Virus record (IMG/VR): IMGVR_UViG_3300033148_007780
DNA: 28,404 nucleotides
Origin: a virus
Direction: 5' to 3' (one strand)
In this document: positions 1 to 28,404 of the stretch, piece after piece
Layout of the letters: the number at the start of each line of letters is the position of its first letter
How positions within the stretch are numbered: the stretch's first letter is position 1
Made by a program: the position numbers and the translations under genes
The notes under the pieces: model-generated
What the model saw: the letters and a program-made list of their open reading frames with translations, nothing else
The model's database searches: none
Told to the model about the DNA's origin: nothing

Positions 1-264
1 GACGAAGACGGAAACAAAATCGATGGGCATTATGGCCCGCCGGCTCGAAAATTGAGGCGGGATGTTTTGGACGAATGGGATGCAGAATATGATGATGGCC
101 CCAGTTTTGCAAAGGCTTTTTATGGCGCTGGCGGAGATGTGGAATTAATTGATCGTACTATTGATTATTCTTCAAGCGTATATTGGACCGCTGGCTGTTT
201 AAAAAAGTTTATAAAACTTTTAGACGAAAGCCAAAAAGTTGCAGACTCTATAACATGTTCTTAA
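1..264 (+). CDS. Hypothetical protein, 5'-partial. The frame is open from window position 1 and the track start at 52 is a TTG.
   Basis: No in-frame stop from nt 1 to 264; same orientation and close packing with downstream genes. Confidence 0.4.
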   Translation, partial: DEDGNKIDGHYGPPARKLRRDVLDEWDAEYDDGPSFAKAFYGAGGDVELIDRTIDYSSSVYWTAGCLKKFIKLLDESQKVADSITCS

Positions 265-289
265 GTTTCAAGATTAGGTGAAAAATAAT

Positions 290-577
290 ATGGATTTTAT
301 TAAAGAGGCTCATGATTTGCTAAACCATCATCTTGGTTCTGAGCATCGTGGCAGCAAAAAATTAGGACCAGAGCATGATGAGCTTAAAAAAGACGTTCAG
401 GCCTTGGTTCTCCATGCCTTAAAAATCGGCAAAATGATTGGTTCAGATCTAATGAAACTCGAAGTAGACGAGAATTATAAAAGCGTCTCCGATGTATTGG
501 AAATTAAATATTCTGAACTATGCGAAGATGTGAATGTTGACCGATACAAAAGCAAAACAGCCTTATCAAACAAGTAA
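290..577 (+). CDS. Hypothetical protein
   Basis: ATG at 290 preceded by AGGTG and an A-rich spacer (GAAAAATAATATG); the track start at 278 is a GTG. Confidence 0.5.
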   Translation: MDFIKEAHDLLNHHLGSEHRGSKKLGPEHDELKKDVQALVLHALKIGKMIGSDLMKLEVDENYKSVSDVLEIKYSELCEDVNVDRYKSKTALSNK

Positions 578-583
578 AACAAA

Positions 584-1312
584 ATGTCTAATATTTTTCT
601 TTGCAGTGATTTGCATACTAATTTTTATAGAGATGGCGGAAAAGATTTAATTGACCAATGTTATGCCGAAGATGTTGATATTGCTATTGTAGCTGGAGAT
701 TTGTCCATAACTGTTAATGATTTGTTACAAGATAATATTAAAATGTTTTGTGACAAATATCCGGAATTCATTTTTGTAACCGGAAACCACGATTATTACC
801 ATAATGCTTTTCGCAAAGTAGATGACTTACTCAAACAACTTGATTCTCGTATATCTAATTTCCATTTTCTTAATAATGATAGAATTACACTTTTGGGCCA
901 TTCGTTCGTCGGTGCAACACTTTGGTTTCCTCGCAATACCCAAACAGATTCAAACAAACATATGTTAGATGATTTTCGTTATATTAAAGATTGTGACCCG
1001 ATAGTATATCAAAAACACAAAAAAACAATTGATTTTTTTGAAGATAATATAAAAGAAGATGATATAGTTATTACTCATCATATGCCCACTTATAAAAATG
1101 TTGGGCCGAAATATAAAAATTCGCCACTAAATTGCTATTTTGCTTGCGACCTTGATGATATGATTCGAGATAAAAAGCCAAGCAATTGGTTTTGTGGCCA
1201 TTCTCATATTGGATGTAGTTATTTATATTATTCTACTTATATGGTTGCTAATCCATTTGGTTATCCGGGAGAAAATAGTTTTTATAATAATTCTTTTATA
1301 ATTAGGATTTGA
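584..1312 (+). CDS. Calcineurin-like metallophosphoesterase
   Basis: Motifs AGDL, GNHDYY, ITHH and CGHSHIG match the metallophosphatase signature (GDxxD/GNH[DE]/GH.H). Confidence 0.8.
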   Translation: MSNIFLCSDLHTNFYRDGGKDLIDQCYAEDVDIAIVAGDLSITVNDLLQDNIKMFCDKYPEFIFVTGNHDYYHNAFRKVDDLLKQLDSRISNFHFLNNDRITLLGHSFVGATLWFPRNTQTDSNKHMLDDFRYIKDCDPIVYQKHKKTIDFFEDNIKEDDIVITHHMPTYKNVGPKYKNSPLNCYFACDLDDMIRDKKPSNWFCGHSHIGCSYLYYSTYMVANPFGYPGENSFYNNSFIIRI

Positions 1313-1314
1313 TA

Positions 1315-1349
1315 ATGAAAATACGTAATGGTTTTGTGAGTAATTCGAG
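1315..1349 (+). repeat. 35-bp direct repeat, copy 1, covering the start of paralog A
   Basis: atgaaaatacgtaatggttttgtgagtaattcgag is identical at 1829-1863. Confidence 0.8.
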
Positions 1350-1791
1350 TTCAAGTAGTTTTTTAGTTGCCTTTCCGCGTAATCCAAAAAATGTAAATGA
1401 CGTAATTGAAATGATTTTTGGAAATGAAATTACGTTTGTACACCCTTACGGTGATGGAGAATATTATCCAATGGGGTATCCAGTAAAGCAAATTGCCGAA
1501 ATAATTTGGAACGACATTAAAAACCAAATTCCAAATAATCGAAAGCAATTTAATCGAGATATGTTTAATGTTGTAGATAGTGAAGATTATTATTCTTCTG
1601 ATTATAATAGTTTTGATGATGATGCTTATACCGCGGCATGTGAAGAAGTAATAGATAGTTTCATGATTAATAATAATGGGCACTTTTTTTATCGAATGAG
1701 ATATGGTGATGATGATGGAAGTGTTGGGTGTGCGATGGAACATGGAGATCTGTTTAAAAATTTGCCCCATTTACGATCCAATGAACATTAA
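1315..1791 (+). CDS. Hypothetical acidic protein, paralog A, with shared N-terminus MKIRNGFVSNSSSSSF
   Basis: ATG at 1315 follows an AGGA motif. The first 35 nt are identical to the start of the next gene. D/E/Y-rich middle region. Confidence 0.6.
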   Translation: MKIRNGFVSNSSSSSFLVAFPRNPKNVNDVIEMIFGNEITFVHPYGDGEYYPMGYPVKQIAEIIWNDIKNQIPNNRKQFNRDMFNVVDSEDYYSSDYNSFDDDAYTAACEEVIDSFMINNNGHFFYRMRYGDDDGSVGCAMEHGDLFKNLPHLRSNEH

Positions 1792-1828
1792 AAATATTTT
1801 CGATAATTACATAAAGGATAAATAACTA

Positions 1829-1863
1829 ATGAAAATACGTAATGGTTTTGTGAGTAATTCGAG
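1829..1863 (+). repeat. 35-bp direct repeat, copy 2, covering the start of paralog B
   Basis: Identical to 1315-1349. The downstream Ser codons then diverge synonymously. Confidence 0.8.
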
Positions 1864-2098
1864 CTCATCTTCGTTTGTAATTCCAAAATATGAAATTAGC
1901 GCACGACAGTTAGACCAAATTGTTAATCATGCAGAAGAGTGTGAAAAATATAATATGCGTTGTGATAAAAGCAGCGAATGGTCTGTTGATACTGAAGGAC
2001 ATAGTGTAAAAGGTAGTACGTGGATGGATAATTTTGATATGGAGGCGTTTCTTAATTATATCAATGTAGATCCTGGTATAATTAAATGGAGTTATTAA
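1829..2098 (+). CDS. Hypothetical protein, paralog B, with the same 16-aa N-terminus as 1315..1791
   Basis: SD AAGGA lies 11 nt upstream. N-terminus MKIRNGFVSNSSSSSF is identical to paralog A. Confidence 0.6.
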   Translation: MKIRNGFVSNSSSSSFVIPKYEISARQLDQIVNHAEECEKYNMRCDKSSEWSVDTEGHSVKGSTWMDNFDMEAFLNYINVDPGIIKWSY

Positions 2099-3187
2099 AT
2101 GAAATATAAAATTATTGAAAATAATAGCAAGAAACTTGTACTATCCGAAAATTACAATTATTCTTTTGATAAATCTGATGGTAAGTTTTGTAGATGGGGC
2201 AAAACTGCATGTGACGAAGATGATCCGTCTTTTTCTCCAATTGGTCCAGAGATTTTGGATTGGGAAATAAGCACTATTTGTAATATGGGGTGCAAGTGGT
2301 GTTATAAATCAAATACATCTGTTGGCAAAAATATACCGTTCGATGATTTTAAGAAAACTTTTGAGAAAATACCAAAATCCGTTTGCCAAATTGCATATGG
2401 CATTGGGTCTATTAATGCGTTCCCCGATCTGTTTAAGATTTTGAATTACACTCGTGATCGCGGAATTATTCCTAATATTACTATTAATGGCCAAGCAACT
2501 GATGAGGAGCTTGAGCAATTGGCCATGGTTTGTGGTGCCATTTCTGTATCGCATTATAGTAATGATCTTTGTTATGATGCTATTACTAAGTTAACTGAGC
2601 TGTCTAAATTGGATTCCGCTACGTTGCGACAAGTTAATATCCATCAGCTTTTGGCGTCAGAAACATATGATGATTGTTTATCAGTTATTAATGATATTAA
2701 AAATGACGAAAGATTGAAAGATTTAAATGCCATTGTGTTTCTGCTACTAAAGCCTCGTGGCAATAGAAATACTTTTACGAGTGTAACTTATCAACAATTC
2801 GCGAATATTATTTCTTATGGCCAACAGAAAAAAGTATCGTTGGGTATGGATAGTTGTTCTGCACCGATGATGATAAAATATGTTAGTGAGAATAATCAAA
2901 AAGATATTTTGCCGAGTATAGAGCCTTGCGAAAGTTCTATTTTCTCTGGTTATTTTAATGTTGATTGCGACTATTTTCCTTGTTCTTTTTCTGAAAACAT
3001 CGGTGAATGGGAAAAGGGAATTAGTGTTTTAAATTGTGAAGACTTTATGAATGATGTTTGGTTCAGCGAAAAGGTAAAAAAATGGCGCCAGAATCTCATC
3101 AAATCGTCATCTGGGTGCAAGTGTAAGGTCAAAAATTACTGTCGTTTGTGCCCGGTTTTTGATATTACTCCATGTTTTAAGGGATAG
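2099..3187 (+). CDS. Radical SAM enzyme with Cys-rich SPASM/twitch-like C-terminal domain
   Basis: CNMGCKWC (Cx3Cx2C) near residue 60. Ten Cys in the last ~110 aa, ending CKCKVKNYCRLCPVFDITPC. GGAG SD upstream. Confidence 0.8.
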   Translation: MKYKIIENNSKKLVLSENYNYSFDKSDGKFCRWGKTACDEDDPSFSPIGPEILDWEISTICNMGCKWCYKSNTSVGKNIPFDDFKKTFEKIPKSVCQIAYGIGSINAFPDLFKILNYTRDRGIIPNITINGQATDEELEQLAMVCGAISVSHYSNDLCYDAITKLTELSKLDSATLRQVNIHQLLASETYDDCLSVINDIKNDERLKDLNAIVFLLLKPRGNRNTFTSVTYQQFANIISYGQQKKVSLGMDSCSAPMMIKYVSENNQKDILPSIEPCESSIFSGYFNVDCDYFPCSFSENIGEWEKGISVLNCEDFMNDVWFSEKVKKWRQNLIKSSSGCKCKVKNYCRLCPVFDITPCFKG

Positions 3188-3189
3188 AA

Positions 3190-4113
3190 ATGAAGCTGTT
3201 TGTAATTTTAATTTTATCTTTTTTGGTATCTTGTTCTTGTGCTACTTCTTCGCCAGAAATATTTAAAATTAGGGCACACAAACAATATAAAAATATGTCT
3301 TCCGCCGAGAGAGATCTTACAGAGGACATTATGGACAAAGCTATTGACAGTGATCGTAAAAATTATTATTTTTCTAAACTGAATCTATTATTGAATACCG
3401 AATCTAATTCTCCAGAAGACATTAGAGAAATGAATCGTAGAGAGGTTGATAGATCTGTCAAAAATAGTAAAAAAGAACGCAGAAAAATTATAAAGCAAAG
3501 TGACGTTGGATTGGAAGAATATTTGTCTCGTGAAGAATTTTATGAATCTGTCATAGATCGTAAGTGGAAAACGTACAGTCCTAATTTTAATGGAACGTTT
3601 TTTTATATAGTTGATGAAGATCCGCTTGATATATTGGTTCATATTAAGGTTAAATTGCACGGCGATTATGATTTGGTTGTTAAAGTCATTTTGTTAGAAG
3701 ACTCGATAGAAAAACATCTTAATATTCCCGGCTACTCGGTTAATTTAGTGTTTGTTGGGTATTCGTCCGATGAAGATGATGTGTTTAACGTCGATGTTGA
3801 TCCAAAAAAATGGACCACAAGTCATAATTGGATTGGGGATTATAAAGGTTTGGCACATGAGCTATTGCATTTAATGGGATTGCCTGACGAGTACGATAGA
3901 ATTGAAGTACATGCAAATAATAGAAATATGACTAAGCTTAGCAGATTGTACCAGTTTATAATACAAATGGACGCAGAGGTTCCATTAGATTCTGTTAAGG
4001 GCATTATGCATTTTCATAAATATAGGCCATTAGAAAGACATGTTTGCGCTTCCGTTGGATTAGGAAAAGAATGTATACGTGTTCGATCAAATGCGTTTCG
4101 TGCAAAGGATTAA
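3190..4113 (+). CDS. Lipoprotein, putative zinc metallopeptidase (HExxH)
   Basis: Signal peptide with lipobox LVSC; HELLHLMGLPDEYD zincin-like motif. Confidence 0.65.
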   Translation: MKLFVILILSFLVSCSCATSSPEIFKIRAHKQYKNMSSAERDLTEDIMDKAIDSDRKNYYFSKLNLLLNTESNSPEDIREMNRREVDRSVKNSKKERRKIIKQSDVGLEEYLSREEFYESVIDRKWKTYSPNFNGTFFYIVDEDPLDILVHIKVKLHGDYDLVVKVILLEDSIEKHLNIPGYSVNLVFVGYSSDEDDVFNVDVDPKKWTTSHNWIGDYKGLAHELLHLMGLPDEYDRIEVHANNRNMTKLSRLYQFIIQMDAEVPLDSVKGIMHFHKYRPLERHVCASVGLGKECIRVRSNAFRAKD

Positions 4114-4114
4114 T

Positions 4115-4411
4115 ATGAAAAAATTTAATACTTCTGATGGCAAAGAATATGAATTTTCAGATGTAAACAATGCTACTGGAACAAAAGGTTTTCTTATCAA
4201 AACAATGAATGGAAATTTGCATTTTCGTGTATATGATAAAACAAAATTAGATGAACAAGGTAATTGGACATTTTGTGATTACAAAATTCATCATTATGAT
4301 TTGGAAATTAAAATTGTAGACAAACATGTGAGTTTTTATCATACTAAAGATGACAAATTTTTTATAGATTATTCTCCAAACGCTCTCGGCATGAAAGAAA
4401 TTAAAGATTAA
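4115..4411 (+). CDS. Hypothetical protein
   Basis: ATG at 4115 preceded by AAGGA; in frame with track ORF 4079..4411. Confidence 0.5.
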   Translation: MKKFNTSDGKEYEFSDVNNATGTKGFLIKTMNGNLHFRVYDKTKLDEQGNWTFCDYKIHHYDLEIKIVDKHVSFYHTKDDKFFIDYSPNALGMKEIKD

Positions 4412-4474
4412 CATTATTATAAGCGATGAAGTGAATGTTGCTTGGACTGATTAAATAATTTTGAGAAAATAATA

Positions 4475-5035
4475 ATGGGTACTAAAAAATTCGATCAAAT
4501 TCTTGTAGTAGATATAGAGTGTACGGCATGGGAACCCAGAGAAGCACAGGGAGAACAGCCATCTGAAATAATTGAAATAGGTATTTGTAGATTGAAGATG
4601 GACTCATTTGAAATTACCGATAAAATAAGTTATATGGTACGTCCTAAATATTCGGAAGTCACTGAGTTTTGCACGAGCTTAACTGGCCTTACATGGAATG
4701 ATGTTAAAATCGGAATGCCCTTTGCGAATGCTTGTAATAAATTATTTAAGAATTTTGGTACAAGTAATAGGGTATGGGCATCTTGGGGTGATGGTGATAG
4801 AGAACAATTTCTTTGTGAGTGTAAAGAAAAAAATGCACGGTATCCTTTTAGCCAAACTCATATAAACGCAAGTGCTTTATTTTCTTTAATGACGGGACAA
4901 AAACAACGCATTAGTGTGAGTAACGCATTGAAAAAAATTGGTTTGGAATTTGTAGGCCAAGTTCATAGTGGAGCTGACGACGCATATAATACTGCACGAA
5001 TATTACGGCATCTGATGAAATCAGAAACGGATTAA
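4475..5035 (+). CDS. DEDDh-family 3'-5' exonuclease (DnaQ/oligoribonuclease-like)
   Basis: Exo I VVDIECTAWE; central D-rich WGDGDRE; Exo III HSGADDAYNTARIL (H-x4-D). Confidence 0.75.
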   Translation: MGTKKFDQILVVDIECTAWEPREAQGEQPSEIIEIGICRLKMDSFEITDKISYMVRPKYSEVTEFCTSLTGLTWNDVKIGMPFANACNKLFKNFGTSNRVWASWGDGDREQFLCECKEKNARYPFSQTHINASALFSLMTGQKQRISVSNALKKIGLEFVGQVHSGADDAYNTARILRHLMKSETD

Positions 5036-5079
5036 ACGATGATAACTTTGGTAAAATTTAAAAAGAAATTTGAAAAGTA

Positions 5080-5256
5080 ATGGATAATGACAATATCATT
5101 ATCGACAAAACAATTAAAAAGCAGTGTCAGTTTTGTAATCAATTTAAATATAATATATGGCACATAATAGACCCATTTGCTTTTGAAATTTACGATGATC
5201 AGACAGAATATGATATTTGTGATGAATGTTATCATAATAGAAAAGACGATATTTAG
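5080..5256 (+). CDS. Small Cys-rich (zinc-ribbon-like) protein, 58 aa, below the track's length cut-off
   Basis: ATG at 5080; CQFC...CDEC pairs; fills the gap between annotated ORFs on the coding strand. Confidence 0.4.
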   Translation: MDNDNIIIDKTIKKQCQFCNQFKYNIWHIIDPFAFEIYDDQTEYDICDECYHNRKDDI

Positions 5257-5316
5257 GGCTTGATGCTAACGGGCCAAATATATATGCTTTGAAGCCAAAC
5301 ATGAGGTCAAAAATAA

Positions 5317-5805
5317 ATGAATAAATTAATTATAGTAATTTTGTTTATAGTTGGATGTGGCGGACCATCCTATACAACTAAGCATGGAATAAATGTTTAC
5401 GACCAAACGAAAAAATTCTCTCCTTCTCTCGCGTCGATCGAAAATATTACAGATTCCGTAATTAATTATTTGGGCCCAACCGACTTAAACGGTATTAATT
5501 TATTGTTAACTAATGACCCAACCTCTGTTCCATTAAAAAACGATGAACCATTGTTTGTAAATGGATATACTGATTTAGAAAAACGATTTATTATTATTAC
5601 TGTGCAATCTAAGTGTTTTGCTGAAAGCGATTATGGACATGAATTAGCTCATTTCATTAAAGGCGAGGATTGGGAACATAACGATTTAAAATATTGGGCT
5701 CGTTCTGCTATAATCAACCTAATAATTCGTTTTAAAATTTGCAAAAATGGAACCGATATATTAAATGAAATTGCTGATTCTGTTCCAAATTATTACAGTA
5801 AATAA
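5317..5805 (+). CDS. Lipoprotein, putative zinc metallopeptidase (HExxH), paralog of 6449..6925
   Basis: Lipobox IVGC; CFAESDYGHELAHFI motif; clear similarity to the 6449 ORF around the HExxH. Confidence 0.65.
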   Translation: MNKLIIVILFIVGCGGPSYTTKHGINVYDQTKKFSPSLASIENITDSVINYLGPTDLNGINLLLTNDPTSVPLKNDEPLFVNGYTDLEKRFIIITVQSKCFAESDYGHELAHFIKGEDWEHNDLKYWARSAIINLIIRFKICKNGTDILNEIADSVPNYYSK

Positions 5806-5852
5806 AGGTAAATTAGATTAGTAAATATTAAATAATTCATTTTTAATAATAT

Positions 5853-5929
5853 ACTCTCATAACTCAGCTGGATAGAGTTTTGGTTTTCTAAACCAAGGGT
5901 CGAAGGTTCGAATCCTTCTGAGAGTGCCA
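5853..5929 (+). tRNA. tRNA-Arg (anticodon TCT)
   Basis: Manual cloverleaf. Acceptor actctca/tgagagt; D-arm actc-agctggata-gagt; anticodon stem ttggt/accaa with loop ttTCTaa; T-arm gaagg-ttcgaat-ccttc; discriminator g and encoded CCA. Confidence 0.9.
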
Positions 5930-5960
5930 TTTTGTAATTTAACAGAATAAAAGGATTTGA

Positions 5961-6215
5961 ATGATGTTGAGCAAACAACATATGATAATGTTAATTGTGT
6001 TTTCTGGATTTATTGGTGGGTGCGCCCTCGTGGGCATGATTGATATAGTAATAACGATTGTTATGTCAATGCAAGGAACCATTGAAGAAACATGGGTTCA
6101 ACAATTAATGCTTGGGTTGTTCGTTTTGGGTGCTGCCGGAACTATTGGAACGTTGCACATGGTTGAAAAGAAATTTCTCCAAAATATAGAAAACCAGCCT
6201 GGATTTAAAAAATGA
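5961..6215 (+). CDS. Small membrane protein (two predicted TM segments)
   Basis: Hydrophobic stretches MIMLIVFSGFIGGCALVGMIDIVITIV and LMLGLFVLGAAGTIG; AAGGA upstream. Confidence 0.5.
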   Translation: MMLSKQHMIMLIVFSGFIGGCALVGMIDIVITIVMSMQGTIEETWVQQLMLGLFVLGAAGTIGTLHMVEKKFLQNIENQPGFKK

Positions 6216-6448
6216 CATGGACGAATCGCAAAAAAGAAGATGCCGATATTGTACTTGCCGTTATTGATAAATTAATTAGTAAATATGGTATGCAATTAAT
6301 TCTTGAAGCCTTGTTGCATCAAAATAGTATTGCTGTGGCCGGAGCACAGGCATTCGGTGTTGCTGATGAATATTTAATACTTTTGGAAACTAATCTAAAT
6401 CGTGCTTTAAGAGAGTATGAGGGAAGGCACGATGAGTTTGGAAAATAA
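6212..6448 (+). CDS. Hypothetical protein
   Basis: ATGA overlap with the upstream gene (translational coupling). Confidence 0.5.
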   Translation: MTWTNRKKEDADIVLAVIDKLISKYGMQLILEALLHQNSIAVAGAQAFGVADEYLILLETNLNRALREYEGRHDEFGK

Positions 6449-6925
6449 ATGAAAGTTTTATTTGTATTTATTTTTATACTATCTGGGTGCGCTACATTCA
6501 CATATCGCAATATATCTGTTTATAACAAACAAGTAGATACATTTGCAACTCAAACGCAAATGAAGCAATTAATCGATTACGCATTTGAAGAAACTGGGTA
6601 TGAAAGTTTTTTTAATGGGTATAATTTTGTTTTTACATCTGCGTGGTTATCTCAATATCAAGCAGATGGTTCTATTATTGTTGGAGATGGACAAACTATT
6701 CTAAAAGATAAAATTATATTTTTGAAGGTTAGAAGTTGCTTTGCTGACAGTGCAATTATTCATGAAATGGCTCATGTTGTCCACTTTTATAAATATGGAA
6801 ATGGGGACCAATTGCACGAAAATAAAGCATGGTGGGATACAGTTAAAACTATGAGCGAAAAAATGGTAATAAAGTTCTGTCATAAAAGTTATGTTCGTAA
6901 CGACAAACCACCGACATCGTATTAG
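6449..6925 (+). CDS. Lipoprotein, putative zinc metallopeptidase (HExxH), paralog of 5317..5805
   Basis: Lipobox LSGC; CFADSAIIHEMAHVVHF motif. Confidence 0.65.
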   Translation: MKVLFVFIFILSGCATFTYRNISVYNKQVDTFATQTQMKQLIDYAFEETGYESFFNGYNFVFTSAWLSQYQADGSIIVGDGQTILKDKIIFLKVRSCFADSAIIHEMAHVVHFYKYGNGDQLHENKAWWDTVKTMSEKMVIKFCHKSYVRNDKPPTSY

Positions 6926-6993
6926 GCAAAGTAACAACCCCAACAAGATAAATTGGCACGTCTATAGTTGGTATTCTTTTTGAAGGAAAAATA

Positions 6994-7530
6994 ATGTATA
7001 AAATAGGTTCAGCAGATCAACATTCTAATGTAAAAGTTCATTTTGCAAGTACAGAAAAGATTGCGAAAGAAATAATGAACGATTTAAAAGAACGTTTTGG
7101 CAAAATGCAAATTGATACAGCGGATGATCATGAATATTTGTGGGATCCCGGCGGCATGTTACAAATGAATGATGAGATTTTTCGTTTTGAATTATCTGAT
7201 ATTACTTTTATGTGTTACGCCCAACATTTTAATTATTTTGTCAATAATCTTCAACAATATACACCACGAGGAACTAATACAAAATATGTAAAAATACATG
7301 GGCGATATTTTTGTATATGTATTTCTGTTGATGATTTTGAGCAACTTAAAAATCTTGTATGTGGTGCCGAATTTATTACAAAGGCGAATGAATCGGAAAT
7401 AAAAAGTAAAAAAACAGAGGATGAGTTGGTTGAATCTGGTTGTATTGTAAAAGTCATTAAAGACGAACATGGAAATACAATTCCTGTATTGCCTGTTAAT
7501 TCTGATATTCCCCCGAAACATTTGCATTAG
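6994..7530 (+). CDS. Hypothetical protein
   Basis: AAGGA-AAAATAATG initiation context. Confidence 0.5.
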   Translation: MYKIGSADQHSNVKVHFASTEKIAKEIMNDLKERFGKMQIDTADDHEYLWDPGGMLQMNDEIFRFELSDITFMCYAQHFNYFVNNLQQYTPRGTNTKYVKIHGRYFCICISVDDFEQLKNLVCGAEFITKANESEIKSKKTEDELVESGCIVKVIKDEHGNTIPVLPVNSDIPPKHLH

Positions 7531-7538
7531 GATATTTT

Positions 7539-8015
7539 ATGTCATTAATTATTGGAAACGTACAAATACAAGGCTCACACATAATGGCAATTTGGACAGG
7601 CCAAGATATATGGACAAACCAAAATACAAGAGGTTTGGCATTACTATACGATGAAAAGTGGGCTCTTATCGAGTACTTTACATTTGATGGACTACAGATT
7701 GACAGCGTATCATATACACAAAAATTTCTTATAGACGACGATCGCCAATGGTCAGAAGCATTTAATAAAATATATGGTGGTTTACAGCCATCGTGGTTTG
7801 ACAAAAAATGTACTTGTGGGGCTACAGCAGTTTTTGGCAAGGAGTGGAAAGGACATGGGCCACAATGTAGGGCAACTGAGAGCGAATTTCTCCTTCCAAA
7901 TTCTCCTAAAAACAATGATGGAAGAAACACTTGTTATAGGTGTAATCAACCAACAAAGATGATATTTAATTATCATTTGTGTAAAAATAAGGATTGTAAT
8001 TGGCATGACAGATAG
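7539..8015 (+). CDS. Cys-rich hypothetical protein
   Basis: AGGA upstream; C-terminal CTCG...CRAT...CYRCN...CKNKDCNWHD. Confidence 0.5.
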   Translation: MSLIIGNVQIQGSHIMAIWTGQDIWTNQNTRGLALLYDEKWALIEYFTFDGLQIDSVSYTQKFLIDDDRQWSEAFNKIYGGLQPSWFDKKCTCGATAVFGKEWKGHGPQCRATESEFLLPNSPKNNDGRNTCYRCNQPTKMIFNYHLCKNKDCNWHDR

Positions 8016-8544
8016 AAAACTATTGTGTGAAGGAAAATATCTTCGAACCATATATGAAGATAATTGGGAATATGTCGAGCGCGTTAATGGTAGACACGTT
8101 GTGTATATTGTGCCGCTCAATAAAAATAAATTTGGAAGACCAGAGTTAATTTTCATCGAAGAGTATCGCATTCCTCTTAAAAAAATTGTTGTTGGCTTCC
8201 CAGCTGGTCTGGTTGGAGATGTTGGCGCTGAGGAAATTATTACTGCCGCATATCGAGAATTGGAAGAGGAGACCGGATATTCTGCTGGAAAAATGCAACA
8301 TCTCGTTTCTGGGCCATCTTCTGCCGGATTATCTAATGAAACAATTCATATTTATTTGGCAAACGAGTTAGTTAAAGTTAGTGATGGCGGCGGAATAGAT
8401 GGTGAAGACATAAAAACTGAATCTATTTCGATATATGATTCAGAGGAATGGCTTCAAAACAAAAGCAAAAATGATAAATACGCAATAGATATAAAATCTT
8501 ATATAGGTGTTTATTATGCTAACAAAATGATAAAAAATATATAA
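8005..8544 (+). CDS. Nudix hydrolase, ADP-ribose pyrophosphatase-like
   Basis: Nudix box GLVGDVGAEEIITAAYRELEEETGY (Gx5Ex7REUxEExGU). Confidence 0.8.
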   Translation: MTDRKLLCEGKYLRTIYEDNWEYVERVNGRHVVYIVPLNKNKFGRPELIFIEEYRIPLKKIVVGFPAGLVGDVGAEEIITAAYRELEEETGYSAGKMQHLVSGPSSAGLSNETIHIYLANELVKVSDGGGIDGEDIKTESISIYDSEEWLQNKSKNDKYAIDIKSYIGVYYANKMIKNI

Positions 8545-8567
8545 TTAATTATTATAATTGGGTTTCT

Positions 8568-8616
8568 GTGATCACGATCATAGATCTATATGTCAAGAAA
8601 AATCAATTTTGTCAAG
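8568..8616. promoter_or_regulatory. Cluster of palindromes and direct repeats upstream of the GC-rich island: GTGATCAC, ATAGATCTAT and two copies of TGTCAAG
   Basis: 8-bp palindrome 8568-8575; 10-bp palindrome 8580-8589; TGTCAAG at 8591 and 8610. Confidence 0.3.
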
Positions 8617-8631
8617 CAGAAAAGGAAAAAA

Positions 8632-8847
8632 ATGAAGTTTGCTGGTGCCGTCATTCTAATAGTTGGCCTGGTTTTTGGTGCAGCTACTTTGGGTGGTGTG
8701 TTTGAAAACAATACAAATGCACAAATAAACAAAAATGTTCAAAAAGATATTATCGAATTTGCTCCCGACGCAATTGAAAAAACAAAACAAATTACAAATG
8801 ATATATTTGATAAACTACAACAAAAATTAAATAAAGGACAAAAATAA
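8632..8847 (+). CDS. Small membrane-anchored protein
   Basis: ATG at 8632 preceded by AAGGA; N-terminal TM helix AGAVILIVGLVFGAATLGGV; stop overlaps the ATG of the next gene (TAATG). Confidence 0.5.
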   Translation: MKFAGAVILIVGLVFGAATLGGVFENNTNAQINKNVQKDIIEFAPDAIEKTKQITNDIFDKLQQKLNKGQK

Positions 8848-17133: not shown

Positions 17134-17619
17134 ATGGTTAGATATGTAAAACAAAAAGATGATACGAGTTGTGGACCAATTGCTCTTATTAATACTTTGA
17201 AATGGCTCGGTTACAAAGTATCATATGATTTTATTCATGTTGCTCGTTATTTGTGCAAATGGGATGGTAAGAACTCAGAAGACGGCGCCGGCACAACAGA
17301 TAAAAATCTTGACTCGGCATTGAAATATTTTAAAATAAAGAAGAAGCGCAAGGTTCAACCAAAACTTAAAGAAATTGATGATCATTTGGATTCTGGTGGG
17401 GCCGTTATTATTAGTTATTACAACACTTATTCAATGCCAGGATTTAAAATAGATTTGGGTCATTATGCGTTGTGTATAGGGCGAACATCACAAACATATA
17501 TGATGGTAAATGACATATGCAAAAAAGCAAAAAATAAAAGATATAAAGATACGATGAAGGCAATACTTAGAAATGAAGTTGATGGAGACAAATGTTCAGT
17601 ATGGCTTATATCTAAATAA
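17134..17619 (+). CDS. Papain-fold cysteine peptidase, C39-like
   Basis: Q-x4-DTSCGPIALINTLKWLG (C39 Cys motif) and GHYALCIG (His). Confidence 0.55.
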   Translation: MVRYVKQKDDTSCGPIALINTLKWLGYKVSYDFIHVARYLCKWDGKNSEDGAGTTDKNLDSALKYFKIKKKRKVQPKLKEIDDHLDSGGAVIISYYNTYSMPGFKIDLGHYALCIGRTSQTYMMVNDICKKAKNKRYKDTMKAILRNEVDGDKCSVWLISK

Positions 17620-17630
17620 TCAAGGGTAAT

Positions 17631-18011
17631 GTGATTGTGCACAGAAACAAAAAAAATAGAATAATTGAATTGGAAAATTATAAAAAGAAATGGGGAATGA
17701 AAGATTATCGTATATTTATTAGAATGCATAGAAATATTCATATAATACATAAAAATATTCATATAATACATAAAAATATTATTGATAAAGGAAAGTCAGT
17801 AAAGATTGATGAATACCATTTCTTTAATCCAATTATTAATAAACATGTATTTGAAATTACTTCAATTAAGACATTTTTGAATAGGGCTAAAGCAGTTTTT
17901 AAAAGCATAAACACAATAATAGTACATGATTCAAGTGATATGTATCAAGTTTTTTGTTCTTTTGATGAAGTAAAACAACACATGCTAATACGAAAACTTG
18001 CAGGAGTTTAA
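17631..18011 (+). CDS. Hypothetical protein containing an in-frame tandem repeat (NIHIIHK x2)
   Basis: GTG start in the track; alternative ATG at 17691. Confidence 0.4.
   Translation: MIVHRNKKNRIIELENYKKKWGMKDYRIFIRMHRNIHIIHKNIHIIHKNIIDKGKSVKIDEYHFFNPIINKHVFEITSIKTFLNRAKAVFKSINTIIVHDSSDMYQVFCSFDEVKQHMLIRKLAGV
17733..17780 (+). repeat. 21-bp tandem repeat, about 2.3 copies (aatattcatataatacataaa)
   Basis: Perfect copies at 17733-17753 and 17754-17774, plus a partial third. Confidence 0.8.
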
Positions 18012-18012
18012 T

Positions 18013-18354
18013 ATGGGATCTTGGGATTATGGCCCTTGTGATAATGATAGTGCAGCAGACTGGTTTTATAAAGTAGGAGACATAGGTTTATATGATTTGG
18101 TTGAACGCGGATTGAATAGCGAAAATTATTATGAACAACGGGCTGCGGCTTGGTTGATTCAAAAACTTGGTACAGCCTTTGTTTATGATGTTTACAAACT
18201 TGACGAACACAAAAAGTTAGCCACTTCAAAACTTCGATCTATATTAAAAGACCAAGAATGGATTGACGGATGGAACGATTCTAATAAAATTATAGACAGC
18301 ATAGAGCAACAAATTTATGAAATAGAAGGTTCAAATACATTGCCAAAATTATAG
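18013..18354 (+). CDS. Hypothetical protein
   Basis: ATG at 18013 preceded by CAGGAG. Confidence 0.5.
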   Translation: MGSWDYGPCDNDSAADWFYKVGDIGLYDLVERGLNSENYYEQRAAAWLIQKLGTAFVYDVYKLDEHKKLATSKLRSILKDQEWIDGWNDSNKIIDSIEQQIYEIEGSNTLPKL

Positions 18355-18435
18355 AAATATATTAAAAACGCTCCAAACAGTATATAAAATTAAGACTAAT
18401 TTATAAAAAACCGAAAACAAAATAGGATCGAAAGA

Positions 18436-18936
18436 ATGAGCATAAAATTAATATCCAAAGCTCCACATAAAAAATATGTCGCAAGTATATCTAATTTACA
18501 ACAAGTTAAAAAATTGTGTGTGCTACTTCGCAAACAAAAGGATAGGCAGCTTGAGGTAGTAATTAATGGAAATAGCACTAAGTTCAATTCAATCGCTGGT
18601 AGAAAAAGATTTGTTTCAGGCTTCGAATGTGCTTTTAAGATTGCATTAGATAAATCCGATTTGATATTAAGCGCGCGGCATAATGCTTTGCAACAAGAAG
18701 CACAGGCGGCAAAACATCAATTAAACGAAATGTCAAAACAATATATGGCAAAATACGCAGTCATGAATATTCGCAAGGCAACATGGGAAGATTATATTGC
18801 CGAATTAGAAGATGATCGAGTGATTTTAAAAACGGCACTTGACAAGTTAAAGCGCCCGAAAATTATAAAAAAACGCAAACCATATAAAAAGAAGAATAAG
18901 AAAAATGTTTCGGCCAAGGTTAATTCACGAAAATAG
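18436..18936 (+). CDS. Hypothetical protein with basic C-terminal tail
   Basis: C-terminus KRPKIIKKRKPYKKKNKKNVSAKVNSRK. Confidence 0.5.
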   Translation: MSIKLISKAPHKKYVASISNLQQVKKLCVLLRKQKDRQLEVVINGNSTKFNSIAGRKRFVSGFECAFKIALDKSDLILSARHNALQQEAQAAKHQLNEMSKQYMAKYAVMNIRKATWEDYIAELEDDRVILKTALDKLKRPKIIKKRKPYKKKNKKNVSAKVNSRK

Positions 18937-18947
18937 GAAATTTAATT

Positions 18948-19250
18948 ATGTTTAAGTGGTTGATAACAATATGTTTTATTTTTACATCTGGTTGCTCAAT
19001 AGGAATGACTAATCAAATGAGTCCTCTTAAACTCAAAGGTCATCCAGTGTGGCCAGTCATTGTTGATTCTGGTTTAGTTATCGGATTAAGCACTGCCACA
19101 GCAATTATGGCCGATCAACATTTTGAATCAAGAAATGATAGGGCATTGTATGTCACAAGTGCAACGTTTCTTACGTTTGCATTTATAATATCTTTATTAG
19201 CCGGTTTAGACAATATTAAATGTCAAAAACGATTAGATGGAGCCAAATAA
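18948..19250 (+). CDS. Lipoprotein/membrane protein
   Basis: Lipobox FTSGC; hydrophobic segments. Confidence 0.5.
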   Translation: MFKWLITICFIFTSGCSIGMTNQMSPLKLKGHPVWPVIVDSGLVIGLSTATAIMADQHFESRNDRALYVTSATFLTFAFIISLLAGLDNIKCQKRLDGAK

Positions 19251-19630
19251 TGATAGATGATAATATTATGGATATCGAAGTCGAAAAATTTTATGTGTAT
19301 CGAAGCTTGCACCAAGATGAATCATGGGGCGCAATAATTATAGGTAATAATACTATTGCATATTTGCCAAATATAACTTTTGGTATGAAAATTTATGCTA
19401 AAAATGAAAAAGAAGCCATTGCGAAAGCTAAAGCAAATTATGATAAAATTCATGCCCATGATGGAGACAAAGATAATATTCGTGTATTTGCTGCTTCGGC
19501 CCTAAAAGCATTTCTTACTCGCGGGTGTGATATTGATATGGTAACATCGAGAGCACTTATGTGTGCGACAATGCTAAACAAAAAATTCAATAAATATTTT
19601 AAAGAGATAGAGGAAGAAAACAATGGATGA
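19250..19630 (+). CDS. Hypothetical protein
   Basis: ATG at 19250 overlaps the upstream stop (TAATG); GGAG SD. Confidence 0.5.
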   Translation: MIDDNIMDIEVEKFYVYRSLHQDESWGAIIIGNNTIAYLPNITFGMKIYAKNEKEAIAKAKANYDKIHAHDGDKDNIRVFAASALKAFLTRGCDIDMVTSRALMCATMLNKKFNKYFKEIEEENNG

Positions 19631-19940
19631 TAAGCATATGACTACTGATCGAATTGCACCCTTACTCGCTGAAGGTGATACGGTTGAGTACAAAGAGCTG
19701 ATCGAGAAATTAGAAGAATTGTTCGGACGAAATGCTCATAAAGTTTACGATACTTTTAACGTTACTATGATTAAAGATCAGAAGCTTGGTATTGCTCTTG
19801 TGTTTGAGGGCGAACGAGAAGAGTCTAAAGAAGAAACAGCATATCGTGAGGCAGAAGAAGGCGCTAAGAAAAAGCGCGTTGAAGATGCCGAGCTGAAGGA
19901 GTATTTGAGATTGCATAAAAAATATGGTAGAAAGAAGTAA
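19623..19940 (+). CDS. Highly charged hypothetical protein
   Basis: E/K-rich C-terminus; GAGGAAG SD. Confidence 0.45.
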   Translation: MDDKHMTTDRIAPLLAEGDTVEYKELIEKLEELFGRNAHKVYDTFNVTMIKDQKLGIALVFEGEREESKEETAYREAEEGAKKKRVEDAELKEYLRLHKKYGRKK

Positions 19941-19970
19941 GCGCCCCGGCAGAATATAAATAGAAACAAT

Positions 19971-20174
19971 ATGATAAAAATATTTTTAAGCATGTTTGTC
20001 GTCGCAGGTATAAGTTTTGCCGCTGGTTATAGTGTAACTTCTGCAACCTATATTGAGCGTCGTGAATTATTTGAACAAGCGCATGAAATATTTTGCAAAG
20101 ATTGTTGCTGGAAACATGAATATATTTATACCTGTACTAAGAAAAAAGAGCAATTATGGAAAAGGATTAATTAA
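19971..20174 (+). CDS. Small membrane protein
   Basis: N-terminal TM IKIFLSMFVVAGISFAAGY. Confidence 0.4.
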   Translation: MIKIFLSMFVVAGISFAAGYSVTSATYIERRELFEQAHEIFCKDCCWKHEYIYTCTKKKEQLWKRIN

Positions 20175-20186
20175 GTGATCCACAAA

Positions 20187-20549
20187 ATGAAATATTTTGC
20201 ATCTTTACCATCAAGAATTAAAAAGAAATTAAAAAGAAATTATACTTTATGTAATCACGAAACAAGTAGAATGCACTGTTTGTTAAAAAATATATTTACT
20301 TTAAGTGGTGCAGCGGTGGCTTTTACAAAATCAAATAGAATTATTGGCTGGTCGAGTGTCGAAAATAGCAAAATTAATGACGTTACGCTTGTGTGTACAT
20401 TTGTTTCCGAAAAGCATAGACATAAAGGATATGCCAAACAATTGGTACATCGTTGCATTGAAGAAAATGAACGAAGAAATTATTTAATTTATAGTCACAT
20501 ACAAAATAGATTTGTTCAGATTGGTGATATTTTGTATGAAAATAATTAA
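20187..20549 (+). CDS. GNAT-like acetyltransferase (tentative)
   Basis: VCTFVSEKHRHKGYAKQLVHRCIEE resembles the GNAT acetyl-CoA-binding motif. Confidence 0.45.
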   Translation: MKYFASLPSRIKKKLKRNYTLCNHETSRMHCLLKNIFTLSGAAVAFTKSNRIIGWSSVENSKINDVTLVCTFVSEKHRHKGYAKQLVHRCIEENERRNYLIYSHIQNRFVQIGDILYENN

Positions 20550-20570
20550 AGGTGATAGAAAGCGCGCGCA

Positions 20571-20936
20571 ATGAAGTATCACGATGCATCTATTTCAAAA
20601 AACGGAATTAAATTAGGCGACTTTGTATTGGTTAATAAAATTAATGGATATTATGGTCGTGTTATAAGAATAATGAAAAGAACGCATGAAAAACATGACT
20701 GGCAAGTTAATAATGGGAAGCATAAAGTTTGCGTTGGAGAAGAATTGGCGTCCTCTATTACTGTAACAAAAGTTATTAATCTTGATTTAACCACTACCAA
20801 AAGACAAGTTACATCTGTGGTGAGTGATGATAAAATAACTAATATTACTAAAGAATTTATTTCTAAAATGTTTAGAAAACTTAATGATACCGCGGCGTAT
20901 ATTAAAATGATTAACGAACAAAGCGAGACCATATAA
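20571..20936 (+). CDS. Hypothetical protein
   Basis: AAAGGTG SD. Confidence 0.45.
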   Translation: MKYHDASISKNGIKLGDFVLVNKINGYYGRVIRIMKRTHEKHDWQVNNGKHKVCVGEELASSITVTKVINLDLTTTKRQVTSVVSDDKITNITKEFISKMFRKLNDTAAYIKMINEQSETI

Positions 20937-20958
20937 TAGACCGAAGGGATTGGTAATT

Positions 20959-21369
20959 ATGAACAAAGAAAATACAAGAAAACTTTTTAAGCGGTTTGCT
21001 TTTTTAAAGAAAACCAATATGCCCAACGAGTTTAATTGTGGCGACGGCTGGTACTCATTGGTGTATAATATGTGTAAAGAAATAAAAGCATCTAATCCTC
21101 CAGCTACATTTTATATCACACACATTGGCGAGCGTAACGGTGGGCTTAATGTTTATACAAAAAATGGTGTAATGCGAACACGAGTTATTATAGATGAGTT
21201 TAATACGACATCAATTGAAATATGTGATGGTTGCGGAAATGATCGTGATTTAGAAATGTGTAATAAGTGTACGATTCCGGTCATTGAATGCCCAGATCCA
21301 GAAGAAAATGCTGATAAAACAGAAAACGAATGCAATACTTGTTCTGATAACAAATGTGGATGTGCGTAA
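20959..21369 (+). CDS. Cys-rich hypothetical protein
   Basis: CDGCGNDRDLEMCNKCTIPVIECPDP...CNTCSDNKCGCA. Confidence 0.5.
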   Translation: MNKENTRKLFKRFAFLKKTNMPNEFNCGDGWYSLVYNMCKEIKASNPPATFYITHIGERNGGLNVYTKNGVMRTRVIIDEFNTTSIEICDGCGNDRDLEMCNKCTIPVIECPDPEENADKTENECNTCSDNKCGCA

Positions 21370-21393
21370 TATTAAAGAATAAGTTATTTAACA

Positions 21394-22536
21394 ATGGTTC
21401 CTCTAATAATATTGATCACGTTGGTACAAGCTTCCACGACGCAAGAACAAAATATAACCCATACGGTCGCTGTCGGCAACCCACTGGCTGATGCGACGGT
21501 TCATGCCTCACACTACGCAGCCGTGCCTGCCGCCATGGGCTACGCCATGGAGGCCTTTGCCCAACGCTATCCAGATATCGACCGCAACCTGGCCTACCGC
21601 TTCCTGGAAATGGCGGTCATGGTGGGCGCCGAAGTGCCGTGGATGGTTCTTAGCCACGAGGGGGGCCACTACCGCGCCGCAACGCGGCATGGCTGGGATG
21701 CCGAGATCGAAATGACTGGTTGGGCCAGTGGGCTGACGCGCATTAGACTCTCTTCCGATATCCACACAATTAATCAACAACTCGTCGAAATTACTGCCGC
21801 AGGCATTAATCAAGAAACAATAAATTCATTACATATTTATCGCAACTGGGTAATTAATGGTAGTGTACGTTATCAAGAAGCGTTAAGTTTTTTATTGGCC
21901 GAAACAAATATGGCCTTGTACGCGATTAGTACATTTCAAAAAGGCAATAATATTTCTGAGCCAGACGATATTAATATTTATATTCAGCTTCTTAACGCAA
22001 AAAATCAAGATATTAAAATTTCTGATCTTATGGAAGCGGCACTGATTGCAAATTTATTTTCGGCATCTTTTTGGGCTGCGCTGATTGGAAATATTCAATT
22101 TGTTGTAACTGGTGACAGGCATATTAGTATTCCAAGTTTCAACATAGGTTTAGTTGAAATTATTCTTCCAAATTTTCATTTATTTCTTGATAGTAAAGGT
22201 CCGTTTTTTGGTGGAACGATTGTTATTAATCCGAAGAATTTCATACCAATAGAATTGCGTACTGATATTCGATTTAATGGCCAAACAGTAGCAACAAGTC
22301 TACGACTACACAAAATTATAATTCTCGATTGGTTGTGCGTTAGTCCTCATCTCGCTGGATCTTACGATATCAATCAAGGAATCGGTTATATTATTGGTGC
22401 TGACATTGGTATTAATTTTAATCGCGACCTTGGCGTTATTGTAGGTGCCACTTATATTCATGATTTTGCATTCAATGAGGTTCGAGGACGCAATAATGGA
22501 ATTACAATTAATGCAGGAATAGAATTGCCCTTCTAA
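21394..22536 (+). CDS. Secreted protein with a GC-rich mosaic N-terminal domain (HEGGH motif) and an outer-membrane beta-barrel-like C-terminus
   Basis: Signal-peptide-like N-terminus. Nucleotides 21463-21742 are about 65% GC inside a 28% GC gene. C-terminal ...NGITINAGIELPF has alternating hydrophobics and a terminal Phe. Confidence 0.6.
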   Translation: MVPLIILITLVQASTTQEQNITHTVAVGNPLADATVHASHYAAVPAAMGYAMEAFAQRYPDIDRNLAYRFLEMAVMVGAEVPWMVLSHEGGHYRAATRHGWDAEIEMTGWASGLTRIRLSSDIHTINQQLVEITAAGINQETINSLHIYRNWVINGSVRYQEALSFLLAETNMALYAISTFQKGNNISEPDDINIYIQLLNAKNQDIKISDLMEAALIANLFSASFWAALIGNIQFVVTGDRHISIPSFNIGLVEIILPNFHLFLDSKGPFFGGTIVINPKNFIPIELRTDIRFNGQTVATSLRLHKIIILDWLCVSPHLAGSYDINQGIGYIIGADIGINFNRDLGVIVGATYIHDFAFNEVRGRNNGITINAGIELPF

Positions 22537-22590
22537 TTATTAGTTCAATAGTATTTTAAAATATAAGAATCAGTTTAATATGGGGCAAAT

Positions 22591-22764
22591 ATGAATGCAC
22601 CAAATATAAGAGAACGTCCTTGGAAAAATATTGACTCAATGATCTTAGGATTATGTTATATTTTGACAGGAATTATAATGATGATCAGCTTTGGTTATTA
22701 CTATAGAGGATTCTGCGTTGATTATGCGCTTTGGAGAACGAAAAAAATAAATGGGATTAGATAA
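22591..22764 (+). CDS. Small membrane protein (57 aa)
   Basis: TM segment ILGLCYILTGIIMMISFGYYY; weak SD. Confidence 0.3.
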   Translation: MNAPNIRERPWKNIDSMILGLCYILTGIIMMISFGYYYRGFCVDYALWRTKKINGIR

Positions 22765-22767
22765 TAA

Positions 22768-22992
22768 ATGAGAATAAAAAAGAAACCTGATCATTGGCCA
22801 GCTACATCACCAAAACAACAAATCGAGGGGCTTAAATTTATTGTGAAGCAAATAAATATTACGGATTTCGAATGGTCCCTTAAGCTATTGACTTGGAACA
22901 AATATATGAGTAAATCTAAGATGGCATCACTGTTAAGACGTTATAGAAAAATAGCTAACATTTCGTATAATCAGTGGAGAAAAGACAAATGA
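22768..22992 (+). CDS. Hypothetical basic protein
   Basis: ATGA overlap with the downstream ligase gene. Confidence 0.4.
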   Translation: MRIKKKPDHWPATSPKQQIEGLKFIVKQINITDFEWSLKLLTWNKYMSKSKMASLLRRYRKIANISYNQWRKDK

Positions 22993-24161
22993 GTACCATA
23001 GAAACGAAAATAGTTAAAGCAAAAATATTTCCACATTCGAACGCCGATAGATTAGAAATGGCACAGTTATTCGGAGATGGTGGATTTGAGTGCGTTGTTG
23101 GTAAAGGGCAATTTTTAAATGGCGATCTTGTCATATATATAATGCCTGACTCCATACTTAATGAAGAAATGTGTACGATTTTGGCAGAACGTAGCAAAAT
23201 ACAAATTAAAGACGGCCGCATTAGAGCGATTAAGGTACGCGGTATACTTTCCGAAGGACTGTGTTTAGACCCAAAAGAGTGGTTGGATCATGAGGTTAAA
23301 GAAGGTGATGATGTAAGCGAAGAACTTCGGATTACAAAGTTTGAGCCCCCACCAAAGCGTATGCAGAGTGTTGCAAGAAGCGGTAAAGGAATCAACTTTA
23401 ATTATGAGAATGAAAATTTTAAAAAATATTATTGCGTAGAGAAATTTAAGAAATCCCCGAAAATTTTAGCCGAATTGAATCAGGATGTGGTCGCTACAAT
23501 AAAATATCACGGCATGAATTGGAGAGGTGGGTGGGTTACAAAGCCGGTCTATAAAAAGACATGGTGGAACAAACTTATTAATCTATTTATTAAGGAAGAG
23601 CCAAAAGAGTTTTTGATTGGGTCGCATAATAAAATTAAAATTCCAACAAAAAATTCTATTAAATATGGGGATTATTATAATACAGATGCTTGGTGGAGAA
23701 TTGCCAAAAAATATAATATAGAAACCATTGTTAAACAAATTTCAGAACAAGAATCATTAATTTCTTATGGACAAAAAGAGCCGCCAAATGTAATAATATA
23801 TGCAGAGGTAGTTGGCCCCGGATGTCAGAAAAATTATTGTTATGGAGTTGAACGGGGAGAGTTAGAAATTAGAGTATTCGACATTATGATTAACGGAAAA
23901 TATTCTGATTGGGATAAGGTAGTTCATTTGTGCAAATGCTTTGATTTACCCATTGCCGAAGAAGTATATTCGGGTCCTTGGAGCCTTGATGTGGTTAAAT
24001 ATGCGTCCGGAAAAGACGAATACAATGGTAAAAAGCATATTAGAGAGGGCATTGTAATTAGACCGCTTATTGAGTCATGGCACCCAAAATGTGGTAGAGT
24101 AATTTTCAAATATCTTAATGAGACTTATTTGCTTAATAAAAATAACACGGAACATCATTAA
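22989..24161 (+). CDS. RNA ligase (Rnl2/ATP-dependent nucleotidyltransferase family) with N-terminal tRNA-binding OB (Myf/EMAP-like) domain
   Basis: N-terminal VKAKIFPHSNADRLEMAQL...ECVVGKGQF..GDLVIYIMPDSIL fits the Myf/Trbp111 pattern; KYHGMNW (KxHGxN motif I); the track start at 22974 is a GTG. Confidence 0.7.
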   Translation: MSTIETKIVKAKIFPHSNADRLEMAQLFGDGGFECVVGKGQFLNGDLVIYIMPDSILNEEMCTILAERSKIQIKDGRIRAIKVRGILSEGLCLDPKEWLDHEVKEGDDVSEELRITKFEPPPKRMQSVARSGKGINFNYENENFKKYYCVEKFKKSPKILAELNQDVVATIKYHGMNWRGGWVTKPVYKKTWWNKLINLFIKEEPKEFLIGSHNKIKIPTKNSIKYGDYYNTDAWWRIAKKYNIETIVKQISEQESLISYGQKEPPNVIIYAEVVGPGCQKNYCYGVERGELEIRVFDIMINGKYSDWDKVVHLCKCFDLPIAEEVYSGPWSLDVVKYASGKDEYNGKKHIREGIVIRPLIESWHPKCGRVIFKYLNETYLLNKNNTEHH

Positions 24162-24176
24162 ATTAGGAATTCGATA

Positions 24177-24443
24177 ATGCCTATTTATGAATATGTATGC
24201 CCGATATGCAAAAAGGAAAAAGAAATTATACAACATTTCGATGATCCGCCGCCAGAATGCGAAAAATGTCATAAAAATATGGAAAAAATAATGAGTTTAT
24301 CTTCATTTGCTCTTAAAGGCACCGGATGGTACATAACTGATTACGGAAGAAAGAAGAAAGCCAGTGGAATTAATAAATTACCTAAAGACAAACGGACTAA
24401 AAAATCTGGTAGAACAGCACAAGATAAGTGCAAAAAGGCATAG
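24177..24443 (+). CDS. FmdB-family zinc-ribbon protein
   Basis: MPIYEYVCPICKK...PPECEKCH...FALKGTGWYITDY matches the FmdB signature. Confidence 0.65.
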   Translation: MPIYEYVCPICKKEKEIIQHFDDPPPECEKCHKNMEKIMSLSSFALKGTGWYITDYGRKKKASGINKLPKDKRTKKSGRTAQDKCKKA

Positions 24444-25443
24444 TGAATATAATAATCTTGTGTTGCTAAAGTATAATCAAATCGAATCAGACATGGGCAA
24501 TAAAATAGTTCAGCAATGTAGGGGAATTATTATTGATGAGGCGGATGATTATAAGATAATTTGCAGGATATTTGATAAGTTTTTTAATTTTTCTGAGGGC
24601 CACGCAGCAAAAATAGACTTCGAAAACTCACGCATTTATGAAAAGGTTGACGGATCTTTGTGTCAACTGTATTATTATGATGGAGAGTGGAGAGTTTCTA
24701 CAAGTGGAAGCCCAGATGCCGGCGGAAGTGTTGGTGATTTTAACAAGACTTTTAAAGAATTATTTTGGGAAACTTGGAGTGATTTAAATTATAAGTTGCC
24801 AGATGATACCAATATTTCGTACGCCTTTGAGCTTTTAACTCCGTACAATACAATTGTTGTACAGCATAAAGACAGCACTATTGCTTTGCTCGGGGCGCGG
24901 AATTTAGTTACGCAAAAAGAACTCAACCCAATTATAGAATCCCATCAAAACGGATGGCAGTGTGTGAAAACATTTGACTTTGAAGATCGTGAGGAAATAG
25001 AAAAAATACTGAAAGGCATGAACGGATCAGAGCAAGAAGGCTTTGTCGTATGTGATATTAATAGTTATAATCGCGTAAAGATGAAGTGCGAAGATTACGT
25101 TAAAAAGCATCGTTTAGTATCCTGTATGAGTCAAAGAAATATGTTGGATGCGGTAAGGACCAATGAAGGTGATGAAATACTTTTATATGCCCCACAATTC
25201 GAAAAGTTATTTTGGGAAATAAAGTGTAATTACGAGAGGCTTGTAGGGCGTATTGAAGGGTTTTATGATGCAACAAAACACATAGAAGATAAAAAAGAAT
25301 TTGCTCTATTGGTAAAAGATCAAAAGTTTTCTGGTGTATTATTTGGTTTGCGACATGGAAAAATAAACAGTATTCGACAAGGTATAGCCGACATGAATAT
25401 TAAGCAACTTGAGCAATGGCTTGGTATGAAATTGAAAGAATAA
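24364..25443 (+). CDS. rnlA: RNA ligase 1 (T4 RnlA family)
   Basis: QCRGIII...RIFDKFFNFSE and KVDGSL (motif I KxDG) parallel T4 Rnl1 ECRGIMF...RPMEKFFNLNE and KEDGSL; overlaps the FmdB gene by 80 nt in another frame. Confidence 0.85.
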   Translation: MELINYLKTNGLKNLVEQHKISAKRHSEYNNLVLLKYNQIESDMGNKIVQQCRGIIIDEADDYKIICRIFDKFFNFSEGHAAKIDFENSRIYEKVDGSLCQLYYYDGEWRVSTSGSPDAGGSVGDFNKTFKELFWETWSDLNYKLPDDTNISYAFELLTPYNTIVVQHKDSTIALLGARNLVTQKELNPIIESHQNGWQCVKTFDFEDREEIEKILKGMNGSEQEGFVVCDINSYNRVKMKCEDYVKKHRLVSCMSQRNMLDAVRTNEGDEILLYAPQFEKLFWEIKCNYERLVGRIEGFYDATKHIEDKKEFALLVKDQKFSGVLFGLRHGKINSIRQGIADMNIKQLEQWLGMKLKE

Positions 25444-25445
25444 TA

Positions 25446-25718
25446 ATGAATAGACACAATCATAAGCAAAAACTCAAAGATATTGGTCGATACAGTTTGA
25501 ATAATAAAACGGCAATAGGAAAAAGCGAAGTTTGTGGTTGTTATTATTGTTGCCGCACATTCATGCCGTTAGAAATTATAGAGTGGATTGATTCTAATAA
25601 TACAGCATTGTGTCCTCGGTGCGGCATTGATTCTGTTTTGCCAAGTTATATAACTGGTATTGACACAATCACTGATTCCGAATTTTTAAATGATATGCAC
25701 GAATACTGGTTTGTTTAG
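25446..25718 (+). CDS. Cys-rich zinc-finger protein
   Basis: CGCYYCC...CPRCG; alternative track start at 25416. Confidence 0.5.
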   Translation: MNRHNHKQKLKDIGRYSLNNKTAIGKSEVCGCYYCCRTFMPLEIIEWIDSNNTALCPRCGIDSVLPSYITGIDTITDSEFLNDMHEYWFV

Positions 25719-25777
25719 TAGATAAAAAAAAAATTGTATATTTTATTTGTTTATTGAAAGAAATCAAGATCTGTTGC

Positions 25778-25805
25778 TTGACCCCTAAAAGAAAAATGGT
25801 ATTAT
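25778..25805 (+). promoter_or_regulatory. Sigma70-like promoter candidate TTGACC-N16-TATTAT
   Basis: -35 at 25778-25783 and -10 at 25800-25805, which overlaps the track ATG at 25804. Confidence 0.3.

Positions 25806-28404: not shown

Follow-up and report, generated by a model that had tools for sequence, protein, structure and literature searches.

Three genes in a 28,404-nucleotide stretch of viral DNA (the window) encode proteins, here A, B and C, that each combine a lipobox with a single HExxH motif and that, in our fairly confident view, are extracytoplasmic lipoprotein zinc peptidases. On sequence grounds A belongs to one and B and C to another of two unrelated, so far unnamed families of predicted zincins, both lying outside every current domain library. 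The source is an uncultured large phage, and the genes are situated in its non-structural region:

3190..4113, plus strand: protein A, a predicted lipoprotein metzincin of 307 aa, with signal peptide and lipobox in residues 1-17 (LVSC15, SC17)
5317..5805, plus strand: protein B, a predicted minimal zincin lipoprotein of 162 aa (IVGC14, C100, H108-E-L-A-H112, H121, W127, C142)
6449..6925, plus strand: protein C, the paralogue of B, 158 aa (LSGC14, C97, H105-E-M-A-H109, D120, H123, W129, C144)

The initial annotation had reported three ORFs with a lipobox and one HExxH each, and the window sequence, the conservation of these motifs in homologues and their frequency all bear this out: four HExxH motifs occur in the long plus-strand ORFs of the window versus 0.36 expected from composition (a roughly tenfold excess), and three of the four lie in lipobox-bearing ORFs. 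The fourth is HEGGH, in the ORF at 21394-22536, and comes without supporting evidence. B and C are indeed paralogues, as had been proposed (BLASTP, 24% identity over 148 aa, E=2e-10). The description of all three as one family has to be given up, as A is unrelated to the other two: BLASTP detects no homology between A and B or C (E 0.09 to 0.6), and in profile comparison with hhalign the signal peptide and lipobox region alone aligns.

Zinc sites, predicted folds and family assignment

The N-terminus of A (MKLFVILILSFLVSC15SC17A...) is followed by an all-helical N-domain (residues ca. 22-120), carrying an invariant E115-E116, and by a catalytic domain (ca. 125-307) with HELLH at residues 223-227. 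The stretch HELLHLMGLPD (223-233) conforms to the extended metzincin motif HExxHxxGxx[H/D], and structure prediction gives the corresponding catalytic domain, with a five-stranded sheet, an active-site helix and a C-terminal helix. A is thus modelled as a metzincin with a helical N-domain between its lipid anchor and its catalytic domain. Its main sites are:

3856..3888, plus strand: zinc site of A, HExxHxxGxxD (H223-E-L-L-H227-L-M-G230-L-P-D233), followed by E-Y-D
4000..4008, plus strand: candidate Met-turn of A, G271-I272-M273, invariant in alignment A1 (29 sequences)
4045..4074, plus strand: C286 and C295 of A, a presumed disulfide, both invariant in the 29 sequences

Among 5.8 billion database sequences A has 31 homologues, a family of about 30 members, and HExxH is kept in 32 of 32. 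Alignment A1, in which identity falls to 34%, shows H223, E224, H227, D233 and Y235 to be invariant and G230 to be present in at least 90%. M273 lies 40 residues past D233, and a Met is found at the corresponding place in two cellular relatives, L011 (GFM) and L012 (SLM). Apart from the lipobox, C286 and C295 are the sole cysteines of mature A. The proposed zinc ligands are H223, H227 and D233; E224 would act as the general base, and M273 would belong to the candidate Met-turn.

B (MNKLIIVILFIVGC14..., with CFAESDYGHELAH at residues 100-112) and C (MKVLFVFIFILSGC14..., with CFADSAIIHEMAH at residues 97-109) belong to a family of ca. 160-aa proteins that comprises 133 clusters (50% identity, E<=0.001), each counted by one representative. 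Among these 133 the lipobox Cys is kept in 124, C100 in 125, H108 and E109 in 130 each, H112 in 132, H121 in 125 and C142 in 126, so that the lipobox Cys, the HExxH, the downstream His and the Cys pair are each present in at least 93% of the family. The spacing from HExxH to the third His ranges from 6 to 19 residues, with a mode of 14. The AF2 model (pLDDT 90.4) matches generic zincin folds, with HExxH on a predicted helix after an edge strand and a candidate third ligand downstream. The mature proteins (ca. 148 residues) would bind zinc through the HExxH pair and a His 9 to 14 residues further on, while the Cys pair would staple their two halves together. The zincin fold, which the initial annotation had left to structure prediction as its test, is therefore confidently predicted for A and B, and conserved candidates for the third zinc ligand, its other check, exist in D233 (A), H121 (B) and H123 (C). 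The term "minimal zincins", applied earlier to all three, suits B and C and does not suit A, with its ca. 290 mature residues and an extra helical domain of ca. 100 residues.

No Pfam, NCBIfam, PHROG or PADLOC model matches A, B or C at threshold, and a PDB sequence search likewise returns no named family, in agreement with the earlier impression by eye; relatives are absent as well from GenBank phages and IMG/VR. A matches no metzincin family in Pfam. Its similarity to Peptidase M6 (immune inhibitor A) models is limited to 17 residues over the zinc motif and scores 18 bits against a curated cutoff of 110.8 (best E in Pfam 0.009), by which this assignment is rejected; snapalysin (M7) is rejected too, as A has no Peptidase_M7 sequence match and is not a small single-domain enzyme of ca. 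130 aa. The weak Pfam matches of the B/C family are to SprT-like, WLM and Peptidase_MA_2. Among 50 members, sub-threshold matches to SprT-like occur in 6 and to WLM in 4, NCBIfam SprT reaches E 0.049, and C scores 17.0 bits versus a gathering threshold of 25.6, so that SprT-like/WLM (PF10263, PF08325) is not retained for B and C. O-spanins are small (about 60 aa), Pro-rich outer-membrane lipoproteins, paired with or embedded in an i-spanin gene. A, B and C, globular proteins of 158-307 aa, adjoin no partner gene with an N-terminal transmembrane segment and a coiled coil, and are not assigned to this group. Similarity to Llp-type exclusion lipoproteins (PHROGs) or to known anti-defence proteins was not found either.

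Lipoprotein signals and export

The lipoboxes LVSC15 (A), IVGC14 (B) and LSGC14 (C) are preceded by K2, K3 and K2, respectively, as is typical of lipoprotein signals, and the signal is conserved across both families. By a simple heuristic (a hydrophobic run followed by Cys) it is recognized in 27 of 32 family A proteins and 114 of 133 B/C proteins, the aligned Cys itself being present in 124 of the latter. Several relatives without a signal have cut N-termini, and two of the five such proteins in family A are labelled partial. B and C have short signal peptides, in which the Cys stands at position 14. Each mature protein has exactly two cysteines beyond the lipobox, both conserved. Since all three bear lipoprotein signal peptides, they are predicted to be exported by Sec, lipidated at the lipobox Cys (Lgt, LspA, Lnt) and anchored at the periplasmic face of a membrane, where each would fold with one disulfide. 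The membrane is probably the outer one, with A, B and C in its inner leaflet, as position +2 is occupied by Ala, Gly or Ser instead of Asp (E. coli Lol rule, a diderm host being assumed); Asp is found there in 1 of the 141 signal-bearing proteins of both families.

Gene neighbourhood and related phage contigs

The phage origin presumed by the initial annotation is supported by related large-phage contigs and by the neighbouring genes, which encode a metallophosphoesterase, a radical-SAM protein, an RNase T-like exonuclease, a NUDIX protein, a DprA-like protein, RNA ligases and tRNAs. Around A, B and C lie:

2099..3187, plus strand: radical-SAM protein (Pfam Radical_SAM, PHROG 7293), its stop 2 nt before the start of A
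5853..5929, plus strand: tRNA-Arg(TCT), found by ARAGORN, between B and the 84-aa membrane protein
5961..6215, plus strand: 84-aa membrane protein with two hydrophobic segments (hydropathy) and a lipobox-like IGGC21
6212..6448, plus strand: 78-aa soluble helical protein, overlapping the upstream gene by ATGA and abutting the start of C

Earlier the three genes had been described as interleaved with a tRNA and small membrane proteins. The tRNA is there, with no evident functional link to the proteases, but the plural does not hold: the ORF at 5961-6215 alone is hydrophobic, and hydropathy reveals no transmembrane segment in the ORFs at 6212-6448, 4115-4411 and 5080-5256. The 84-aa protein opens a densely spaced run of genes (5961-6925), of which C is the last; it has a weak, below-threshold match to Holin-X (E=0.001) and a weak homologue in locus L006. 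The 78-aa protein lies directly upstream of C orthologues, with 62% identity in L002 and L003 and 47% in L006. Sigma-70-like and T4-late-like motifs show no enrichment. Homologues of the radical-SAM protein are found in Straboviridae genomes; for A, no GenBank phage has a relative, and at the DNA level the region matches GenBank phages in tRNA-Arg genes alone.

Two gene orders recur among L002, L003, L006 and L007: radical SAM, A, then the RNase T-like exonuclease; and h, C, g6994, NUDIX. The radical-SAM gene lies directly upstream of A in L002 and L003, and with two small ORFs between them in L006 and L007; we count it as genomic context and not as an established partner. C is the orthologue kept in this phage lineage; its counterparts in L002 and L006 (39-46% identity) occupy the same place in the gene order. 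One A homologue sits on a 291-kb contig. Members of both families occur together in the window, L002, L006 and L019, the last having its B/C gene ca. 300 bp downstream of A with one 102-aa ORF between; of eight long loci with A, four have no B/C gene within 10 kb. Other lineages have, in place of B/C, a transmembrane (TM)-anchored HELRHC protein after A. A fifth type, found in L019 besides, is a lipobox protein of 185 aa with the motif HELGHTLGLVD. That one group of phages has several zincins directed to the envelope and unrelated to each other argues for selection on envelope proteolysis.

Comparison with known systems, proposed function and alternatives

Among the cellular relatives of A, L011 is without a signal peptide, and L012, from an acidobacterial MAG, has the module C-terminal to an eCIS core domain (PF13699, formerly DUF4157), as in eCIS effectors; this module is 27% identical to residues 23-299 of A. 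Because of these two arrangements we regard the ancestral role of the A module as that of an injected effector and not of an envelope housekeeping enzyme. Phage A, in contrast, has a lipoprotein signal in place of the eCIS core domain, and would therefore be delivered to the producer's own periplasm and not injected elsewhere. With snapalysin (M7) and immune inhibitor A (M6) A shares the metzincin motif with Asp as putative third ligand; it differs in its unique conserved helical N-domain of ca. 100 residues, its lipoprotein anchor and its phage origin. B and C resemble other minimal zincins, namely SprT-like proteins, Wss1/WLM, Spartan and the minigluzincins (selecase, projannalysin, proabylysin). 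These are intracellular proteins, whereas B and C have predicted export and a lipid anchor, a conserved Cys pair and a longer, more variable third-ligand spacing (mode 14).

To our knowledge, few phage proteins work in the periplasm of the host, and most of them are not enzymes (Llp, Sp, Imm, spanins). A, B and C are most likely active lipoprotein endopeptidases of the periplasm, with which the phage would remodel the envelope of its host. That they would be made from the non-structural region of a large lytic phage and cut host envelope proteins during infection is a proposal we consider evenly balanced. What the sequences show are the motifs and signals with their conservation, the predicted folds, and the phage setting with its synteny and co-occurrence; lipidation, sorting to the outer membrane, disulfides, catalysis, substrates and role are inferred. 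Against the proposal speak the short signal peptides of B and C, the effector ancestry of the A module and the four A-bearing loci with no B/C gene nearby. Functional analogues of such an activity exist in the host: BepA and YcaL, M48 zincins, degrade outer-membrane proteins stalled at BAM (PMC7950410, PMC8423444). Like LoiP of E. coli they are periplasmic or outer-membrane-lipoprotein zinc peptidases, but they form a different family, are larger, with TPR or other domains in BepA, serve host housekeeping and show no sequence match to A, B or C. We favour outer-membrane proteins or receptors as substrates, which would be destroyed or blocked in maturation; the loss of receptors would exclude superinfecting phages and keep progeny off debris. 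Such a specific exclusion or receptor role is put forward only tentatively. T5 Llp, a phage outer-membrane lipoprotein that excludes from the periplasmic side (PMC9586334), occupies the location predicted for A, B and C; it is a small non-enzymatic FhuA binder, unlike A, B and C, which keep intact catalytic motifs and adjoin no receptor-binding or tail gene. Lipid-anchored zinc proteases in several unrelated versions within one large-phage group would add proteolytic envelope reshaping to the phage repertoire, and this could serve exclusion, release or counter-defence. Should they act on outer-membrane or tethering proteins, these proteases might become tools for, or sensitisers of, Gram-negative envelopes.

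Lysis and counter-defence are, next to exclusion, possible roles. As lysis helpers the proteases would cut outer membrane-peptidoglycan tethers (Lpp-, OmpA- or Pal-like) late in infection, as an adjunct or alternative to spanins, and their predicted outer-membrane anchoring would set the active sites beside these tethers. A precedent, for envelope proteolysis in general as well, is Mtz of Listeria, a secreted metzincin of phage origin that changes the properties of the wall and promotes lysis by phages and the release of virions (PMC8235301). Mtz/Tim likewise acts on the cell envelope, but of a Gram-positive host; there the protease is secreted and the TIMP-like partner is the lipoprotein (none adjoins A, B or C), and the locus lies in the CI/Cro switch of a prophage remnant. 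The run ending with C does begin with the 84-aa two-segment protein, but its Holin-X match is sub-threshold and it is weakly conserved beside C orthologues. Moreover, no endolysin or recognisable spanin is near the genes in the window or the syntenic loci, and the surrounding genes serve nucleotide and RNA metabolism, as is usual in early or middle regions, so we hold a lysis role to be not very likely. Quite improbable in our estimate is counter-defence, in which the proteases would degrade defence proteins that the host or a prophage places in the envelope, for example exclusion proteins, or membrane-bound nucleases and sensors at genome entry. Each phage has several unrelated envelope zincins, whose repertoire (A, B/C, the TM-anchored type, the 185-aa type of L019) turns over between relatives, a pattern expected of arms-race genes; the A module is, as eCIS cargo in bacteria, a weapon against other cells; and membrane-bound defence nucleases acting during injection are known (PMC13190303). 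This evidence is purely circumstantial, proteins made after entry cannot shield the infecting genome from entry-stage defences, and neither similarity to a known anti-defence protein nor a PADLOC-related neighbour was found.

Two further readings concern the proteins themselves. YbeY is a cytoplasmic RNase with an H-x3-H-x5-H site that lacks a catalytic Glu. B and C resemble it at the fold level alone, and could on this basis be metal-dependent RNases, or another non-proteolytic hydrolase on a zincin-like fold; but the Glu is kept in 130 of 133 representatives, the third-His spacing varies, the export signal and Cys pair are conserved, and the weak Pfam matches fall in SprT-like, WLM and Peptidase_MA_2. 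We reject the YbeY/UPF0054 assignment and deem this reading very improbable. Scarcely credible is a chance origin of HExxH and of Cys after a hydrophobic run in AT-rich ORFs, or in stretches that are no genes: short motifs do arise by chance, as the unsupported HEGGH illustrates, but the motifs persist in the homologues of A and in more than 130 B/C clusters, the predicted folds are confident, the synteny is conserved and HExxH is in excess. The conservation data rule this artefact out.

Within the preferred reading, of envelope-directed peptidases, a more specific version seems rather unlikely to us. A clade of large phages would carry a battery of membrane-anchored periplasmic zinc proteases (A, B/C, the TM-anchored HELRHC zincin and the 185-aa mini-metzincin) as a receptor-destroying exclusion system, the A module having come from an injected eCIS-type effector in which a lipoprotein signal took the place of the delivery domain. 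The conserved helical N-domain of A, which contains the invariant Glu pair, may serve as a prodomain on the lipid anchor, and its cleavage would then determine when the protease is set free. If true, this would be the first proteolytic superinfection exclusion, and a bacterial-virus counterpart of receptor-destroying enzymes. Family A is in any case linked to eCIS effector cargo; at the acidobacterial locus (L012), three neighbouring genes share their N-terminus and differ in their C-termini.

Genes of predicted HExxH lipoproteins in the interval 3190-6925

The interval 3190-6925 is coded uniformly on the + strand, is AT-rich (about 30-35% GC) and has closely packed ORFs. Three of them, A, B and C, encode the putative lipid-anchored zinc peptidases (zincins) considered here. 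The initial annotation had described each as starting with a lipobox and carrying an HExxH motif, with a tRNA in the same interval; ORF starts, motifs and tRNA were all found in place, and its statements on the sequence are therefore correct. It had also interleaved small membrane proteins with the three genes, which holds for the hydrophobic product of 5961-6215 but not for those of 4115-4411, 5080-5256 and 6212-6448, which are not hydrophobic.

Features in and around the interval, with the second tRNA of the window
2099-3187, +, radical-SAM protein (PHROG 7293) with Cys-rich C-terminus; stop 2 nt before the start of A
3190-4113, +, ORF A, 307 aa; start MKLFVILILSFLVSCSCATS; HELLHLMGLPDEYD at residues 223-236
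5317-5805, +, ORF B, 162 aa; start MNKLIIVILFIVGCGG; CFAESDYGHELAH at residues 100-112
5853-5929, +, tRNA-Arg(TCT), by ARAGORN
6449-6925, +, ORF C, 158 aa; start MKVLFVFIFILSGCAT; CFADSAIIHEMAH at residues 97-109
14228-14302, +, tRNA-Thr(TGT), by ARAGORN

The long + strand ORFs of the window contain four HExxH motifs against 0.36 expected from composition, and in three of these four ORFs the motif coincides with a lipobox. The remaining one, a 380-aa ORF at 21394-22536 (+) with a hydrophobic N-terminus, HEGGH at residue 88 and a locally raised GC content (43%), was considered as a fourth zincin; nothing was found in support of this, and no family match was found for its product. A 100-aa ORF without family match at 18948-19250 (+) combines a good lipobox (FTSGC16) with two hydrophobic segments downstream of it and may encode a further lipoprotein or membrane protein. 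Within the interval, the 84-aa protein of 5961-6215 (+), which heads the run of genes ending with C, has two hydrophobic segments and a lipobox-like IGGC21, and matches Holin-X weakly and below threshold (E 0.001); the 58-aa ORF at 5080-5256 (+), between an exonuclease gene and B, encodes a zinc-ribbon-like mini-protein with two CxxC pairs. Scans for promoters, terminators and the T4 late-promoter motif gave no enrichment and were uninformative on expression timing.

Lipoprotein status was judged by conservation across family members of a hydrophobic run followed by a small residue ([AGST...]) and Cys. It was seen in 27/32 proteins of family A and in 114/133 of family B/C; several of those lacking it have cut N-termini, and two of the five such A-family proteins are labelled partial. 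The pattern points to lipidation of A, B and C. Residue +2 is mostly Ala, Gly or Ser, with Asp in just 1 of the 141 signal-bearing proteins. Under the Lol rule of E. coli a non-Asp residue at +2 directs a lipoprotein to the outer membrane, and because of these residues A, B and C would be sorted there. Each mature protein has exactly two further Cys, C286/C295 in A, C100/C142 in B and C97/C144 in C, all conserved in their families; such pairs suggest that each protein forms one structural disulfide in an oxidising compartment.

Families A and B/C

The three proteins had been taken as one family with B and C as paralogues, and only the latter relationship stands: B and C align by BLASTP with 24% identity (E=2e-10), colinearly from the signal peptide through the C-terminal Cys, while A gives no significant match to either. 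A single family was also rejected at the profile level, as hhalign of the two family alignments matches the signal-peptide/lipobox region alone, and the B/C profile meets A at the signal peptide and HExxH and nowhere else. The earlier view that the proteins belong to no named family is upheld, all matches of A, B and C to Pfam, PHROGs, NCBIfam and PADLOC being below threshold. Sequence and profile searches of the PDB gave nothing significant; the best match was astacin (E 0.037, B/C profile), over the Cys-plus-HExxH stretch alone.

Searched by word index, 5.8 billion proteins yielded 31 relatives of A, 33-65% identical over almost the full length, all metagenomic, unnamed and without Pfam domain. 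In an alignment of 29 sequences H223, E224, H227, D233 and Y235 are invariant and at least 90% have G230; together these residues make up the motif HExxHxxGxxD-E-Y. Also invariant are H241, N244, G271-I272-M273, P280-L281, C286 and C295, as well as Y59, Y60, L64, E115 and E116 in the N-terminal part; the Cys closing the N-terminal hydrophobic run is present in at least 90%. The AlphaFold2 model of A, computed from the family alignment (pLDDT 91.5, pTM 0.85), consists of the signal helix, five helices (residues 22-120) and, starting near residue 125, a beta/alpha domain with HExxH on helix 218-228. From the conserved motif and this model, A is thus a predicted metzincin, with Asp as the third ligand and a candidate Met-turn. 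The sole echo of a named family at the sequence level is a likeness to M6 (immune inhibitor A), restricted to a 17-residue active-site stretch: TIGR03296 scores 18 bits against a cutoff of 110.8, and PF05547 matches 13 of the 29 A members with a best E of 0.009. A was rejected as a member of M6, of M7 and of every metzincin family in Pfam, no model having reached threshold.

Word-indexed searches with B and with C returned nothing beyond the query itself. The B/C set comes from HMMER, run exhaustively with a profile of B and C on 1.84 billion representatives (50% identity); it gave 133 proteins at E<=0.001 (52 at E<=1e-10), nearly all of 140-220 aa.

Residues kept among the 133 proteins of family B/C (B numbering)
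Lipobox Cys, 124/133
G83, 127/133
C100, 125/133
H108, 130/133
E109, 130/133
H112, 132/133
H121, 125/133
C142, 126/133

The spacing between the second and third His varies from 6 to 19 residues, with a mode of 14. The AlphaFold2 model of B (pLDDT 90.4) has a small sheet, with edge strand 91-95 last, then the active-site helix 106-115, a loop with H121 and two more helices. Both models being confident, the structural check proposed in the initial annotation came out in favour of its zincin reading, with a predicted zincin fold for B and a metzincin fold for A. Pfam matches of B/C members to SprT-like, WLM and Peptidase_MA_2 were all below threshold and confined to few members, and a Foldseek comparison of the B model with BFVD gave no match at E<=0.001. 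The likeness to YbeY is at the fold level alone, and B/C, in contrast, retain the catalytic Glu and predicted export.

Phage and cellular contexts

The window has a phage-like gene content, with genes for a metallophosphoesterase, a radical-SAM protein, an RNase T-like exonuclease, NUDIX and DprA-like proteins, two RNA ligases (one of T4 RnlA type) and two tRNAs. The RnlA-like protein has its best match in a 484-kb uncultured phage, and the contigs that bear A-family genes include one of 291 kb and others with T4-type accessory genes. The window also has a gene for an R2K-clade ATP-grasp protein (16038-16820, +), and the same domains are encoded at 11985-12764 of L008, a contig bearing a C-family gene, which suggests that both derive from the same phage group. 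The 847-aa ORF at 8847-11390 (+), of 42-46% GC against about 33% around it, has an MVP shoulder domain (E 1.7e-24) and a Vault_3 repeat (E 4.4e-9); its product resembles a eukaryotic-type major vault protein, unusual in a phage, and has no PHROG match.

Two blocks are conserved in the related metagenomic loci L002, L003, L006 and L007. One comprises the radical-SAM gene, A and, downstream, the exonuclease gene (one or two small ORFs separate A from the exonuclease gene, and in L006/L007 two separate the radical-SAM gene from A); the other comprises the gene of a 78-aa protein, C, the gene downstream of C (g6994) and NUDIX. C is the orthologue common to the phage lineage (39-46% identity). B is an additional paralogue and has diverged further; its best relative (39%) is the neighbour of a phage sigma-factor gene in L005. 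The window, L002, L006 and L019 each have both A and B/C genes; four other long A-bearing loci have no B/C gene within 10 kb. A, B and C had no tblastn match in 50,697 GenBank phage records, scans of IMG/VR with the A and C-subgroup alignments found no relative, and a DNA-level search of 2000-8000 against GenBank phages matched tRNA-Arg genes and nothing else.

In four related loci the radical-SAM gene precedes A, in L002/L003 as its immediate neighbour. An obligate pairing is unlikely, as other genes precede A in L001 and L004; a functional link is likewise doubtful, because radical-SAM homologues (37% identity) occur in Straboviridae genomes while none of the GenBank phages has a relative of A. 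The ORF 4115-4411 was rejected as a conserved inhibitor or partner of A: it has no signal peptide, is common to L002 and L003 alone, and is replaced by a different gene in other lineages.

Other putative envelope zincins occur in this phage group. In L001, L006, L007, L020 and L022 A is directly followed by the gene of a conserved 165-176-aa protein, missing from the window, that has a transmembrane segment at its N-terminus and contains the motifs HELRHC and NPFE..AR (L001 10961-11491 and L006 4463-4960, 56% identical); it has no Pfam match and may be a fourth type of envelope zincin. The gene preceding A in L001 also encodes a lipobox protein. The 95.7-kb phage-like contig L019 carries within 12 kb an A homologue, two B/C-family genes (one about 300 bp past A, with one 102-aa ORF between, the other 10 kb upstream) and the gene of a 185-aa lipobox (FFGC) protein; the four genes lie at 60-557, 4305-4862, 10001-10882 and 11202-11747. 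The 185-aa protein contains HELGHTLGLVD...SLM, which resembles snapalysin and is a second, unrelated pattern of mini-metzincin. A 211-aa ORF with a HELSH motif lies at 578-1213 of the same contig. One phage group thus carries several independent types of zincin, each predicted to be anchored by a membrane segment or a lipid, and this argues for envelope proteolysis itself being what is selected.

Both families also have members in bacteria. An A-like ORF of 41% identity lies among ordinary chromosomal neighbours on a 165-kb, 67% GC contig of a deltaproteobacterial MAG, without signal peptide; the phage A proteins, in contrast, have a lipoprotein signal. In L012, a contig from a Pyrinomonadaceae MAG, residues 23-299 of A are matched at 27% identity by a module that comes after an eCIS core domain (PF13699, E 1e-30) in a 694-aa protein (5407-7491) with a Gly-rich C-terminal region. 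It is the last of four consecutive genes (130-7491) with a common PF13699 N-terminus and differing C-termini, which looks like a polymorphic effector array. Proteins with PF13699 (DUF4157) have been linked to eCIS toxins (PMC8213781, PMC11297309), and in bacteria the A module appears to be injected cargo. Because the cellular relatives match A including its helical N-domain, that domain is predicted to be an integral part of the module. GC-rich B/C members such as P0170 are predicted lipoproteins with low-complexity tails; their setting is that of a bacterial chromosome, with a sigma-54 response regulator and Sua5 as neighbours. Judged by these contexts of A-like and B/C genes, both families are common to cells and phages.

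Proposed role in the host envelope

Zincin peptidases and phage lipoproteins are each already well known. New are two uncatalogued zincin families predicted to be lipid-anchored in phages, their build-up beside other putative envelope zincins in an uncultured large-phage clade, and the likely link of family A to eCIS effector cargo. Intact, conserved catalytic motifs, Cys pairs, export and lipidation signals, phage synteny and co-occurrence form the observed base, and the lipoprotein zincins themselves are well supported structurally by the predicted models.

A, B and C would act as zinc endopeptidases tethered on the periplasmic face, probably of the outer membrane, and would cleave host envelope proteins during infection. 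With T5 Llp as the analogue for location (PMC9586334) and host BepA and YcaL as those for activity (PMC7950410, PMC8423444), we favour a role in exclusion or receptor destruction, or in the shutdown of outer-membrane protein biogenesis; in our literature searches, no phage-encoded lipoprotein protease was described as serving exclusion. Assistance in lysis, for which Listeria Mtz/Tim provide a precedent (PMC8235301), would be nearly as plausible as exclusion or biogenesis shutdown, and a role in counter-defence is possible.

Follow-up and report, generated by a model that had tools for sequence, protein, structure and literature searches.

How could an intact gene of an AT-rich phage come to contain, in the same reading frame as its AT-rich flanks, a short segment of strongly GC-rich DNA? 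The gene at positions 21394..22536 of a 28,404-nucleotide stretch of viral DNA (IMG/VR record IMGVR_UViG_3300033148_007780), hereafter called the window, raises this question. The window is a portion of an uncultivated, distantly T4-like phage and covers an AT-rich accessory-gene region of this large phage, with all genes on one strand. Annotated genes include those for a metallophosphoesterase, a radical-SAM protein (37% identity to its Tevenvirinae-type phage counterparts), a Nudix protein, a DprA-like protein, an HNH protein, two RNA ligases and a ClpP-like protease. An earlier note on this DNA had described a segment at 21463-21742 with sharp boundaries and ~65% GC in surroundings of ~28% GC. 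It had read the segment as a domain acquired in frame from a high-GC donor, possibly the same donor as that of the MVP island, or else as a chimeric assembly. The features of the locus are collected in Table 1.

Table 1. Features of the target gene and of its surroundings, in window coordinates
Feature	Position	Strand	Description
Cys-rich gene	20959..21369	+	Conserved; left border of the slot; ortholog L020:5860-6291
Target ORF	21394..22536	+	380 aa (phage protein P0001); accessory gene; full-length member of a rare bacterial family
N-terminus	21394..21457	+	AT-rich, hydrophobic (MVPLIILITLVQAST...), signal-peptide-like; without homology to the family
High-GC tract	21458..21741	+	Codons ~22-116; strand beta1, helix alpha1, HExxH helix alpha2, beta2-beta3 hairpin
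Alternative-frame ORFs	21491-21715 and 21508-21813 (within 21491..21813)	+ and - respectively	Spurious, from GC richness
HEGGH (HExxH)	21655..21669	+	Codons 88-92, inside the invariant block VPxM..SHExGH..R
Possible transition zone	21742..21806	+	Variable loop up to the AAGxNQE block; intermediate codon usage
C-terminal beta-strand region	22120..22533	+	aa 243-380; most of the barrel; fully AT-rich; ends ...ELPF
Small hydrophobic ORF	22591..22764	+	57 aa; shares the slot with the target gene; on L018; no Pfam match
74-aa ORF and PHA02142-type RNA ligase	22768..24161	+	Right border of the slot; orthologs L020:9774-11191

A maximum-likelihood model with two breakpoints, applied to the region 20901-23000, placed the tract at 21458-21741, nearly the interval reported before, with 64.4% GC versus 33.2% outside. 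The GC content originally given for the segment thus held, while that of its flanks is ~33% and not 28%. The tract stands ~6.4 SD above the mean of all 284-nt windows in the contig (34.5% GC, sd 4.7%), and the second-highest value, 52.5% GC, was found at position 9057, inside the MVP gene. As had been noted, one open reading frame spans both tract junctions and carries the HEGGH motif at codons 88-92. GC1/GC2/GC3 were 0.70/0.50/0.72 in codons 23-116, 0.46/0.34/0.23 in codons 117-380 and 0.41/0.32/0.41 in the N-terminal segment. The shift in the tract concerns every codon position and is more than an amino-acid effect, GC3 being raised as well (0.72 vs 0.23). Whole-gene GC3 of the other genes of the window lies between 0.17 and 0.39 and codons 117-380 are typical of them; the GC3 of the tract is near that of the high-GC homolog P0002 in the same columns (0.77). 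FYMINK and GARP fractions were 0.18 and 0.38 in the tract and 0.37 and 0.22 in the rest of the gene.

Codon usage of the high-GC-homolog type was evaluated with a synonymous-only log-likelihood ratio, in which codon choice is conditional on the amino acid. This ratio was +27 for the tract and -285 for the rest of the gene, and the best segment of this type in any other gene of the window scored at most 10. The codon usage and composition of the tract are atypical for the genome and typical of the candidate donor group, as is looked for in horizontal transfer. From the synonymous positions alone, the left edge was located within codons 5-27 and the right edge within codons 115-126. Sharp-step and graded-bell models fitted the GC island equally well (logL -213.9, -213.5 and -212.4), so that the sharpness claimed earlier for the boundaries holds only at a resolution of ~10-15 codons; at a finer scale a step is not distinguishable from a graded bell. 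GC3 per 20 codons looks bell-shaped (0.55, 0.70, 0.85, 0.80, 0.60, 0.35). In the possible transition zone GC3 was 9/21 (0.43) when counted from codons, and the mean synonymous log-likelihood ratio was ~-0.2 for codons 101-130 versus ~-1.1 further downstream. This zone is statistically inseparable from a sharp edge.

Several other explanations of the tract were examined and rejected. An overlapping gene was dismissed on the length of the best alternative-frame open stretch (84 aa, compared to 85 +/- 6 in synonymous shuffles). Neither of the two alternative-frame ORFs had a Pfam match at the curated cut-off, in agreement with the earlier view that they are spurious. An embedded structured RNA was rejected on folding z-scores of +0.46 and -0.61 and on the absence of a match in Rfam. 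The tract has no second copy in the window, which speaks against a repeat, a DGR or a duplicated template, and no reverse transcriptase was found among the 24 larger ORFs scanned. Nor does the tract correspond to the family's region of highest DNA conservation: the high-GC homologs are no more conserved there than in codons 121-180. Finally, an intein, an in-frame mobile insertion or an inserted domain was discarded on the finding that the segment is a conserved core present in all full-length homologs.

This last point comes from the protein family. Eleven homologs of the phage protein were found in a large protein database, with 27-48% identity, 79-96% query coverage and E-values of 1e-46 to 1e-104. 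Among 1.84 billion cluster representatives, 307 were family members in a profile search at E <= 1e-3. Distant family loci numbered three in 185,579 species genomes (Armatimonadota, a 'Geobacter' MAG and Myxococcales) and five in a metagenome contig collection. No homolog was detected in 50,697 deposited phage genomes, and searches of Pfam, PHROGs, NCBIfam and PDB sequences with the phage protein returned no match at the family threshold. IMG/VR was searched for the target gene by peptide pattern and for the right junction by exact 30-mer, and neither was found. The phage protein is a singleton among ~15 billion proteins.

The 12 aligned sequences are collinear, without indels across either tract junction, and the phage protein carries all 37 columns that are invariant among them. 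Residues 23-116 hold the most conserved block of the family, VPxM..SHExGH..R...GWxSGxT, with V81, P82, M84, S87, H88, E89, G91, H92 and R94 among the invariant columns; family homology starts at about residue 23 in the alignment. The tract is not an added domain, since it aligns collinearly and forms the conserved core of the family. The domain acquisition proposed in the earlier note thus finds no support: every homolog spans the protein in full, and a homologous replacement or a retention, in a gene derived entirely from this family, is the most that the tract can represent. The whole target gene is of bacterial origin and the tract is its own conserved core, in the normal position and frame. 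The other homologs are GC-rich along their whole length (gene GC 54-72%, GC3 up to 0.95) and the gene neighbourhoods of the high-GC homologs are ordinary bacterial ones. Two family members are AT-rich, L012 in a bacterial context and L013 on a 95.7-kb phage-like contig. For the same core both use codons with a GC3 of 0.30-0.36, so the protein sequence does not need GC richness.

An AlphaFold model of the phage protein was obtained with a pLDDT of 89.5 and a pTM of 0.88. The hydrophobic N-terminus, which we infer to act as a signal peptide, is disordered in the model (pLDDT <50 at residues 1-18). It is followed by a strand (22-26), two helices (34-58 and 61-98, the second containing the HEGGH motif at residues 88-92), a hairpin (102-118), a helical region (127-239) and about ten strands (243-380). 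PDB fold searches with the whole model gave matches confined to outer-membrane barrels. A terminal aromatic residue, as in ...ELPF, is typical of outer-membrane proteins; a C-terminal F is found in nearly all homologs and the barrel of the phage protein also ends in an aromatic residue. The phage protein is therefore predicted to be exported and to form an outer-membrane barrel into which a helical HExxH segment is inserted, and the family is a rare, uncharacterised, bacterial one with this architecture. KdgM, NanC and FapF, which are small 12-stranded outer-membrane barrels, and phage-encoded barrels differ from it in that none has a ~200-residue helical HExxH insert between strands. They share ~9% sequence identity with the target protein and no family-level sequence match.

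The invariant HExxH makes a putative metalloprotease function a reasonable proposal. The family resembles HExxH zinc metalloproteases, including M50 (site-2 proteases), in having an invariant HExxH in a hydrophobic helix, and differs from them in that none of its matches reaches threshold and that PDB folds match only the barrel. Weak hints of M50 came from Pfam PF02163 (E = 0.086, in 1 of 12 family members) and from a 'Peptidase M50' entry in BFVD (E = 0.038). The PF02163 profile gave no match with the phage protein itself.

The tract and the rest of the gene were then compared as two regions of one protein. Amino-acid identity to the homologs is 53-66% in the tract and 32-45% in the rest (35% and 24% for the outlier P0012), while the same two regions differ little among the other homologs (49.5% vs 42.5%). 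With a mean identity of 0.49 in the tract, the phage protein is the most central sequence of the family there; outside the tract its value is 0.32, lower than in all members (0.34-0.43) except the outliers P0012, L012 and L013. Departures from the family consensus concern 16% of the tract columns versus 47% of the other columns, with a bias to FYMINK gains and GARP losses outside the tract. The lineage-specific changes in the 264 codons outside the tract likewise lean towards AT-rich codons. In Tajima-type relative-rate tests, phage-unique and P0002-unique changes stood at 7:16, 4:10 and 4:13 within the tract, fewer being phage-specific, and at 53:28, 57:24 and 45:25 elsewhere in the gene, about twice as many being phage-specific. 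Heterogeneity between tract and rest had p ~0.004-0.07 with P0002 as sister and was weaker, with p up to 0.31, with P0009 or P0011. Neighbour-joining trees of the tract and of the rest both place the phage protein in the clade P0002/P0005/P0009/P0011. The tract thus has the character of normal bacterial DNA of high GC, and the remainder that of a sequence long resident in an AT-rich phage. In the amelioration concept of Lawrence and Ochman, foreign composition and codon usage are said to mark a recent arrival and assimilated ones a long residence. The concept usually concerns whole genes or islands, whereas here both states occur within one reading frame.

The best match of the tract has 64-66% amino-acid and 71% DNA identity, and its best DNA matches (67-71%) are to homolog genes from bacteria of 63-72% GC. 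Since no sampled homolog is close to the tract, no donor is named. The tract DNA has no match in phage and plasmid collections, and the donor lineage that a DNA search was hoped to reveal did not emerge. What stands of the earlier proposal is a high-GC source and an in-frame mosaic, as indicated by codon and amino-acid usage and by these DNA matches. Between the AT-rich part and the high-GC homologs DNA identity is as low as 40-48%, and the longest exact shared run has 20 nt.

Such a mosaic could be an artefact, in which an assembler threaded the tract of a high-GC bacterial homolog present in the sample into the phage contig. The mosaic protein is indeed known from a single contig, and the right junction has no independent spanning sequence: none was found over 21513-21789. 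Two short independent contigs bear on the question. L021 (JGI 3300033143, 2,195 bp) corresponds to window positions 19318-21512 with one SNP at 21201. It runs across the left junction and agrees exactly with the first 55 nt of the tract. L018 (JGI 3300033141, 2,476 bp) corresponds to 21790-24265 (99.92% identity, two SNPs); it begins 49 nt to the right of the tract and confirms the AT-rich 3' part. Both contigs end at the tract, as they would at an assembly-graph branch, and the joint chance of this is ~0.014 under random breaks. Their ends suggest a loss of coverage in high-GC sequence or a branch of the assembly graph caused by a polymorphic or shared tract; the tract could be polymorphic in the two samples, or common to another genome there.

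A one-off assembly chimera is nevertheless unlikely, because L021, which comes from another sample and carries a SNP elsewhere, crosses the same AT-to-GC junction. Nor can a shared k-mer have made this junction, because the bacterial homologs share no sequence with the phage there. The longest exact run in common with any sampled homolog is the 20 nt mentioned above, frame and residue-for-residue collinearity are preserved through both junctions, and no near-identical bacterial copy of the tract was found in protein or contig searches. We thus consider the left junction to be real and an assembly artefact to be very improbable. The chimeric assembly envisaged in the earlier note is weakened at the left junction by L021, while the right junction still lacks independent sequence.

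The position of the gene was compared in related phages. The exact protein of the Cys-rich gene at the left border of the slot is also encoded on L021. The RNA ligase at the right border has Pfam and PHROG matches and 71 relatives. A search through it gave no close relatives of the phage in IMG/VR. In L020 the same two bordering genes enclose 3.4 kb of unrelated small genes and a homolog of the target is absent. The small ORF 22591..22764 was found in L020 neither by nucleotide match nor by eye among the listed ORFs. In L019, four small genes were called in the 1.9 kb upstream of the ligase, including NADAR, and none resembles the target product. The slot that contains the target gene is thus hypervariable, and the gene is particular to this lineage, since L020 and L019 differ there. 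The whole gene is absent at the syntenic site in a related phage, which is a further mark of horizontal transfer. No relative was found that has the gene and lacks the high-GC tract; the MVP-related contigs L014-L017 stop before the position of the target gene.

The MVP gene itself does not share the history of the tract. This MVP homolog, at 8847-11390, has GC1/2/3 of 0.59/0.38/0.36, the excess lying in the first codon positions, and related phages carry the gene at 74-82% identity with values of 0.60/0.39/0.37 and 0.57/0.37/0.33. Because related phages share both the gene and its GC by codon position, it is long-resident and not a recent import. Its raised GC mirrors amino-acid content, and the idea of a donor common to the tract and the MVP island is not sustained. 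Phage MVPs have been reported earlier (bioRxiv 10.1101/2023.11.10.566534), in a preprint that holds no usable host information.

Neutral synonymous sites differ so strongly between the two parts of the gene that recombination must have joined segments of different residence time. The reading that we put first, with belief and doubt in about equal measure, is that the phage copy of the gene was old and had already ameliorated when its core was rewritten from a high-GC homolog. A complete bacterial outer-membrane-barrel gene would have come to reside in the hypervariable accessory slot of the phage, where its signal-peptide-like start and its last 264 codons would have become fully assimilated to the phage AT bias. 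A conversion or patch-repair event would then have rewritten the core from a same-clade, high-GC homolog resembling P0002, so that tract and rest would have spent very different times under AT-biased mutation pressure. The rewritten tract would end on the left where family homology stops and on the right at, or just after, the invariant GWASGLT motif. A crossover at GWASGLT would need microhomology together with selection for an intact protein, or a donor and a recipient more alike than anything sampled. What we infer here is how the events followed one another, that a high-GC template was used and by which mechanism the parts recombined, as well as the protease function proposed above.

Ordinary homologous recombination between present-day sequences is a hard explanation for this event, because the AT-rich part is so divergent. 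Phage recombinases, even relaxed ones, tolerate only ~12-17% divergence (De Paepe et al. 2014, PMC3945230). The flanks of the tract fall short of the ~83% or higher identity to a donor that this would imply, as judged from the present-day homologs that were sampled. Such flanks are a weak point of our preferred reading and of its main rival alike. It would also be a coincidence for one clade of a rare family to have contributed twice, unless the phage meets this clade regularly, and a partner of at least 60% GC would be unusual for a phage of 35% GC.

The main rival reverses the order of events. The mature part of a high-GC gene would have been acquired recently as a whole. Another phage, or an AT-rich host, would then have supplied an old AT-rich allele of the gene that displaced the 3' two-thirds, so that only the 5' core of the import was left. 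This order yields the same mosaic pattern. The tract begins on the left where homology to the family sets in, which is where the original acquisition junction would be expected, both parts of the gene belong to the same clade, and gene turnover is frequent in a hypervariable slot. Yet an AT-rich close relative of the 3' part is absent among 5.8 billion clusters, the best match of that part (47%) is to a high-GC gene, and no family members lie farther from it than the AT-rich L012 and L013. Recombination between ~45% identical sequences is needed here as well. We consider this order improbable.

Equally improbable in our view is a single acquisition after which the core was kept GC-rich in place, by nucleotide-level selection or by repeated conversion. 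Host-rare codons after the signal peptide might slow translation during export, a DNA or RNA element might be embedded in the core, or the tract might be a shrinking island in which conversion recurs only where similarity to a high-GC template persists. The shared clade affinity of the two parts would then be automatic, the tract begins directly after the signal-peptide-like segment, and the bell-shaped GC3 profile fits a graded model as well as a step. Against it, a GC3 of 0.72-0.85 versus 0.23 would need synonymous selection on ~90 codons, which seems implausible for an accessory phage gene. The tract shows no excess RNA folding and no Rfam match, its alternative-frame ORFs have only chance length, AT-rich homologs use AT-rich codons for the same core, and the tract DNA of the high-GC homologs is not more conserved than the codons that follow. 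A purposeful version of retention appears slightly less probable still. It supposes that the core is refreshed by recurrent copying from a high-GC homolog met during infection, or that ~90 host-rare codons are selected because they pace export.

Replacement of the core, the reading that we prefer, recalls the mosaicism that relaxed recombination produces among phages, in which a short tract of other ancestry also lies within collinear phage sequence and small exchanged sequences of ~100 bp occur inside genes (PMC3945230). The exchanges described there involve phage or prophage partners of similar composition and divergence up to ~12-17%, whereas here the difference is ~31 GC points and the flanks are 40-48% identical. 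The exchange in the target gene is in frame and leaves the gene intact, and neither a donor nor a recombinase of the kind described in that study was found. Phage mosaicism and host gene capture are already well known; the present case is an unusual instance in an uncharacterised family.

Its significance lies in two compositional 'ages', ~31 GC points apart, within one intact frame, with one junction reproduced independently. If the tract were an assembly artefact after all, it would usefully caution those who screen metagenomic viral contigs by composition. If recurrent copying were true, a T4-like phage of ~35% GC would swap DNA with bacteria of at least 60% GC across very divergent flanks. 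Neither Pfam nor PHROGs nor NCBIfam contains this uncharacterised architecture, in which an outer-membrane barrel holds a helical HExxH insert; at least two large phages encode it, and it may act on the host envelope. The gene offers a natural test case for tract exchange beyond ordinary homologous recombination and for the pace of amelioration in phage genomes.

Two short contigs overlapping the target locus, L021 from JGI sample 3300033143 and L018 from sample 3300033141, were assembled independently from sibling samples. Both stop at the high-GC tract of the target gene, leaving a gap between them (window 21513-21789). Under random breaks, the joint chance of both contigs ending at the tract is about 0.014. 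Because both contigs end there, these data suggest a coverage drop or an assembly-graph branch at the high-GC tract.

The target gene lies in a hypervariable slot bordered on one side by a conserved Cys-rich gene and on the other by a conserved 74-aa ORF and an RNA ligase. In the window phage, the target gene shares the slot with a membrane ORF of 57 aa. In the related phage L020 it holds 3.4 kb of small, unrelated genes, one of them for a NADAR-domain protein.

A member of the target family was also found on L013, another phage-like contig (95.7 kb, 37% GC), which also has DprA-like, RtcB, HD-domain and PHA02142-type RNA ligase genes. This member and the window's copy are not close relatives. 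It aligns only to residues 71-303 of the target protein, so the greater part of the C-terminal barrel appears to be missing from it.

Features of the window and of related or phage-like contigs
Feature	Location	Description
Hypervariable slot	window 21370-22767; L020:6292-9773	between conserved flanking genes
Contig L021	window 19318-21512	
Contig L018	window 21790-24265	
Target-family member	L013:9890-10693	267 aa, AT-rich throughout
Major vault protein (MVP) homolog	window 8847-11390	847 aa; Pfam MVP_shoulder 1.7e-24, Vault_3 4.4e-09
ORF immediately downstream of MVP gene	window 11801-12211	GC 44%, GC1 0.59, GC3 0.36
TnpB-like genes (Cas12f1-like_TNB)	L017:14138-15355; L017:18984-20138	
Complete EF-G/EF-Tu-type domain set	L019:12186-13113	692 aa; GTP_EFTU, EFG_III, EFG_IV, EFG_C
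tRNA-Arg(TCT)	window 5853-5929	phage tRNA gene
tRNA-Thr(TGT)	window 14228-14302	phage tRNA gene
DprA-like recombination mediator	window 12389-12928	
HNH endonuclease	window 15134-15619	

The T4-like window phage also encodes an MVP homolog; gut-phage MVPs were already described in a 2023 preprint (bioRxiv 10.1101/2023.11.10.566534). Relatives 74-82% identical to the window gene are carried by phage-like contigs (the largest of 53 kb) and a 66% identical one by a 114-kb contig; bacterial relatives number in the thousands, at 47-50% identity. GC of the MVP gene is raised (44%), with the excess in first codon positions, a feature common to related phages. The GC pattern of the downstream ORF matches that of the MVP gene, and its region is kept in the related phage contig L014 at ~75% DNA identity. 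On L017, a related MVP-carrying phage contig, both TnpB-like genes lie downstream of the MVP gene; none was found at the corresponding place in the window. The related phage contig L019 further encodes a Band_7 protein and a ClpP/NfeD pair.

Both window tRNAs read A-ending codons, which fits with AT-rich codon usage. The DprA-like mediator and the HNH endonuclease are candidates that could play a role in DNA exchange of the window phage.

Follow-up and report, generated by a model that had tools for sequence, protein, structure and literature searches.

Two predicted RNA ligases, one of the Rnl5 and one of the Rnl1 family, lie side by side with intact catalytic motifs in a 28,404-nt piece of an uncultivated large tailed phage, probably of jumbo or huge size (the whole piece is called the window here). 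They belong to a row of four plus-strand genes at positions 22989–25718, which encode the Rnl5 ligase (ligase 1), an FmdB protein, the Rnl1 ligase (ligase 2), and a small protein designated ORF D, in this order (Table 1). The adjacency of two ligases of different families had been proposed in a first-pass annotation of this DNA and is borne out by the Pfam and PHROG matches; the family membership, the intact motifs, the gene order, and the conservation of that order are direct observations. We favor the interpretation, with fair though not high confidence, that the two ligases carry out the sealing steps of a heal-and-seal pathway for RNA repair, whose healing half would come from outside the contig and to which FmdB is incidental. 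We infer the substrates, an operon-like expression, and a role in tRNA repair and counter-defence, the last by analogy and from the gene neighborhood.

Table 1. Positions of the ligase genes, their domains, and neighboring features in the window.
Feature	Position	Strand	Basis or remark
tRNA-Arg-TCT	5853-5929		ARAGORN and Rfam
tRNA-Thr-TGT	14228-14302		ARAGORN and Rfam
74-aa ORF upstream of Rnl5	22768..22992	+	Stop shares ATGA with the Rnl5 start
Rnl5-family ATP-dependent RNA ligase (ligase 1), 390 aa	22989..24161	+	Pfam, PHROG 968, NgrRnl profile
Rnl5 N-terminal OB domain, residues about 1-128	22989..23372	+	NgrRnl match
Rnl5 nucleotidyltransferase domain	23436..24161	+	Invariant alignment columns, NgrRnl alignment
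FmdB-family zinc-ribbon protein, 88 aa	24177..24443	+	Zn_ribbon_8, TIGR02605
Overlap of the FmdB tail and the Rnl1 N-terminus, 80 nt, different frames	24364..24443	+	Sequence, Rnl1 N-terminal conservation
Rnl1-family (T4 RnlA-type) ATP-dependent RNA ligase (ligase 2), 359 aa, GTG start	24364..25443	+	PF09511, PHROG 562
ORF D, small zinc-ribbon protein, 90 aa	25446..25718	+	Motif CGCYYC...CPRCGIDSVLP
Second zinc-finger gene	25804-26271		

In Pfam, ligase 1 exceeded the gathering scores of PF21189 (PHA02142 OB-fold, 3.1e-10) and of PF09414 (RNA_ligase, 1e-13); it also matched PHROG 968 (3.4e-43). Its score against TIGR02306 was 122.4 bits, below the equivalog cut-off of 151.15; as judged from its sequence, it is a divergent member of the Rnl5 family and not a non-member. 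The first-pass annotation had regarded it as Rnl2-like, an assignment that we rejected. A profile of 37 homologues of ligase 1 aligned with NgrRnl (5cot) over the entire length (2.8e-57) but with T4 Rnl2 over the nucleotidyltransferase domain only (7.8e-19), and ligase 1 itself scored 20.5 bits against TIGR02307 (Rnl2), whose cut-off is 197. The Pfam search, which did detect the helical Rnl2 C-terminal domain PF18043 in the Rnl2 of contig L027, gave no match to this domain in ligase 1, where there is also no room for it: the protein stops 16 residues past the motif V lysine, with no appended C-terminal Pfam domain found. The KxHGxN motif described earlier is present as T170-I-K172-Y-H174-G175-M-N (lysine codon, 23502-23504), and the other nucleotidyltransferase motifs are intact on alignment (motif III, E273; IIIa, F297; IV, R352-E353-G354; V, K374). 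K172, E273, F297, E353, and K374 vary little or not at all among the 37 homologues, and the motif residues align with K170/E227/E312/K326 of NgrRnl. The earlier choice of ATG 22989 as the start codon was also supported by the ATGA overlap with the preceding stop, by a GGAG sequence upstream, and by P0001, which is 100% identical to ligase 1 and begins at the same ATG.

The N-terminal region of ligase 1 had been described as a Myf/EMAP-type tRNA-binding OB fold fused to the ligase. A distant relationship to tRNA-binding folds held up, whereas the fusion did not: the predicted OB domain is the signature N-domain of the Rnl5 family and no added fusion partner. As a single sequence it matched residues 5-128 of NgrRnl (1.4e-9), and its K117 and D54 correspond to K121 and D53, the ATP/metal contacts of NgrRnl. 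The N-domain of NgrRnl touches the ATP gamma-phosphate and is required for adenylylation (PMC7261155, PMC4408790). The Rnl5 family profile also matched tRNA-binding OB domains, namely the MetRS C-domain (5h34, 6e-6), PheRS-beta (4p71, 1.6e-4), and YgjH (3ers, 5e-4), and a similarity of the Rnl5 N-domain to the PheRS B2 OB fold was pointed out in 2007 (PMC1807946). PF01588 (tRNA_bind, Myf/EMAP/Trbp111) was matched at E<=1 by 12 of the 37 homologues (best, 6e-4) but not by ligase 1 itself at the same threshold, which indicates a distant homology of the predicted domain to the tRNA_bind folds and not membership.

Ligase 2 matched PF09511 (RNA_lig_T4_1, 9e-20) and PHROG 562 (3.6e-44), in agreement with its earlier identification as a T4 RnlA homologue, and its profile matched T4 Rnl1 (2c5u) at 2e-17. 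The score against TIGR02308 was 50.8 bits, below the equivalog cut-off of 242.25, and the protein is predicted to represent a divergent Rnl1 subfamily; some members 43-46% identical to it carry the NCBI name "T4 RnlA family RNA ligase". Motif I reads K94-V-D96-G97-S98 (KxDGS; lysine codon, 24643-24645), and the further conserved residues are R53, K72/F73, E156, E225-G226, K239, and K241. In the alignment with T4 Rnl1, R53 and K72/F73, in the upstream N-terminal segment specific to the Rnl1 family, correspond to R54 and K75/F77 of the T4 enzyme; R53, F73, K94, D96, G97, E156, E225, G226, K239, and K241 are invariant in 37 ligase 2 homologues. The AlphaFold2 model (pLDDT 93.5) has an all-helical C-terminal domain (helices about 243-352), and its top Foldseek match was T4 Rnl1 2c5u (3.4e-16, 387 columns, TM about 0.5), a result that refers to the alignment of the whole of ligase 2 and not to the C-terminal domain scored alone; the sequence similarity to T4 Rnl1 fades after about residue 289. 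The public gene call P0105 of JGI (316 aa, from M44) is a shortened version of ligase 2. We judged it too short because homologues of about 360 aa keep the N-terminal 43 residues from GTG 24364, and the call is corrected here to the longer form.

T4 gp63 (Rnl1) has a second activity, in tail-fibre attachment, and PHROG 562 is annotated as "RNA ligase and tail fiber protein attachment catalyst". It is nevertheless highly improbable that ligase 2 is mainly a non-catalytic morphogenetic factor of this kind, paired with Rnl5 by coincidence: the catalytic residues are all invariant across the homologues, the family is common in cyanobacteria, Patescibacteria, and other cellular organisms, which lack tail fibres, and no structural genes were found near the ligases.

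The gene between the two ligases encodes an FmdB-family protein (Zn_ribbon_8, 1.7e-10; TIGR02605, 56.5 bits versus a cut-off of 31.3), whose core comprises residues 1-60 and whose Lys-rich tail is encoded within the Rnl1 gene. The 80-nt overlap reported earlier is real, given the conservation of the Rnl1 N-terminus. FmdB had also been counted as part of the module, and here the comparison with relatives spoke otherwise: no counterpart was found at the Rnl5-Rnl1 junction in any related contig examined, the junction being empty or filled with unrelated genes. FmdB is thus one of several unrelated, incidental inserts at this site.

Six related contigs keep the order Rnl5 then Rnl1: L007 and L008 have the two genes directly abutting (11-nt gap as called), L001, L003, and L006 have inserts between them, and in L011, a more distant contig, they again lie next to each other. 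Three other contigs, L004, L005, and L002 (the one most syntenic to the window), keep Rnl5 and have no Rnl1. The relatives also carry a CCA-adding enzyme, RlaP, peptidyl-tRNA hydrolase, HisRS, EF-G, and a TilS-like PP-loop protein, the first two of them close to Rnl5. Among IMG/VR loci, a Pnk-like ORF occurs within 8 kb in 24 of the 69 distinct Rnl1 loci, eight of which have a full-length Pnkp (AAA_33 and HAD_PNKP; six Pfam-checked), and Rnl1 adjoins Pnkp in L023, L027, L057, and L068. A Pnk-like ORF was also present at 23 of the 80 Rnl5 loci; it is often a stand-alone Walker-A kinase of about 130 aa whose gene immediately precedes that of the ligase. L016 holds Rnl1, Pnkp, and Rnl5 inside 7 kb, and L027 has a consecutive Rnl1-Pnkp-Rnl2 arrangement. 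Because distant phage relatives of each ligase often adjoin Pnkp or a stand-alone kinase, a role in heal-and-seal RNA repair is supported. Three neighborhood patterns tie phage Rnl5 to such repair: the tight linkage to Rnl1 in the present lineage, the kinase or full Pnkp often located directly upstream in other phages, and the CCA-adding enzyme with RlaP in relatives of the window contig.

By analogy with characterized enzymes, both ligases would seal 3'-OH/5'-PO4 breaks via a lysyl-AMP intermediate. The Rnl5-type enzyme, with K172 as the nucleophile, would seal duplex nicks with RNA on the 3'-OH strand, as DraRnl and NgrRnl do, and the Rnl1-type enzyme, with K94 as the nucleophile, would rejoin broken single-stranded loops in the manner of T4 Rnl1, for instance the anticodon loop of a cleaved tRNA. 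Such a pathway would mend tRNAs, and possibly RNAs of other kinds, after cutting by ribonucleases of the host or a competitor. In T4, Rnl1 with Pnkp mends tRNA-Lys cut by PrrC, and the C-terminal domain of Rnl1 gives tRNA specificity.

The 2',3'-cyclic-PO4/5'-OH ends that anticodon nucleases produce are not substrates for either ligase, which counts against the favored interpretation, as do the scores of both proteins below the equivalog cut-offs and the end, at about residue 289, of the sequence similarity to T4 in the C-terminal domain of ligase 2. The earlier statement that no polynucleotide kinase/phosphatase is evident was confirmed for the window by Pfam, motif, and profile searches: the contig gave no AAA_33 or HAD_PNKP match, a Walker A or DxDxT motif was absent from all plus-strand ORFs of >=45 aa, and a Pnkp profile had no match at E<=10 on either strand. 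No full Pnkp adjoins either ligase in the close relatives examined, where a 144-aa AAA_33 protein of L004, encoded 1.3 kb from Rnl5, is the sole kinase candidate. The healing half (5' kinase and 2',3'-phosphoesterase) must therefore lie off the contig, either in another part of the genome or among the host's enzymes. Alternatively, Rnl5, Rnl1, and ORF D could be a self-contained tRNA repair unit in which the OB domain recruits tRNA and ORF D or an unrecognised partner replaces Pnkp, adding a new specificity or end-healing function. We regard this as unlikely; if it were true, the tRNA-recruiting OB domain would assign the long-missing physiological substrate of Rnl5 enzymes.

The division of labor between the ligases may instead be complete, Rnl1 mending tRNA and Rnl5 sealing 3'-ribonucleotide nicks in the phage DNA or in RNA:DNA hybrids, for example at RNA-patched gaps or at primer remnants of replication and repair. 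We consider this possible but on the whole doubtful. DraRnl and NgrRnl require RNA solely on the 3'-OH strand, Rnl5 has been proposed to seal RNA-patched DNA nicks, and deletion of DraRnl makes D. radiodurans sensitive to ionising radiation, DNA-repair roles having been proposed (PMC5397189, PMC4408790). In addition, the Rnl5 of phage 44RR2.8t lies among the replication and nucleotide-metabolism genes gp32, gp59, frd, and td, none of the 80 IMG/VR Rnl5 loci has Rnl1 within 8 kb, and the three related contigs mentioned above have Rnl5 without Rnl1. On the other hand, the two genes abut in two relatives and keep a constant order in six, the neighborhoods of the relatives are rich in tRNA-related genes, and the kinase-like gene or full Pnkp that often directly precedes phage Rnl5 points to 5'-OH RNA ends.

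It is also conceivable, but quite improbable, that the ligases work on RNAs of the phage itself, for example to join tRNA halves or exons or to circularise RNAs, rather than serving counter-defence. The Rnl1 family includes fungal and plant tRNA-splicing ligases, the ligase 2 model also matched the fungal Trl1 ligase domain (9qw7) in Foldseek, the phage has tRNAs of its own, and related phages have genes for tRNA modification and maturation. However, both tRNA genes in the window are complete and uninterrupted, neither a splicing endonuclease nor a split tRNA was seen, and the Rnl1 relatives in other phages adjoin Pnkp, as in the T4 repair system.

Compared with known systems, ligase 1 has the same order of the OB and nucleotidyltransferase domains, without a C-terminal appendage, as the other Rnl5 enzymes (DraRnl DRB0094, NgrRnl, and 44RR2.8t ORF209c). 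It is about 50 residues longer than NgrRnl and DraRnl owing to extra segments inside the nucleotidyltransferase domain, is only 24-30% identical to any phage Rnl5 in GenBank, and differs from the family in having an immediate Rnl1 neighbor. With T4 Rnl2 (RnlB; 2hvq) it shares the PF09414 nucleotidyltransferase domain and the motif I type, and the nick-sealing chemistry is probably similar, but its OB domain is N-terminal in place of the Rnl2 C-terminal domain. T4 likewise pairs a nick-sealing ligase with Rnl1. Ligase 2 resembles T4 Rnl1 (RnlA, gp63) in motif I, in the all-helical C-terminal domain, and in being phage-encoded, and T4 Rnl1 is its best structural match; it differs in its identity of only about 18-20%, in its GTG start within the preceding gene, and in the lack of a Pnkp on the contig or adjoining Rnl1 in close relatives.

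The Rnl5-Rnl1 tandem is a lineage-specific arrangement of an RNA-repair toolkit known from T4-like and jumbo phages and is in this sense ordinary; Aeromonas phage 44RR2.8t is an earlier case of a genome with both Rnl1 and Rnl5. Iyer, Anantharaman, Krishnan, Burroughs, and Aravind (2021, PMC7824862) described multi-ligase repair kits of jumbo and other large phages, with non-redundant RNA ligases accompanied by phage tRNAs, a CCA-adding enzyme, and RlaP. Relatives of the window contig likewise encode the last two of these proteins close to Rnl5, while the present case is a tight ligase tandem within one uncultivated lineage, without an adjacent kinase or HAD phosphatase. That study grouped the ATP-dependent ligases as Rnl1 and Rnl2 and did not single out the Rnl5-Rnl1 tandem. 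The locus adds an example and a conserved tandem to a known picture, in which large phages encode multiple non-redundant RNA ligases to reverse RNA damage; it is chiefly useful as a lead to the physiological substrates of Rnl5 enzymes.

Several neighboring features had been associated with the ligases. The zinc-finger genes were said to follow Rnl1, and for ORF D this association is conserved in the lineage, whereas the second zinc-finger gene has no linkage to the ligases in relatives. An overlap of ORF D with Rnl1 is doubtful: the alternative start ATG 25416 would give a protein of 100 aa, but ATG 25446, two nucleotides past the Rnl1 stop, is the likelier start because conservation begins at M11. 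The two tRNA genes described as nearby are both present, but 17 and 9 kb upstream of the ligase genes, and the HD hydrolase, also present, resembles the RelA/SpoT hydrolase domain and not an end-healing enzyme. The 74-aa ORF preceding Rnl5 gave no match in the family search, and a homologue of it lies at the equivalent position in the syntenic contig L002.

The ORF listing placed four plus-strand genes in 22989-25718 (Table), and two of them encode neighbouring RNA ligases of different families, as the first-pass annotation had noticed. Ligase 1 had been described as Rnl2-like, but the protein belongs to the Rnl5 family. In a single-sequence search, its N-terminal 128 residues matched the Naegleria gruberi RNA ligase (NgrRnl, 5cot) at 1.4e-9, versus 0.18 for T4 Rnl2. 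The profile of 37 ligase 1 homologues matched NgrRnl over its full length (2.8e-57) and T4 Rnl2 in the nucleotidyltransferase domain only (7.8e-19). Among the NCBIfam models, TIGR02306 (the DRB0094 family) scored 122 bits, short of the 151 bits set for equivalogs, versus 20.5 bits for TIGR02307 (Rnl2). Just 16 more residues follow the lysine of motif V, so that an Rnl2 C-domain is lacking; this absence and the strong preference of the profile for NgrRnl rule out an Rnl2 identity. Of its nucleotidyltransferase motifs, all conserved, the catalytic residues (T170, K172, H174, G175, E273, F297, R352-E353-G354, and K374) are invariant or nearly so and match those shown to be essential in DraRnl and NgrRnl (PMC1807946, PMC7261155).

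Neither outcome that would have refuted the first-pass description occurred: ligase 1 has the nucleotidyltransferase motifs, and a solved OB fold is homologous to its N-terminus. The idea that this N-terminus represents a fused tRNA-binding domain was retained only in part. The family profile showed a distant likeness to solved tRNA-binding OB domains (MetRS C-domain 5h34, 6e-6, and 1mkh, 1.8e-5; PheRS-beta 4p71, 1.6e-4; YgjH 3ers, 5e-4), and 12 of the 37 homologues matched Pfam tRNA_bind (PF01588) at E<=1. The window protein itself gave no PF01588 match at E<=1 in Pfam, and thus its membership of tRNA_bind was not established. The OB domain is the known signature N-domain of Rnl5 rather than a new fusion, and is not known to bind tRNA. 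Raymond and Shuman reported in 2007 that the Rnl5 N-domain resembles the PheRS B2 OB fold; their list of homologues included one from Aeromonas phage 44RR2.8t (PMC1807946). In NgrRnl, this domain is required for adenylylation and dispensable for step 3; its Arg4 and Lys121 touch the ATP gamma-phosphate and its Asp53 touches a metal (PMC7261155, PMC4408790). The counterparts of Lys121 and Asp53 in ligase 1 are K117 and D54, respectively.

The assignment of ligase 2 as a T4 RnlA homologue held. Structures of T4 Rnl1 were the only match of the profile built from 37 ligase 2 homologues (2e-17), and the residues invariant in the family (R53, F73, K94, D96, G97, E156, E225, G226, K239, and K241) align with R54, the F77 region, K99, E159, E227, G228, K240, and K242 of T4 Rnl1, which we take from the T4 mutational literature to be active-site residues. 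In the AlphaFold2 model (pLDDT 93.5), the C-terminal domain (residues 243-352) is all-helical. The best solved-structure match of the model was T4 Rnl1 (3.4e-16, 387 aligned columns, TM ~0.5), and the fungal Trl1 ligase domain was a further match. TIGR02308 scored 50.8 bits, where the cut-off is 242. Ligase 2 is a divergent Rnl1, of a subfamily that occurs widely among phages as well as in cyanobacterial, Patescibacterial, and other MAGs.

Features of the window and of other contigs carrying homologues (L-numbers)
Contig	Coordinates	Strand	Feature	Details
Window	584-1312		Calcineurin-like metallophosphoesterase	phrog_1649 2.3e-44; generic Metallophos match
Window	2099-3187		Radical SAM protein	accessory gene
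Window	8847-11390	+	Major Vault Protein (MVP) homologue	847 aa, full length; MVP_shoulder 1.7e-24, Vault_3 4e-9
Window	16038-16820		R2K-clade ATP-grasp protein	accessory gene
Window	17134-17619		C39-like peptidase	accessory gene
Window	21394-22536	+	ORF without family match	380 aa
Window	22989-24161	+	Ligase 1 (Rnl5)	390 aa; PF21189 (PHA02142 OB-fold) 3.1e-10, PF09414 (RNA_ligase) 1e-13, PHROG 968 3.4e-43
Window	24162-24363		Rnl5-Rnl1 junction insert	FmdB
Window	24177-24443	+	FmdB-family zinc ribbon	88 aa; Zn_ribbon_8 1.7e-10; TIGR02605 56.5 bits vs cut-off 31.3
Window	24364-25443	+	Ligase 2 (Rnl1)	359 aa, GTG start; PF09511 (RNA_lig_T4_1) 9e-20, PHROG 562 3.6e-44
Window	25446-25718 (more likely start)	+	ORF D	Cys-rich; sole match phrog_30788 (no known function)
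Window	27697-28314	+	HD protein	205 aa
L001	3113-3571		Rnl5-Rnl1 junction insert	nucleoside 2-deoxyribosyltransferase-like gene
L003	9182-9815		Rnl5-Rnl1 junction insert	three small ORFs
L006	1435-2346	reverse	Rnl5-Rnl1 junction insert	treble-clef zinc-finger (DUF4379/CapR-like) gene
L003	6862-7998		AAA+ ATPase	~377 aa, directly upstream of Rnl5
L004	6867-8000		AAA+ ATPase	~377 aa, directly upstream of Rnl5
L016	7986-15036		Rnl1 + Pnkp + Rnl5	inside 7 kb
L027	7995-10902		Rnl1-Pnkp-Rnl2	three contiguous genes; Rnl2 with C-domain
L132	7538-7954		Walker-A kinase	example
L141	7539-7931		Walker-A kinase	example

The gene starts were examined individually. The ORF lister's longer form of ligase 1 starts at GTG 22974; P0001, a database protein of the same sequence, begins at ATG 22989, which lies in an ATGA overlap with the stop of the upstream ORF and is preceded by GGAG. 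In P0105, the public JGI call for Rnl1 on the same contig (316 aa), the start is placed at Met44 and 43 conserved N-terminal residues (24364-24492) are lost, presumably because the gene caller avoided a GTG start and an overlap of 80 nt. Rnl1 homologues of 356-370 aa gave 98-100% coverage of the 359-aa reading and have the N-terminal sequence xLxxYLKxxGLxxLxxxxxIxxKRHxxYxNLVLLKYxQ in common with it. We therefore concluded that Rnl1 starts at GTG 24364 and that the overlap with the FmdB tail, noted at first pass, is real. The conservation of ORF D with its homologues starts at Met11, including that of L002, whose copy overlaps no gene; this favours ATG 25446, 2 nt past the end of Rnl1, over ATG 25416 as the likely start of ORF D.

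Because of the family membership, each ligase would first be adenylylated at the lysine of motif I (K172 in Rnl5 or K94 in Rnl1), pass the AMP to a 5'-PO4 RNA end, and catalyse the attack of a 3'-OH on the AMP-bearing end. By analogy with their families, Rnl1 may reseal single-stranded loops that have been cut, for example the anticodon loop of a tRNA, and Rnl5 may act on nicks in duplex or stem contexts, so that together they would reverse a wider range of ribonuclease damage. These substrates, and the counter-defence role, are what we infer for the two enzymes.

Rnl5 occurs without an adjacent Rnl1 in L004, L005, and L002, the last of which shares more synteny with the window than any other contig; in the 481-kb relative Ga0452204_000001, Rnl1 is located elsewhere on the contig. 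The main rival explanation, that Rnl5 seals DNA or RNA:DNA nicks independently of Rnl1, is in our estimation rather unlikely. As to joint RNA repair, Rnl1 lies straight after Rnl5 in L007 and L008 (11-nt gap as the genes are called), leaving the junction empty, and the same order is kept around different inserts in L001, L003, L006, and the window. The tandem is therefore probably ancestral, and the junction probably an insertion hotspot in this lineage. FmdB had been counted as part of the repair module; since the other junctions are empty or hold unrelated inserts, it is not a component of the ligase module, and the reach of its tail into Rnl1 apparently arose as a side effect when it was inserted. 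The 364-aa gene beside Rnl5 in L005 and the 366-aa gene beside the ORF D homologue in L009 proved to be no relatives of Rnl1.

ORF D follows Rnl1 in L001, L006, L007, and L008, and Rnl5 in L002; its homologues outside the lineage have no ligase neighbour. The model is a small zinc ribbon with uninformative structural neighbours. It resembles uncharacterised small proteins of the giant viruses Clandestinovirus, Fadolivirus, and Edafosvirus (BFVD A0A8F8KSI7, A0A7D3R345, and A0A3G4ZSM1; TM up to 0.74, 23-26% identity) and an uncharacterised protein of Achromobacter phage Motura. Several genes near Rnl5 in the relatives are absent from the window: the AAA+ ATPase of L003 and L004, a CCA-adding enzyme a few kb further upstream in both, an RlaP nucleotidyltransferase in L005, and a 144-aa AAA_33/KTI12-like kinase 1.3 kb downstream of Rnl5 in L004.

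The initial impression that polynucleotide kinase-phosphatase (Pnkp) is missing was borne out for the 28.4-kb contig. Pfam scans, which covered all plus-strand ORFs of at least 90 aa bar 20175-20549, detected neither AAA_33 nor HAD_PNKP, and 20175-20549 has neither a Walker A nor a DxDxT motif; neither motif was found in any plus-strand ORF of at least 45 aa, and a Pnkp profile run on both strands gave no match at E<=10. An initial Pnkp search took the T4 Pnkp sequence as its probe; six of the strong matches were confirmed in Pfam, and the later profile comprised these and the probe. Elsewhere, a Pnk-like ORF was present within 8 kb at 24 of the 69 distinct IMG/VR Rnl1 loci, eight of which have a full-length Pnkp, and full-length Pnkp directly abuts Rnl1 at four loci, L027 among them. 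Pnk-like ORFs were also found at 23 of the 80 IMG/VR Rnl5 loci, commonly as a ~130-aa Walker-A kinase directly upstream or as a full Pnkp. In phages, then, each of the two ligase families has a recurrent link to the healing of 5'-OH/3'-phosphate ends. This association in more distant phage relatives supports a heal-and-seal reading of the window, in which case the healing enzymes would be encoded elsewhere in the genome. L016 and L027 have complete kits, each combining Pnkp with two ligases (Table). In many IMG/VR phage contigs (L132, L141, L145, L149, L157, L158, L167, and others), the stand-alone ~130-aa kinase (LLRGLPGSGKST...SNTFxxxWEM...VENRHxGxNxHGVP) immediately precedes Rnl5, often with an overlap; this kinase appears to be a polynucleotide-kinase partner dedicated to phage Rnl5.

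In T4, Rnl1 is accompanied by the nick-sealing Rnl2. The Rnl5-Rnl1 pair is already known from the T4-like Aeromonas phage 44RR2.8t, where Rnl5 and rnlA share a strand and lie 2.3 kb apart; specific to this uncultivated lineage is the tight conserved Rnl5-Rnl1(-ORF D) tandem with no adjacent Pnkp. Surveys of jumbo phages describe non-redundant RNA ligases combined with tRNAs, kinases, phosphatases, RlaP, and CCA-adding enzymes (PMC7824862). Overall, the first-pass observation was confirmed, and its interpretation as a tRNA repair kit was partly supported.

The two tRNA genes cited for that interpretation are real, and lie 9 and 17 kb from the ligases; the HD hydrolase resembles RelA/SpoT. Because its matches are to HD_4 and to the N-terminal hydrolase region of RelA/SpoT, it was dropped as an end-healing candidate and is probably a phage alarmone hydrolase. 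With 81% identity to its L002 counterpart, it is the best-conserved gene common to both contigs. The metallophosphoesterase, 22 kb from the ligases and without a sequence match in the PDB, could in principle be a CthPnkp-like 3' healing enzyme.

At the DNA level, 22900-25800 had no blastn match among the GenBank phages, and the closest GenBank phage matches of both ligases were metagenomic huge phages (26-33% identity); the lineage is without a close sequenced relative. The related contigs, up to 481 kb, encode EF-G, HisRS, CCA-adding enzyme, RlaP, peptidyl-tRNA hydrolase, peptide deformylase, Cpn10, a ClpP-like protease, and the same HD_4 protein. Their sizes and gene content led us to read the window, whose genes are all on one strand (GC ~0.33), as a piece of a large uncultivated phage. 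The promoter and terminator scan was uninformative (31 promoter-like sites versus 23.4 expected); a TTGACC-16-TATTAT site past ORF D (25778-25805) is a weak hint of a transcription-unit boundary.

The MVP homologue is colinear with rat and human MVP (2e-16), and its location in a GC-rich patch (0.42-0.46 versus ~0.33 elsewhere) suggests that it was acquired recently. To date, the only report of phage MVPs is a 2023 preprint (10.1101/2023.11.10.566534). The 380-aa ORF just upstream of the ligase cluster occupies a second GC-rich patch (0.43), in which the opposite and alternative frames are open too, as is typical of GC-rich inserts.
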